A DNA stretch of 60,296 nt from positions 1-60,296 of the forward strand of contig CACKCD010000001.1 in the NCBI GenBank assembly GCA_902598595.1. Reading direction: 5' to 3'. Positions 1 to 60,296 of the stretch are shown one piece after another. The translations under genes and the position numbers were made by a program. The notes beneath the pieces were generated by a model. That model searched no databases and was not told where the DNA came from. It was given only the letters and a program-made list of their open reading frames with translations. Source of the DNA: an uncultured Pelagibacteraceae bacterium. GTDB lineage: Bacteria; Pseudomonadota; Alphaproteobacteria; Pelagibacterales; Pelagibacteraceae. Each line of letters opens with the position of its first letter. Position 1 is the first letter of the stretch.

Positions 1-2
1 CA

Positions 3-818
3 AGACCTAAAAAGATAAGAAAAATAAAAAAAATTAATTATATAATTGGAAATATTTCAAAAAAGAAAGATTTAAACAAAATAAAAGGTTATTTTGATTA
101 TGTAGTAAATCTTGGGGGATACGTTGATCACAAAAATAAAATTAAAACTATCAAAAGTCACTTTTATGGATGCAAAAATTTAGCAAATTTTTTTTACAAA
201 AAAAATCTTAAAACTTTTATTCAAATGGGTAGTAGTGGTGAGTATGGAAAAATAAAATCACCTCATCATGAAAAATTTCAAGGGAATCCAAAATCTCATT
301 ATGCTTTATCAAAACTTAGGGCTACGAAATTTTTGATTAAATTTTTTAGGAAGAATAATTTTCCAGTAATTATTTTACGCTTATATCAAGCTTATGGACC
401 ATACCAGTCTATAAATAGGTTAATTCCAATTACAATTTATAACTCTATTCAAGATAAAACTTTTCCTTGCACTGAAGGTAGTCAGTATAGAGATTTTATT
501 TATATTGATGATGTGGTTAACGTGATAATTAAATGTTTGATTACAAAAAGAAAAATCTTTGGCCAGATACTTAATCTAGGAACTGGAAAACCTCAAAAAG
601 TAAAAAAAATTATTCAATTAATTTCTTCCCTAATTAAAAAGGGAAATCCTCAGTATGGTAAATTAAAGATGCGAAAGGATGAAACATTAAAAATTTTTCC
701 AGACACAAGTAAAATAAAAAAACTTTTAAATTGGCGAGCGAAAATTCCATTAAAAAAAGGATTACAAAAGACTTTGGGTTTTTATAAAAGGCACAAAGGG
801 AATCAAAATGTTTTTTAA
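3..818 (+). CDS. NAD-dependent epimerase/dehydratase (extended SDR), 5'-truncated by the window edge
   Basis: Frame is open from base 3 (RPKKIRK...VVNLGGYVDH...IQMGSSGEYG); YALSK (YxxxK), LRLYQAYGP, RDFIYIDDV and NLGTG motifs. Confidence 0.9.
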   Translation, partial: RPKKIRKIKKINYIIGNISKKKDLNKIKGYFDYVVNLGGYVDHKNKIKTIKSHFYGCKNLANFFYKKNLKTFIQMGSSGEYGKIKSPHHEKFQGNPKSHYALSKLRATKFLIKFFRKNNFPVIILRLYQAYGPYQSINRLIPITIYNSIQDKTFPCTEGSQYRDFIYIDDVVNVIIKCLITKRKIFGQILNLGTGKPQKVKKIIQLISSLIKKGNPQYGKLKMRKDETLKIFPDTSKIKKLLNWRAKIPLKKGLQKTLGFYKRHKGNQNVF

Positions 819-819
819 T

Positions 820-894
820 GGGCGTGTAGTTCAGTGGTAGAACGCTACGTTGACATCGTAGAGGCCATAAGTTCAATTCTTATCACGCCCACCA
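820..894 (+). tRNA. tRNA-Val(GAC)
   Basis: GGGCGTG/CACGCCC acceptor stem, anticodon arm CTACG-TTGACAT-CGTAG, GTTCAA T-loop, encoded CCA. Confidence 0.97.
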
Positions 895-904
895 AAGAAA
901 TGTT

Positions 905-1663
905 CTAATTATTCTTAAATTTTCTTAGTGTGATTAAAGATCTTTTGAGTAAATTGTTCATTAAAGAAATAAAAATATTATTAGAAGTTTTACTTAACAT
1001 TTTGTCATAAGTAATAATTTTATCTTTATTTGATAGAATAAAATTTTTAAAATTATTAAATGTAGTATCTGTCCATTCATTTAAATGAAGTTGAGTAGTT
1101 TGAAAAGAAAAAGGAAAGTTTATTAGTCTATAAAAAAGTTGTGGAATAAATACAAAATCTTTTTCTTCATAAGGTTGAAAACCGTATCCGTCTATGACTT
1201 CATTAATCCCGCACAACTTAAGGGCTTTAAATGTATTTTCATCGTAAGTGTGATTTGGGGCAAAAAAAGATCTAATTTTAATTTTATTCTTATCAAAAAC
1301 TTCTAATCCTTTTTTTATTTTATTTGTTTGTTCTTCTAAACTTTTTCCGTAAAATTCTGATTTTCCACCAAGTTTAAAGAAATCATTTTTATTTGTGTCT
1401 ATCTCGTAATTGTGAGAATAGCCATGCATAGAAATTTCCCAACCTTGATCTTGCCAATTTTTTATTTTTTCCCAAAAATTTTCCTTTTTAGAGAATTTAA
1501 GTAAATCAGGATCTGTATTGTTTGGAATAACACCTAAAACTGGTTTTATATTATGACGATTAAACAATTCTTCACATTTATTCATCATGTCCCAATTCAT
1601 GTTTTGAGCAACGTCATCTATTCTAATTAATGTGCCTCTGGATAAATTAAAAATTTTCATCAT
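905..1663 (-). CDS. Polysaccharide deacetylase-like protein (DUF2334/NodB fold)
   Basis: IRIDDV, MHGYSH and FFAPNH metal-binding/catalytic motifs; QLHLN. Confidence 0.85.
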   Translation of the reverse strand: MMKIFNLSRGTLIRIDDVAQNMNWDMMNKCEELFNRHNIKPVLGVIPNNTDPDLLKFSKKENFWEKIKNWQDQGWEISMHGYSHNYEIDTNKNDFFKLGGKSEFYGKSLEEQTNKIKKGLEVFDKNKIKIRSFFAPNHTYDENTFKALKLCGINEVIDGYGFQPYEEKDFVFIPQLFYRLINFPFSFQTTQLHLNEWTDTTFNNFKNFILSNKDKIITYDKMLSKTSNNIFISLMNNLLKRSLITLRKFKNN

Positions 1664-1760
1664 AAGAATTGTTATAATTTTCGATATATTTATACTTTAT
1701 TTGAAAAAATGCGTAAAAACAATTAATCAATTAAATCTAAAATAAACAAAATTTCATTTT

Positions 1761-2759
1761 ATGAATGCTAAAGTTACAATTATAGTTCCTGTGTATAATA
1801 CTGCAGACTATCTTCAAAAGTGCATTGATAGTATTAAGAATATAAATTTTGACTCTTATCAAGTAATATTTATTGATAATCATTCTAACGATGGTTCTTA
1901 CGAAATCTTAACAAAAAATTATAATAAAAAATTTAGAATTATTAAAAATAAAAAAAATTACGGCCAGTCTTACTCACTTAATAAAGCAATTAGACTAGCT
2001 AAATCTCCATATATCGCAATTATGGACTCAGATGATATTTGTTTAGAAGACAGAATAATTCAAAGCTACAAATTTCTTAAAAACAATAGAGAGTACGCCT
2101 TAGTTGCCGGTAGGTCGAATATAATTAATGAAAAAGGAAAACTAATTGCAGTGAGGAGATTTACCCATAAACCTGATTTAATTAATTGCAGAATCTTTGT
2201 TGATAACCCTGTTTCACACACAACAATTATGTTTAAAACACAAATAATAAAAAAATTAGGTGGATATTGTCAAAATCTAAAATTTGCCCAAGATTTTGAT
2301 TTGATTTCAAAAATCTTACTTAATAAACATAAAATCAAAATATTAAACAAACAGTTTACTCTTGTAAGAAAACATAAAAAACAACAAAGTTTTAGGAATG
2401 CTAAAAAGCAAGACTTGGAGAGACATAAAATTGTGCTTAAAAATATTAAAAAAAAAATTAAGTTAAATATTCATTTTAGATCATTGATAAAGTTTATTAT
2501 TTTTAAAAAAGATAAAAAATTTGAAAGCCTTTCTTCTCAAACTCAGATTAGAATTTTTAACAATCTTATAAAAAAATTATTTAAAAATGATATGCAAAAA
2601 CTATATTACAGTGCTTTAATCTTTTCTCAAAAAAATAATTTTAAAAAAAGAACTATAATTTCGATACTAATAAAATATCTAATTTTAAATAAACTTTTTG
2701 TAAAAGATAAAGAAACTTTATTAAGGGTAGGTAAATCCTTTTTAAAAATTATTTTTTAA
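1761..2759 (+). CDS. Glycosyltransferase family 2
   Basis: IIVPVYN, IDNHSNDGS, IMDSDD (DxD) and QDFDL motifs. Confidence 0.92.
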   Translation: MNAKVTIIVPVYNTADYLQKCIDSIKNINFDSYQVIFIDNHSNDGSYEILTKNYNKKFRIIKNKKNYGQSYSLNKAIRLAKSPYIAIMDSDDICLEDRIIQSYKFLKNNREYALVAGRSNIINEKGKLIAVRRFTHKPDLINCRIFVDNPVSHTTIMFKTQIIKKLGGYCQNLKFAQDFDLISKILLNKHKIKILNKQFTLVRKHKKQQSFRNAKKQDLERHKIVLKNIKKKIKLNIHFRSLIKFIIFKKDKKFESLSSQTQIRIFNNLIKKLFKNDMQKLYYSALIFSQKNNFKKRTIISILIKYLILNKLFVKDKETLLRVGKSFLKIIF

Positions 2760-3011
2760 TAATTCTTCTAGGTCCAGTAAAGAAAATTTGTTTTCCTGAC
2801 GAGAAAAGATTTTATTCATAAGATCGAGATCCTTTTTAGATTCTTTAAAAATATTTTTGTCCAATTTCGTCAAGAAATTTACTATTGCCAAAGAGTCAAG
2901 CGCACTTCCCTCACCAAGTAAAATGAAGTCATTTTTTTTGTATATTTCAAATTGATTTTGAGAATTATTGAACTCGTCTATTGAAATATTTATAATCTTT
3001 TTTATGTCCAT
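2742..3011 (-). CDS. Stand-alone acyl carrier protein-like protein
   Basis: 89 aa; LLGEGSALDSLAIVNFL carries the DSL phosphopantetheine-attachment serine motif. Confidence 0.75.
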   Translation of the reverse strand: MDIKKIINISIDEFNNSQNQFEIYKKNDFILLGEGSALDSLAIVNFLTKLDKNIFKESKKDLDLMNKIFSRQENKFSLLDLEELLKNNF

Positions 3012-4085
3012 TTAATCTAAATAAAAAATGTTATCACCATCTGTTAGAGATAAATCTAAATTTTCACTGTTTTCAAAAAGCTCAAAATTAAGCTGAGAAT
3101 TAGTGCTTTTTACCAAAAAATTAAAATTTTTACTTTTCTTTTTTATAAATCCTAATTTTTCAAATTCTATTCTCTTGTTTTTTTTATAACCTATTACGTC
3201 GATAACATCAAAATTAAATTTTTTTGCAAAATCCATACAATATTTCAAAGTATCATTAAGAATATAATTTTCTTTATCTGAAATAACAATTTCAACTATA
3301 GATAATTTTTTAAAATTGTATTTTTTTTCTATGCTACTAACCATCGCTATAAATCCGATAAAATTTTGGTCTTTATAAATTTTAATGACATAAAATTTTT
3401 TCTTTTCAATATATTGATTATACTTCCATTTTAACCATTCTAATTTTTTTGAAGACCTTAAATTATTAAAATTTTTTAATTCTTTTGCCAGTTGAATAAA
3501 ATCATTATCAAAATTTTCTTTTAAATGAAAAGAAATGTTGTTTTTTTTTATCTTCTCTTCTTTAATAGGTTGAAAAATATCTCTGTCAAAAGAATTCTTT
3601 TCTTTAACAATTAAACCCTTAATAAAATTGAAAAAAAATCTTGGTTTATTTACAATAAATAAAAGTCTTTTTTGGTAATCTTGCTGTGAAATTTTTTTTG
3701 CTTTAAAGGCTTCCATTATTTTTTCAGACTCAATATTTGCTGAATTAGTTATAAATAAATCAATACCTTTTTGATTTAAAAATAAATGTCTTAGTTTAAG
3801 TGAAAACGATCTATAGTTTTTATCGATTACATAATTATTACAAATTGCAGCTAAAAACTCTTTATTTTTTAATTCAAAAATAAAAGGAATGTTTAAACAA
3901 GCTCCAACAATTTTCTTTTTATCTAATAGTTTCCAACCAATAATCCATTCATTTGTTTGATTAAAGTATGGATTTTTATTCCATAGATTAATCCAATCAT
4001 GTTTATTTAAAGTAATTAAATTATTTCTATTGTTAAGTTCTGATATTTTTTCAAAATCTTCAAATAAAACTTTTTCTATTTCCAT
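3012..4085 (-). CDS. GNAT-fold acyltransferase-like protein (probably tandem GNAT)
   Basis: NYVIDKNYRSFSLKL resembles GNAT motif A; WLKWKY and FEKLGF are typical of tandem GNAT proteins; stop codon abuts the ACP start. Confidence 0.6.
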   Translation of the reverse strand: MEIEKVLFEDFEKISELNNRNNLITLNKHDWINLWNKNPYFNQTNEWIIGWKLLDKKKIVGACLNIPFIFELKNKEFLAAICNNYVIDKNYRSFSLKLRHLFLNQKGIDLFITNSANIESEKIMEAFKAKKISQQDYQKRLLFIVNKPRFFFNFIKGLIVKEKNSFDRDIFQPIKEEKIKKNNISFHLKENFDNDFIQLAKELKNFNNLRSSKKLEWLKWKYNQYIEKKKFYVIKIYKDQNFIGFIAMVSSIEKKYNFKKLSIVEIVISDKENYILNDTLKYCMDFAKKFNFDVIDVIGYKKNKRIEFEKLGFIKKKSKNFNFLVKSTNSQLNFELFENSENLDLSLTDGDNIFYLD

Positions 4086-4131
4086 AAATAAATATAATAT
4101 ACTTTTATATCAAATAACTATAGATAACATT

Positions 4132-5145
4132 ATGACTTATTCTATTGAAAAATTAGTTTATCATTTAAGAGGACTTTATTCAGCTCCAATTATATGCGAA
4201 CTTTCAAAAAGAAAAATTTTTAAATTTATAAAGAATAAAGCAATATTTGATAAAAAAAAATTAATAAACATTAAGAGCAAAAAAGAACTTGAAGCTTGCT
4301 TAAGTTATTTAGTAAGAATTAATTTGCTTAAAAAATTAGATAATGACGAATTAGAATTTACCGATATGGGAGTCGAGATATTTAAAAGAGCAAATTCTTA
4401 CTATGTACCTCATTCATATAGAGATTATATTTTAAATTTAGGAAATATATTTAATAGCAAAATGAATGTTAAAAAACTAAAGGTTGATAGAAATGAGAAT
4501 ATTATTGGTAGCGGCTTAACTCATATGCGATATTTTCCTCCAGTGATTTCATATCTATCTCAAAATAATTCTTTTCACGCAGGTATAGATGTTGGTTGTG
4601 GTAATGGACATTTTTTAAATTTGCTTAACGATAATTTTCAAAGTCTTGATTTATATGGATTTGATGTCTCTAATACATCTGTGAAATCAGCAAAATTAAT
4701 TAAAAAAAAGAATCGTAATAATATTAAAATTTTTAGAGCAGACGCGTCAAAAATAAATTATTGGAAAAAGAAAATTAATATAAAAGGGAAAAAAACTATT
4801 TTCTTTTTTTGGTTTTTACTTCATGAAATAAGTAAAAATAAAAAATCAATTATTATTGATTATTTAAAAAGTATTAAAAAAAACTTCCCAAATTCCACAA
4901 TTGTTATTTGTGAATTAACAAAACAGAGTGATATTATACTCCAGGAAAACTGCGAAAAAAGTTTAATGCCCGAATACTTACTTTTTCATGATTTCTCTGG
5001 TCAAGGAGTTTTAGGTTTTTCCGATTATAAAGAAATATTAAAAAAAACAGGTTATACCCTTAAAAAAGAATGGATGTTTGACCAGAGCCCACCAAATAAA
5101 GATATAAATTCTGAACCTTCTACATTTGTATGGGTTTTAGAATAA
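4132..5145 (+). CDS. Class I SAM-dependent methyltransferase, AprA-MT1-like (putative metal-dependent C-methyltransferase)
   Basis: ATG at 4132 preferred over the overlapping TTG at 4030; DVGCGNG SAM motif; VDRNENIIGSGLTHMRYF, FLLHE and HDFSGQ motifs. Confidence 0.8.
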   Translation: MTYSIEKLVYHLRGLYSAPIICELSKRKIFKFIKNKAIFDKKKLINIKSKKELEACLSYLVRINLLKKLDNDELEFTDMGVEIFKRANSYYVPHSYRDYILNLGNIFNSKMNVKKLKVDRNENIIGSGLTHMRYFPPVISYLSQNNSFHAGIDVGCGNGHFLNLLNDNFQSLDLYGFDVSNTSVKSAKLIKKKNRNNIKIFRADASKINYWKKKINIKGKKTIFFFWFLLHEISKNKKSIIIDYLKSIKKNFPNSTIVICELTKQSDIILQENCEKSLMPEYLLFHDFSGQGVLGFSDYKEILKKTGYTLKKEWMFDQSPPNKDINSEPSTFVWVLE

Positions 5146-5182
5146 AATTCTCATTAATCTTTAGTTAATTATTAATAAATTT

Positions 5183-5211
5183 TTGTTTACAAGATTTTCA
5201 TTAGATAATAT
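5183..5211 (+). promoter_or_regulatory. Putative sigma70 promoter for the 5S rRNA
   Basis: TTGTTT-17 nt-TAATAT ending 6 nt before the 5S 5' end; AT-rich context weakens the call. Confidence 0.4.
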
Positions 5212-5217
5212 AAAGCA

Positions 5218-5337
5218 TGGCCTGGTAATTATTGCGAAGGGGCCACACCCGATCCCATTCCGAACTCGGAAGTTAAGTCCTTCAGCGCCGATGGTACTTT
5301 GTCTTAAGACACGGGAGAGTAGGACGTTGCCAGGCTA
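5218..5337 (+). rRNA. rrf: 5S rRNA, unlinked from 16S-23S
   Basis: TGGCCTGG/CCAGGCTA terminal helix; CCCGATCCCATTCCGAACTCGGAAGTTAAG, GATGGTACT and GGGAGAGTAGG conserved blocks. Confidence 0.97.
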
Positions 5338-5352
5338 ATTAAATTAATTATT

Positions 5353-5478
5353 ATGAAAATAGCAAGTTCATTAAAATCTTTAAAAAAAAGAGATCTTAAC
5401 TCAAAGTTAGTAAAGCGTAGAGGCAAACTTTACGTTATCAATAAAAAAAATCCAAGATTCAAAGCACGTCAGGGTTAA
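5353..5478 (+). CDS. rpmJ: 50S ribosomal protein L36 (type B, zinc-free)
   Basis: Own translation [41 protein letters not shown]; below the ORF-track cutoff. Confidence 0.96.
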
Positions 5479-5479
5479 T

Positions 5480-5590
5480 ATGAGCGACCATGACTATAAA
5501 GACACTTGGAAGGGATTTACCAAGTTTGTTTTATGGGGAACGATTGCAGTAATTGCGATCTTAGTGATACTTGCTTTAACTTTACTATAA
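5480..5590 (+). CDS. 36-aa single-TM protein, aa3-type cytochrome c oxidase subunit IV family
   Basis: MSDHDYKDTWKGFTKFVLWGTIAVIAILVILALTLL; T(W/Y)xGF followed by a TM helix; usual position upstream of pntA in Alphaproteobacteria. Confidence 0.75.
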   Translation: MSDHDYKDTWKGFTKFVLWGTIAVIAILVILALTLL

Positions 5591-5608
5591 TCTAAAGATA
5601 TTCTTAAA

Positions 5609-6703
5609 ATGATAGTTGGTTCAACTAAAGAAAATTTAACATTAGAAAAAAGAGTTTCGTTAACTCCTGAAACTGCAAAAAGTATTATAGGTTTGGGACT
5701 TCAAGTATATATTGAGAAAGATTATGCAATCCATTTAGGAATTCAAGATAGTGAGTATAAAAAAGTTGGAGTTGAAATTAAAGCTTCCTCTAATGAAGTT
5801 TTAAACTCAAGTAAAGCGATTATCAAGGTTAATTGCCCGGCTGAAAATGAAATTAGTATTTTAAAAGAAAATACAATTTTAATTGGAATGTTCAATCCTT
5901 CGAAAAACAAAAGCCAAATTGACAAAATTTTAAATAAAAAGATTAAAATTTTTTCACTTGAACTATTGCCTCGTATCACAAGAGCTCAATCGATGGATGT
6001 GTTATCCTCTCAATCAAACTTAGCTGGGTATAGAGCAGTAGTTGACTGTGTTGCTGAATTTGAAAAAGCTGTACCGATGATGATGACGGCTGCTGGAACT
6101 GTCCCAGCTGCCAAAGTTTTAGTAATTGGAGCGGGTGTAGCGGGGTTACAAGCTATTGCTACTGCAAAAAGATTAGGTGCAATTGTTTCAGCAACTGATG
6201 TAAGGGCGGCATCAAAAGAGCAAGTAGAGAGCTTAGGTGGAAAATTTTTAACTGTTGAACAAACAGAAGATATGGAAACGGCGGGTGGATATGCCAAAGA
6301 AACTTCAGAGGATTATAAAAAAAAACAAGCCGAGATGATGAAAGAAGCATTAAAAAAAAATGATATTGTTATATGCACTGCATTAATACCTGGAAAACCT
6401 GCACCAAGAATTTTAACTGAGAATTTAGTAAAATTGTTGAAACCCGGGTCTATCGTTTATGATTTAGCAGCAGAACAAGGAGGAAATTCTGCATATTCAG
6501 AGGCTGGAAAAATTAACATAGTTGATGGAATAAAAGTGATAGGTGTGAAAAGTTTAATGAATAGATTACCACTTACAGCGTCGAGTTTATATGCTAAAAA
6601 CCTATTTAGCTTCATACGAAACTTATATAGTAAAGAAAAAAAAGATTTTAATATTAATTTAGAAGACGAGATAATTAAAAAATCATTAATAAAAGAGATT
6701 TAA
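5609..6703 (+). CDS. pntAA: NAD(P) transhydrogenase alpha subunit part 1 (dI)
   Basis: PRITRAQSMDVLSSQSNLAGY and GAGVAGLQAIATAKRLGA. Confidence 0.97.
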   Translation: MIVGSTKENLTLEKRVSLTPETAKSIIGLGLQVYIEKDYAIHLGIQDSEYKKVGVEIKASSNEVLNSSKAIIKVNCPAENEISILKENTILIGMFNPSKNKSQIDKILNKKIKIFSLELLPRITRAQSMDVLSSQSNLAGYRAVVDCVAEFEKAVPMMMTAAGTVPAAKVLVIGAGVAGLQAIATAKRLGAIVSATDVRAASKEQVESLGGKFLTVEQTEDMETAGGYAKETSEDYKKKQAEMMKEALKKNDIVICTALIPGKPAPRILTENLVKLLKPGSIVYDLAAEQGGNSAYSEAGKINIVDGIKVIGVKSLMNRLPLTASSLYAKNLFSFIRNLYSKEKKDFNINLEDEIIKKSLIKEI

Positions 6704-6705
6704 TT

Positions 6706-7017
6706 ATGGAAATAGATCCGTTTATATTTAGATTAAGTATATTCATTTTGTCGATTTTTATTGGCTACTATGTTGTATGGAGTGTTACTCCGTCTCTACA
6801 CACTCCTTTAATGTCTGTAACAAACGCTATTTCATCAGTTATCATAGTTGGCGCTATAATTGCAGCTCTAGCTGGATCTTCGGAGAACATTTTTGATATA
6901 TCAAGTATTTTTGGATTTATCGCTATTGTCTTAGCAGCAATAAATATTTTTGGTGGGTTTTTAGTAACTCAAAGAATGCTTCAAATGTATAAAAAAAAGA
7001 AAGATAAAAAGAAATGA
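6706..7017 (+). CDS. pntAB: NAD(P) transhydrogenase alpha subunit part 2
   Basis: VTPSLHTPLMSVTNAIS and NIFGGFLVTQRML. Confidence 0.97.
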   Translation: MEIDPFIFRLSIFILSIFIGYYVVWSVTPSLHTPLMSVTNAISSVIIVGAIIAALAGSSENIFDISSIFGFIAIVLAAINIFGGFLVTQRMLQMYKKKKDKKK

Positions 7018-8417
7018 TATCTGCAAATTTATCAGCAATTTTTTATTTAGTTTCAGGAATTCTATTTATTCTTGCGCTAAGAGGATTGTCATCTCCAGAC
7101 ACATCAAGACAAGGAAATTATTTTGGAATTGTTGGAATGATAATTGCAATTATTGTAACATTTTTATCAATTGGAAATTTTTCTGAGTCGTTAATTTATG
7201 TAATAATGTTTCTAGTTATTGGTGGGGCAATTGGAGCTTTTATAGCTTTTAGAATTCCAATGACTGCAATGCCAGAATTGGTGGCAGGTTTTCATAGTTT
7301 AGTTGGTCTAGCTGCTGTTTTTGTTGCAATTGCAGCTTTTTTAAATCCTGAAGTTTTTAATTTAGGAGCTGTTGGTGCAATTAAACTAGCAAGTCTAATT
7401 GAAATGTCTATTGGTGCAGCTGTAGGAGCAATTACTTTTTCAGGGTCTATAATAGCTTTTCTGAAATTAAGAGGGATTATGTCTGGCTCTCCAATTATAT
7501 TCAGCGGCCAACACCTTTTAAACTTAGCACTTGGTATAGGGATTTTCGTATTAATCTTTTATTTATGTAAAACTCAGTCAGCAAATATTTTTTGGACTGT
7601 AGTTATAATTTCTTTTCTAGTTGGTGTTTTATTAATTATACCCATTGGTGGAGCAGACATGCCTGTAGTAATTTCAATGCTTAACTCTTACTCTGGTTGG
7701 GCTGCTGCTGGAATAGGTTTTACATTGGAAAACACTGCTTTAATCATTACCGGTGCACTTGTAGGATCTTCAGGAGCAATACTTTCTTACATAATGTGTA
7801 AAGCCATGAACAGGTCATTCTTTAGTGTAATACTTGGTGGTTTTGGAGCAGATAATTCTGCTGATGATAAAAAAGAAAAAAAAGATCAAAAGCCAGTTAA
7901 AAGCGGTAACGCGGAAGACGCAGCCTTTTTAATGAAAAATGCTTCTTCCGTGATTATAGTACCAGGTTATGGAATGGCAGTTGCACAAGCACAACACGCT
8001 TTGAGAGAGATGGTAGATAAACTGAAAAAAAATGATATTAAAGTTACTTATGCCATACATCCAGTTGCTGGTAGAATGCCTGGGCACATGAATGTTCTTT
8101 TGGCAGAAGCCAATGTTCCTTACGATGAAGTGTTTGAACTTGAAGATATAAATAACGATTTTGCTAATTCTGATGTAGCTTTTGTGATAGGAGCTAATGA
8201 TGTAACTAATCCAGTTGCTAAAACTGATCCAAAAAGTCCTATTTTCGGTATGCCTGTTCTGGATGTAGAGAAATGCAAATCAGTTTTATTTGTAAAGAGA
8301 AGTTTATCTCCCGGATACGCTGGTATAGACAATGAGTTATTCTATAGAGATAACACATTAATGTTATTTGCAGATGCTAAAAAAATGACTGAGGATATAG
8401 TAAAAAATTTAGACTAA
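7014..8417 (+). CDS. pntB: NAD(P) transhydrogenase beta subunit
   Basis: GGADMPVVISMLNSYSG and HPVAGRMPGHMNVLLAEA. Confidence 0.98.
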   Translation: MISANLSAIFYLVSGILFILALRGLSSPDTSRQGNYFGIVGMIIAIIVTFLSIGNFSESLIYVIMFLVIGGAIGAFIAFRIPMTAMPELVAGFHSLVGLAAVFVAIAAFLNPEVFNLGAVGAIKLASLIEMSIGAAVGAITFSGSIIAFLKLRGIMSGSPIIFSGQHLLNLALGIGIFVLIFYLCKTQSANIFWTVVIISFLVGVLLIIPIGGADMPVVISMLNSYSGWAAAGIGFTLENTALIITGALVGSSGAILSYIMCKAMNRSFFSVILGGFGADNSADDKKEKKDQKPVKSGNAEDAAFLMKNASSVIIVPGYGMAVAQAQHALREMVDKLKKNDIKVTYAIHPVAGRMPGHMNVLLAEANVPYDEVFELEDINNDFANSDVAFVIGANDVTNPVAKTDPKSPIFGMPVLDVEKCKSVLFVKRSLSPGYAGIDNELFYRDNTLMLFADAKKMTEDIVKNLD

Positions 8418-9115
8418 TGAAAACAAAAATATTTTGTGATATTGCTGACTTTAAGACAATAAAAATCTTTAATAAGCAATCTATTGTTGATGGTTTTACA
8501 ACTAATCCAAGCTTAATGAGATTAGCGGGAGCAAAAAATTATAAAGCTTATTCTTTAAAAATATTAAAAGTTTGTAAAAAAAAACCTATTTCATTTGAAG
8601 TTTTTGCTGACGACCCTAAAGAAATGCTCAAACAAGCATATAAAATAAATACTTGGGGAAGAAACGTTTATGTTAAAATACCAGTTGTTAATTCTAAAGG
8701 TATATATATGGGCCGAGTCATAAAAGAACTCAGTAGCAAGGGTATAAAATTAAACATAACTGCTGTCTATACTTACGAACAAACAAAAAGAATTTATAGA
8801 AGTCTAGATAAAAAAACAAAATCAATTATATCTATTTTTGCTGGAAGAATGGCTGATAAAGGCAAAGATCCTCTTCCAATATTTAAAAAAAGCATTTCTC
8901 TAACTAAAAAAAATAAAAATATTGAAATACTTTGGGCAAGCACCAGAGAAGCATATAACTATACTCAAGCTAAACAATTAAAATGTAATATTATTACAAT
9001 GCCTCCAAAAGTTATCAATCAGATAAGCTCTTTTGGTAAAAGCTATAGAGCAATGACTTTAGATACGGTTAAAGGTTTTTTAATTGACAGTAAAAAATCT
9101 AAATTTAAAATTTAA
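8417..9115 (+). CDS. tal: Transaldolase (small type)
   Basis: GFTTNPSL, VYVKIP (Schiff-base Lys), SIFAGR and LWASTRE. Confidence 0.9.
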   Translation: MKTKIFCDIADFKTIKIFNKQSIVDGFTTNPSLMRLAGAKNYKAYSLKILKVCKKKPISFEVFADDPKEMLKQAYKINTWGRNVYVKIPVVNSKGIYMGRVIKELSSKGIKLNITAVYTYEQTKRIYRSLDKKTKSIISIFAGRMADKGKDPLPIFKKSISLTKKNKNIEILWASTREAYNYTQAKQLKCNIITMPPKVINQISSFGKSYRAMTLDTVKGFLIDSKKSKFKI

Positions 9116-10929
9116 GAAGCTCTAGACTGTCTTTTTCTTTCGTGAGGATTTAAAATTAATTTTCTCAATCTGCAAGATTTTGGTGTAATTTCAAGCGCTT
9201 CATCTGTATTAAGCATTCCCAACTGTTCTGCTATTGCCATTTTTCTAACTGGAGTTAAAACAACATTTTCATCTGTTCCTTGTGTTCTCATATTAGTAAG
9301 TTTTTTTCCTTTCATTACATTTATCTCTAGGTCTCCGCTCTTGGATGCTAAACCAACAATCATACCTTCATACACAGGGTCATTATGAGTTACAAACATT
9401 TCTCCTCTTGCTTGAAGATTAAAAATAGCAAATGCAACGGCTTTTCCCTTTTCCATAGAAATTAAAGCTCCATTTCTTCTTCCCTCCATATCTCCAGAAT
9501 ACTCTCCATAAGAGTGAAAGATTCTATTAATCACTCCAGTACCTTTAGTTAGTGTTAAAAATCTACTTGTATATCCCATTAAACCCCTAGTAGGTGCATG
9601 AAAGATTAATCTTTTTTTATTTTTACCTGTATCTTTTAACTCAACGAGTTTCCCCTTTCTTCTATTCATTGAGTCTATTATTTTAGAGGAAAATTCTTCA
9701 TCAAGGTCCATTGTAATTTCTTCTAAAGGTTCTAATTTTTTCCCCTCTTTATCTTTTTGAAATAATACTTTCGGAGGACTAACAGTCATTTCAAATCCTT
9801 CTCTTCTCATTTGAGTAAGTAAAATTTCTAACATTAATTCTCCACGACCACTTATAATAAAAGCATCTTTATTTTCATTTTCGTCAAAAGATATTCCAAC
9901 ATTATTCTCTGCCTCTAAAATCAATCTTTCTCTAATTTGTGTACTAGTTAGCTTTTTTCCCTCTGTTCCGGCAAGAGGAGAGCTATTAACAGTAATAGTT
10001 ATAGACATTGTTGGAGGATCAATTGGGGTAGCGTCTATAGGTTCATTTATTTCTAAATCACAAATCGTATCAGCAACATTTGCTTTTTCCAAACCGGCTA
10101 TTATAACAATATCTCCTGCTTCTCCAGTTTCAATCGGTACTTTTTTGGTTCCTTCATATCTAAAAATTTTTGTTAGTCTTCCCTCATCAATTTTTTCTCC
10201 TTTAAGATTTATTGCTTTAATTTGTTGATTGGCTTTAGCAGTTCCTTGCGCAATTCTGCCAATTAAACTTCTACCTAAAAAACTGTCAGCATAAAGTAAG
10301 GTTGATAACATTGCAAAAGGCTTTGTTTTATCTAAGGCAGCTGGGTTTACTTTTTCAATTATTAAATCTAATAAAGGATGTAAATTTTCTCTAGGACCAT
10401 CTATTTCTTTACTAGCCCAACCCGATCTACCACTTGCATATAATACAGGAAAATCTAGTTGTTCTTCATTAGCATCTAAGCTTACAAATAAATCAAATGT
10501 TTCATCTAGAACTTCACTAGCTCTTTGATCCGTTTTGTCTAATTTATTAATTACAACAATTGGCTTTAAGCCTTGTTTTAGTGCTTTGGATAATACAAAT
10601 TTTGTTTGTGGCATTACCCCTTCTGCAGAATCTATTAATAACAAAGCGCCATCAGCCATATGTAAAACTCTCTCTACTTCAGCGGCAAAATCTCTATGTC
10701 CCGGGGTGTCTATAATATTTATTCTAGAATTTTTCCAATTTATTGAGGTTGGCTTTGCTAAAATTGTAATTCCTCTCTCTTTTTCAAGCTCACCAGAATC
10801 CATGACTCTTTCTTCAACAACTTCATTGTCTCTAAATAAACCACTTTGTTTCATTAAATTATCAATTAAAGTTGTTTTGCCATGATCCACGTGGGCAATA
10901 ATAGTTATGTTTCTGATTGTATTTTTCAT
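9112..10929 (-). CDS. typA: Translational GTPase TypA/BipA
   Basis: AHVDHGKTT, ERGITI, DTPGH, GRGEL and KKLTNMR. Confidence 0.97.
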   Translation of the reverse strand: MKNTIRNITIIAHVDHGKTTLIDNLMKQSGLFRDNEVVEERVMDSGELEKERGITILAKPTSINWKNSRINIIDTPGHRDFAAEVERVLHMADGALLLIDSAEGVMPQTKFVLSKALKQGLKPIVVINKLDKTDQRASEVLDETFDLFVSLDANEEQLDFPVLYASGRSGWASKEIDGPRENLHPLLDLIIEKVNPAALDKTKPFAMLSTLLYADSFLGRSLIGRIAQGTAKANQQIKAINLKGEKIDEGRLTKIFRYEGTKKVPIETGEAGDIVIIAGLEKANVADTICDLEINEPIDATPIDPPTMSITITVNSSPLAGTEGKKLTSTQIRERLILEAENNVGISFDENENKDAFIISGRGELMLEILLTQMRREGFEMTVSPPKVLFQKDKEGKKLEPLEEITMDLDEEFSSKIIDSMNRRKGKLVELKDTGKNKKRLIFHAPTRGLMGYTSRFLTLTKGTGVINRIFHSYGEYSGDMEGRRNGALISMEKGKAVAFAIFNLQARGEMFVTHNDPVYEGMIVGLASKSGDLEINVMKGKKLTNMRTQGTDENVVLTPVRKMAIAEQLGMLNTDEALEITPKSCRLRKLILNPHERKRQSRAS

Positions 10930-10933
10930 TTTT

Positions 10934-11010
<77 letters not shown>

Positions 11011-11015
11011 CTGAA

Positions 11016-11219
11016 TTACAATTTTTTAATGTTAATTGCTTGGAGTTTATTTTTTTCTTCTTTAATGTCGAATTTTATTTTTTGTTCTTCTTTTAATACT
11101 CTTAGTTTAGATTTTTCTAAAGCTGAAACATGTAAAAAAATATCTTTATTTGTTTCATCATCTGTAATAAACCCATAACCTTTCTTTGAATTAAACCATT
11201 TTACCTTACCTGATGACAT
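11016..11219 (-). CDS. cspA: Cold-shock protein
   Basis: GKVKWFNSKKGYGFI and DIFLHVSAL RNP motifs; ATG at 11219 follows GAGAGG. Confidence 0.93.
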   Translation of the reverse strand: MSSGKVKWFNSKKGYGFITDDETNKDIFLHVSALEKSKLRVLKEEQKIKFDIKEEKNKLQAINIKKL

Positions 11220-11244
11220 TGTTAATCCTCTCATTAAATATAAA

Positions 11245-11439
11245 TTAGTATCTGTTTTTTAATTTCTGAAGTTTCTTAATTCTTTTTATGTTTTCAGTTT
11301 GAACTCTTTTTTTTCTTTCCGAAGGCTTTTCATATGTACTTTTCATTTTCATCACTTTAAAAAAACCTTCTTTTTGAAGCTTTCTCTTCAAAACTCTAAT
11401 TGCTTGTTCAACATTATTATCTTTTACGTCTATTTTAAT
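11245..11439 (-). CDS. rpsU: 30S ribosomal protein S21, apparently starting at ATT
   Basis: Own translation (I)KIDVKDNNVEQAIRVLKRKLQKEGFFKVMKMKSTYEKPSERKKR... 64 aa; GGAGG 5 nt upstream; in-frame TAA five codons upstream; missing from the ORF track. Confidence 0.93.
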   Translation of the reverse strand: MKIDVKDNNVEQAIRVLKRKLQKEGFFKVMKMKSTYEKPSERKKRVQTENIKRIKKLQKLKNRY

Positions 11440-11489
11440 AAAAACCTCCAGTTAATTTTACGTTAGTTATCATTTGCTTCATTAATTGT

Positions 11490-12074
11490 CTACACTGAAG
11501 CTGATTGAGCTTTTTTTTCTTCTCTAATTTTAGCTTTTTTTTCCCTTTCAACTCTTCTTTTTGCTTTTTCCAGACTTTTTTGAAAAGTCTCTTGGGTACA
11601 TAGAGCTAAGATTACTGGATCTCTTGGCTTTAGGTTTGAAAAGTTCCAATAACTTCTTTTTCTAATTAGCGAGACTGTATTTTTTGTACTTCCAACTAAT
11701 TTTGAAATTTGTCCATCAGTTAACTCAGGTGCATTTTTACATAACCATAAAATAGCATCTGGTCTATCTTGCCTCTTTGACAAAGGTGTATATTTAGGTT
11801 TTTTTCGCGCTTTTAATTCAACTTCATCAACTTTTTTTATTAAACTTAATTCTTTCGTCGGATCTTTTGAGCAGATCTCAATTTCATCCCTTGATAGTTG
11901 TCCGGCTAAAATAGGATTATAAGCTTTAATTCCTTTTGCCACATCACCATCAGCAATACCTTTGATCTCAAGTTCATGAAGATTACAAAACTTAGCTATT
12001 TGTTTAAAAGTTAATGTTGTGTTTTCTACTAGCCAAACGGCAGTAGCTTTTGGCATAAATGGCGCTTCAGACAT
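11490..12074 (-). CDS. trcR: DUF1013 family transcription regulator (TrcR-like)
   Basis: MPKATAVWLVENTTLTFKQIA and YTPLSKRQDRPDAILWL. Confidence 0.88.
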   Translation of the reverse strand: MSEAPFMPKATAVWLVENTTLTFKQIAKFCNLHELEIKGIADGDVAKGIKAYNPILAGQLSRDEIEICSKDPTKELSLIKKVDEVELKARKKPKYTPLSKRQDRPDAILWLCKNAPELTDGQISKLVGSTKNTVSLIRKRSYWNFSNLKPRDPVILALCTQETFQKSLEKAKRRVEREKKAKIREEKKAQSASV

Positions 12075-12077
12075 ATT

Positions 12078-12302
12078 TTATTTTTTTGTTCTAAGGTTGC
12101 TAAATTTTTTATTGTATTTACTAACTCTACCTTTATCCAAAATCTTTTGTGCTCCACCAGTCCATGCAAAATGAGACTTAGGATCAATATCTAATTTTAA
12201 AGTATCGTTTTCTTTTCCCCAGGTAGATTTAGTTTCAAATTCACTACCATCAGTCATCACAACTTTAATCTTATGGTAGTCTGGGTGTATGTTTTTTTTC
12301 AT
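12078..12302 (-). CDS. rpmE: 50S ribosomal protein L31 (Cys-free)
   Basis: [10 protein letters not shown] and [14 protein letters not shown]. Confidence 0.96.
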
Positions 12303-12330
12303 GAGGCGAGTTTTATATTATTAAAGGTTT

Positions 12331-13131
12331 TTACTCAATATTTTTTTTGATTATAAGTTCGCGTAATTCACTATGAATATTTGAATTTGACGCTAAAATG
12401 TTCTTTTTTAAAGGGGCCTCATCATCAGACTCAAAAAAATCAATAAATCCACCAGCTTCTTTTAAAATTACAATTCCTGCTGCAACGTCCCAATAGTTCA
12501 ATTCTCTTTGCCAATAACCATCAAATCTTCCACAGGCTACGTATGCCATGTCTAAAGCTGCGCTACCGAATTTTCTCACATTAGATACTTGTTTAGATAC
12601 ATTGATGTATTCAGAAAAAATTTTATCCTTTATTTTACTCGCTTGTTTCGGACCTCCAGTAACTAACAATGCATCTTTAATTTTTTTTTTATTTGAGACT
12701 CTTATTCTAGAATTATTTAAATAAGCTCCATTACCTTTTTCAGCACAAAACATTTCGTTCATAATTGGATTAAATATTACCCCACACTTAATTTCATTCT
12801 CTTCTTCGTATCCAACAGAAATTGCAAATTGCGGAATTCCATTTAAAAAATTCATTGTTCCATCTATTGGATCTATAATCCATCTATTTTTAATATTTGA
12901 TTTATTTATCACCCCAGTTTCTTCTGTAATAATTCCATAATCCGGATATGCTTTTTGTAATTCTTCAATTAAAATTTTTTCAGTTCTTTTATCTGCAGAT
13001 GATACAAAATCTCCAGGACCTTTAGTAGAAACTTGTAAATTTTCTATTTCTCCATAATCTCTAATTAGCAATTTTGATGCTTTCATACATGCTTTGGTAA
13101 TAATATTTATTTGAGGAGAATTTAATCTCAT
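12331..13131 (-). CDS. suhB: Inositol monophosphatase SuhB
   Basis: WIIDPIDGTMNF, GSAALD and WDVAAG. Confidence 0.95.
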   Translation of the reverse strand: MRLNSPQINIITKACMKASKLLIRDYGEIENLQVSTKGPGDFVSSADKRTEKILIEELQKAYPDYGIITEETGVINKSNIKNRWIIDPIDGTMNFLNGIPQFAISVGYEEENEIKCGVIFNPIMNEMFCAEKGNGAYLNNSRIRVSNKKKIKDALLVTGGPKQASKIKDKIFSEYINVSKQVSNVRKFGSAALDMAYVACGRFDGYWQRELNYWDVAAGIVILKEAGGFIDFFESDDEAPLKKNILASNSNIHSELRELIIKKNIE

Positions 13132-13694
13132 TAACTAACTCTTTTCACATATTCTAAAGTGCGAGTATCAACTATAATTTTTTCACCACTTTCAATAAAA
13201 GGTGGAACATCTATTTTAATTCCGCAATCTAATAAAGCTGGTTTATAAGAAGAAGATGCTGTTTGATTTTTAATTGCTGCATCAGTACTTTCTATAGTGC
13301 ATTCTATATTGTTTGGAAGGTTAATCGAGATAGGTTTTTCTTCCATGAAGGAAATTGTAACTTCGAGATTTTCTTTTAACAGCTTATAGCTTTCTCCTGT
13401 AATAGATTTTGGAATTTCTACTTGTTCAAAAGTTTCATTGTCCATAAAATGGCAAGTTTCACCATCAATATATAAAAAATTGAATTTTTTTTCATCCACT
13501 TCAGCCTTTTCAACTGTTTCGCTTGACCTAAATCTTTCGTTTAACTTGGTACCTTTAATTAAACTTTTTAATTCTACTTGGTTAAAAGCTCCTCCTTTTC
13601 CAGGCTTGACGTGCTGAGTTTTAAGAACATTCCAATAATCATTCTTATGTTCAATTATCATTCCCGGTTTTATTTCTATAGCAGTTATTTTCAT
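13131..13694 (-). CDS. efp: Elongation factor P
   Basis: HVKPGKGGAF and VPPFIESGEKIIVDTR. Confidence 0.97.
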   Translation of the reverse strand: MKITAIEIKPGMIIEHKNDYWNVLKTQHVKPGKGGAFNQVELKSLIKGTKLNERFRSSETVEKAEVDEKKFNFLYIDGETCHFMDNETFEQVEIPKSITGESYKLLKENLEVTISFMEEKPISINLPNNIECTIESTDAAIKNQTASSSYKPALLDCGIKIDVPPFIESGEKIIVDTRTLEYVKRVS

Positions 13695-14293
13695 TTTAAC
13701 TTTCTAATTGCAATTTCTGGTTTTAATTTTGGGTTATCCCAAATATAACTTGATAATGCAATATAATTTGCACCCGATTTAATAAATTTTTTATAATTTG
13801 AACTGTTGATACCACCGATTGCTACGATTGGTTTTTTGATATTTCTTTGTGCCCACTTTAAAATATTAACGTTTGCCTTTTTTGCTTTTGGCTTTAGCTT
13901 TGATTTATTAAAAGAACCAAAAGCCAAATAATCAGCTTTATTTTTTAATGCAATTTTAGCTAAAGATTTTGAATTATGACAAGTTATTCCAACAATTTTT
14001 TTTTTAAGATATTTCCTGGCATTCAAAATTGAACCATCTGTTTGACCTAAGTGACAACCGTCGGCGCTAGTAATTTTTGCAAGATAGGGATTATCATTAA
14101 CTATAAGTTTTACTTTATATTTTTTTGTAATTTTTCTAATTTCTTTTGCAATTTTAATATGCTTATTATTTTTTGTATTTTTTAATCTTAGCTGAAAAAA
14201 TTTTACATTTTTAGCTGACAAAACTTTACTTAAATCGTTATAAAAATTATTACTAATTTTTTTTGGAGAGATTAAATATACAAATTTTCTCAA
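13691..14293 (-). CDS. thiE: Thiamine-phosphate synthase
   Basis: FQLRLK, IVNDN, GCHLGQTD and VAIGGI; start at TTG 14293 is uncertain. Confidence 0.88.
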   Translation of the reverse strand: MRKFVYLISPKKISNNFYNDLSKVLSAKNVKFFQLRLKNTKNNKHIKIAKEIRKITKKYKVKLIVNDNPYLAKITSADGCHLGQTDGSILNARKYLKKKIVGITCHNSKSLAKIALKNKADYLAFGSFNKSKLKPKAKKANVNILKWAQRNIKKPIVAIGGINSSNYKKFIKSGANYIALSSYIWDNPKLKPEIAIRKLK

Positions 14294-14298
14294 TTTTT

Positions 14299-15315
14299 TT
14301 AAGCTGCAGCTTCTTTCTCTAAATTTTCTGACCATTCGCCTTTAGAAGACAGTCCGTTCATTTTTGCTCTGTGATCAAAGGCTTTTTGAATGTTGTTTTG
14401 ATTATTCTGGTTTTTTCCAAATTCTTTTAGAGCACTTGCTTGCAAACCTCTGCCATAAGAGAAAGTGATTAAAAAATTTGTATCATTAATCTTATTAATC
14501 TCATTCAGGTTTTTACTAGACTCTACTTCTGACTGTCCTCCAGATAAAAAAGCAATTCCAGTTACTTCTCTTGGAACGTTCTTTTTAAGACAATCTAATG
14601 TTTTTTTTGCAATTTCCTCAGAACTTGATTTTTTTTTTGAGTTTGAACCAGGAATAACCATATTTGGTTTTAAAACTGTTCCTTTCAAATCTATTTTATG
14701 AATTGCAAGTTCATTATAACACTCATTTAATACGTTGGTTGTTATTTGGTAACATTTGTCAATATCATGAGTTCCATCCATTAGAACTTCTGGTTCTATT
14801 ATTGGCACCATTTTTGCTTCTTGCACAAGTGCTGCGTATCTAGCTAGAGCATGAGCATTTGATTTTATTGATTGAGATGATGGAAATTTATCTCCAATTT
14901 TATAAACTGCTCTCCACTTGGTAAATCTTGCACCAAGGTCGTAGTATTCTTTTAACCTCTCTCTCAGACCATCCAAACCTTCAGTTACGGTTTCATCTGG
15001 TGATCCAGCCAAAGGTTTTGCGCCTTTATCTACTTTAATACCTGGAATTGCGTTATTTTTAGCAATTAGTTCTGGTATAGTTGGTCCAAGCGTAGTTTTT
15101 TGTTTTATAGTCTCGTCAAAAAGAATAACTCCACCAATATATTTTTTCATAGCTTCAGAACTAAAAAGAGTTTGTCTAAAAACCAATCTATTTTTTTCAG
15201 TATTTTCAACGTTTATACTTTTAAATCTTTTTGCTATTGTGCCGGTGCTTTCATCAGCTGCAAGTATTCCTTTACCTTTAGCACACATTTTTTTTGCAAT
15301 TTCTTCTAATGTCAT
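14299..15315 (-). CDS. fbaB: Class I fructose-bisphosphate aldolase
   Basis: GILAADESTGT, KWRAV, VPIIEPEV, FLSGGQS and FSYGR. Confidence 0.96.
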   Translation of the reverse strand: MTLEEIAKKMCAKGKGILAADESTGTIAKRFKSINVENTEKNRLVFRQTLFSSEAMKKYIGGVILFDETIKQKTTLGPTIPELIAKNNAIPGIKVDKGAKPLAGSPDETVTEGLDGLRERLKEYYDLGARFTKWRAVYKIGDKFPSSQSIKSNAHALARYAALVQEAKMVPIIEPEVLMDGTHDIDKCYQITTNVLNECYNELAIHKIDLKGTVLKPNMVIPGSNSKKKSSSEEIAKKTLDCLKKNVPREVTGIAFLSGGQSEVESSKNLNEINKINDTNFLITFSYGRGLQASALKEFGKNQNNQNNIQKAFDHRAKMNGLSSKGEWSENLEKEAAA

Positions 15316-15325
15316 AGCCAGATAT

Positions 15326-16516
15326 TTATTTTAAAACATTAAGGCCGGGCAAGTCTTTTCCTTCAAGAAATTCTAAAAATGCACCACCTGCTGTTGATAA
15401 GTGTGTAAAAACAAATTTATTGCTACTTTTATTAATTGCTGCAATGGTATCTCCTCCGCCAAGCACTGATACAAGAGATTTTTTAGTTGTATTCTCAGAA
15501 ATCTTTTTTGCTATTGCCATGGTGCCAATAGAAAACTGTTCATTCTCAAAATATCCAGCTGGACCATTCCATAAGACCGTTTTAGATTCATCTATAATAC
15601 TCTCAATATTTTTAATTGTTTTTGGTCCAATATCTAAGATTATTTCGTCTTCCTCAACAAGGTTTAGTTTTTTTGTTTTTCCAGAACCATCAAAATTAGT
15701 TGAAACATTACCATCTTCAGGAATAACAATATTACAATTATATTTTTTAGCTTTATCATATATATCATCAATTATTTCTTTAGATTTTTTTTCTATTAGC
15801 GATTTTCCAACTTTAAAACCTTTGAAAGTTAAAAAATTATTTGCCATAGCTCCCACAATTACAATGTTGTTTACATTTTTTATTAAATTAGTAATTACAT
15901 TGATTTTTGTTGAAATTTTTGAACCTCCAATAATGCAGGTAACTGGCTCTTTTTTATTTTCAATAATTGTATTTATTGCTGTTATTTCTTTTTTTAAAAG
16001 TGGGCCTGCATAAGACTCATTTATATATTTTGTAATTTTATGAATAGAAGCTTGTTTTCTGTGCGAACATGAGAAAGCATCATTAATATAAATATCACCA
16101 AGTGAGGCAAGTTTTTTTGCAAAATTATCATCATTTTCACTTTCCCCTTTAAAAAATCTAATATTTTCTAATAAAATAATTTCACTTTCTTTTAGGTAAG
16201 AAAATTTACTTTTTGTATCTTCATTAATATCTCCCATAAAAAAATATACATTTGTTTCTAGTTGTTCTTTTAAAAATTTATATATTGGAGTAAGAGACAA
16301 TTTATTATTCTTCACACCTTTTGGTCTTCCTAAATGGCTTATAATAATTATCTTCGCTTTTTTTTTTATTAATCCTTTTAAAAAAGGTAAGATTGACAAA
16401 ATTCTGCTTGTGTCTTGAATTTTTTTTTCAATTAATGGAACGTTTAAATCAAGTCTAAGAATTATTGTTTTACTCTGAACATCTAGATTTTCAGAAAAAT
16501 ATTTTATTTTACTCAT
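15326..16516 (-). CDS. pgk: Phosphoglycerate kinase
   Basis: RLDLNVP, SHLGRP, LLENIRF and STAGGAFLEFLEG. Confidence 0.97.
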   Translation of the reverse strand: MSKIKYFSENLDVQSKTIILRLDLNVPLIEKKIQDTSRILSILPFLKGLIKKKAKIIIISHLGRPKGVKNNKLSLTPIYKFLKEQLETNVYFFMGDINEDTKSKFSYLKESEIILLENIRFFKGESENDDNFAKKLASLGDIYINDAFSCSHRKQASIHKITKYINESYAGPLLKKEITAINTIIENKKEPVTCIIGGSKISTKINVITNLIKNVNNIVIVGAMANNFLTFKGFKVGKSLIEKKSKEIIDDIYDKAKKYNCNIVIPEDGNVSTNFDGSGKTKKLNLVEEDEIILDIGPKTIKNIESIIDESKTVLWNGPAGYFENEQFSIGTMAIAKKISENTTKKSLVSVLGGGDTIAAINKSSNKFVFTHLSTAGGAFLEFLEGKDLPGLNVLK

Positions 16517-16527
16517 TTAAATCGTGT

Positions 16528-18510
16528 CTATTTTCTAAGACTTTCTTGAATAGTGGCTACTATTTTTTCTACTGACAAATTCAGATGTTCGTATATTTTT
16601 TTATAAGGAGCGCTTTCACCAAATCTATCAATACCTATTGATATACCATTACGACCTAAATATTTTTTCCATGAAGATACATTCCCAGCCTCAATTGTAA
16701 CAATTAATGTCTCTTCATCTAGAATATCTTTTTTAAATTCGTCAGATTGTTTATCAAAAAGTTCTTGACATGGCATCGAAACTACTTTTGCTTCAATATT
16801 ATTTGCTTTTAGTGAATCGCACACATTTAAAGCTAGCTCAACCTCTGATCCAGAAGCAACTAATGTCACTTTGCTGTTATGGGAAGTCATCTTTACTATG
16901 TAAGCTCCATTTTCGCATTTATTATCTTCTGAAAATTTTGGATTAATGTAAGGTAATTTTTGTCTAGATAAAGCAATTGCACTAGGTGTATTTTTATTTT
17001 TTAAAGCAATTTCCCAACATTCAAGAGTTTCATTCATATCTGCTGGACGAAATACATTAAGATTCGGAATAGCTCTTAAACCATTCAACTGCTCTATTGG
17101 TTGATGAGTTGGACCATCTTCACCAAGCCCAATAGAGTCATGAGAGAAAATATAAATTACTCTCAAACCCATTAAAGCTGCAAGCCTTATTGATGGTTTA
17201 CAATAATCTGAAAAAATTAAAAAAGTTCCTCCGTAAGGAATTAATCCACTATATAATGCTAATCCGTTCATGACTGCAGCCATCCCATGTTCTCGAACAC
17301 CATAATGAATATAATTTCCATCAAAATTTTTTGAGCTTATTACTTTAGAATTATTTGTTTTTGTATTGTTTGATCCACTAAGGTCTGCTGATCCACCAAT
17401 TAATTGGGGCAAAATACTAGAAATACTTTCTATAGCAGCCGATGAACATTGCCTTGTTGCCATGCTTGGTTTTGAATCAAAAAATTTTGTTTTTTCTCTT
17501 TTAATTAAATTTTTAAGATCTTTTAAATCCGACTCAATAAACGAGCCTTTTAAAGATAATTTAATATTTGAGCTTTTTTTGTCTAATGTTTCTAGCCATT
17601 TTTTTTCTAATTGAATTCCCTTTTCACCAATCTCTCTCCAAGCATTTAAAATATTTTTAGAGATTTCAAATGGCTTATTATTCCATTTTAGTTTTTTTCG
17701 TACCAAGGCAATTTCCTCATCACCCAAAGGAGAACCATGCGATGAAGCTTTTCCAGATTTATTTGGAGATCCAAATCCAATTATAGTTTTGCACGATATT
17801 ATACTAGGCTTATTAGCTTTAGATGCTCTTGTTATTGCTTTTGAAATTTGTTTTTCGTTATGACCATTAACTTCTAAAAAATTCCATCCATAACTTTCAA
17901 ATCTTTTTTTGTAATTATCTGAAACACTTAATGAGGTAGAACCATCAATTGAAATTTTATTATTATCAAAAAAAACAATTAAGTTTTTAAGCTTCAGATG
18001 ACCTGCTAAACTCATAACTTCATGGCTAATTCCTTCCATAATATCACCATCACTTGCGATTACATATGTTTTGTTATTAATTAAAGCAGGTCCAAATTTT
18101 TTTCTTAATATCTCTTCAGCAATAGCCATTCCAACAGCATTGCCAAGACCTTGTCCCAAGGGTCCTGTGGTAGTTTCAATTCCAGTGCCTCTTTTATATT
18201 CTGGATGACCTGCACAAATTGAATTTAATTGTCTAAAATTTTTTATGTCTTCAAGTGAAACACTTTCATACCCAGTTAAGTGAAGCAATGAATATAAAAG
18301 CATCGAACCATGTCCAGCCGATAAAATAAATCTATCACGATTGATCCAATTAGGATTTTTTGGATTAAACCTGAGGTGGTATTTAAATAGAACAGTAGCA
18401 ACATCCGCCATACCCATTGGCATACCAGGATGACCAGAATTAGCTTTCTGAACAGCGTCGATTGATAAAAATCTTATCGCATTAGATAATTGATTAAATT
18501 TTACGTTCAC
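16528..18510 (-). CDS. tkt: Transketolase
   Basis: SGHPGMPMG, TTGPLGQG, YGVREHGM and GEDGPTHQP. Confidence 0.98.
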   Translation of the reverse strand: MNVKFNQLSNAIRFLSIDAVQKANSGHPGMPMGMADVATVLFKYHLRFNPKNPNWINRDRFILSAGHGSMLLYSLLHLTGYESVSLEDIKNFRQLNSICAGHPEYKRGTGIETTTGPLGQGLGNAVGMAIAEEILRKKFGPALINNKTYVIASDGDIMEGISHEVMSLAGHLKLKNLIVFFDNNKISIDGSTSLSVSDNYKKRFESYGWNFLEVNGHNEKQISKAITRASKANKPSIISCKTIIGFGSPNKSGKASSHGSPLGDEEIALVRKKLKWNNKPFEISKNILNAWREIGEKGIQLEKKWLETLDKKSSNIKLSLKGSFIESDLKDLKNLIKREKTKFFDSKPSMATRQCSSAAIESISSILPQLIGGSADLSGSNNTKTNNSKVISSKNFDGNYIHYGVREHGMAAVMNGLALYSGLIPYGGTFLIFSDYCKPSIRLAALMGLRVIYIFSHDSIGLGEDGPTHQPIEQLNGLRAIPNLNVFRPADMNETLECWEIALKNKNTPSAIALSRQKLPYINPKFSEDNKCENGAYIVKMTSHNSKVTLVASGSEVELALNVCDSLKANNIEAKVVSMPCQELFDKQSDEFKKDILDEETLIVTIEAGNVSSWKKYLGRNGISIGIDRFGESAPYKKIYEHLNLSVEKIVATIQESLRK

Positions 18511-18570
18511 AGTTAAATTACCTATATAGACTTAAACTAAGTATATCAATAATATGATATAAAAAAAATT

Positions 18571-18894
18571 ATGAGTATTTTTGAAAAAAAAGAAAAAAAT
18601 TTAAACGAGCTGATTAATAAATTAGATGTCTTAACTTCAACTTATTCACAGTCATCGTATGAGATAGAAAAAATAAAAACTGAGAAGAATGAAATACTTA
18701 GGCAAAAATCAGGTATTGAAAAAAAAAATCAAGAATTAATTAGAGAACACAAATATTTAAAAGAAAAAATAGACAGCCTAAAAAGAGAGGTTAGCAAACA
18801 ATCAGCTATAGAGGATAAATTTAATCAAGATATTGAAGAACTAAGTCAAGAAACAGAAAATTTAGTAAATGAAATTGAAAAATGGCAAACATAA
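18571..18894 (+). CDS. Coiled-coil protein upstream of zapA (ZapB/ZauP-like)
   Basis: Heptad-rich 107 aa; conserved position between tkt and zapA. Confidence 0.6.
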   Translation: MSIFEKKEKNLNELINKLDVLTSTYSQSSYEIEKIKTEKNEILRQKSGIEKKNQELIREHKYLKEKIDSLKREVSKQSAIEDKFNQDIEELSQETENLVNEIEKWQT

Positions 18895-19328
18895 ATATAA
18901 AATTTAATAATAAAGATTATCTTTTATCTTGTGATGATGGACAAGAAGAATCACTGAAAAAGTTAACTAAATATTTAGATAAAAAATATAGTGAGCTAAA
19001 AGATAAACTAGGTAATATAGGTGAGAATAAGCTCCTATTGATTACGACAATACAATTAATTGATGAATATTTTGATTTAAAACAAAGAGTTACACTTCAA
19101 AAGAAAAAAATAGACGACCTTGCAGACAAATTTAAAGAATTAAAAAGACTAGCGATTAAATACAAAGAGGGAAAAGATACAGAAATAGGATTGCTTAATG
19201 ATGAGCTCGATAAATTCAAAAAAACAGTAGATGAGAGCAATAATCTATACGAGAGCATGCTAGATAAAACAACTAAGTCCTTAGAAAAAATATTGTTAAA
19301 CACTGAATCAATATCTAAAATTCAGTAA
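18882..19328 (+). CDS. zapA: Cell division protein ZapA
   Basis: NNKDYLLSCDDGQEESLKKL and GENKLL. Confidence 0.88.
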   Translation: MANINIKFNNKDYLLSCDDGQEESLKKLTKYLDKKYSELKDKLGNIGENKLLLITTIQLIDEYFDLKQRVTLQKKKIDDLADKFKELKRLAIKYKEGKDTEIGLLNDELDKFKKTVDESNNLYESMLDKTTKSLEKILLNTESISKIQ

Positions 19329-19883
19329 ATGCCAAATAAGGATAATTTAAGAAAAAAATATTTTTTAATTAGAAAAAAGAAATATTACAATGTTAAAGCT
19401 AGTTTTTTTGAACCTTTAATCAAATTAATTAATAAAGAATTTAAAAAAAAACTTATTTCAATGTCAAGTTACTATCCAGCTTCTTATGAGGTAAATACTA
19501 TTAGATTATTTGAAACAAACATTATTAGCAAGGTAAAGATATCTCTTCCAGTCATAGTGAATAATAACGAGATGTATTTTCACGAATGGAAAAAAAATGA
19601 TGTTTTAAAAATAAATAGATTTGGAATGTTAGAACCTGTTTTGTTGTCTAAACGTATTGTTCCGGACGTGATGCTAGTTCCTTTACTCGCGTTCGACAGT
19701 CAAAATAATAGACTAGGTTACGGAGGAGGATTTTATGACAGATATCTTAACAAATATTTAAAAAGACATAATAATATTTTGACAATAGGCATTGCTTTTT
19801 CATTTCAAAAACACCATAAGATTCCAGTGTTAAATAATGATGTAAAATTAAATTATATTTTGACTGAGAAAGGTATCAACTAA
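19329..19883 (+). CDS. ygfA: 5-formyltetrahydrofolate cyclo-ligase
   Basis: VPLLAFD and RLGYGGGFYDR. Confidence 0.95.
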   Translation: MPNKDNLRKKYFLIRKKKYYNVKASFFEPLIKLINKEFKKKLISMSSYYPASYEVNTIRLFETNIISKVKISLPVIVNNNEMYFHEWKKNDVLKINRFGMLEPVLLSKRIVPDVMLVPLLAFDSQNNRLGYGGGFYDRYLNKYLKRHNNILTIGIAFSFQKHHKIPVLNNDVKLNYILTEKGIN

Positions 19884-20689
19884 TGAAGATACTTATTTTA
19901 GGGGATGTAATGGGTGCCTCAGGCAGAAAAGCGATTAAAAAAAATCTTTCTAAAATTATTAATGATAAAGAAATAGATTTTACCATTATTAATGGAGAAA
20001 ACTCTGCTGACTCTGGAAGAGGTATTACTAGATCAATCGCGGAGGAGTTTTTTTTGCAAGGAGCTGATGTTATAACTTCTGGAAACCATATTTGGGATCA
20101 AAAAGAAACTACTGATTTTATAAACGAAGAAAATAGACTTCTTAGGCCAGCCAATTTTCCAAATGATTCACCTGGACAAGGTTACGGAATATTTCATACC
20201 AAGGATCAAAAATTTAAAGTCGGAGTTATAAATCTAATGGGGAATGTTTTTATGAAAAAGACCGAGGATGTTTTTAAAACAGCAAAAAAAATTAAAGATA
20301 AAATTATTCTAAAAAAAAACGTTGATTTTATTGTAGTTGATTTTCACGGTGAAATAACAAGTGAAAAAATGGCCATCGGTCATTTTTTTGACGGCTCATC
20401 AACAGGAGTAGTTGGGACACATACTCATGTGCCTACTGCGGATACTAGAATTTTAGAGAAGGGAACAGCTTATCAGACAGATATTGGGATGTGCGGAGAT
20501 TATAATTCTGTGATTGGCATGAATAAAGAAAATTCCTTAAAGCGTTTTTTTAAAGAAAAAGAATCAACCACTCATTTTCCTGCTGAAGGAGAAGCTACAT
20601 TGTCAGGAATAATTATTGAAGGTGATCATAAAACAGGTTTAGCAAGAAAAATAACAAGATTAATTGAAGGCGGGAGTTTAATTAAATAA
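19883..20689 (+). CDS. ymdB: YmdB-family metallophosphoesterase
   Basis: GDVMG, NGEN, GNHIWD, DFHGEITSEK and GTHTHV. Confidence 0.93.
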   Translation: MKILILGDVMGASGRKAIKKNLSKIINDKEIDFTIINGENSADSGRGITRSIAEEFFLQGADVITSGNHIWDQKETTDFINEENRLLRPANFPNDSPGQGYGIFHTKDQKFKVGVINLMGNVFMKKTEDVFKTAKKIKDKIILKKNVDFIVVDFHGEITSEKMAIGHFFDGSSTGVVGTHTHVPTADTRILEKGTAYQTDIGMCGDYNSVIGMNKENSLKRFFKEKESTTHFPAEGEATLSGIIIEGDHKTGLARKITRLIEGGSLIK

Positions 20690-20691
20690 AT

Positions 20692-21423
20692 ATGGCAGGT
20701 CATTCACATTGGGCTGGAATAAAACATAAAAAAGGTCGTGCAGATAAAGAAAGATCAAAAATTTTTTCTAAACTTTCCAGGGAAATTACAGTAGCTGCTA
20801 AACTTGGAGATAAAGATCCGGATATGAATCCACGACTAAGAACTGCAATTCAAGCTGCGAAGCAAGCCAATATGCCAAAGGACAATATCGCTAGATCAAT
20901 AAGTAAATCTGAAATATCAGGTGATAAAAATTATGACAATTTAAGGTACGAAGGCTTCGGACCTTTTAACGTTGCTATAATAATAGAAACTTTAACTGAT
21001 AACAAAAATAGATCAGCATCAAGTATAAGAACTGTTTTACAAAAAAATGGTGGAAGATTGGGAGAAACAGGATCAACTACTCATTTATTTTATAATTGTG
21101 GAATCATTCATATAGATAATAAAAAAATTGGAGAAGAAGAAATATTTGAAATAGCTTCAAATTCTGGAGCTAAAGATTGTTTTAATTTAAACAATTATCA
21201 TGAAATAATATCTGAAAAAGAGGATTTTTATAAAGTAAAAAGTGAATTTGAAAAGAAATTAAGTGACTTTGAATATTCTGGAATAGAATGGAGGCCTCTT
21301 AATTATTTAGATTTAAAGAAAGATCAAAAAGAAAAAATTGTAGATATAATAAATTCTCTTGTAGAATTAGACGATGTTCAAAATGTTTTTACAAATGCTA
21401 ATTTAGGGAACATTAAACTATGA
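20692..21423 (+). CDS. yebC: YebC/PmpR family protein
   Basis: MAGHSHWAGIKHKK, YEGFGP and LTDNKNR. Confidence 0.96.
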   Translation: MAGHSHWAGIKHKKGRADKERSKIFSKLSREITVAAKLGDKDPDMNPRLRTAIQAAKQANMPKDNIARSISKSEISGDKNYDNLRYEGFGPFNVAIIIETLTDNKNRSASSIRTVLQKNGGRLGETGSTTHLFYNCGIIHIDNKKIGEEEIFEIASNSGAKDCFNLNNYHEIISEKEDFYKVKSEFEKKLSDFEYSGIEWRPLNYLDLKKDQKEKIVDIINSLVELDDVQNVFTNANLGNIKL

Positions 21424-21911
21424 AAATTATAGGAATTGACCCTGGTTTAAGTGGAGCCATCGCTATTTTGGAGAATAATAAAGTTCTAAATATTTTTGAT
21501 ATTCCCGTAATGTCAGAGGGAAAAAAAAATAAAAGACAACTTAATAGTGCTCAATTAGTAAAATTATTAAAAGATAATATTTCAAAAAATGAAGAGGTAT
21601 CAGTAGTAGTCGAACAAGTGAATGCAATGCCTGGACAAGGAGTTACAAGCATGTTTAATTTTGGTCAAACTTTTGGAGCAATAAAAGGAGTATGTGCGGC
21701 TTTAGAATTACCAATTTTTTTTGTTAGACCTTCCAAATGGAAAAAACACTTCGAATTGATTAATTCCTCAAAGGATTCTAGTAGAACTAAAGCTATAGAA
21801 ATGTATCCTTCTTTGTCAGACGATCTATCAAAAAAAAAAGATGTAAACAAATCAGACGCTATTCTAATAGCAAGGTTCTTTAGTGAGACTAGATTAAATA
21901 AAGGTAATTAA
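21420..21911 (+). CDS. RuvC-fold Holliday junction resolvase, MOC1/phage-like subtype
   Basis: IGIDPG, VEQV, PGQGVTSMFNFG, VRPSKWKK and SDAILIA; sits at the ruvC position. Confidence 0.82.
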   Translation: MKIIGIDPGLSGAIAILENNKVLNIFDIPVMSEGKKNKRQLNSAQLVKLLKDNISKNEEVSVVVEQVNAMPGQGVTSMFNFGQTFGAIKGVCAALELPIFFVRPSKWKKHFELINSSKDSSRTKAIEMYPSLSDDLSKKKDVNKSDAILIARFFSETRLNKGN

Positions 21912-21980
21912 ATAAACTTATCGTATATTTAATTTTAAAAGCGCCAAATTCATGACACATTCTAAAAGTAATTAAATTTA

Positions 21981-22661
21981 ATGGAACAAGAAATAGCAGC
22001 TCAAGTTGTTGGTTTAGGTGGTAGTTCAGATTTTTCATTGTGGAAATTATTTGTACGGGCTGATTTTGTTGTCAAATTTGTAATTATTTTATTAATCGCC
22101 AGCTCTATATTTTCATGGGCCTTAATATTTGATAAATTTAAACTATTTAAGAGCATTAATGCTTCTACCGAAGATTTTGAAAAAAAATTTTGGAAAGCAA
22201 AATCTGCAGAAAGTTTTAATAACAATCTTCCATCTACCTCTAAAGATCCAGCAACAATAATTTTTAAAACTGCAATGAATGAAGTTATGAAAACAAAAAG
22301 ACAATCATCTTCAGTTCAAGCAGCAAGAGTCGAAAGAATTTTGGAGATTGCTACGGACACTGAAATTAAAAAGATAGAAAAAAATTTTACTTATCTCGCA
22401 ACAATTGGTTCAACCGCGCCCTTTATTGGATTATTCGGAACGGTTTGGGGTATTATGAATTCTTTTCAATCAATTGCGATTTCTAGAAATACTAGTTTAG
22501 CAATAGTAGCTCCTGGTATTGCCGAAGCTTTATTTGCAACAGCTCTGGGTTTATTAGCTGCAATTCCTGCAGTTGTTGCTTACAATAAATTCAATAGTGA
22601 CTCAAAAAGATATATTTCAAAAATAGATAATTTTTCAAAAAGATTTTTATCAATTATATAA
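21981..22661 (+). CDS. tolQ: TolQ
   Basis: APFIGLFGTVWGIM and VAPGIAEALFATA. Confidence 0.96.
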   Translation: MEQEIAAQVVGLGGSSDFSLWKLFVRADFVVKFVIILLIASSIFSWALIFDKFKLFKSINASTEDFEKKFWKAKSAESFNNNLPSTSKDPATIIFKTAMNEVMKTKRQSSSVQAARVERILEIATDTEIKKIEKNFTYLATIGSTAPFIGLFGTVWGIMNSFQSIAISRNTSLAIVAPGIAEALFATALGLLAAIPAVVAYNKFNSDSKRYISKIDNFSKRFLSII

Positions 22662-22664
22662 AAA

Positions 22665-23078
22665 ATGGCTTTTAAATTTAATCGCTCAAGAAACGAACCT
22701 ATGAGTGAAATTAACGTTACTCCGTTTGTAGATGTAATGCTAGTTCTATTAATTATTTTTATGGTAACAGCTCCTCTATTAACAGTAGGAGTACAAGTAG
22801 ACTTACCCGAGTCAGCAGCAGACTCTTTACCTGATGATCAAGAACCTTTAACAATTTCTATAAATTCAAAAGGTGAAATTTATATTCAAGAACATAAAGT
22901 TAATTATCAAAAAATTGTCCCAAAGCTTTTAGCTATTGCTAAGAATAGAACAGATACAAGAATTTATGTTCGAGGCGATAAAACAATCAATTATGGCAGA
23001 GTTTTAGAAGTTATGGGAACATTGTCTGGTGCAGGTTTTTCAAAAGTAGCTTTAATATCTGAACCATACAAAAATTAA
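22665..23078 (+). CDS. tolR: TolR
   Basis: EINVTPFVDVMLVLLIIFMVTAP. Confidence 0.96.
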   Translation: MAFKFNRSRNEPMSEINVTPFVDVMLVLLIIFMVTAPLLTVGVQVDLPESAADSLPDDQEPLTISINSKGEIYIQEHKVNYQKIVPKLLAIAKNRTDTRIYVRGDKTINYGRVLEVMGTLSGAGFSKVALISEPYKN

Positions 23079-23085
23079 ATGAAAA

Positions 23086-23892
23086 ATGACAAAAAGTTTA
23101 ATTTATTCTCTTATTTTTCACTCGGTAATGATTTTGTTAACCGTTTTAACTTTACCGTTCATGATTAGAGAGCCAATAGACTTACCTCCAATTGTTTCAG
23201 TTGAGTTAATTCAAATATCGGATAAAACAAACATTCCTTTCGCTCCAAAAGCTAGAAAAATTATTGAAGAAACTAAAAAAAAAGAGGAGAGAGTGGTTTC
23301 CGAGCAAGCTCCACCAGCTGCTAAAGCAAAAGAAAAACCAGATAGAATTCCCCTTCCTGATGAAAAAAAGGAAAAAAAACAAATAGTTAAAAAAAAACAA
23401 AATCCAGAAGAAATAGAACCTCAGATAAGACAGTCTTCTGAGTTTGAAAAAAAAGAAATTATAGACACTAATCAAATAGCAGCTTTAATTGATAAAGCTA
23501 AGGAAGAGGAAGCTATAAAAAAAAATAAAATAGACAAATTAACACAAAGTAGTGTTAAGAATTCTTTTGCTACAGGTTTATCTTTATCAGAAGAGGATGC
23601 TCTTAGAGCTCAGATATTTGGTTGTTGGAGTGTACCTATTGGTTTACCTTATGATGAAGATTTGTTAGTTAGAATTAAACTAAAATTAAAACAAGATGGA
23701 ACAATTATGAAATCTGAAATTTTAGATCATCAAAGAATGAATAGACCTGGACAAAAATTCTATAAAGTACTAGCCGAAAGCGCCTTAAGAGCTGTTAGAT
23801 TATGTCAACCCCTTAAGGTTCCACCGACTGGATACGAAAAATGGAAAGATATACAATTAAATTTTAATCCAGCAGAAATGTTAAAAGGGTGA
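23086..23892 (+). CDS. tolA: TolA
   Basis: N-terminal TM with His, K/E/P-rich linker, TonB-like C-terminal domain; synteny. Confidence 0.88.
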
Positions 23893-23893
23893 T

Positions 23894-25231
23894 ATGAAAA
23901 AAATATTCTTATCTTTAATCATATATTTTATCTCTTTAAGTTCTTCTTACTCATTAATAGAAGTTGATATTACCAGAGGAAATTTAGACCCACTGCCAAT
24001 AGCTGTTTCACCTTTACATGTTGATATTAAATCAACAGCACATGAGGGGGTAAAAGTTAAAGACTTGGGTTCTAATATTTCATCAATTATTGAAAGAAAC
24101 TTCAAAAATACTGGACTGTTTAATCCTTTGAAGAAAGAAGCTTTTGTTCAAAAACCTGACATAGCTCATTTAAAACCTAGATTTGAAGACTGGAGATTAA
24201 TTAAGGCACAAGCACTAGTAACAGGAAAAATATTGGTCAAAGATGGAAAATTAAAAGTAGAATTTAGACTTTGGGATTTAACCGCAGCTAAAGAAATGAC
24301 AGCTTTAGCTTTTACTACAACACCTTCTAATTGGAGAAGAGTTGCTCATATAATATCTGATAAAATCTATGAACGTTTAACTGGAGAAGAGGGATATTTT
24401 GATACAAGAATTATATACGTTGCTGAAAGCGGCCCTAAAGATCAAAGAGTAAAAAAATTAGGAATTATGGATCAAGATGGAGCGAATACAAAATATTTAA
24501 CTCTTGGAAATGAACTTGTGTTAACTCCAAGATTTAATCCCACCAATCAAATGGTTACTTATCTTTCTTATTTTAGAAATATGCCAAGAGTTTATTTGCT
24601 TGATATAGAAACTGGCGTTCAGGAGGTCGTGGGAAATTTTCCTGGCATGACATTTGCCCCTAGATTTTCTCCAGATGGAAAGAAAATTATAATGAGTTTT
24701 GCTGAGGACGGTAATTCAGATATTTATACTATGGATTTGGAAACTAGAGTAGTTGAGAGAATAACGAACCATTCTTCAATTGACACATCTCCTTCCTTTT
24801 CACCAGATGGAAAATATATTGTTTTCAATTCTGACCGAAGTGGTTTGCAGCAAATTTATGTTATGAGAAGTGATGGCAGTAGTGTAAAAAGAATAACCTT
24901 TGGTAAAGGAATTTATGGAACACCAGTTTGGTCTCCTAGAGGAGACTTAATCGCTTTTACAAAAGTTAGAAAAGGAAGATTTTATATTGGAGTAATGAGA
25001 ACAGATGGTTCGGGTGAAAGATTGTTAACTGAAAATTTTTATCAAGAGGCTCCTTCCTGGTCTCCTAATGGAAGAGTTTTAGTATTTTATAGAGAGACTA
25101 AAGCTGGAGCTAAAGGAGAAGGTTTTTCAGCTTCACTTTGGTCAATAGATATAACAGGCTATAATGAAAGAAAACTAACCACAAAAACTGATGCTTCTGA
25201 CCCATCTTGGTCCTCATTATTATCAAAGTGA
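23894..25231 (+). CDS. tolB: TolB
   Basis: Signal peptide, GYFDTRI and PD40 repeats (FSPDG, WSPRG). Confidence 0.96.
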
Positions 25232-25308
25232 GGGTATTTTTTGTGTAATTAAAGCTTGAATAATGTTTAATAATTTGAAATATTTCAACAATCAACCCAG
25301 GGGAAAAA

Positions 25309-25785
25309 ATGACATTTAATAGGAATTTGAAAAATATATTTTTAGTAGTTTTTACAACCTTGATTCTAAGCGCGTGTTCTACGGCTAAGAAATCAGGTGA
25401 CATGGACGGGGATGTATATACTGGTAAAGAAACAGTTAAATATTTAGCCAGCGGTGTTCCAGACAGAGTATTTTTTGCTACAAACAAATCTTCTTTAACA
25501 ACTGCATCTAGAGCAACATTAAGAAAGCAAGCAACTTTTTTAAGAAAAAATAAAAAGCTTAATGTGACAATAGAAGGTCATGCTGATGAAAGAGGAACTA
25601 GAGAATACAACTTAGCTCTAGGTGAGCGAAGAGCAAACGCAGCTAGAGATTATTTAATGACTTATGGAATTTCTGGTAAAAGAATTTCTACAATTAGTTA
25701 CGGAAAAGAAAAACCAGTTAATCCTGCTTCAAGCGCTTTAGCATGGTCTCAAAATAGAAGATCAGTTACTGTAAAAGTAGATTAA
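25309..25785 (+). CDS. pal: Peptidoglycan-associated lipoprotein
   Basis: Lipobox LSAC; EGHADERGTREYNLALGERRA. Confidence 0.97.
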   Translation: MTFNRNLKNIFLVVFTTLILSACSTAKKSGDMDGDVYTGKETVKYLASGVPDRVFFATNKSSLTTASRATLRKQATFLRKNKKLNVTIEGHADERGTREYNLALGERRANAARDYLMTYGISGKRISTISYGKEKPVNPASSALAWSQNRRSVTVKVD

Positions 25786-25798
25786 TCATTTAAAATTT

Positions 25799-25839
25799 AA
25801 GACCCTTTAATAAATACACTATTAAAGGGTCTTTTTTTT
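25799..25839 (+). terminator. Intrinsic terminator after pal
   Basis: AAGACCCTTTAATA-7 nt loop-TATTAAAGGGTCTT perfect stem followed by a T-run. Confidence 0.9.
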
Positions 25840-25866
25840 GCCATTTTGTATAATTAAAGAATCATT

Positions 25867-26829
25867 ATGGATTTAATCAAAAAAAATTTTTTAATTTTTT
25901 CTTTATTTTTATTACTCACACCTTTTCTTTTAAAAGCAGAGGAAGAAGAAATTCTAATCCAAGCAGTGGCTGATCAAATTCAAGTTTTAACTAAAGATTT
26001 AAAGACTCTAGAAAAAGCTGTCTATAATAAATCCGATATTGTTGCTTCTACAAACTCCTCATCAATACAATCCGATGGACTTAACGAAGATATTTTGACT
26101 AAACATCTTTTAAAACTTAATGAAATTGAAGATCAATTTAGAGAACTTACAAATAAGTTTGAGGAAGTTAATTTTAAATTAGATAAGCTGTCTTCACGAG
26201 TGACCAAGATTCAATCAGATAATCAATTAAGATTTTCTGATCTTGAAAATTTAGATCCTGAGATTAAAAAAACTAAAACAAAAAAAAATTTACCAGGCTC
26301 TAGTCAACCTGCAGACTTTGGTGCAAATCCTGGGTATTCTGTTTCTAGTTTACCTGACAAACAAGAGACTAGTTCTATTGAAAGCGCTCAAACAGTTATT
26401 CTTGAGGAGCCTGAGAAAAAAGAATCTTTACTACCTGACAAACCTCCAAAAGAACAATATGAATTTGCTGTTAGCTTTATGAAAATAGGAGATTATGAAA
26501 CGGCTGAATTTGCTCTAAAAGAATTTATTGAAAAAAATAAGGGAGATGACTTAGCAGGCAACGCTCAATACTGGTACGGAGAAACATTTAGAATTAGACA
26601 ACTTTATTCTGATGCAGCTACGGCATATCTAGACGGCTATCAAAACTATCCTAAAAGCAAAAAGGCTCCAGACAATCTTTTAAAATTAGGTATCACTATG
26701 GTCCAATTAGGTGAAAAAGATCAAGGTTGTAAGATGATATCTGGAGTAAAAAAAGAATATCCAAAAGCAAGCAAGTCTGTGTTACAAAAAGCTCAATATG
26801 AGCAAAAAAAATTCAAATGTAATTCTTAA
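25867..26829 (+). CDS. cpoB: Cell division coordinator CpoB/YbgF
   Basis: Signal peptide, coiled coil and TPR (AQYWYGE, KAPDNLLKLG); follows pal. Confidence 0.92.
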   Translation: MDLIKKNFLIFSLFLLLTPFLLKAEEEEILIQAVADQIQVLTKDLKTLEKAVYNKSDIVASTNSSSIQSDGLNEDILTKHLLKLNEIEDQFRELTNKFEEVNFKLDKLSSRVTKIQSDNQLRFSDLENLDPEIKKTKTKKNLPGSSQPADFGANPGYSVSSLPDKQETSSIESAQTVILEEPEKKESLLPDKPPKEQYEFAVSFMKIGDYETAEFALKEFIEKNKGDDLAGNAQYWYGETFRIRQLYSDAATAYLDGYQNYPKSKKAPDNLLKLGITMVQLGEKDQGCKMISGVKKEYPKASKSVLQKAQYEQKKFKCNS

Positions 26830-27820
26830 AAATAGATTTAAAAATTACGAAGAATTATCTCATATTTATTATTCATTTAGAAAAAACATTAATCCTTTTA
26901 AAAAAAAAATTTTTTTAATTGCTGTTTCTGGCGGACCAGATAGCCTGGCTTTAACAGCTTTAGCAAAATCTTATAGCTATGAAAATAAATCTAAATTTTT
27001 TTATGTTTTAGTAGATCATAACCTTAGAAAAAACTCTTCTCGAGAAGCTCAATCAGTAAAAAAATTACTGAAAAAATACGAAATAACTCTTCAAGTTCTT
27101 AAAAATAAAAAAATAATAAAAAAGAATATTCAAAGTGAGGCTAGAAACATTCGATATAATCTTCTTACTTCTTTCTGTAAAAAGAAAAAAATAAATATGA
27201 TTATGACTGCTCATAATTTAGAAGATCAAGTAGAAACTTTCTTTATAAGACTTTCTAGAGGTAGCGGATTAGATGGATTATCCTCAATGAAAAAGATTAA
27301 TAAAATTAAGGGGGGTATTAAAATAATAAGACCTTTATTAGATTTTAAAAAAATTGAATTGATAAAAATATCAAAAATTATCTTTGGAAAATACTATAAA
27401 GATCCAACAAATAAAAATACAAAATATCTAAGAACTAGAATTAGAAACTTAAAAGAAACACTAGAGACAAGTGGCATAAATTATGATCAAGTAATTAGAT
27501 CAATTAAAAATTTAGCCTCAAGCAGAGATACACTTGATCAATATTTTAACAAAATCTATAAAAGCATTGTTACAAAAAAAAATAATGAAACTATGATCAA
27601 TCTAAAAAATTTTAACAAAATAAATCAAGAAATGAAAATGAGAGTATTGAAAAAAGCAATTAAAGACTCCTCCAAAGCTTATTATTCCACTAGATCAAAA
27701 AAAATCTTTAATTTAATAGATGGAATTAGAGCTAAGAAAAATGCCAAACTCACTCTTGGAGGATGTATTATTTCTAGGGAAAAAAATCATATAAATTTAA
27801 AGAAAGAGATTAAAAATTAG
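26798..27820 (+). CDS. tilS: tRNA(Ile) lysidine synthetase
   Basis: AVSGGPDS, AHNLEDQVET and IRPLL. Confidence 0.95.
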   Translation: MSKKNSNVILKNRFKNYEELSHIYYSFRKNINPFKKKIFLIAVSGGPDSLALTALAKSYSYENKSKFFYVLVDHNLRKNSSREAQSVKKLLKKYEITLQVLKNKKIIKKNIQSEARNIRYNLLTSFCKKKKINMIMTAHNLEDQVETFFIRLSRGSGLDGLSSMKKINKIKGGIKIIRPLLDFKKIELIKISKIIFGKYYKDPTNKNTKYLRTRIRNLKETLETSGINYDQVIRSIKNLASSRDTLDQYFNKIYKSIVTKKNNETMINLKNFNKINQEMKMRVLKKAIKDSSKAYYSTRSKKIFNLIDGIRAKKNAKLTLGGCIISREKNHINLKKEIKN

Positions 27821-27918
27821 GAATTTTAATGAATGTGATATAATTTGTCTTATTTACAACTCAATTGTCTTTAAAATAGACTTGTCAAATAAGAAATAAT
27901 GCTTATTTAAAACTATAT

Positions 27919-29811
27919 ATGAATCTTAAAAATTTAATAATGTGGGGAATTATTGTCTTACTTTCAGTAGGGCTATTTAACATGTTTCAAGATCCCAAAA
28001 AGATCAATTCTGAAAAAAATAAACTTCCCTTTTCAAGCTTTATGAGTGAAGTAGATGCAGGAAGGGTAGTTGAGGTACAAATTCAAGGTAACAATATTTC
28101 TGGTGTCTTGGCTGATGGAAAAACTTTTAATACATACTCTCCAAATTATCCAAACCTAGTAGAAAAATTATCTGAACAAAATATAAGCATAATAGCTACT
28201 CCGCTCGAAGATAAAATGCCTTCACTTTTAGGAATATTACTATCTTGGTTTCCAATGCTATTACTAATCGGAGTTTGGATTTTCTTTATGCGTCAGATGC
28301 AAGGAGGAAAAGGTGGAGCTATGGGTTTTGGTAGGTCTAAAGCAAAACTTTTAAATGAAGCTCAAGGAAAAGTAACTTTTAATGATGTTGCAGGAGTTGA
28401 AGAAGCAAAAGAAGAAGTCGAAGAGATTGTTGAGTTTTTAAAAGACCCAAAAAAATTTAGTAGATTAGGAGGAAAAATTCCTAAAGGAGCTTTATTAATT
28501 GGTCCTCCAGGAACAGGAAAAACTTTATTAGCTAAGGCTATTGCGGGAGAAGCAAACGTACCCTTTTTTTCAATATCTGGATCAGACTTTGTTGAGATGT
28601 TTGTTGGAGTAGGTGCATCAAGAGTTAGAGATATGTTCGAACAAGGAAAAAAACATTCTCCATGTATAATCTTTATTGATGAGATTGATGCAGTAGGAAG
28701 AAGTAGAGGAGCTGGTCTAGGTGGAGGTAATGATGAAAGAGAACAGACGCTGAACCAACTTTTAGTAGAGATGGATGGTTTCGATACTAACGAAGGAATA
28801 ATTTTGATTGCAGCAACAAACAGACCAGATGTTTTAGATCCCGCTTTATTAAGGCCTGGTAGATTTGATAGACAAGTGGTTGTTTCAAATCCAGATATCA
28901 TTGGAAGAGAAGCGATTTTAAAAGTACATGTCAAAAAAATAAGTACTGGACCAGATGTAAAATTAAGAACTATTGCTAGGGGTACCCCTGGTTTCTCTGG
29001 TGCAGATTTAGCAAATTTAATTAACGAGTCTGCTTTATTAGCAGCAAGAAAAAATAAAAGAGTAGTTACCATGTCTGATGTAGAGGAAGCAAAAGATAAA
29101 GTCATGATGGGCGCAGAAAGAAGATCTATGGTGATGTCTGAGGATGAAAAAAGATTAACTGCTTATCATGAAGGCGGGCATGCTATTGTAGCATTGAATG
29201 AAAAGGCATCAGACCCAATACATAAAGCAACAATTATACCTAGAGGTAGAGCTTTAGGTATGGTTATGAGGTTGCCAGAAAGAGATCAACTTTCTGTAAC
29301 GCGTGAAAAGATGCATTCAGATATAGCAGTAGCAATGGGAGGAAGAATTGCAGAAGAAATTATTTTTGGTCACGATAAAGTTACTTCCGGTGCCTCATCA
29401 GATATTGATATGGTTACAAAGATGGCTAAAAACATGGTAACAAAGTATGGAATGAGCAAAGAGTTAGGTACAATTGCTTATGGGGAAAATGAGGAAGAAG
29501 TATTCTTAGGAAGATCAGTTACAAAACAACAAAACATGTCTGAAGAAACTGCCAAAAAAGTGGATGAAGAAGTCAAAAAAATTGTAGATAAAGGGTATGA
29601 AAGAGCTAGAAAAGTTTTAACTGAAAAAATCGATGATCTTCACAAGCTTGCTAAAGCACTTCTAATTTATGAGACTTTGTCAGGAGATGAAATTAGGGAT
29701 TTGATACTTAAAGATATCAAGCCATCTAGATCGTTTAAAGAAGATGATGAGGGTGATGGTAAAACCTCAGCTCTTGGTTCATTAGGTTTAAAGCCAAAAC
29801 CTGCAATTTAA
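27919..29811 (+). CDS. ftsH: ATP-dependent zinc metalloprotease FtsH
   Basis: [24 protein letters not shown] and HEGGH. Confidence 0.98.
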
Positions 29812-29816
29812 AAACC

Positions 29817-30884
29817 ATGACAAAATATTACACTAGAGCGTGTAATTTTTATTATGGAACTAACGCAAAATTATTAATCAAACAAAAATTAGCTTTACCT
29901 TTGTGTGGCAATAAAAATATCGCTTTTGATAAGGTAGAGATTTTTTCAAGAAATAACAAAAAAGTTTTATCAAAAACTATTAAAATTAATCAAATTAACA
30001 ACTTGGGTATTTCCTCTAAAAAGAAAGTTAAAGAAGATCTAAGAAAAATAGTTTTAAAAAGAAAAAATTTTTTAAATAATATAAATTTTTCTGAGCCCTC
30101 AATCATGGGAATCTTAAACTTAACTCCAGATAGTTTCTCTGATGGAGGTAAGTTTAATAAAAAGGAAAAGGCCCAAAAACATATCGATAAAATGATCAAA
30201 GGTGGAGCAAAAATTATTGATGTTGGAGGTGAGTCTACTAGACCTGGTTCAAAAACAGTCTCTATTAAAGAAGAGTGGAAAAGAGTCAAAAATACTATGA
30301 AAAACTTTAAGAGAAGATATAAAAAAACATGTTTGTCTATAGATACAAGGAAATCAGATATAATGATTAAAGCAATAAAACTCAAAGTAGATTTGATTAA
30401 TGACGTTTCAGGTTTTACTTTTGAAAAACAAACTTTATCAAAATTAAAAAAATATAATATTGCTCAAGTTCTACATCATATGCAAGGAACCCCGAATACA
30501 ATGCAAAAGAATCCAAAATATAAGAATGTTTTGTTAGATATTTATGATTTTTTTGATAAAGGGGTAAAAAAGATTAAAAATAAAAAAGTAATTATAGACC
30601 CGGGTATCGGATTTGGTAAAAATTTGAAACATAATTTGACTTTAATTTCTAAGATATCTTTGTTTCATAGTCTTGGATTTCCTATCTTGGTTGGAACTTC
30701 AAGGAAGAGATTTATCAGTCAAATCTCTGGTGATTATGATAGCAAGGAGAGAATAGGAGGAACTATTGCTTCAGTATTATTTTTGTTATCTCAAGGAGTA
30801 CAGATTTTTAGAGTTCATGATGTTAATGAAGTTAAACAAGGTATTTTAGTCTTTGAAAAAATTTTATCAAATTTTAAAAATTAA
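29817..30884 (+). CDS. folP: Dihydropteroate synthase with N-terminal extension
   Basis: MGILNLTPDSFSDGG, GGESTRPG, DPGIGFGK, GTSRKRF and FRVHDV. Confidence 0.96.
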   Translation: MTKYYTRACNFYYGTNAKLLIKQKLALPLCGNKNIAFDKVEIFSRNNKKVLSKTIKINQINNLGISSKKKVKEDLRKIVLKRKNFLNNINFSEPSIMGILNLTPDSFSDGGKFNKKEKAQKHIDKMIKGGAKIIDVGGESTRPGSKTVSIKEEWKRVKNTMKNFKRRYKKTCLSIDTRKSDIMIKAIKLKVDLINDVSGFTFEKQTLSKLKKYNIAQVLHHMQGTPNTMQKNPKYKNVLLDIYDFFDKGVKKIKNKKVIIDPGIGFGKNLKHNLTLISKISLFHSLGFPILVGTSRKRFISQISGDYDSKERIGGTIASVLFLLSQGVQIFRVHDVNEVKQGILVFEKILSNFKN

Positions 30885-32214
30885 TGAAAAATAAATATTT
30901 TGGAACTGATGGAATTCGAGGAACTGTAAATCAAGGTAATATTACCGGTGAAAAGTTTTTTAAATTTGGTTTAGCTTCAGGAACATATTTTAAGAATCAA
31001 AAAAAATCTAAACAAATTGCTATTATAGCTAAAGATACAAGACTATCAGGATATACTTTAGAACCAGCCTTAGTATCAGGTTTAGTATCAGGAGGAATGC
31101 ATGTTTTTACATTAGGGCCTTTGCCAACAAATGGACTTGCAATGTTAACAAAATCTATGAAAGCTAATATGGGTATTATGATCACAGCATCTCATAATCC
31201 TTATCATGATAATGGTCTTAAGTTGTTTGGACCAGATGGCATGAAATTATCAGACCAGATAGAAAAAAAAATTGAGAAACTAATTGATGCAAGAAACACA
31301 AAACAATTAACAAATCCTAAATTATTAGGAAGGGTAAAACGATTAGAAGATGGAAACGACAAATACATCAAAATTTTAAGAAAAAATTTTCCTAAAAATT
31401 TTCATTTAAGAGGCACAAAAATAGTTTTAGACTGCGCAAATGGGGCCGGATATAAAGCCGCTCCTAGATTACTTAAAGATCTTGGAGCAAAAGTCTTTTC
31501 CATTGGTGTAAAACCTAATGGGTTAAATATTAATGATAAGTGCGGATCTACTTATCCATATAAGATCTGTTCAGCAGTAAAGAGATTTAAAGCACATGTG
31601 GGAATATCATTTGATGGAGATGCTGATAGAATTATTATGTGCGATGAAAAAGGCAAGATTATAAATGGGGATCAAATTATCGCTATGCTTGCTAGAAGAT
31701 GGAGATCAAAGAAAATTTTAAAAGGAGGAGTTATTGGAACATTAATGTCAAATTATGGATTAGAAGTTTTTTTAAAAGGTGAAAAAATAAAATTTTTTAG
31801 ATCAAAAGTTGGAGATAGATATGTAAAAGAAAAAATGAAGAAATTAAACTTTAATTTGGGTGGAGAACAGTCTGGACATATAATTTTAGGAAAATTTGCA
31901 ACTACTGGAGATGGATTAATGGTGGCTTTAGAAGTTTTATTTTCTTTAAGGAAAAGAAAACAAGCAAGTAAATTATTAAATGTTTTTAAACCATTACCTC
32001 AAATTTTGGAAAATATTTTGGTTAAAGATAAAGATATAATAAACAGGACTAAATGCAAAAATGCAATTAAAAAAGCTAGCAAGCTTATGGGTTACAATGG
32101 AAGAGTTTTAGTTAGAAAATCTGGGACTGAGCCAAAAATTAGAATTATGGCTGAGTCACATGACAAGAGTTTAATTTTAAAATGTATGAAGATAATTAAA
32201 CGATCAATAAAAAA

Positions 32215-32218
<4 letters not shown>
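30884..32218 (+). CDS. glmM: Phosphoglucosamine mutase
   Basis: FGTDGIRG, TASHNP, DGDADR and GGEQSGH. Confidence 0.96.
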
Positions 32219-35212
<2,994 letters not shown>

Positions 35213-35242
35213 ATTTTTGATTTATATATTAAAATTTATTTT

Positions 35243-36223
35243 TCAACCAGAGAGATTATTTAATAATTCCAACAATTTTTTGAAGTCATTAGGCAATTCT
35301 GACTCAAACCTAACCCATTTATTTTTGGAAGGATGAAGAAAACCTAAAGTTTTTGCATGAAGAGCTTGACCGCTAAGAGCAGAAAGTTTTTTTAAAAAAT
35401 CCTCATTTATTTTTTTAAATTTTATATTTGCTTTTCCATATTGATTATCACCTAGTAAAGAAGTGCCTTTATATTTCATATGTACCCTTATCTGGTGAGT
35501 TCTTCCAGTTTCCAATTCACATTCAATTAAACTAATTTTTGGAATGTCTTTTATATTAAACACTCTAATTGTTTTATAATTCGTAATTGCTTTTTTCCCA
35601 TTAAAATCACTAACCATCATGAGCTGTCTATTTTTTTTATTTCTAGCAATTAATGTTTCTATACGACCTTGCAGTGGTCTTATAACCCCCCAAACTAAGC
35701 TCAAATATTTTCTTTTAATAGAATGTTCACTAAATTGCTTTCCAAGATTTGAGTGAGATAAATTATTTTTTGCAATTACTAATAAGCCACTAGTTTCTTT
35801 ATCTATTCTATGGACTATTCCTGGTCTTAATTCGCCATTAATATTAGATAATTCATTTTTATACTTATAAACTAGCGCATTAGCTAAAGTATTTTTGTAA
35901 TTACCAGCACCTGGATGAACAACCATTCCTTTTGGCTTATTTATAATCAAAATATCTTTATCCTCAAAACGAATATCTAATTTAATTTTGTTAGGCAACA
36001 ATTTGTCTGACCTTTTAATTATTAATTCAAATATTACTGTATCATTGGCCTTAACTTTTTTAGAAGGAGAATCAGTTATTTTTTTATTGATTTTTACATT
36101 TTTAGACTCAATGGTTTTTTTAATATTTGATCTCGTCAAATAGTCTATTTGTTCTGATAAAAAAACATCAAGTCTTTTACCATTATCTTTTTTTCTTACT
36201 AAGAATTTTATTGAGTTATTCAT
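35243..36223 (-). CDS. rluD: 23S rRNA pseudouridine synthase (RluA family)
   Basis: S4 domain, HRIDKETSG and TGRTHQIRVH; lies upstream of rpoH. Confidence 0.92.
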   Translation of the reverse strand: MNNSIKFLVRKKDNGKRLDVFLSEQIDYLTRSNIKKTIESKNVKINKKITDSPSKKVKANDTVIFELIIKRSDKLLPNKIKLDIRFEDKDILIINKPKGMVVHPGAGNYKNTLANALVYKYKNELSNINGELRPGIVHRIDKETSGLLVIAKNNLSHSNLGKQFSEHSIKRKYLSLVWGVIRPLQGRIETLIARNKKNRQLMMVSDFNGKKAITNYKTIRVFNIKDIPKISLIECELETGRTHQIRVHMKYKGTSLLGDNQYGKANIKFKKINEDFLKKLSALSGQALHAKTLGFLHPSKNKWVRFESELPNDFKKLLELLNNLSG

Positions 36224-36248
36224 GATTTAATTTAGATTATAGCCTAAT

Positions 36249-36325
36249 GCGTTCGTAGCTCAACTGGATAGAGCGCCTGACTTCGGATCAGGAGGTTGAG
36301 GGTTCAAATCCTTCCGGGCGCACCA
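36249..36325 (+). tRNA. tRNA-Arg(TCG)
   Basis: GCGTTCG/CGGGCGC acceptor stem, D-loop with A20 (CTGGATAG), anticodon arm CCTGA-CTTCGGA-TCAGG, CCA. Confidence 0.95.
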
Positions 36326-36329
36326 CAAA

Positions 36330-37136
36330 TTAGATAATCCATTTTTTTAATTTATCTCTATTTTGAATAATATATTTTGGAAATGAAGAATCAACTTCTA
36401 TTTTTTTTAAGCTATGATCTCTTTCAAAAATATCTTGTCCTTTTTTAATTTTTGAACTTATCTTATCTTCATTTGCAATATCATCTTTATTAAATTCTCC
36501 ATGAGCAAAAGATTTTATTTTTTTTGATATATTTTCTGGAGTTTGAAGATAAGCAAAATGCCAACCTCCATTTTTAATTATTTGTAAATTTCTTGTTTTA
36601 TCAATTCTCCAAAAAGGGTATTTTTTGAATTTTAAATTTCTTAACCATTGTGGAGATTTAAAATTTTTTTTTAAACAAATTTTTGATCCGTGCCAATTAT
36701 TTTCTTTTAAATTTAGAAAGTTCAATTTGTACATAAACATTTTTTGAGAGAAAACAGCATATTTATTTTTATCATATTCATTCAGTTTATTTAGATCAGG
36801 TATTTCATCTACGTCTGATAAAATAATTAAATCGTTATCATTTGCCTCTTTTAAACCTTTCATAATAGAATTTCTTTGATGTTGCTCCACTAAAGACTCA
36901 CCCCCTTTATGAGGTTTCTTTATATTTTCAGGAGTATCATCTACGATGATATAATTTATTTTATCTTTAAATTTTTTATATTTATTAATATCAAAATGTA
37001 ATTTTTTTTGTTTACCTTGGTGGTTAACAGTAGACTCAACTATTACAAATTTATCTACGAATTCATTTAAAATATTAAACCTCAAATCCGCTATATGATC
37101 TTCATTGAAATATTGGAAACAGTCAAAAATTGCCAT
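36330..37136 (-). CDS. GT17-like glycosyltransferase (beta-1,4-GlcNAc transferase/MGAT3-like)
   Basis: IFDCFQYFNE, FVIVES, QRNSI, LSDVDEIP and GGWHF. Confidence 0.85.
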   Translation of the reverse strand: MAIFDCFQYFNEDHIADLRFNILNEFVDKFVIVESTVNHQGKQKKLHFDINKYKKFKDKINYIIVDDTPENIKKPHKGGESLVEQHQRNSIMKGLKEANDNDLIILSDVDEIPDLNKLNEYDKNKYAVFSQKMFMYKLNFLNLKENNWHGSKICLKKNFKSPQWLRNLKFKKYPFWRIDKTRNLQIIKNGGWHFAYLQTPENISKKIKSFAHGEFNKDDIANEDKISSKIKKGQDIFERDHSLKKIEVDSSFPKYIIQNRDKLKKWII

Positions 37137-37142
37137 ATATTT

Positions 37143-38081
37143 TTAATTAAAGTATCTATCCTCAGTTTTCATATAAAACTCAGAGTGTCCTAAATTCAAA
37201 ATTTTAGAAATTTTTTTTAAAAGCTTTATTTGGCCAGTTATAAGCATTAAACTAATAAATTCTCTCTCTTTTTCGATGATTAAATTTTTTCCAAAGTCTA
37301 TTAAAAAATTTGGAATAAATACCATGTCCATTTCCGCAGGAGTTCTTGTAGTATGAGATCCTATTTTTTTCCAATCAGAGACTATATATCCTAATTTATA
37401 CAAAAGATCAGTTACTGCTGTCCAGGCAGGTTCTTTTTTGTACATAGGAAATATTTGAACTTCACATTTTATGATTAGAGGTCTGTAATTTTCTAAACCT
37501 TTTAAAATTTCTAATTCAGCTCCTTGGGTATCAATCTTTAAATAATCCAATGAATTTATATTTATTTCTTTTAGGCTTGAAGACAAAGTATCACATTCAA
37601 CCATTTCAGTTTTACTTACATCAAACAGATGAAAATCTTTTTCTTTAAAACCATAAATTGTTAAAGATTTTTTATCAGGCTCATACATCGAAGAACTTTG
37701 AGGTCTTTTGTTTAGAATATAAAGTTTTCTTTTACCCTTAGAACTCCAAAGTCCTTTATTAATAGTATGTTTGCTCTCTTTACCTTTTAAAGAATTTTTT
37801 AATGGATCAATCAATATAGATTCAAAGTATTTATTATATTTTTCTGGAAAAAATTTATCTGAATTAAACCCTCCTTGAGCTCCTACATCTAAACCAATTA
37901 ATTTTTTATCTTTAAGCAATATTTCAATATTTTTTTGAAAATTATAAGCGTTGTTGGCATTTATCTTTTTATCATTAAGAAAATTTACTGTTCTTGTATT
38001 AGCTTTTAGCAATTCAAGAATTTTATGAAAAAATGGAAGTATTATTTTTGTTACACTTATTCTGATTTTTTTTAAAAACAT
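37143..38081 (-). CDS. FkbM-family methyltransferase
   Basis: LDVGAQGG, DYLKIDTQGAELEILKG and EV..PMY motifs. Confidence 0.88.
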   Translation of the reverse strand: MFLKKIRISVTKIILPFFHKILELLKANTRTVNFLNDKKINANNAYNFQKNIEILLKDKKLIGLDVGAQGGFNSDKFFPEKYNKYFESILIDPLKNSLKGKESKHTINKGLWSSKGKRKLYILNKRPQSSSMYEPDKKSLTIYGFKEKDFHLFDVSKTEMVECDTLSSSLKEININSLDYLKIDTQGAELEILKGLENYRPLIIKCEVQIFPMYKKEPAWTAVTDLLYKLGYIVSDWKKIGSHTTRTPAEMDMVFIPNFLIDFGKNLIIEKEREFISLMLITGQIKLLKKISKILNLGHSEFYMKTEDRYFN

Positions 38082-38090
38082 AAAAAAATT

Positions 38091-38798
38091 TTATTTTTTT
38101 GTAAATGTTGCTATACCAATCTTTTTTCCTTCAATTACAGAAGATGAACAATGTAGATGGCTTCTATCAAAAATTAACATTGATCCAATTTCCCATTCGT
38201 AAATTAGCTCTACTTCTAAACCTTTTAAATTACCTATATTTTCATGATTCAAATATTTTTTATGTATTTCTTTATCAAACGGTTTGTCACCATATAATTT
38301 TAAATGTTCAGATGATCTTTTATTTTGTCCGTAACTTAGGTTTTTTTTCTTCAGTTCTTCTGGGTCCTGGGTAAAATTAGTTGATCCTTCATAAAATCTG
38401 TTTTTAAAAATGACTGTACTCCCAACAGGTGTTAAAGGGATCAAGCTTTGTTTATATACTTTACTTTTTGCTTCAAACCCTGCATCTACGTGTAAACCTA
38501 TTGGAGCATAACTTTCTTGTATTAACCCATATATTTCTTTGCCATTTTCATCCAGAAGATTGTCCATTTTAAAATCACCAATTTCTTTTTGTAGTCTTTC
38601 ACAAAACAATTTTTCTAATTTTTTGTTAAATCCTTGTAGCCATCTTTTTTTTATAACGTTTTGTTTTTTGTTGTGAACTGTGGTTGGAAGATCATTGTAT
38701 AATTTTAAAAATTCTTCAATTTCCTCTTTACTGTATAAGTTTTTTATAACTTTAGGAGGTGACTCAAACTTCTTTATTTCTTCAATTTTTTTATGCAT
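38091..38798 (-). CDS. Hypothetical protein, probable 2OG-Fe(II) oxygenase/cupin fold
   Basis: GLHVDAG (HxD), LIPL and distal IFDRSHLHCS...K. Confidence 0.6.
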   Translation of the reverse strand: MHKKIEEIKKFESPPKVIKNLYSKEEIEEFLKLYNDLPTTVHNKKQNVIKKRWLQGFNKKLEKLFCERLQKEIGDFKMDNLLDENGKEIYGLIQESYAPIGLHVDAGFEAKSKVYKQSLIPLTPVGSTVIFKNRFYEGSTNFTQDPEELKKKNLSYGQNKRSSEHLKLYGDKPFDKEIHKKYLNHENIGNLKGLEVELIYEWEIGSMLIFDRSHLHCSSSVIEGKKIGIATFTKK

Positions 38799-38804
38799 TA
38801 AATA

Positions 38805-39596
38805 TCATTCTCCCATGTTAATTAATGTTCCTCTTTTCTTGGCTCCTAAATAAGAGGAATAGAAAATTATAACACCTAAAACAAAATAAACTATAGATAT
38901 AGATATTGATTTAATTATGTCGAAATAATTAACGACATTATTTAATAGGATATTTCTCATTTCTTCAAAAATATGAACCAGCGGAAGACCTTTTGCTATA
39001 ATTTGTAGAGAATCGGGTAAAATTTCTATTGGATAATATATGCACCCTAAAGGAGCTAAAAAAAACAAACTTGCCCACGCAATATTTTCAAATGAAGGAC
39101 CAAATCTTAATAATCCTGATGTCACTAAAAGTCCTAAAGTAACACCAAATAGATATAATGGTAATAACAAGAATAATAGTGGTATACCAAGTTTAAAAAC
39201 TGAAACACCAAAAAGGGGAATTGCTAAAATTGCGGCAGGAATTAATCCAATAAGGGCTCTTAAAATTGCTGTTAACGTAAGTGAAGTAATGATTTCACTT
39301 ATTTTAATTGGCGCTATAAACAAATTCGTAAAATTTCTACTCCAAATTTCTTCCAAAAACATCATATTAAAACTTATACTAACTCTAAATAGGAAGTCAT
39401 ATAAAATTGCAGCGGTCAAAATAATACCGACTGCGTTGCTGTAATAATCAGAACTTAAAGTAAAAAATTTAGATATGAAACCCCAAAGAAAAATCTGTAC
39501 AGTCGGCCAATAAATTAAATCTATAATTCTCGGGAAAGAGTTGCTTATTAAATAAATATGCCTAAGTCCTAAAGCATAAATCTTATTGAAGTTCAT
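38805..39596 (-). CDS. ABC-2 type exporter permease
   Basis: About 6 TM helices; EEIWSRN..NLF.AP and YYPIEILP. Confidence 0.9.
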   Translation of the reverse strand: MNFNKIYALGLRHIYLISNSFPRIIDLIYWPTVQIFLWGFISKFFTLSSDYYSNAVGIILTAAILYDFLFRVSISFNMMFLEEIWSRNFTNLFIAPIKISEIITSLTLTAILRALIGLIPAAILAIPLFGVSVFKLGIPLLFLLLPLYLFGVTLGLLVTSGLLRFGPSFENIAWASLFFLAPLGCIYYPIEILPDSLQIIAKGLPLVHIFEEMRNILLNNVVNYFDIIKSISISIVYFVLGVIIFYSSYLGAKKRGTLINMGE

Positions 39597-40317
39597 CTTT
39601 ACCTCTGGCTAGTTTAAGAAAAGTTTCTTCAAGATTATTTCTTCCATGTTTTTTTATTATTTCTTTACAAGTTCCTCTATCAATGATTTTTCCTTTCTTC
39701 ATCATTATTACACTGTCACAAAGTCTCTCAACCTCATTCATATTATGGGAAGCAAGAAGTATAGTAACTTGGTGTTTTGATCTATATTCTTGAATATAAC
39801 CTCTTACAAAATCGCCAATATCAGGATCTAGACTTGCAGTTGGTTCATCTAAAAATAAAATTTCTGGTTTATTAATCAATGATTTAGCTAAGGATACTCT
39901 ATTTTTTTGTCCTGAGGATAATTCACCAGTTTTTCTTTCAAAAAAATTTTTAATATCTAAATCTTCTGATATTTCTATTATTCTTTCATTCAAGTTTTTA
40001 ACTCCATATAATCTTCCATACACTTCTAAATTTTGTTTTACTGTTAGTTTTTTTGGTAGTTCAATATATGGAGAACAAAAATTTATTCTAGCCAATATGT
40101 CATCTCTCTTTAAAGATTTTAAATTTTTATTATCTATAATTATTTCGCCTTCAGAAGGTTTAATTAAACCTAACAACATACCGATAGATGTAGTTTTTCC
40201 GCATCCATTTGGTCCCAATAAACCAACAGTTTTATTTTTCTCGATTTGAAAATTAATTTTGTCTACTGCTAAATTTTTTTTGAATACTTTAGAAAGATTT
40301 TTAACTTGAATAAACAT
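39583..40317 (-). CDS. ABC exporter ATP-binding protein
   Basis: GPNGCGKTT, LSSGQ and FLDEPTASLDP. Confidence 0.95.
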   Translation of the reverse strand: MFIQVKNLSKVFKKNLAVDKINFQIEKNKTVGLLGPNGCGKTTSIGMLLGLIKPSEGEIIIDNKNLKSLKRDDILARINFCSPYIELPKKLTVKQNLEVYGRLYGVKNLNERIIEISEDLDIKNFFERKTGELSSGQKNRVSLAKSLINKPEILFLDEPTASLDPDIGDFVRGYIQEYRSKHQVTILLASHNMNEVERLCDSVIMMKKGKIIDRGTCKEIIKKHGRNNLEETFLKLARGKDELQ

Positions 40318-41265
40318 TTAATTTGCAGCTTTTTTTAGTCGGTCATTTATTGCTATACCTGGTCCTAGGTTTGGTATTTTAACAACATAAATCTTTTTAA
40401 ATCCTTGTTTTTTTATTTTTCTGAAAGTTTTGTATAAATTAGATGCAGCTTCTTTCAAGTCTGATTTTTTACTCAGGTTAAAACAATTTTTATTATTCTT
40501 GTATTTATTACCTAAAGTTATAAATGCATGTTTTTTATTGAAGTTTTTTTGATTTAAAAATACAGGAATACCTGGAGAATAATGTTTTTTGAGCATACCA
40601 GGAGATTTAATCTTTAATTTTTTTTTTGTTATACTTATCTTCAAAACTTTATTGATTATTTCAGGTCCGATAATTCCAGGTCTAAGAATTTTAGGATTTG
40701 AGGTTAAGTCTATTACAGTGGACTCTATCCCAATCTTTGACTTACCCCCATTGATGATTAGTTTAATTTTTTTTTTAAATTCATCTGCTACGTCCCAAGC
40801 ATTAACCGGACTTATACTCATAGATAAATTAGCGCTAGGCATAGCTAAAGGAAAATTAATTCTTTCTAAAATTGATTTCACTATACGATGACTTGGAAAT
40901 CTTATGGCTACAGTTCCTAAGCCTGCTGTAACAGATGATTTTATTTTTGATTTCTTTTTTCTTTTTAAAACAAATGTAATCGGACCAGGACAAAATTTTT
41001 TATATAATTTAAAAAAATTGTCATTAAATATCACATCATTTTCAGCTGCTTTGTTGTTAGAGTAATGAACTATTAATGGATTAAATTTTGGTCTTTTTTT
41101 TAGTTTATAAATTTTATTTACTGATTTTTTTGAATATGCATTTCCGGCTAATCCATAAACTGTTTCCGTCGGCAATCCCACTACATTTCCTTTTTTTAAA
41201 CTAGTGACAGATTTCTCTAGTGTTTTTTTGTTAAAAGAAAATATATTTGAATAGATATTTTTCAT
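40318..41265 (-). CDS. tsaC: Threonylcarbamoyl-AMP synthase (Sua5)
   Basis: PTETVYGL, KKRPKFNPLIVH, PSAN and SPGMLKKHYSP; ATG at 41265 preferred. Confidence 0.94.
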   Translation of the reverse strand: MKNIYSNIFSFNKKTLEKSVTSLKKGNVVGLPTETVYGLAGNAYSKKSVNKIYKLKKRPKFNPLIVHYSNNKAAENDVIFNDNFFKLYKKFCPGPITFVLKRKKKSKIKSSVTAGLGTVAIRFPSHRIVKSILERINFPLAMPSANLSMSISPVNAWDVADEFKKKIKLIINGGKSKIGIESTVIDLTSNPKILRPGIIGPEIINKVLKISITKKKLKIKSPGMLKKHYSPGIPVFLNQKNFNKKHAFITLGNKYKNNKNCFNLSKKSDLKEAASNLYKTFRKIKKQGFKKIYVVKIPNLGPGIAINDRLKKAAN

Positions 41266-41286
41266 AATGTTATTATTATACAACTA

Positions 41287-41508
41287 ATGAAAAACGAAAA
41301 TATTCCAGCTGACGTTAAAAGTAAATCATTAAAAGAAGCAAGAGAAGAAATTAATGATATTTTAAATAAACTTGAGAACAAAGATACAGATTTAGGAGGT
41401 TCAATCGAAGATTATAAAAGACTAATTCAGTTAAATAATCATATTGACGCATTATTTAAAAAGAAAATTAAAGAAATTTCCTCAATTACAAAAGAAATAA
41501 AAAAATGA
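41287..41508 (+). CDS. xseB: Exodeoxyribonuclease VII small subunit
   Basis: Helical 73-aa protein; xseB-ispA-dxs synteny. Confidence 0.8.
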   Translation: MKNENIPADVKSKSLKEAREEINDILNKLENKDTDLGGSIEDYKRLIQLNNHIDALFKKKIKEISSITKEIKK

Positions 41509-42380
41509 TTAGAAATAGATTAATTATAAACGCAAAAAAAATTGACAAGTTTCTGAACAATTATCTAAAGAAACAAGGCAAATCTTTGCTAATTAATCCC
41601 ATGAAGTATGGAGTTATATCTGGGGGAAAAAAAATAAGATCTACTATTATATTAAGTGCTGGCAAAATATTTAATTTAGATCAAAAAAAATTGATTAACG
41701 TATGTGCCTCTGTGGAATGTATTCATTCCTATTCTTTAATACATGATGACCTTCCGTGCATGGATAATGACTCAACGAGAAGAGGTAAGCCATCAACACA
41801 TATTAAATTTGGAGAAGCATCAGCCGTATTAGCAGGTAATTCTCTGCTAACTCTTGCGTTTGAGATAATAGCTGACAAAAATTATATTATAGATCCAAAA
41901 TCTAAAAACGAAATTATAAAATCATTGGCGTTTTGTGCTGGACACACCGGAATAGCAGGTGGTCAGGAACTTGATCTTAAATTTGAGAATAAGAAAAAAA
42001 GTTTAAATCAAATTATAGAAATGCAAAAGAAAAAAACAGGCAAACTATTTAGTTTTTGTTTTTATGCAGTCGGAGTGTTAGCAAAAAAAAACATCAAGGA
42101 AAAAAAATTCTTAAGTTCTTTAGGCGAAGAAATAGGACTCTTATTTCAACTTGCAGATGATTTTTTAGATGTAAAAGGATCAAAAAAATTAGTTGGTAAA
42201 CCTATAAAGAAAGATGATAAAAAAGGAAAATCAACGTTAATAAATTTAATAGGTTATGAAAAAGCAAATAACTACGCAAATAATTTAAAGAAAAATATAT
42301 TGCTTAAATTAAAAAAACATGGAAAAAAAGCAAATAACTTGTCAGATGTTATAGAATTTATTTTAAACAGAAATTTTTAA
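41505..42380 (+). CDS. ispA: Farnesyl diphosphate synthase
   Basis: [19 protein letters not shown] and FQLADDFLD. Confidence 0.94.
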
Positions 42381-44299
42381 TGACCAAATTAATTAGACAA
42401 ATAAACTTTCCAGCAGATTTAAGAAAATTTAAAAAAGATCAACTTAAACAAATCTCAGATGAATTAAGAGATGAGTTGATCGATGTAGTCTCTGAAACTG
42501 GTGGACATCTTGGAGCTGGGTTAGGTGTAGTAGAATTAACTATAGCTTTACATTATGTTTTCGATACTCCTAAAGATAAGTTAGTTTGGGATGTAAGTCA
42601 TCAATGTTACCCTCATAAAATTATAACAGGAAGAAAAGATAAAATTAAAACCTTAAGAAAAGGTGGAGGTTTATCAGGATTTACAAAAAGATCTGAAAGT
42701 GAGTATGATCCTTTTGGAGCGGCTCATAGTTCAACCTCTATATCATCAACACTTGGAATGGCAGTAGCTAAAAAGTTATCAAATAATAATAATAATGTAG
42801 TTGCAGTCATAGGAGATGGCGCAATGAGTGCAGGCATGGCCTATGAAGCTATGAATAATGCAGGAGCATTAAAATCTAAACTTATAGTGGTCCTCAATGA
42901 CAATGATATGTCAATTGCAAAACCTGTAGGCGCTATGAGCAAATATCTTGCAAGACTTTTGTCTGGGAAATTATATTTTAGTCTTAGAGAAACAGTTAAA
43001 ATGGTTATTTCTGCTTTTTCAAAAAGATTTAGCCAGAAGGCAGGTAAAGCAGAAGACATGTTGAGAGGATTAGTAACAGGTGGAACTTTATTTAGTGAAT
43101 TAGGTTTTTATTATATAGGTCCCGTCGATGGACACGATGTAGATAATCTAGTGCAAATATTTGAAAATGTGAAAAATTCAAGTCATCAAGGCCCAATTTT
43201 AATTCATGTAAGAACTCAAAAAGGGAAAGGTTATAAACCTGCTGAAGAATCGGGCGATAAATATCATGGAGTGTCTAAATTTAATATAGCTACTGGGGAA
43301 CAAAGTAAATCTAAATCAAATGCTCCTTCATACACAAAAGTTTTTGCTGAAACATTAATTAAGCATGCAGAACAAGATACTAAAATTATTGGAATTACTG
43401 GAGCAATGCCTTCAGGAACAGGTTTAAATTTATTTGAAAAAAGATTTCCAGATAGGACTTTTGATGTTGGAATAGCTGAGCAGCATGCTGTTACTTTTGC
43501 CGCTGGTCTGGCAACCGAGGGATATAAACCATATGCTGCAATTTATTCAACTTTTCTTCAAAGAGCCTACGATCAAGTCGTTCACGATGTTGCGATTCAG
43601 TCATTGCCTGTAAGATTTGCGATAGATAGAGCAGGCCTTGTAGGTGCAGATGGGCCAACACATGCTGGCTCCTTTGATATCACATATTTATCTACTTTAC
43701 CTAATTTTGTTGTTATGGCTGCTAGCGATGAGTCTGAATTAGTAAAAATGATTAATACTTCTGTCAACATAAATGACCGTCCATCAGCATTTCGGTATCC
43801 AAGAGGAAATGGGTTAGGGATTGAGATGCCTTCGATTAATGAATTATTAGAAATTGGAAAAGGAAGAGTTATCAAAGAAGGAAAGAAAGTTGCAATTTTA
43901 AATTTTGGAACAAGACTAGAAGAATGTAAGAAGGCTTCAGATATATTGTCTAAAAAAGGAGAAGATATTACAATCATCGATGCAAGATTTGCCAAACCAT
44001 TAGATAAAAAATTAATAATGGAAGTTGCAAATAATCATGAGGTTTTAATTACAATAGAAGAAGGTTCAATAGGAGGTTTTGGTTCTCATGTAATGCAATT
44101 TCTTTCTGAAAGAGGTGTATTTGACAAGGGTTTAAAATTTAGATCGATGATTCTACCTGATTTATTTATTGATCAAGACACTCCAGAAAAAATGTATGAG
44201 AAGGCAGGATTAGATAGTTTATCAATCGTGAATAAAATTCAAGAAACTTTGAATTCTAATATTTTGTTAGCTAAGAATAAAAATAAGATATCTAATTAA
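42380..44299 (+). CDS. dxs: 1-deoxy-D-xylulose-5-phosphate synthase
   Basis: [21 protein letters not shown] and [13 protein letters not shown]. Confidence 0.98.
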
Positions 44300-45378
44300 C
44301 CACACTGAGCTCGATGCATTAACAAATGATCGAGAATTACACAGCTTAACATCGCTTCCCCTATAGGTACTGCTCTGATACCAACGCATGGATCGTGTCT
44401 TCCTTTCACAGAAATTTTTGTGTTCTTACCTTTTTTATCTATGGTTTCACGGCTAGTTAAAATTGAAGAAGTTGGTTTAACCCCAAAAGAAGCAACAATA
44501 TCTTGACCAGAGGAAATTCCACCCAAAATTCCCCCTGCATGATTAGTTTTAAATTTTATTTTTCCAGAATTTTTTCTAATTTCATCAGAGTTTTCTTCAC
44601 CACTCAAAAAAGCAGAATTCATCCCTGAACCAATATTTACTCCCTTTACCGCATTTATACTCATAAGAGCTGCAGCGATATCAGTATCCAATTTTGAATA
44701 AATAGGAGCACCTAATCCCACTGGAATTCCTGAAGCTCTTAATTCAATAATTGCTCCACAAGAAGAACCGGCTTTCCTAACAGCTAAAAGATATTTTTCC
44801 CACAACTTTACAGACTTTTTATCAGGACAGAAAAAAGGATTTTTTCTTATTTCTGAGTCCTTCCAATTTTGTTTATCACAAGACATTAACCCCAATTGGG
44901 TAACTGCTCCAATAATATTAAATTTTATTCCTATAATTTTTTTTAAAACTATTTTAGCAACAGCACCTGCTGCTACTCTACAAGCTGTTTCCCTAGCAGA
45001 CTGTCTACCGCCACCTTTAAAATCTCTGATTCCATATTTTTTGAAATAAGTGTAATCAGCGTGCCCAGGTCTGAATTTATTTTTAATAGACTCATAATCC
45101 CTAGATTTTTTATCCTCATTATAAATTATAATCGAAATTGGTGTTCCAGTTGTTTTTCCTTCAAATACGCCTGAAAGAATTATCACCTTGTCGGACTCTT
45201 TTCTTTGAGTAGTAAATTTAGATTGCCCAGGTCTTCGTCTATCCATATCTTTTTGGATATCTTTTTCAGATATAGGGATATTTGGGGGGCAACCATCAAT
45301 TACACAGCCTATAGCAGGACCATGGGACTCTCCCCATGTAGTAAATCTAAATATTTTTCCAAAAGTATTAAAAGACAT
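44296..45378 (-). CDS. aroC: Chorismate synthase
   Basis: GESHG, RPGHAD, SARETA and GRHDPC. Confidence 0.98.
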
Positions 45379-45412
45379 AGTTATTTAATGTATAAATTAT
45401 TTTAAAGAATAT

Positions 45413-46045
45413 ATGAATCAAAAAAATGGCAAAAATTCACTTGGAATAGATAGTTGCTTCGAGGAAGCAGTTAATCCTATTGATTTGTTTAAAAAATGGT
45501 TTTCGGAAGCTCAGAAGACTGAAATAAATGATCCAAATGCTGTTGCGATAGCGTCATCTGATAAAGATAATCAACCAAACGTGAGAATAGTTTTGCTAAA
45601 AGGATTGAGTGAAAAAGGGTTTGTTTTTTATACAAATTTTAATAGCAAAAAAGGGAGTGAATTAAAAACTAATCAGAAAGCTTCAATGTGTTTTCATTGG
45701 AAAAGTTTAAGAAGGCAGGTAAGAATTTTAGGAAAGGTTGAAGAAGTAACTTCTAAGGAAGCAGATGATTATTACAATTCAAGACCTTATAAAAATAAAA
45801 TTGGTGCATGGGCTTCCTCTCAATCCCAAGTATTAGATAAGAGAGAAACTTTTTTAGAAAAAATAAAAAAATTTGAAAAACAATATTCAGATCAAGATAG
45901 TGTTCCAAGACCACCTAATTGGTCTGGATGGAGATTGATGCCAAGACAAATTGAATTTTGGTTAGACGGAGAAGGAAGAATTCATGAAAGATTAAATTAT
46001 AAGAAGATTAACGACAAATGGAGCAAAGAACTTCTTTATCCTTAA
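45413..46045 (+). CDS. pdxH: Pyridoxamine 5'-phosphate oxidase
   Basis: RIVLLKG, FYTNFNSKKG, RQVRI and EFW. Confidence 0.95.
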   Translation: MNQKNGKNSLGIDSCFEEAVNPIDLFKKWFSEAQKTEINDPNAVAIASSDKDNQPNVRIVLLKGLSEKGFVFYTNFNSKKGSELKTNQKASMCFHWKSLRRQVRILGKVEEVTSKEADDYYNSRPYKNKIGAWASSQSQVLDKRETFLEKIKKFEKQYSDQDSVPRPPNWSGWRLMPRQIEFWLDGEGRIHERLNYKKINDKWSKELLYP

Positions 46046-47055
46046 AAAGATCTATTTAGACTAAAACTAGTTAAATTTTGTAAAATTCTTTTTTCTTCAT
46101 TATCAGGAAAAATACCTAAAGAGTCATAGGAAACATTAACAAAATATTCAGCTCTTTTTAAACTCGCTTCTATTGCTTTATATTTATTTATCAAAGCTAA
46201 AGTTTCACTAAAATCATCTTCATTTCTTTTATTTTTTTTTAAAATTTCAGATAAAAAATTTCTTTCTTCTGAATTGCCTTTTTGAAATACAATGATTAAT
46301 GGAAGAGTGACTTTTCCTTCAAAAAAATCTTTACCAATTTCCTTTCCAAAAAATTTATCTTTTCCAAAATAATCTAAAGCATCGTCCGCTATCTGAAATG
46401 CAAGACCAAGATTTTTTCCATAAGACTCTAAAGCCTTTTTCTCTTTGTCATTAACTTTTGCAAGACATGCCCCCGTTTTTGTTGCAGCCGAAAAAAGTGA
46501 AGCTGTTTTTAAATTAATAATATCAATGTATGTATCCTCTAGAAGATCGGCTTCCCCTTTATGTTGAAGCTGCAAGACTTCACCTTGTGCAATTTTAGCT
46601 GAAGTAGAAGATAGCAACTTTAGAATTTCTAAATCTCCATCTTCAACCATAATTTCAAAACATCTGCTTAAAAGATAGTCTCCAACTAAAATAGAAGATT
46701 GATTTCCCCAAATAGAATTAGTAGTTTTAACACCTCTTCGCAAAGAACTTTCATCAATCACATCGTCATGTAATAATGTAGCTGAATGAATAAGCTCGAC
46801 GCACGCAGCTAAATTAATATCTCGATCTCCAAGTTCATAACCAGATAATTTAGAGGATCCTAAAGTCAGAAGTGCTCTAAGTCTTTTACCCCCAGACTTA
46901 AGATGATGTTCAGACATTTTTTCAATAAGGCTTACATCGCTCTTAAGTTTTAGCCGAACTAAATTTTCTACTTTTTCTAGTTTAGTTCCCACGAGGTTTT
47001 TAAGCTCCAAGTAGGCTGAATTTGCGGATTTTTTTAGCGGTACTACTGATCCCAT
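46042..47055 (-). CDS. ispB: Long-chain polyprenyl diphosphate synthase
   Basis: GGKRLR, LLHDDVID and FQIADDALD. Confidence 0.93.
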   Translation of the reverse strand: MGSVVPLKKSANSAYLELKNLVGTKLEKVENLVRLKLKSDVSLIEKMSEHHLKSGGKRLRALLTLGSSKLSGYELGDRDINLAACVELIHSATLLHDDVIDESSLRRGVKTTNSIWGNQSSILVGDYLLSRCFEIMVEDGDLEILKLLSSTSAKIAQGEVLQLQHKGEADLLEDTYIDIINLKTASLFSAATKTGACLAKVNDKEKKALESYGKNLGLAFQIADDALDYFGKDKFFGKEIGKDFFEGKVTLPLIIVFQKGNSEERNFLSEILKKNKRNEDDFSETLALINKYKAIEASLKRAEYFVNVSYDSLGIFPDNEEKRILQNLTSFSLNRSF

Positions 47056-47202
47056 TAATTCAATTATAATTGATTTTCTTAATAATAAATTTTTAATTCA
47101 AACCCTGGTGACGCACCCACAATTCAACTAGAAGTAGCGTAATAAAATAATTAAAATTTAAGTTATTACTGTTATAAGAATAATTATAACGATCATAAAA
47201 AT

Positions 47203-48015
47203 ATGTTTTCTATTTTCAAAAAAAAGAAGGTTGTACCTCATGTGAGATTAACTGGCATAATTGGCTCTGCTGGTCGTTTTAAACAAGGTATGGAATTAGC
47301 CAATCAAAGGGATATCCTAAAAAAAGCTTTTTCAGTAAAAAAGATTTCTCACGTGGCTATTTCAATAAATTCTCCCGGAGGATCGCCCGTACAATCACAC
47401 TTAATTTATAGTTATATAAGAGAACTTGCTGATAAAAAAAAAGTAAAAGTTTTAATTTTTGCTGAAGATGTTGCTGCCTCAGGAGGATATTTCATTGCAT
47501 GTGCAGGAGATGAAATATTTGCTAACTCAAGTTCAATAATTGGTTCCATTGGCGTTATATCAGCTTCATTTGGTTTTAAAGATTTAATTCAGAAGATTGG
47601 AGTTCAAAGAAGAGTGTATACTGCAGGAAAAAATAAAAGTACTTTAGATCCTTTTGTAGAAGAAAAAGAAGAGGATGTAAAAAGATTAAAAAATATCCAA
47701 TTAGAGTTACATGCTGATTTTATTAAAGTTGTTGAGACCAGTCGGGGATCAAAATTAAAAGATCCAGAAAAAAATAATATTTTTACAGGAGAATTTTGGA
47801 CAGGTAAATCAGCTTTGAGACTGGGCTTAATCGACGGTATTGGGAATGCAGATCAAGTTCTTAAAGAAAAATTTGGAGAAAAAGTTATAATTAAAAACTT
47901 TGAAAAAAGGAAAGGTTTTTTAGCAAAAAAACTTTCTTCATCAATCTCTGATCCTTTTGATAAAATAATAAATAATTTAGAAGAAAAATCGATGTGGCAA
48001 AGATTTGGTTTATAG
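47203..48015 (+). CDS. S49 family peptidase (SppA-like)
   Basis: INSPGGSPVQS, AASGGY and GSIGV. Confidence 0.92.
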   Translation: MFSIFKKKKVVPHVRLTGIIGSAGRFKQGMELANQRDILKKAFSVKKISHVAISINSPGGSPVQSHLIYSYIRELADKKKVKVLIFAEDVAASGGYFIACAGDEIFANSSSIIGSIGVISASFGFKDLIQKIGVQRRVYTAGKNKSTLDPFVEEKEEDVKRLKNIQLELHADFIKVVETSRGSKLKDPEKNNIFTGEFWTGKSALRLGLIDGIGNADQVLKEKFGEKVIIKNFEKRKGFLAKKLSSSISDPFDKIINNLEEKSMWQRFGL

Positions 48016-48888
48016 ATGCCAACTAAAAAAAAATTAAAATCTTTATCTTTTCAAGAGATCATAATGAATCTGCAAAAATTTTGGGGAAAATATGGCTGTG
48101 TAATCTTACAACCTTATGATTTAGAAGTAGGAGCAGGAACTTTTCACCCCGCAACAACTTTAAGATCTTTAGGACCAAAACCTTGGAAAGCAGCTTATGT
48201 GCAGCCTTCAAGAAGACCAACAGATGGAAGGTACGGAAAAAACCCTAATCGATTACAACATTACTATCAGTATCAAGTTATAATTAAACCTTCACCTGAT
48301 AATATTAAGCAAACTTATTTAAAAAGTTTATCTACAATTGGTATTGATGTTAAAAGTCACGACGTGCGTTTTGTCGAAGATGACTGGGAAAGTCCAACAC
48401 TAGGTGCCGCAGGATTAGGCTGGGAAGTTTGGTGTGATGGTATGGAGATAACACAATTTACTTATTTTCAACAAATGACAGGATTAGAATGCAAACCTAT
48501 TCCAGTTGAAATGACCTATGGCTTGGAAAGATTATGTATGTTTGTCCAAGGAAAAAAAAATGTATTTGATCTTGACTGGAACAATGAAGGAGTAAAATAC
48601 AAAGATGTATTTTTTCAAGCAGAAAAAGAATTTTCTGCATACAATTTTGAATTTGCTAATACCGAAACTTTATTAAAAAATTTTGAGTCAACAGAAATTG
48701 AATGTAAATCTTTATTAGATAATAAACTTTCTTTACCTGCATATGATCAATGCTTAAAAGCAAGTCATATATTTAATTTACTTGATGCTAGAGGAGTAAT
48801 TGGTGTTGCAGAAAGAACTGGATACATTAACAGAATAAGAGAACTCGCAAAAGGATGCGGAGCACTTTGGTTAAGTACCCAAATTTAA
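48016..48888 (+). CDS. glyQ: Glycine-tRNA ligase alpha subunit
   Basis: [16 protein letters not shown] and TYGLERL. Confidence 0.98.
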
Positions 48889-48894
48889 TAAATT

Positions 48895-50949
48895 ATGTCT
48901 GAATTTTTGCTTGAACTTTATAGCGAAGAAATACCTCCTCAACTTCAAATTAATGCCAGAACGCAACTTAAACAAGCACTCAAAAACTCTTTTAATGAAG
49001 AAGGAATTCAATACAAGGATTGTTTAGAATATTCAAGCCCAACTAGATTAAGTATTTACATAAAAGGTATTCCTGAAAAGATTAAAATTAAATCAAAAGA
49101 AATTAAAGGACCCAAGGTAGGAGTTCCGGAACACATTCTACAAAGTTTTACTAAGTCTCGTAATGTTTCTGAGAAAGATCTATTTAAAAAAGAAACAGAA
49201 AAGGGCAAATTTTACTTTGTAAAAACTGCAGAAAAAAATATTTCAGTAGAAGATTTGTTGACTAGCATTTTACCAAAAGCCATGTCTTCAATTAGTTGGA
49301 AAAAATCTATGAAATGGTCAACAAACAATCTAATGTGGGGTAGACCACTTAGATCAATATTTGCCATATTTAATGGTAAAAAATTACCTTTTAGGTATCA
49401 GCATTTAGAGTCGACAGATAACGTTATTATTGAGAAAGATTTAATTACAAAATCTCAAAAGATTAAAAGTTTTAAAGAATATTTTTCACTTCTCAAAAGT
49501 AATAAAATTGTTGTAGATCAAAATGAAAGACAAAAAATAATATTAAAAAGATTCAATTCAGTTTCAAAATTAAAAAACTATAAAGAGCAATATAATCAAC
49601 GTCTTTTAGAGGAAGTTGTGAATATTGTAGACGATCCCAATGTATTATTGGTTGATTTTGATAAGGAGTATTTAAAAATTCCTGAAGAAATAATTATTTC
49701 TACACTTGAAAAGCATCAAAGATACTTTCCTATATTTGATAACCGAGAAAAGCTGACAAATTATTTTTTTGTTGTTGCCAACAAGAAAGATGAGAAAAAA
49801 CTTATCACAGAAGGAAATAAAAGAGTTGTAGATGCACGACTTTCTGATGCCAAATTCTTTTGGGAAAAAGATAGATCTAAGAACCTTATAAAACAAATAG
49901 CTAATCTTAAAACAATTACTTTTTATGAAAAAATGGGAACCATTTACGATAAGACTCAAAGAATTAAAAATTTAGCTGGCTTACTTTCAGACGAATTAAA
50001 TATAAATAAAGAAAAAGTTCAGGTGGCTGCATCTATTTCAAAATCAGATTTATGCTCAGACTTAGTGGGAGAGTATCCAGAATTACAAGGCGTGATGGGA
50101 AAATATTTTGCACTAGCGCAAGGCTTTGAAGAAGATGTTGCAAATGCTATAAGCGAACATTATCTCCCTACAGGTTTAACGTCGGTAATACCAAAGAAAC
50201 CTTTTAGCTATTCAATCGCTATTGTAGATAAGATAGATAGCTTAGTAGGCTTTTTTCTTATTGATGAAAAACCAACCAGCTCAAAAGATCCTTTTGCGCT
50301 TAGAAGATCGGCGATTGGTTTGCTAAGAATTATTATTGAAAACAAATTGTCAATTAGATTAAGAGATCTTATTAATTATGCAATCAGACTTTACGAAGAA
50401 CAGGGAATTGAAATTAAAAATGAAAACACAGAAATGGAAGTGCTTAATTTTTTAAAAGAAAGGATGAGAAATATTTTAAAATTAAAAAATATAAAAATTG
50501 ATATTATTGAAGCTTCGATCAGCTCTCATACTGGCGATACTTTTTTAGATCTTTATAAGAAAAACCTTTTGATGAACAAATATATTAATAAAGATGTAGG
50601 AATAAATGCTATTAATTCATATAAAAGGGCCTCTAATATTACTGATAAAGCGGATAAGGAAATCACTGGTAGACCAGATGCAGTACTTTTTAGAACAGAA
50701 GAGGAAAGAATATTATATGAGAAAATTAATGAAATAAGGAAAGCTTTTACAGTCAAAGAAAACAATAAAGATTATGAAAACTTATTAATTAGGCTATCAG
50801 AAACAAAACAATTTACAGATAATTTTTTTGATAATGTAGTTGTAAATGATGAAAATCAAGATATTAAGAATAATAGATTAGAACTGTTAAAAATGTTTTG
50901 TAACACATTTAATAATTTTATTAATTTTTCGAAATTAGAAGGTATTTAA
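48895..50949 (+). CDS. glyS: Glycine-tRNA ligase beta subunit
   Basis: LLELYSEEIP, EYPELQGVMG and SKDPFALRR. Confidence 0.97.
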   Translation: MSEFLLELYSEEIPPQLQINARTQLKQALKNSFNEEGIQYKDCLEYSSPTRLSIYIKGIPEKIKIKSKEIKGPKVGVPEHILQSFTKSRNVSEKDLFKKETEKGKFYFVKTAEKNISVEDLLTSILPKAMSSISWKKSMKWSTNNLMWGRPLRSIFAIFNGKKLPFRYQHLESTDNVIIEKDLITKSQKIKSFKEYFSLLKSNKIVVDQNERQKIILKRFNSVSKLKNYKEQYNQRLLEEVVNIVDDPNVLLVDFDKEYLKIPEEIIISTLEKHQRYFPIFDNREKLTNYFFVVANKKDEKKLITEGNKRVVDARLSDAKFFWEKDRSKNLIKQIANLKTITFYEKMGTIYDKTQRIKNLAGLLSDELNINKEKVQVAASISKSDLCSDLVGEYPELQGVMGKYFALAQGFEEDVANAISEHYLPTGLTSVIPKKPFSYSIAIVDKIDSLVGFFLIDEKPTSSKDPFALRRSAIGLLRIIIENKLSIRLRDLINYAIRLYEEQGIEIKNENTEMEVLNFLKERMRNILKLKNIKIDIIEASISSHTGDTFLDLYKKNLLMNKYINKDVGINAINSYKRASNITDKADKEITGRPDAVLFRTEEERILYEKINEIRKAFTVKENNKDYENLLIRLSETKQFTDNFFDNVVVNDENQDIKNNRLELLKMFCNTFNNFINFSKLEGI

Positions 50950-53609
50950 TGGCAAAAGTAATATTTAGTTTTGATGACAAATCAGCAAGAAAACTAAAAA
51001 ATAAAAAATATATATTAGGCGGCAAGGGAGCAAACCTTGGTGAAATGGGCAGATTAGGCTTACCTGTTCCTCCAGGTTTTACTATATCTACCAGTGTATG
51101 TGATATTTTTTATAAAAATAAAAAAAAATTACCGAATAAAATAATTAAAAATATTGAAGAGGAATTAAAGAGAATTGAAAAGAAAACCAAAAAGAAATTT
51201 GGTAATTTAAATAATCCATTACTTGTCTCAGTAAGATCTGGAGCAAGAGTTTCAATGCCAGGTATGATGGATACAATATTAAATCTTGGTCTTAATGATA
51301 AAACAGTAGAAGCTTTAAGCAAAAAAACATCAAATGGACGATTTGCTAAAGATAGTTATAGAAGATTCATTCAAATGTATAGCAATGTCGTTCTGGGTAT
51401 TGAAGGATATTTATTTGAGGAGTTAATTGATAATTATAAACTTACCAAAGGAGTTCTGTTAGATACAGATCTTGATGAAAGTGATTGGGATGGATTAATT
51501 AAAAATTTTAAAGAAATAGTCAAAAAAGAAAAAAAAATTAACTTTCCTCAAGATGTTAAACAGCAACTTTATGGAGCTATTAATGCAGTATTTTTATCTT
51601 GGGAGAGTCAAAGAGCTAAGACTTATAGAAAATTAAATCAGATCCCAGATCATTGGGGAACAGCAGTAAACGTTCAAGCTATGGTTTTTGGTAATATGGG
51701 TAAAGACTGCTCTACTGGAGTAGCTTTTACTCGAAACCCTTCAACCGGAGAAAAATTATTCTTTGGTGAATTTTTAATTAACGCTCAAGGAGAAGATGTC
51801 GTTGCTGGAACAAGAACGCCTCAATACATTACAAAAAAAGCTAAAAAAGACTCAGGTTCAAAAGAACTTTCAATGGAAGAAGCGATGCCTCAAGTTTACC
51901 AACAACTTGCAAAATTTTTTGTTAAACTAGAAAAACATTATCGAGACATGCAAGATATAGAGTTCACTGTTGAAAATAAAAAATTGTGGATGTTGCAGAC
52001 TAGGTCTGGAAAAAGAACAGCAAAAGCAGCTATTAAAATAGCGGTAGATATGGTCAAAGAAAAACTTATTTCTAAAAAAGAAGCAATACTTAGAATAGAT
52101 CCGAACACACTTGATACTTTATTACATCCAACTTTAGATGAGAGAGTTAATAAAGAAATTATTGCTTCAGGTTTGCCAGCCTCACCAGGAGCAGCAAGTG
52201 GAAAAGTTGTTTTTACTGCCGATGAAGCTGAAAGACTTAAAGGAATGATGCAAGATACAATATTAGTTAGGTTAGAAACTTCTCCAGAAGATATTCACGG
52301 TATGCATGCTGCAAAAGGAATTTTAACAGCACGAGGTGGAATGACAAGTCATGCTGCTGTAGTTGCTAGAGGCATGGGAAGGCCTTGCGTATCCGGTTCA
52401 AGCGAAATTACAATTGATTATGAAACAAAACAATTTAAAGCAGGCAATGAAATTATAAAAGAGGGCGATGTGATAACTATCGATGGAGGAAGTGGAAAAG
52501 TTATGAAAGGCTTAGTTCCAACTGTCCAACCCGAGATTTCGGGATACTTTTCTACAATTATGAAGTGGGCTGATGAATTTAGAAAATTAAAAGTTAGAAC
52601 TAACGCTGAAACTGAAGCTGACAGCAAGACAGCAAGAGAGTTTGGTGCTGAAGGAATAGGTTTATGTCGAACAGAGCATATGTTTTTTGATGAAGAAAGA
52701 ATTTTATCAGTAAGACAAATGATTCTATCAAAATCTATAGATGATAGAAATCACGCATTGATGAAGCTTTTACCCCATCAAAAAGATGATTTTAAAAGAA
52801 TATTTAAAGTAATGTCTGGTTTACCTGTTACAGTTAGGTTGCTTGATCCACCACTTCATGAATTTTTACCAAAAGCGGAAAAGGACATAGAAGAAGTCGC
52901 TCGATCTTTAAATTTATCATCAAAAGAAATTAAAGATAGAATTTCAGAACTTCATGAAGAGAATCCAATGCTGGGGCATAGAGGTTGTAGACTAGGAATC
53001 TCATTTCCAGAAATTTACGAGATGCAATGCGAAGCTATTTTTGATGCATTAATTGAGCTAAAAAAAGAAAAAACAAAAGCAGCGTTTGTTGAAATAATGA
53101 TACCATTAGTTTCAACAGACACAGAATTAAAAATTTTAAGAGCTTTAGTAAAAAGAATAGCTAAAAAAATTGAATTAAAAAATAAAACTAAATTAGACTA
53201 TATCGTTGGAACAATGATTGAGTTACCGAGAGCAGCTTTACAAGCTAAATCAATTTCAAAACATGCGGATTTCTTCAGTTTTGGAACTAATGATTTAACA
53301 CAAACTACGTTAGGCATTAGTCGTGATGACTCCGGTAAATTTTTAAATGATTATATCGATAATAAAATTTTTGAAGTTGATCCATTTGTGAGCATCGATC
53401 AAAGTGGAGTAGGTGAGCTTGTTGAACTAGCTTCTTCAAGAGGAAGAAAAGTTAATAAAAAAATTAAACTAGGAATTTGTGGTGAACACGGTGGAGACCC
53501 AAAGAGTATTGAGTTTTGTTCTAGAACAGGTTTACATTATGTTTCTTGTTCACCATTCAGAGTTCCTGTTGCAAGATTAGCTGCTGCTCAAGCTGAATTA
53601 AGAAGATAA
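50949..53609 (+). CDS. ppdK: Pyruvate, phosphate dikinase
   Basis: LGGKGANL, SMPGMMDT, GGMTSHAAVVARG and SFGTNDLTQ. Confidence 0.98.
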   Translation: MAKVIFSFDDKSARKLKNKKYILGGKGANLGEMGRLGLPVPPGFTISTSVCDIFYKNKKKLPNKIIKNIEEELKRIEKKTKKKFGNLNNPLLVSVRSGARVSMPGMMDTILNLGLNDKTVEALSKKTSNGRFAKDSYRRFIQMYSNVVLGIEGYLFEELIDNYKLTKGVLLDTDLDESDWDGLIKNFKEIVKKEKKINFPQDVKQQLYGAINAVFLSWESQRAKTYRKLNQIPDHWGTAVNVQAMVFGNMGKDCSTGVAFTRNPSTGEKLFFGEFLINAQGEDVVAGTRTPQYITKKAKKDSGSKELSMEEAMPQVYQQLAKFFVKLEKHYRDMQDIEFTVENKKLWMLQTRSGKRTAKAAIKIAVDMVKEKLISKKEAILRIDPNTLDTLLHPTLDERVNKEIIASGLPASPGAASGKVVFTADEAERLKGMMQDTILVRLETSPEDIHGMHAAKGILTARGGMTSHAAVVARGMGRPCVSGSSEITIDYETKQFKAGNEIIKEGDVITIDGGSGKVMKGLVPTVQPEISGYFSTIMKWADEFRKLKVRTNAETEADSKTAREFGAEGIGLCRTEHMFFDEERILSVRQMILSKSIDDRNHALMKLLPHQKDDFKRIFKVMSGLPVTVRLLDPPLHEFLPKAEKDIEEVARSLNLSSKEIKDRISELHEENPMLGHRGCRLGISFPEIYEMQCEAIFDALIELKKEKTKAAFVEIMIPLVSTDTELKILRALVKRIAKKIELKNKTKLDYIVGTMIELPRAALQAKSISKHADFFSFGTNDLTQTTLGISRDDSGKFLNDYIDNKIFEVDPFVSIDQSGVGELVELASSRGRKVNKKIKLGICGEHGGDPKSIEFCSRTGLHYVSCSPFRVPVARLAAAQAELRR

Positions 53610-54431
53610 TTCTAAACTAACATCAAAAGATTTGGCGCTGTGCGTTATAGCTCCTACTGATATTCTATTAATTCCTGTGTTTGAAATTTTCTTAATGTTT
53701 TTTAGAGTAGCATTACCAGAATATTCAGTTTCATATTTATTTTTGCAAATTTTTAAACATTTTTTTAATTGTTTCGGGCGCATATTATCGAATAAAATTC
53801 TTTTAAATTTTATACCTAAAACTTTATTTAATTGTTTTGAATTTTCTATTTCAACAGTAATGATTTTTTTAGTTTTGATAGCTTTTTTGATTAATTTTTT
53901 TAAATTATTTTCAGCACTTATATGATTATCTTTGATTAATATTTCATCACTTAAATTGTAACGATGATTATATCCCCCACCTTTTTTTACAGCATATTTT
54001 TCTAACAATCTGAGATTTGGTGTAGTTTTTCGAGTACAGCATATTTTAGTTTTTTTGTTTACTTTGTTAACATATTGGTTGGTTAAGGTAGCAATACCTG
54101 AGGCATGATTTAAAAAATTTAAAGCAGTCCTTTCCGCAATTAAAATTGTTTTTGTTTTAGCTTTTATTTCTGCAATAACTTTATTTTTTTTAATCTTTTT
54201 CCCATCTTTTATTTTTGCTTTAAAACTTGCTTCTTTGCCGACTAATTTGAAAGCTGCTTTACAAAAATCTAGTCCAGCAATTACTCCATTTTGTTTTGCA
54301 ATGATTTTTGCTTTTGATTTTTTATTTTTAAAACTAATTAAATTTGTTGTGATATCGCCTCTAGGCTTTAAATCTTCATCTAAAGCTTTTTTAACGACAG
54401 AATTAATATATTTTTGATTTAATTTTTGCAC
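53598..54431 (-). CDS. nadC: Quinolinate phosphoribosyltransferase
   Basis: ERTALN, TRKTTP, HRYNLSD and IKDNH; GTG at 54431 is the probable start. Confidence 0.95.
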   Translation of the reverse strand: MQKLNQKYINSVVKKALDEDLKPRGDITTNLISFKNKKSKAKIIAKQNGVIAGLDFCKAAFKLVGKEASFKAKIKDGKKIKKNKVIAEIKAKTKTILIAERTALNFLNHASGIATLTNQYVNKVNKKTKICCTRKTTPNLRLLEKYAVKKGGGYNHRYNLSDEILIKDNHISAENNLKKLIKKAIKTKKIITVEIENSKQLNKVLGIKFKRILFDNMRPKQLKKCLKICKNKYETEYSGNATLKNIKKISNTGINRISVGAITHSAKSFDVSLELSS

Positions 54432-54435
54432 TGAT

Positions 54436-55425
54436 CTAACGACCAATTTCAGTCATTCTAATTACAGATTTTCGAGCAGCTTCGATAGTTTTATCATCTA
54501 ATAGTATTTCGTTTTTTTCATTTTCTAAACAGTCTAAAATTTTCTCTAAGTTTATTTTCTTCATGTAAGGGCATAAATTACAAGGTTTGATAAATGATAC
54601 GTTTGGATTATCTGCTTCAACGTTATCACTCATTGAACATTCAGTAACAAGCATAACTTTTTTAGGTTGATTATCTCTTACGTATTTTACCATGCCAGAA
54701 GTAGATCCTGCAAAATCTGAAGCCTTAATCACATCTGGCGGACACTCAGGATGTGCAATAATTTTAATGCCTGGGTTTTGAGATTTAATATCTTCAATTT
54801 CTTTTCCTGTAAATTGTTCGTGAACTATACAAGTTCCTTTCCATGAAATGATTTTAACTTTAGTATTTTTTGAAACATAATCTGCGAGATATTGGTCGGG
54901 AAGAAAAATAACTTTATCAACATTAAGTGACTCAACAACCTTTACAGCATTAGCAGATGTACAACACACATCTGTTTCAGCCTTAACATCAGCTGATGTG
55001 TTCACATAAGAAACAACTGGAACACCTGGGTATTTTTCTTTTAATAATCTTACATCTTTTCCAGTGATTGAACTTGCTAAAGAACATCCGGCTTGCATAT
55101 CTGGCAAATAAACTTTTTTATTAGGGCTCATTAATTTTGCCGTTTCGGCCATAAAGTGAACTCCACACAAAATAATCTTATCTGCAGAAGTTTTAGAAGC
55201 CTCCACAGCAAGAGCAAGTGAGTCAGCAGCAATATCTGCTACCCCATGATAAATTTCTGGTGTTTGATAATTATGTGCAAGAATTATCGCATTTTTTTCT
55301 TTTTTTAATTTATTAATTTTTTCAATTAATGGAGCGTGAATCTTCCATTCAGCATCAGGTATAAATTTAGAGATCTTTTTATAGATTTCTTTTGAACTAG
55401 GTAAACTTTGTTGCTGTACAGACAT
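54436..55425 (-). CDS. nadA: Quinolinate synthase
   Basis: LAHNYQ, CGVHFMAE, AGCSLA, HPEC and CPYM. Confidence 0.97.
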   Translation of the reverse strand: MSVQQQSLPSSKEIYKKISKFIPDAEWKIHAPLIEKINKLKKEKNAIILAHNYQTPEIYHGVADIAADSLALAVEASKTSADKIILCGVHFMAETAKLMSPNKKVYLPDMQAGCSLASSITGKDVRLLKEKYPGVPVVSYVNTSADVKAETDVCCTSANAVKVVESLNVDKVIFLPDQYLADYVSKNTKVKIISWKGTCIVHEQFTGKEIEDIKSQNPGIKIIAHPECPPDVIKASDFAGSTSGMVKYVRDNQPKKVMLVTECSMSDNVEADNPNVSFIKPCNLCPYMKKINLEKILDCLENEKNEILLDDKTIEAARKSVIRMTEIGR

Positions 55426-55486
55426 ACTTATTCTAATCTATCAACTTGAACTAAAATTGTCATTCATTTATTGTCGCATAATATAG

Positions 55487-55570
55487 GCGGTCGTGCTGAA
55501 ATTGGTAGACAGGCACGCTTGAGGGGCGTGTGGGTTTCCCGTGAGAGTTCGAGTCTCTCCGACCGCACCA
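55487..55570 (+). tRNA. tRNA-Leu(GAG)
   Basis: GCGGTCG/CGACCGC acceptor stem, CACGC-TTGAGGG-GCGTG anticodon arm, long variable arm, CCA. Confidence 0.96.
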
Positions 55571-55585
55571 AAATAAGGAGCAATT

Positions 55586-55702
55586 ATGGAATTTTTTCAT
55601 AAACATAAAAAGATAATATTAATTGTTTTAATAGTTTTGTTTATAGAGTTAAGCGGATATGGAATTTTAGCTTCTTTATCAAGGCTGTTAAGCGCTTTAT
55701 AA
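55586..55702 (+). CDS. 38-aa small membrane protein, unknown function
   Basis: AAGGAG 5 nt before ATG; MEFFHKHKKIILIVLIVLFIELSGYGILASLSRLLSAL; fills the interval between tRNA-Leu and the next promoter. Confidence 0.65.
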   Translation: MEFFHKHKKIILIVLIVLFIELSGYGILASLSRLLSAL

Positions 55703-55710
55703 TTAACTTG

Positions 55711-55739
55711 TTGACTGTAAAGGCGTAATCTAATTAAAT
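55711..55739 (+). promoter_or_regulatory. Putative sigma70 promoter giving a leaderless CBS-protein mRNA
   Basis: TTGACT-17 nt-TTAAAT ending 6 nt before the ATG at 55746. Confidence 0.4.
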
Positions 55740-55745
55740 AATAGT

Positions 55746-56174
55746 ATGCCTGGTAAATTAGTTAGCAGGATGTCCGAACGAAAATGTTTTACTTTAAGTG
55801 AAACTGATACAATAAAATCTGCTAGCCAAAACTTCGATGAAAAAAAAGTTGGCTGTATGCCAGTTTTAGATAAAAACAAAAATGTCATAGGAATTTTATC
55901 AGAGAGAGATCTGTCGAGATGTATTTATACAGAAAAATTTAATTTAACTATGCCGATAACTCTTTTAATGACAAAAAATCTAGTTACTTGTGATCTTAAT
56001 ACTTCTGTAACTGAATTAATGGATGAAATGACCGAAAAAAAAATAAGACATATTTTAATTATGGATAGTAATAAACTTCTTGGAATAGTTTCAATAGGAG
56101 ATGTAGTCAATCATTTAATAAGTAAAATTAAAGAAGAAAATAAAAATTTAAAGGATTATATTAATAGTTATTGA
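55746..56174 (+). CDS. CBS domain pair protein
   Basis: IGILSERDL, MTKNLVTC, KKIRHI and GIVSIGDVV. Confidence 0.92.
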   Translation: MPGKLVSRMSERKCFTLSETDTIKSASQNFDEKKVGCMPVLDKNKNVIGILSERDLSRCIYTEKFNLTMPITLLMTKNLVTCDLNTSVTELMDEMTEKKIRHILIMDSNKLLGIVSIGDVVNHLISKIKEENKNLKDYINSY

Positions 56175-56618
56175 TTAGTGACAAGACTCGTTAAATTTTT
56201 TTAATCTCCAATAATTATAAGGCCAAGGTGTTAAGAAGCCAGCAGTAAGCATAAAAGGTATCACCCACCAAGTTAATTTTGCATCACCTACTAAAAGATA
56301 ATCCACCAAATTCATCGCAACTTCCATACTTATCATTGAAATGAAACTCATTCCTAAAGCTGTTTTTAAAGCTTCCGAAAACATAAATTTTTGTTTCATT
56401 AAAATAATTGTTTCAAGAATAATACTTGTAATTAATCCATTGATTATTGCTAAAATCATTATTCCTAGAACTGCAAATGGTATTTTTGTTAATTGAAAAA
56501 ATAAAATAGTTCCAAAATCTCCTATTGAACATCCTAATAAACACCATAGAGTATTCTTGGCACTTAATTTCCAAGTGTGATTACATGACCAATCAAAATT
56601 TTCATTTGTGGTTTTCAT
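56175..56618 (-). CDS. DUF4396 family membrane protein
   Basis: TLWCLLGCSIGD, SMISMEVAMN and AGFLTPWPYNYW. Confidence 0.8.
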   Translation of the reverse strand: MKTTNENFDWSCNHTWKLSAKNTLWCLLGCSIGDFGTILFFQLTKIPFAVLGIMILAIINGLITSIILETIILMKQKFMFSEALKTALGMSFISMISMEVAMNLVDYLLVGDAKLTWWVIPFMLTAGFLTPWPYNYWRLKKFNESCH

Positions 56619-57490
56619 GATACTATTTCCGCATTACTATCATTAATTTTTAGCTTTTTATCTTTAAATACTAAAAACTCTGGATCAAATAACTTAATAA
56701 GCGCAAAAGGATAAGGTTTATCAATCAAGATTCTTCCTATTACACTATCATTGTATTTGATTTCATCACCAATTTTTACATTTTTTTCTGTTTTAATAGA
56801 CATCAATTGCCTTCTGATTTTATTTTTTAGTTTCATTCTGGCAGTATTTTCTTGCCCAACATAACAACCTTTTTTAAAATCTATTGCATTTAATTTTTCA
56901 AAATTAATTTCAAGTCCAAATAATTGTTCTTTCAAATTAACTAAACCCTCAACTGGAATTCCTTTAAGAAAAGCTTTTTTAATATAGGAGTTATTTTCTA
57001 CAATCTTTAAATTAAGTTTTTTTATCGTTAAGTAGAGTTTTTCTAAAGGAGATATTATTCTTGCTCCAAGATCATTATCCCTTGGATCAACAAAAATTGG
57101 GCTTTCTCTATATTCAAGGGTTGTTTCTTCTTTTTTTAACTCCTTTTGAATTATTTTAAAATTATCTAAATTCATTACTCCCACAACATAGTTTAATGAC
57201 AAATCTTTTATCTCTACCTGTGATCTAATTTTGTATTTAGATAAATTAGCAATAAGTTCTTTTAAAGAATTTCCATCACAATCTAGCAAATAACCTTCAT
57301 CTTGCTTGATTACAAAAAAGTCAAAAAGATATTTACCCTGAGGACTCAATAACGCAGCAAAGACTGAGCTAATTTTAGATACTTTATTGATATCATTCGT
57401 AATTATGTTTTGAAGATATTCTTTAGCATCTTCCCCAGTGATAGATATTAATCCTCTATTTTTTAAAATAATAATCTGGTCTTTTTCCAT
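56615..57490 (-). CDS. ygfZ: Folate-binding Fe-S maturation factor YgfZ
   Basis: KGCYVGQE signature; GcvT-like N-terminus. Confidence 0.93.
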   Translation of the reverse strand: MEKDQIIILKNRGLISITGEDAKEYLQNIITNDINKVSKISSVFAALLSPQGKYLFDFFVIKQDEGYLLDCDGNSLKELIANLSKYKIRSQVEIKDLSLNYVVGVMNLDNFKIIQKELKKEETTLEYRESPIFVDPRDNDLGARIISPLEKLYLTIKKLNLKIVENNSYIKKAFLKGIPVEGLVNLKEQLFGLEINFEKLNAIDFKKGCYVGQENTARMKLKNKIRRQLMSIKTEKNVKIGDEIKYNDSVIGRILIDKPYPFALIKLFDPEFLVFKDKKLKINDSNAEIVS

Positions 57491-57526
57491 AATAATAGAT
57501 TATATTGTATAATAATTTTTTTAAAT

Positions 57527-58846
57527 ATGTCTGATAATTATAGCCTCATCATTAAAAACGGATCTTGTTATATAAGTGGCAAATTGGTCAAAACAGATTT
57601 AGGTTTATCAGGAAAAAAAATTAAAAAAATAGGTAAAATAGAGCTAAATAGCTCTAAAGTTTTTGATGCAACAAACAAAGTAATTCTTCCAGGAATAATT
57701 GACACTCAAGTTCATTTCCGCGAACCTGGATCAACAGATGCAGAGGATTTAGAAAGCGGTAGTAGAGCAGCTGTATTGGGAGGTGTTACTTCCTTATTTG
57801 AAATGCCAAACACAAATCCTCCTACTTCTAATTTAGTCGAGTTTGAAAAAAAACTACAATTGGCAAAAGATAGAATGCATAGTAATTATGCTTTTTACTT
57901 TGGGGCAACACCAGAAAATACTGAACAATTATCTCATCTTAAAAATCTTAAAGGATGTTGTGGCATTAAACTTTTCGCAGGATCATCAACAGGAAATTTA
58001 TTAGTTGATAAGGAAGCAGATATTGAAAAAGTTATTTCAAAAGCTGATAGAATAGTTTCAATTCATTCAGAAGATGAAGAAATATTAAATTTAAGAAAAA
58101 AATTTATAAAAAAAGGGGATGTTCATTCACACCCTGAATGGAGAAATGCTGAGACAGCAATGTCTTCAACTCGTAGAGTTGTTAAAATTGCCGAACGATA
58201 TAATAAAAAAATTCATGTTTTGCATGTAACAACAAAAGAAGAAGTAGATTTTCTTGCAATGCATAAAAAGAATGTAACCTTTGAAACTACCCCTCAACAT
58301 TTAACTTTATACGCCCCAGAATGCTACGATAAATTAGGGACATATGCTCAGATGAATCCTCCTTTAAGAACAAAAGATCATTACGATCGATTATGGACAG
58401 CTATAAAGAATAATATTGTAGACGTTTTAGGATCTGATCATGCACCGCATACTAAAAAAAATAAACAAAAAGAATATCCTAATTCACCTTCGGGAATGCC
58501 AGGAGTTCAAACTATATTTCCAGTGATGTTAGATCATGTTAATAATAATAAACTTACTTTAGAACAATTAATAAAGTTGATGTGTGAAAATCCATGTAGA
58601 ATATTTGGGATCAAAGACAAGGGTTTTATCAAAGAAAACTTTGATGCTGACTTGACCATAGTAGACATGAATAAAGAACAAGTCATTAAAGATGAAATAA
58701 TTGCAAGTAAATGTGGTTGGACTCCATTTAATAACTATAAAGTAAAAGGATTTCCTATTGCGACAATTGTTAATGGTTCAATAGTAATGGAAAATGGTAA
58801 AATAGTTTCTAATCAAGTCGGCAAACCTCTTGATTTTAAATTATGA
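57527..58846 (+). CDS. pyrC: Dihydroorotase
   Basis: DTQVHFREPG, EMPNTNP, MNPPLR and GSDHAPH. Confidence 0.92.
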   Translation: MSDNYSLIIKNGSCYISGKLVKTDLGLSGKKIKKIGKIELNSSKVFDATNKVILPGIIDTQVHFREPGSTDAEDLESGSRAAVLGGVTSLFEMPNTNPPTSNLVEFEKKLQLAKDRMHSNYAFYFGATPENTEQLSHLKNLKGCCGIKLFAGSSTGNLLVDKEADIEKVISKADRIVSIHSEDEEILNLRKKFIKKGDVHSHPEWRNAETAMSSTRRVVKIAERYNKKIHVLHVTTKEEVDFLAMHKKNVTFETTPQHLTLYAPECYDKLGTYAQMNPPLRTKDHYDRLWTAIKNNIVDVLGSDHAPHTKKNKQKEYPNSPSGMPGVQTIFPVMLDHVNNNKLTLEQLIKLMCENPCRIFGIKDKGFIKENFDADLTIVDMNKEQVIKDEIIASKCGWTPFNNYKVKGFPIATIVNGSIVMENGKIVSNQVGKPLDFKL

Positions 58847-59340
58847 AAAAACTGATACTTATTTTTATTTTTATTCCTAACATTCTTTTTGCCGGGTCCA
58901 TGAAAGCAATAGGCGCTAAAGGAAATGAAGAAAATGTTGATAGAGTGATCAAAGTTACGATGTATGACAACTATTATCAGCCGAATAGTTTCAAGGTTAA
59001 TAAGAATGAGACAATTAAATTTGAAGTAGAAAATAAAGGCGAGCTAGTTCACGAATTTAATATAGCTACCAAAGAAATGCATTTAAAGCATCAACCAGAA
59101 ATGATGATGATGGTAGAACACGAAATACTTTTAGCTGATAGAATTGATAAAAAAAAAATGATGGAAATGTCCAAAAAAAACCCTGCTATGGCACACTCAC
59201 ATTCTAATAGTGTTTTACTTTCACCTGGAGAAAAAGCTGAACTGATTTGGAAATTTAGCAACACTGTAGATATAGAAGCTGCGTGTAATGTACCTGGTCA
59301 CTACGAAGTTGGAATGATAGCTAAAATAAATAATATATAA
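58843..59340 (+). CDS. Periplasmic cupredoxin with His/Met-rich insert (CopI-like)
   Basis: Signal peptide; HEF plus CNVPGHYEVGM type-1 copper ligands; MHLKHQPEMMMMVEH and MAHSH. Confidence 0.85.
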   Translation: MKKLILIFIFIPNILFAGSMKAIGAKGNEENVDRVIKVTMYDNYYQPNSFKVNKNETIKFEVENKGELVHEFNIATKEMHLKHQPEMMMMVEHEILLADRIDKKKMMEMSKKNPAMAHSHSNSVLLSPGEKAELIWKFSNTVDIEAACNVPGHYEVGMIAKINNI

Positions 59341-59341
59341 T

Positions 59342-60296
59342 TTAACTTTTTAAAATATTATTATCTTTAAGATCTTGTTTAATTTCATCTAAAATAGCTG
59401 GATCATCAATTGTAGCTGGCATTTTATAAGGCTCATTATCTGCTATTTTTCTTACTGTTCCTCTTAATATTTTTCCTGATCTTGTTTTAGGAAGTCTTTT
59501 AACAACAATTGCAATTTTAAAAGCTGCAACTGGACCTACTTTATCTCTAACCATTTTTACACATTCTGTAATTATTTCTTTTTTATCTTTTGTAACGCCA
59601 GCCTTTAAAGCAAGCAATCCAATAGGCAATTGACCTTTTAGTTTATCGGCAATACCAAGGACAGCACACTCTGCAACATCTTTATGTTCAGCTAAAACTT
59701 CTTCAATTGCTCCAGTAGACAATCTATGACCTGCAACATTTATAATATCATCAGTTCTAGACATGATCCAAACATAACCATCTTCATCTATATGACCTGC
59801 GTCGTAAGTTAAATAGTAGCCTGGATAAGTAGACATATAATTTTCTTTATATCTTTTGTCTGCACCCCAAAGTGTTGGAAAAGTACCTGGAGGAAGAGGA
59901 AGTTTTACTACAATGTCACCCATTTTTCCTGGACCTACTTCCTTACCGTCTGAGTTTAATACTTTTAGATCGTAACCGGGTACCGGTTTAAATGCAGAAC
60001 CATATTTTACAGGAAAAGACTCTATTCCCGTACAATCTGATGTAATTGCCCAGCTTGTTTCAGTTTGCCACCAATGATCAATTACCGGAGAACCTGAAAG
60101 TTTTTCAAACCATTTTATTGTATCTGGATCTGCTCTTTCACCAGCAAGAAAAAGTTTTTCAAAATTACTCAAATTATATTTTTTAAAAAATTCACCATTA
60201 GGATCCTCTTTTTTTATCGCTCGAATTGCTGTTGGTGCAGTAAACAAAGATTTAACTTTATGTTCTGAGATAACTCTCCAAAAAACACCAGCATCA
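59342..60296 (-). CDS. prpE: Propionyl-CoA synthetase (acyl-CoA synthetase), 5' part beyond the window
   Basis: FTAPTAIRAIK, AGERAD, DHWWQTET, RTDDIINVAGHRLST and LPKTRSGKILR. Confidence 0.9.
   Translation of the reverse strand, partial: DAGVFWRVISEHKVKSLFTAPTAIRAIKKEDPNGEFFKKYNLSNFEKLFLAGERADPDTIKWFEKLSGSPVIDHWWQTETSWAITSDCTGIESFPVKYGSAFKPVPGYDLKVLNSDGKEVGPGKMGDIVVKLPLPPGTFPTLWGADKRYKENYMSTYPGYYLTYDAGHIDEDGYVWIMSRTDDIINVAGHRLSTGAIEEVLAEHKDVAECAVLGIADKLKGQLPIGLLALKAGVTKDKKEIITECVKMVRDKVGPVAAFKIAIVVKRLPKTRSGKILRGTVRKIADNEPYKMPATIDDPAILDEIKQDLKDNNILKS

Follow-up and report, generated by a model that had tools for sequence, protein, structure and literature searches.

A rare set of four genes, coding for a methyltransferase, a two-domain GNAT, a small ACP-like protein and a DUF2334 deacetylase, was identified at the edge of a surface-sugar island in the window, that is, the whole stretch of 60,296 nucleotides analysed here from an uncultured Pelagibacteraceae bacterium. 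We read it tentatively, with a chance somewhat short of even, as an acyl-swap cassette in which malonyl would be methylated on its ACP and then handed on to an amino sugar that has been deacetylated, following a logic like that of NodA and NodB. The methyltransferase stands alone and is, by sequence and modelled fold, of the AprA MT1/SxtA MT type of C-methyltransferases, which depend on a metal and on SAM.

Genomic setting

The methyltransferase (MT) is encoded at positions 4132..5145 of the forward strand (337 aa, with its own start and stop). The GNAT (3012..4085, 357 aa) and the small ACP-like protein (2742..3011, 89 aa) are encoded on the reverse strand, where the GNAT stop directly meets the ATG of the small ORF with no gap, and a divergent spacer of 46 bp (4086..4131) lies between the GNAT and MT starts. 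The small ORF contains an LDSL motif with Ser40 (codon 2894-2892), and MT contains VDRNENIIGSGLTHMRYF, FLLHE (His231, codon at 4822) and HDFSGQ (4987-5004). Coordinates, MT motifs and gene arrangement are all as given in the preliminary description, which had been made from the letters alone. To the left are a family 2 glycosyltransferase (GT2; 1761..2759, forward strand; PF00535, E 2.5e-29) and a DUF2334/CE4-type carbohydrate deacetylase (905..1663, reverse strand; PF10096, E 9e-43; PF01522, E 3e-7).

The region is bracketed by tRNA-Val(GAC) (820..894, forward strand), the left neighbour of the cassette, and by the 5S rRNA (5221..5335, forward strand), a position at the boundary of the HVR2 island as given in the available text of PMC3448164, where HVR2 is described as holding many unrelated glycosyltransferases and methyltransferases. 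The surface-glycan setting proposed earlier is supported, and no ketosynthase is in view near the cassette, on a contig that begins within the island and in a genome that is 65.6% complete. KASIII, FkbH and CitE gave no match in this genome, and FabH was not found above the cut-off in the five family genomes searched, which argues against chain extension within the limits of an incomplete island. FabD was found in this genome; AcpS was not found in it at 65.6% completeness and is present in three of four relatives.

The methyltransferase

The kinship with AprA MT1 that had been proposed from motifs is borne out by profile and modelled structure. The Pfam matches of MT are WH_AprA (26.9 bits, cut-off 27) and Methyltransf_36, and a profile of 66 MT sequences ranks SxtA (6e-23) and AprA (1.5e-22) over MrsA (4e-20). 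In VIA comparisons the best structural match of the MT model was SxtA MT (7ucl; Z 25.4, rmsd 3.6, 319 of 337 residues aligned), followed by MrsA (Z 22.5, rmsd 2.7, 231 aligned) and AprA (6b3b; Z 20.0, rmsd 3.9, 318 aligned). His286 and Gln291 are invariant in the 66 relatives and His231 is kept in 64 of them, so these motifs are not due to chance. H286 and Q291 align with the His and Gln of AprA YHAFSMQ, and H231 aligns with the His of MrsA LHE and with a gap in AprA. The His/His/Gln set had been taken as the mark of the AprA type; it is not diagnostic and alone cannot assign the type, because MrsA has the same H-x4-Q spacing. The lid residues R86, S95, Y96, R120, N123, S127 and G128, each kept in at least 63 of the 66 relatives, are identical in AprA and SxtA in the alignment; the lid residues are for the most part not shared with MrsA, where R86 and S95 are unmatched. 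Malonyl-ACP is the predicted substrate of MT, with odds moderately better than even.

Two further positions bear on the number of methyl groups: V92 corresponds to Ile204 of SxtA (Thr in AprA) and F285 to Phe458 of SxtA (Tyr in AprA), with SxtA numbering taken from the title of 7ucl. According to the available part of PMC10784701, SxtA adds one methyl group to malonyl-ACP, and replacement of the Ile by Thr permits a second methylation; from Val92 and Phe285 MT is predicted to be mono-methylating. MT contains a single winged-helix lid unit, whereas AprA and SxtA match the first 80 positions of the profile twice, and from this un-duplicated lid MT is probably a homodimer. A modelled complex of the MT dimer, Mn and SAM with the ACP reached an ipSAE of 0.40 (runs 0.02, 0.51 and 0.40), the best of three controls giving 0.02; partner pLDDT was 80-83. 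The ipSAE mark is reached by 116 of 157 solved pairs and by 2 of 215 mismatched ones, both within the range of the MT-ACP scores, and the modelled binding lends weak support to the pairing. MT relatives were not found in phage and plasmid collections, and the MT tree (FastTree, without AprA and MrsA rows) gives neither root nor date for the family.

MrsA acts on a free alpha-keto acid, and it is an unlikely alternative that MT is an enzyme like MrsA, MppJ and SgvM, acting on such an acid or on a CoA ester, and a mere neighbour of the GNAT-ACP pair. TIGR04543 (MrsA 2-ketoarginine methyltransferase) matches MT over its full length (E 1.8e-17, 63.4 bits; cut-off 425), and in single-sequence searches, phmmer among them, and by Foldseek E-values, MrsA and MppJ, which are free-keto-acid enzymes, came out on top; MrsA also shares the His and the H-x4-Q pattern. 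An ACP-family gene accompanies MT in 12 of 22 genome MT loci and is missing from the other 10, so the MT family is not tied to ACPs; five of these 10 present a CitE-type lyase (and hydratase) instead. Close GNAT loci without MT are also found (L027, L028, L038 and L039). Against this alternative, the lid residues and the whole-length fold follow AprA and SxtA, the nearest MT relatives outside the cassette (L002 and L003) directly adjoin the same ACP family, and the modelled MT-ACP complex points, weakly, the same way.

The carrier and the tandem GNAT

The small ORF is predicted from its sequence to be a divergent ACP-like protein with Ser40 as the phosphopantetheine site. G33, D39 and S40 are invariant in the 32 aligned relatives, and the invariance of Asp-Ser in all of them, a pair placed where helix II begins, argues that the motif is not due to chance. 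The profile of the family matched 2lki (E 6e-4), which we take to be an ACP, the ACP 2l4b (E 0.28) and DltC (E 0.53). Pfam PP-binding (PF00550) gave no match for the small ORF of the window and one among the 32 relatives (E 0.025), and the sequence alone gave no match in Pfam, NCBIfam or PDB. In other loci the family adjoins FkbH and KASIII genes. The earlier call of an ACP stands as regards the LDSL motif, the gene context and the weak profile matches, and goes without a Pfam match.

The GNAT contains two GNAT domains and aligns over its full length with tandem GNATs of the NMT/Eis/MshD-like fold. Its model (pLDDT 84) had NMT as top Foldseek matches, and the VIA comparison retrieved the tandem GNAT 7q3a (Z 19.8, rmsd 3.4, 282 aligned), NMT 8fbt (Z 19.0) and the glucosamine N-acetyltransferase 5kf1 (Z 17.5). 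It belongs to an unnamed family with no match in Pfam, NCBIfam or PDB sequences; a quick tree of it gives neither root nor date. A C-terminal Gly-Asp is invariant in the family, and no invariant or near-invariant His was identified among 23 close or 20 wider relatives. The CoA loop contains no GxG in any of 20 relatives, as is also the case in a related GNAT group without an adjacent ACP, which weakens the argument from this loop for ACP use; NMT likewise uses CoA without a GxG. The tandem fold, the lack of an invariant His and the usual presence of an ACP without MT make the GNAT look like an exit enzyme. From its computed fold and gene pairing we consider it quite likely to act as an acyl-ACP-dependent acyltransferase rather than as a decarboxylase.

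A decarboxylase GNAT of the CurA/GphF type requires a catalytic His with Thr or Ser. This role is not supported for the cassette GNAT, the protein being tandem and not single-domain, without a conserved His and usually without MT beside it. The trio had been described as a dissected loading module, which would imply that the GNAT turns methylmalonyl-ACP into propionyl-ACP and maybe then transfers propionyl to the glycan; we hold this to be rather improbable. The three fold classes do equal those of the AprA, GphF and SxtA loading modules, the cassette has no separate decarboxylase, and the GNATs of CurA and GphF decarboxylate malonyl-ACP (PMC10127204, in its available text). However, the matches listed for the 357-aa tandem GNAT are N-acyltransferases, and FkbH (glyceryl-ACP), another partner of the family, leaves nothing to decarboxylate. 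The CurA and GphF GNATs were not among the matches listed. In loci without MT, moreover, decarboxylation and transfer would merely restore the acetyl that the deacetylase removes.

Distribution and architecture

Forty-nine GNAT loci were examined, which are related and not independent. MT, GNAT and the ACP-like gene occur together in 13 of them, the window included, which argues against chance; besides the window, 12 SAR11 loci, some of them near-identical, have the trio with a spacer of 45-46 bp. The parts of the trio differ in constancy: an ACP-family gene is found within 5 kb of the GNAT in 38 loci and abuts it in 35, whereas MT is optional (14 of 49). In distant lineages the place of MT beside the GNAT-ACP pair is taken by FkbH, by an adenylation enzyme or by an amidotransferase (AsnB), the last two together with other ACP types. 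Five genomes with other MT contexts gave no member of the GNAT family. We regard the GNAT-ACP pair as the chassis, with MT as one of several swappable tailoring genes; the acyl group on display would then vary from strain to strain.

The smallest arrangement is that of L032, with only MT, GNAT, ACP and DUF2334 between the core genes typA and tal, and L001 and L033 contain the four genes plus GT2; the core site differs between loci, the cassette being inserted as one block. GT2 is frequent and not constant, being absent from L032. Gene order and spacer are conserved across GNATs down to 48% identity, with intact ORFs. The spacer is conserved in length and in its ATATACTT core (alignment of 14 loci), is retained in L027 and L028 though no MT sequence follows, and is likely a two-way promoter; a consensus promoter scan gave 31 sites against 31.8 expected, none of them in the spacer.

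The deacetylase and the proposed pathway

The preliminary description counted three genes; the trio recurs, but a fourth core gene was missed, that of the DUF2334 deacetylase, which accompanies the other three. Its translation contains the metal motifs of DUF2334/CE4 deacetylases, RIDD and HGYSH, intact, and scores 146.7 bits with PF10096 (cut-off 26). Of the 14 MT-bearing loci, 11 have a deacetylase within 5 kb, as do 26 of the 49 GNAT loci; the other 23, many of them on short contigs, show none at this distance. Starting from DUF2334, 15 of the 28 family loci examined have a GNAT-type gene no further than 1.5 kb away (11 identified by Pfam/HMM and four by a 62-column HHalign match), and two distant genomes likewise have CE4 deacetylases flanking the GNAT. 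DUF2334 is widespread, occurring in 74 of 400 family genomes, whereas this GNAT occurs in 5 of 400; the co-occurrence may therefore in part reflect a shared position at the island edge.

In the proposed pathway, priming and loading of the carrier would fall to the housekeeping enzymes AcpS and FabD, and MT would perform the metal- and SAM-dependent C-methylation of malonyl-ACP, adding a single methyl as Val92 and Phe285 suggest. The tandem GNAT would then move the methylmalonyl group without decarboxylation to an amino sugar of the surface glycan, its N-acetyl likely stripped by the DUF2334 deacetylase. That the acceptor is such a deacetylated amino sugar is suggested by the co-occurrence, and we give it slightly better than even chances.

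In the ArnA/ArnC/ArnD logic an acyl group is a temporary tag, removed later. By analogy, the GNAT could acylate a nucleotide- or lipid-linked sugar (a temporary tag or an O-acyl) from which DUF2334 removes the group afterwards, or the acceptor could be a membrane lipid; this we judge improbable, a shade more so than the propionyl route. The deacetylase matches NF053788, the GlcNAc-phosphatidylglycerol deacetylase model, weakly (E 1e-9, far below cut-off), GT2 adjoins, and gene order does not give the order of reactions. Partner swapping among MT, FkbH, adenylation enzyme and amidotransferase, on the other hand, suits a displayed variable group over a discarded tag. Chance neighbours or decaying cargo without a common pathway, at the edge of an island full of unrelated glycosyltransferases and methyltransferases (PMC3448164, as above) and with members lost at some loci, are very improbable given the intact ORFs, the conserved order and spacer and the insertion as a unit.

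Significance of the cassette

If the acyl-swap reading is correct, the tandem GNAT, the divergent ACP and DUF2334, three families without a name, would each gain a function. To our knowledge hardly anything has been described of the chemistry of SAR11 HVR2 glycans; from the cassette one can predict a specific decoration and a modular means of varying it, with consequences for phage recognition if the prediction holds. A small stand-alone MT that comes with its carrier would make malonyl-ACP C-methylation easy to study and to use, and would help to trace the origin of PKS loading methyltransferases. Such methylation is described as rare, and its metal-dependent type as one of PKS domains, AprA MT1 among them (PMC13749307, available text). 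In the literature searched, which covered few subscription journals, neither this cassette nor DUF2334 with deacetylase nor AprA with GNAT was found, nor a stand-alone AprA-type enzyme in ACP-based building of N-acyl sugars. More speculatively, and doubtful at present, the cassette may belong to a cross-phylum family that has so far gone unrecognised (CE4 deacetylase, ACP-dependent tandem GNAT, divergent ACP and interchangeable loaders or tailors) that rewrites N-acyl groups of surface glycans, MT being the un-duplicated, free-living form of the PKS-loading enzymes and N-methylmalonyl the group on the SAR11 surface.

Comparison with known systems

MT has the fold, the SAM motif and the lid residues of the group of AprA MT1, SxtA MT and GphF MT, and with AprA it shares the His-x4-Gln ligand pair. 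These are domains of PKS loading modules, whereas MT is a free 337-aa protein in a glycan island; the lid of AprA and SxtA is duplicated and that of MT is one winged-helix unit, and the GNAT beside MT is not of decarboxylase type, unlike the single-domain GNATs of CurA and GphF. With MrsA, MppJ and SgvM it shares size, the two-His metal site (H244/H296 in SgvM, in the available text of PMC10502145) and stand-alone architecture. Identity to them is 17-20% and the TIGR04543 score 63 bits against a cut-off of 425; MT differs in lid residues that follow AprA and in the adjoining ACP. The GNAT shares with NMT, Eis, MshD and GlmA the two-GNAT fold (Z 15-20) and a conserved C-terminal tail, but at 7-16% identity, with no family model matching and paired with an ACP.

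The logic of the cassette is that of rhizobial NodA/NodB/NodC, with a CE4 deacetylase, an ACP-using N-acyltransferase, a GT2 and an own carrier; NodA transfers acyl from ACP onto GlcN deacetylated by NodB (PMC5080398, in part). No NodA or NodB family match was identified among the window proteins, and GT2 is nearer to EpsE than to NodC (25 bits with TIGR04242, cut-off 550). The cassette differs in its tandem GNAT and in the predicted short dicarboxylic acyl group. N-acyl sugar groups built on an ACP are already known, and dedicated ACPs serve this purpose for surface amino sugars in the viosamine island of P. syringae (acp, vioS, vioR, vioB) and in wfpC-G of F. psychrophilum (PMC3927599 and PMC6519341, in their available parts). 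As described there, these systems use a ketosynthase, a reductase and other acyltransferases, the last acting on a 4-amino nucleotide sugar, whereas the cassette has no ketosynthase and contains instead a C-methyltransferase, a tandem GNAT and a deacetylase.

Genomic context of the trio

The trio is a real feature of the window and comprises a methyltransferase (MT, 4132-5145, plus strand, 337 aa), a GNAT (3012-4085, minus strand, 357 aa) and a small ACP-like gene (2742-3011, minus strand, 89 aa). The window sequence bears out the coordinates of all three ORFs, the gapless junction of the GNAT and ACP genes, the 46-bp spacer and every motif quoted in the preliminary description. On the left are a GT2 gene (1761-2759) that converges on the ACP gene, the gene of a DUF2334 deacetylase (905-1663), a tRNA-Val and an epimerase fragment; on the right are the 5S rRNA, a boundary of the SAR11 hypervariable island HVR2 (PMC3448164), and core genes. 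The contig begins within the island (assembly completeness 65.6%). Among named genomes, the closest relatives come from Pelagibacteraceae. The spacer (4086-4131) has a constant length of 45-46 bp and a ATATACTT core in the aligned loci, and persists in loci L027 and L028 although the MT is gone.

Recurrence of the parts

The GNAT was compared in 49 loci, several of them near-duplicates: the window, L001, 39 of 40 metagenome loci and 8 genome regions (L062, a 43-residue fragment, was excluded). An ACP-family gene was identified within 5 kb in 38, a CE4-type deacetylase in 26 and the MT in 14; the trio, whose recurrence in other genomes had been proposed as a check, is complete in 13, window included. 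Among the 11 loci without an ACP match, in four the sequence stops no more than 150 bp away from the GNAT, and three contain another carrier type. The GNAT tree groups the loci with an MT in a single clade of 19 rows, which also includes four evaluable MT-less loci, two of which keep the spacer. Other clades present a TylF-like O-methyltransferase; FkbH, an O-methyltransferase and a MaoC protein; an adenylation enzyme; or AsnB. The 22 MT loci from genomes, most surrounded by nonulosonic-acid genes, contain ACP (12), KASIII (9), FkbH (7), a CitE-type lyase (5) and the cassette GNAT (1). By these counts the ACP recurs in two pairings, one with the GNAT and one with the MT, and the trio represents one way of combining them. 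The minimal unit, MT, GNAT, ACP and DUF2334, is shown by L032, where typA and tal flank these genes with nothing else between. Besides the window's genome (G000), 400 genomes of the family contain the MT in 4 (E <= 1e-20), the GNAT in 5, both in 1 and DUF2334 in 74, the last count including the unpublished G068. A GNAT-type gene lies within 1.5 kb in 15 of the 28 DUF2334 loci examined (30 fetched minus those of the window and G068).

Affiliation of the methyltransferase

The MT is a relative of the AprA and SxtA methyltransferases, not a PKS loading domain. MrsA was the best match for the single sequence and also ranked top by Foldseek E-value; with profiles from 32 and 66 relatives, AprA MT1 and SxtA MT ranked first by a narrow margin. 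Structural alignment (VIA) of the MT model gave Z 25.4 with SxtA MT (319 residues, nearly the whole model), 22.5 with MrsA (231 residues) and 20.0 with AprA (318 residues). The His/His/Gln signature had been taken as a mark of AprA; the His and Gln of the AprA YHAFSMQ segment do pair with H286 and Q291, but MrsA has identical spacing, so the signature marks the whole metal-dependent clade. It is the lid residues that point to the acyl-ACP branch: R86, S95, Y96, R120, N123, S127 and G128 are near-invariant in relatives and identical in AprA and SxtA, and MrsA aligns without counterparts of R86 and S95. An MrsA-like substrate, despite the single-sequence match, is unlikely. V92 and F285 align with Ile204 and Phe458 of SxtA (Thr and Tyr in AprA), which, in the light of PMC10784701, predicts a single methylation. 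AprA and SxtA each match the first 80 profile positions twice, which suggests that their lids arose by doubling of the single unit present in the MT. The predicted complex of MT dimer, Mn, SAM and ACP weakly supports the pairing, at 0.40 (best control 0.02), where the mark is reached by 116 of 157 solved pairs and 2 of 215 mismatched ones, both in the same range as 0.40. Natural fusions were identified in this family: to a single GNAT in P0122 (FeeM-like) and P0127, and, in more distant relatives (P0171, P0176, P0183 and others), to ICMT-type membrane methyltransferase domains.

Acyltransferase and carrier

The GNAT matched no family model. Its structure model (pLDDT 84) shows a tandem-GNAT fold similar to those of NMT, Eis, MshD and glucosamine N-acetyltransferases; its relatives share an invariant Gly-Asp 2-8 residues before the C-terminus, and no conserved His was found among them. 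The CurA and GphF decarboxylases, in contrast, are single-domain and have a catalytic His. The trio had been read as a dissected AprA/CurA/GphF-type loading module; in the strict form of that reading the GNAT would decarboxylate, as CurA/GphF GNATs do (PMC10127204), and its fold and lack of a conserved His speak against that role. A true decarboxylating module is quite unlikely also because in MT-less loci malonyl decarboxylation and acetyl transfer would merely reverse the deacetylase step, which favours transfer of an intact dicarboxylic acyl group by the GNAT.

The small ORF is very probably an ACP. It had no match in Pfam; all 32 aligned relatives have Gly33, Asp39 and Ser40, the last being the predicted phosphopantetheine site, and the family profile weakly matches carrier-type structures. 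Since 12 ORFs of this family had served to seed the first ACP profile, only its remaining matches are independent. FkbH and KASIII genes adjoin family members from Omnitrophota to Planctomycetota.

Related arrangements

The MT and ACP families accompany KASIII, SDR, MaoC-SDR, O-methyltransferase and FkbH in L002-L009, L011 and L021 (e.g. L004 9406-17793), forming a small polyketide-like line that likely serves to make a methyl-branched N-acyl group. These loci, from Pelagibacteraceae, Omnitrophota, Planctomycetota and Desulfonema, are of the pseudaminic/legionaminic acid type. All KASIII genes among the loci examined are in accessory loci, and no FabH above the Pfam cut-off was found in five Pelagibacteraceae genomes (G000, G003, G004, G022 and G208). 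L011 (10926-14411) presents B12-binding, URO-D-like and homocysteine S-methyltransferase genes between MT and KASIII; L009 (16020-20093) presents a second canonical ACP, an AAC(3)-like acyltransferase and DUF4910, a set which we take to resemble the Campylobacter dimethylglyceroyl-pseudaminate locus. L008 (9641-13801) may have arrived at the cassette's logic independently: after ACP-MT-KASIII come a GNAT of another kind (Acetyltransf_9) and a 275-aa gene lacking annotation.

In L012 (2199-5280), L013, L015, L019 and L022 the MT, without ACP, accompanies a RipB/Ich-like hydratase, a CitE/RipC-like C-C lyase and a NeuD-like acyltransferase, which suggests CoA-based acyl building. An AsnB-type amidotransferase adjoins GNAT, ACP and DUF2334 in L075 (7359-11436, G029) and the MT in L006 and L014; by analogy, it could make malonamyl-ACP. 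An SxtJ-like membrane protein and a carbamoyltransferase adjoin the cassette in L029 (4450-6767) and L030 (2186-4550), in the latter separating GNAT from ACP. In several Pelagibacteraceae (L094-L096, L105, L107, L109, L119, L122), small DUF2334 and tandem-GNAT modules are inserted where the core genes pnp and fabI-like flank them, with a GYG loop in one GNAT group and none in the other.

Proposed function and known systems

A deacetylate-and-reacylate unit is consistent with the parts and their pairings; we infer each of its chemical steps from the observed folds, motifs and linkage. Malonyl-ACP would be loaded by housekeeping enzymes (FabD was found in G000, AcpS only in relatives' genomes) and methylated once by the MT. 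DUF2334 would free the amino group of a sugar, to which the GNAT would pass the acyl group, and GT2 may build or use that sugar. That the acyl group is a temporary tag, or the acceptor a lipid, is quite unlikely, and that the cassette genes share no pathway is very unlikely.

In the literature searched, neither a stand-alone AprA-type MT nor the cassette was found described for glycan loci. In its proposed working the deacetylate-and-reacylate unit parallels the NodA/NodB system and its dedicated ACP, and also the ACP-based N-acyl sugar pathways, the cassette being a member of neither.
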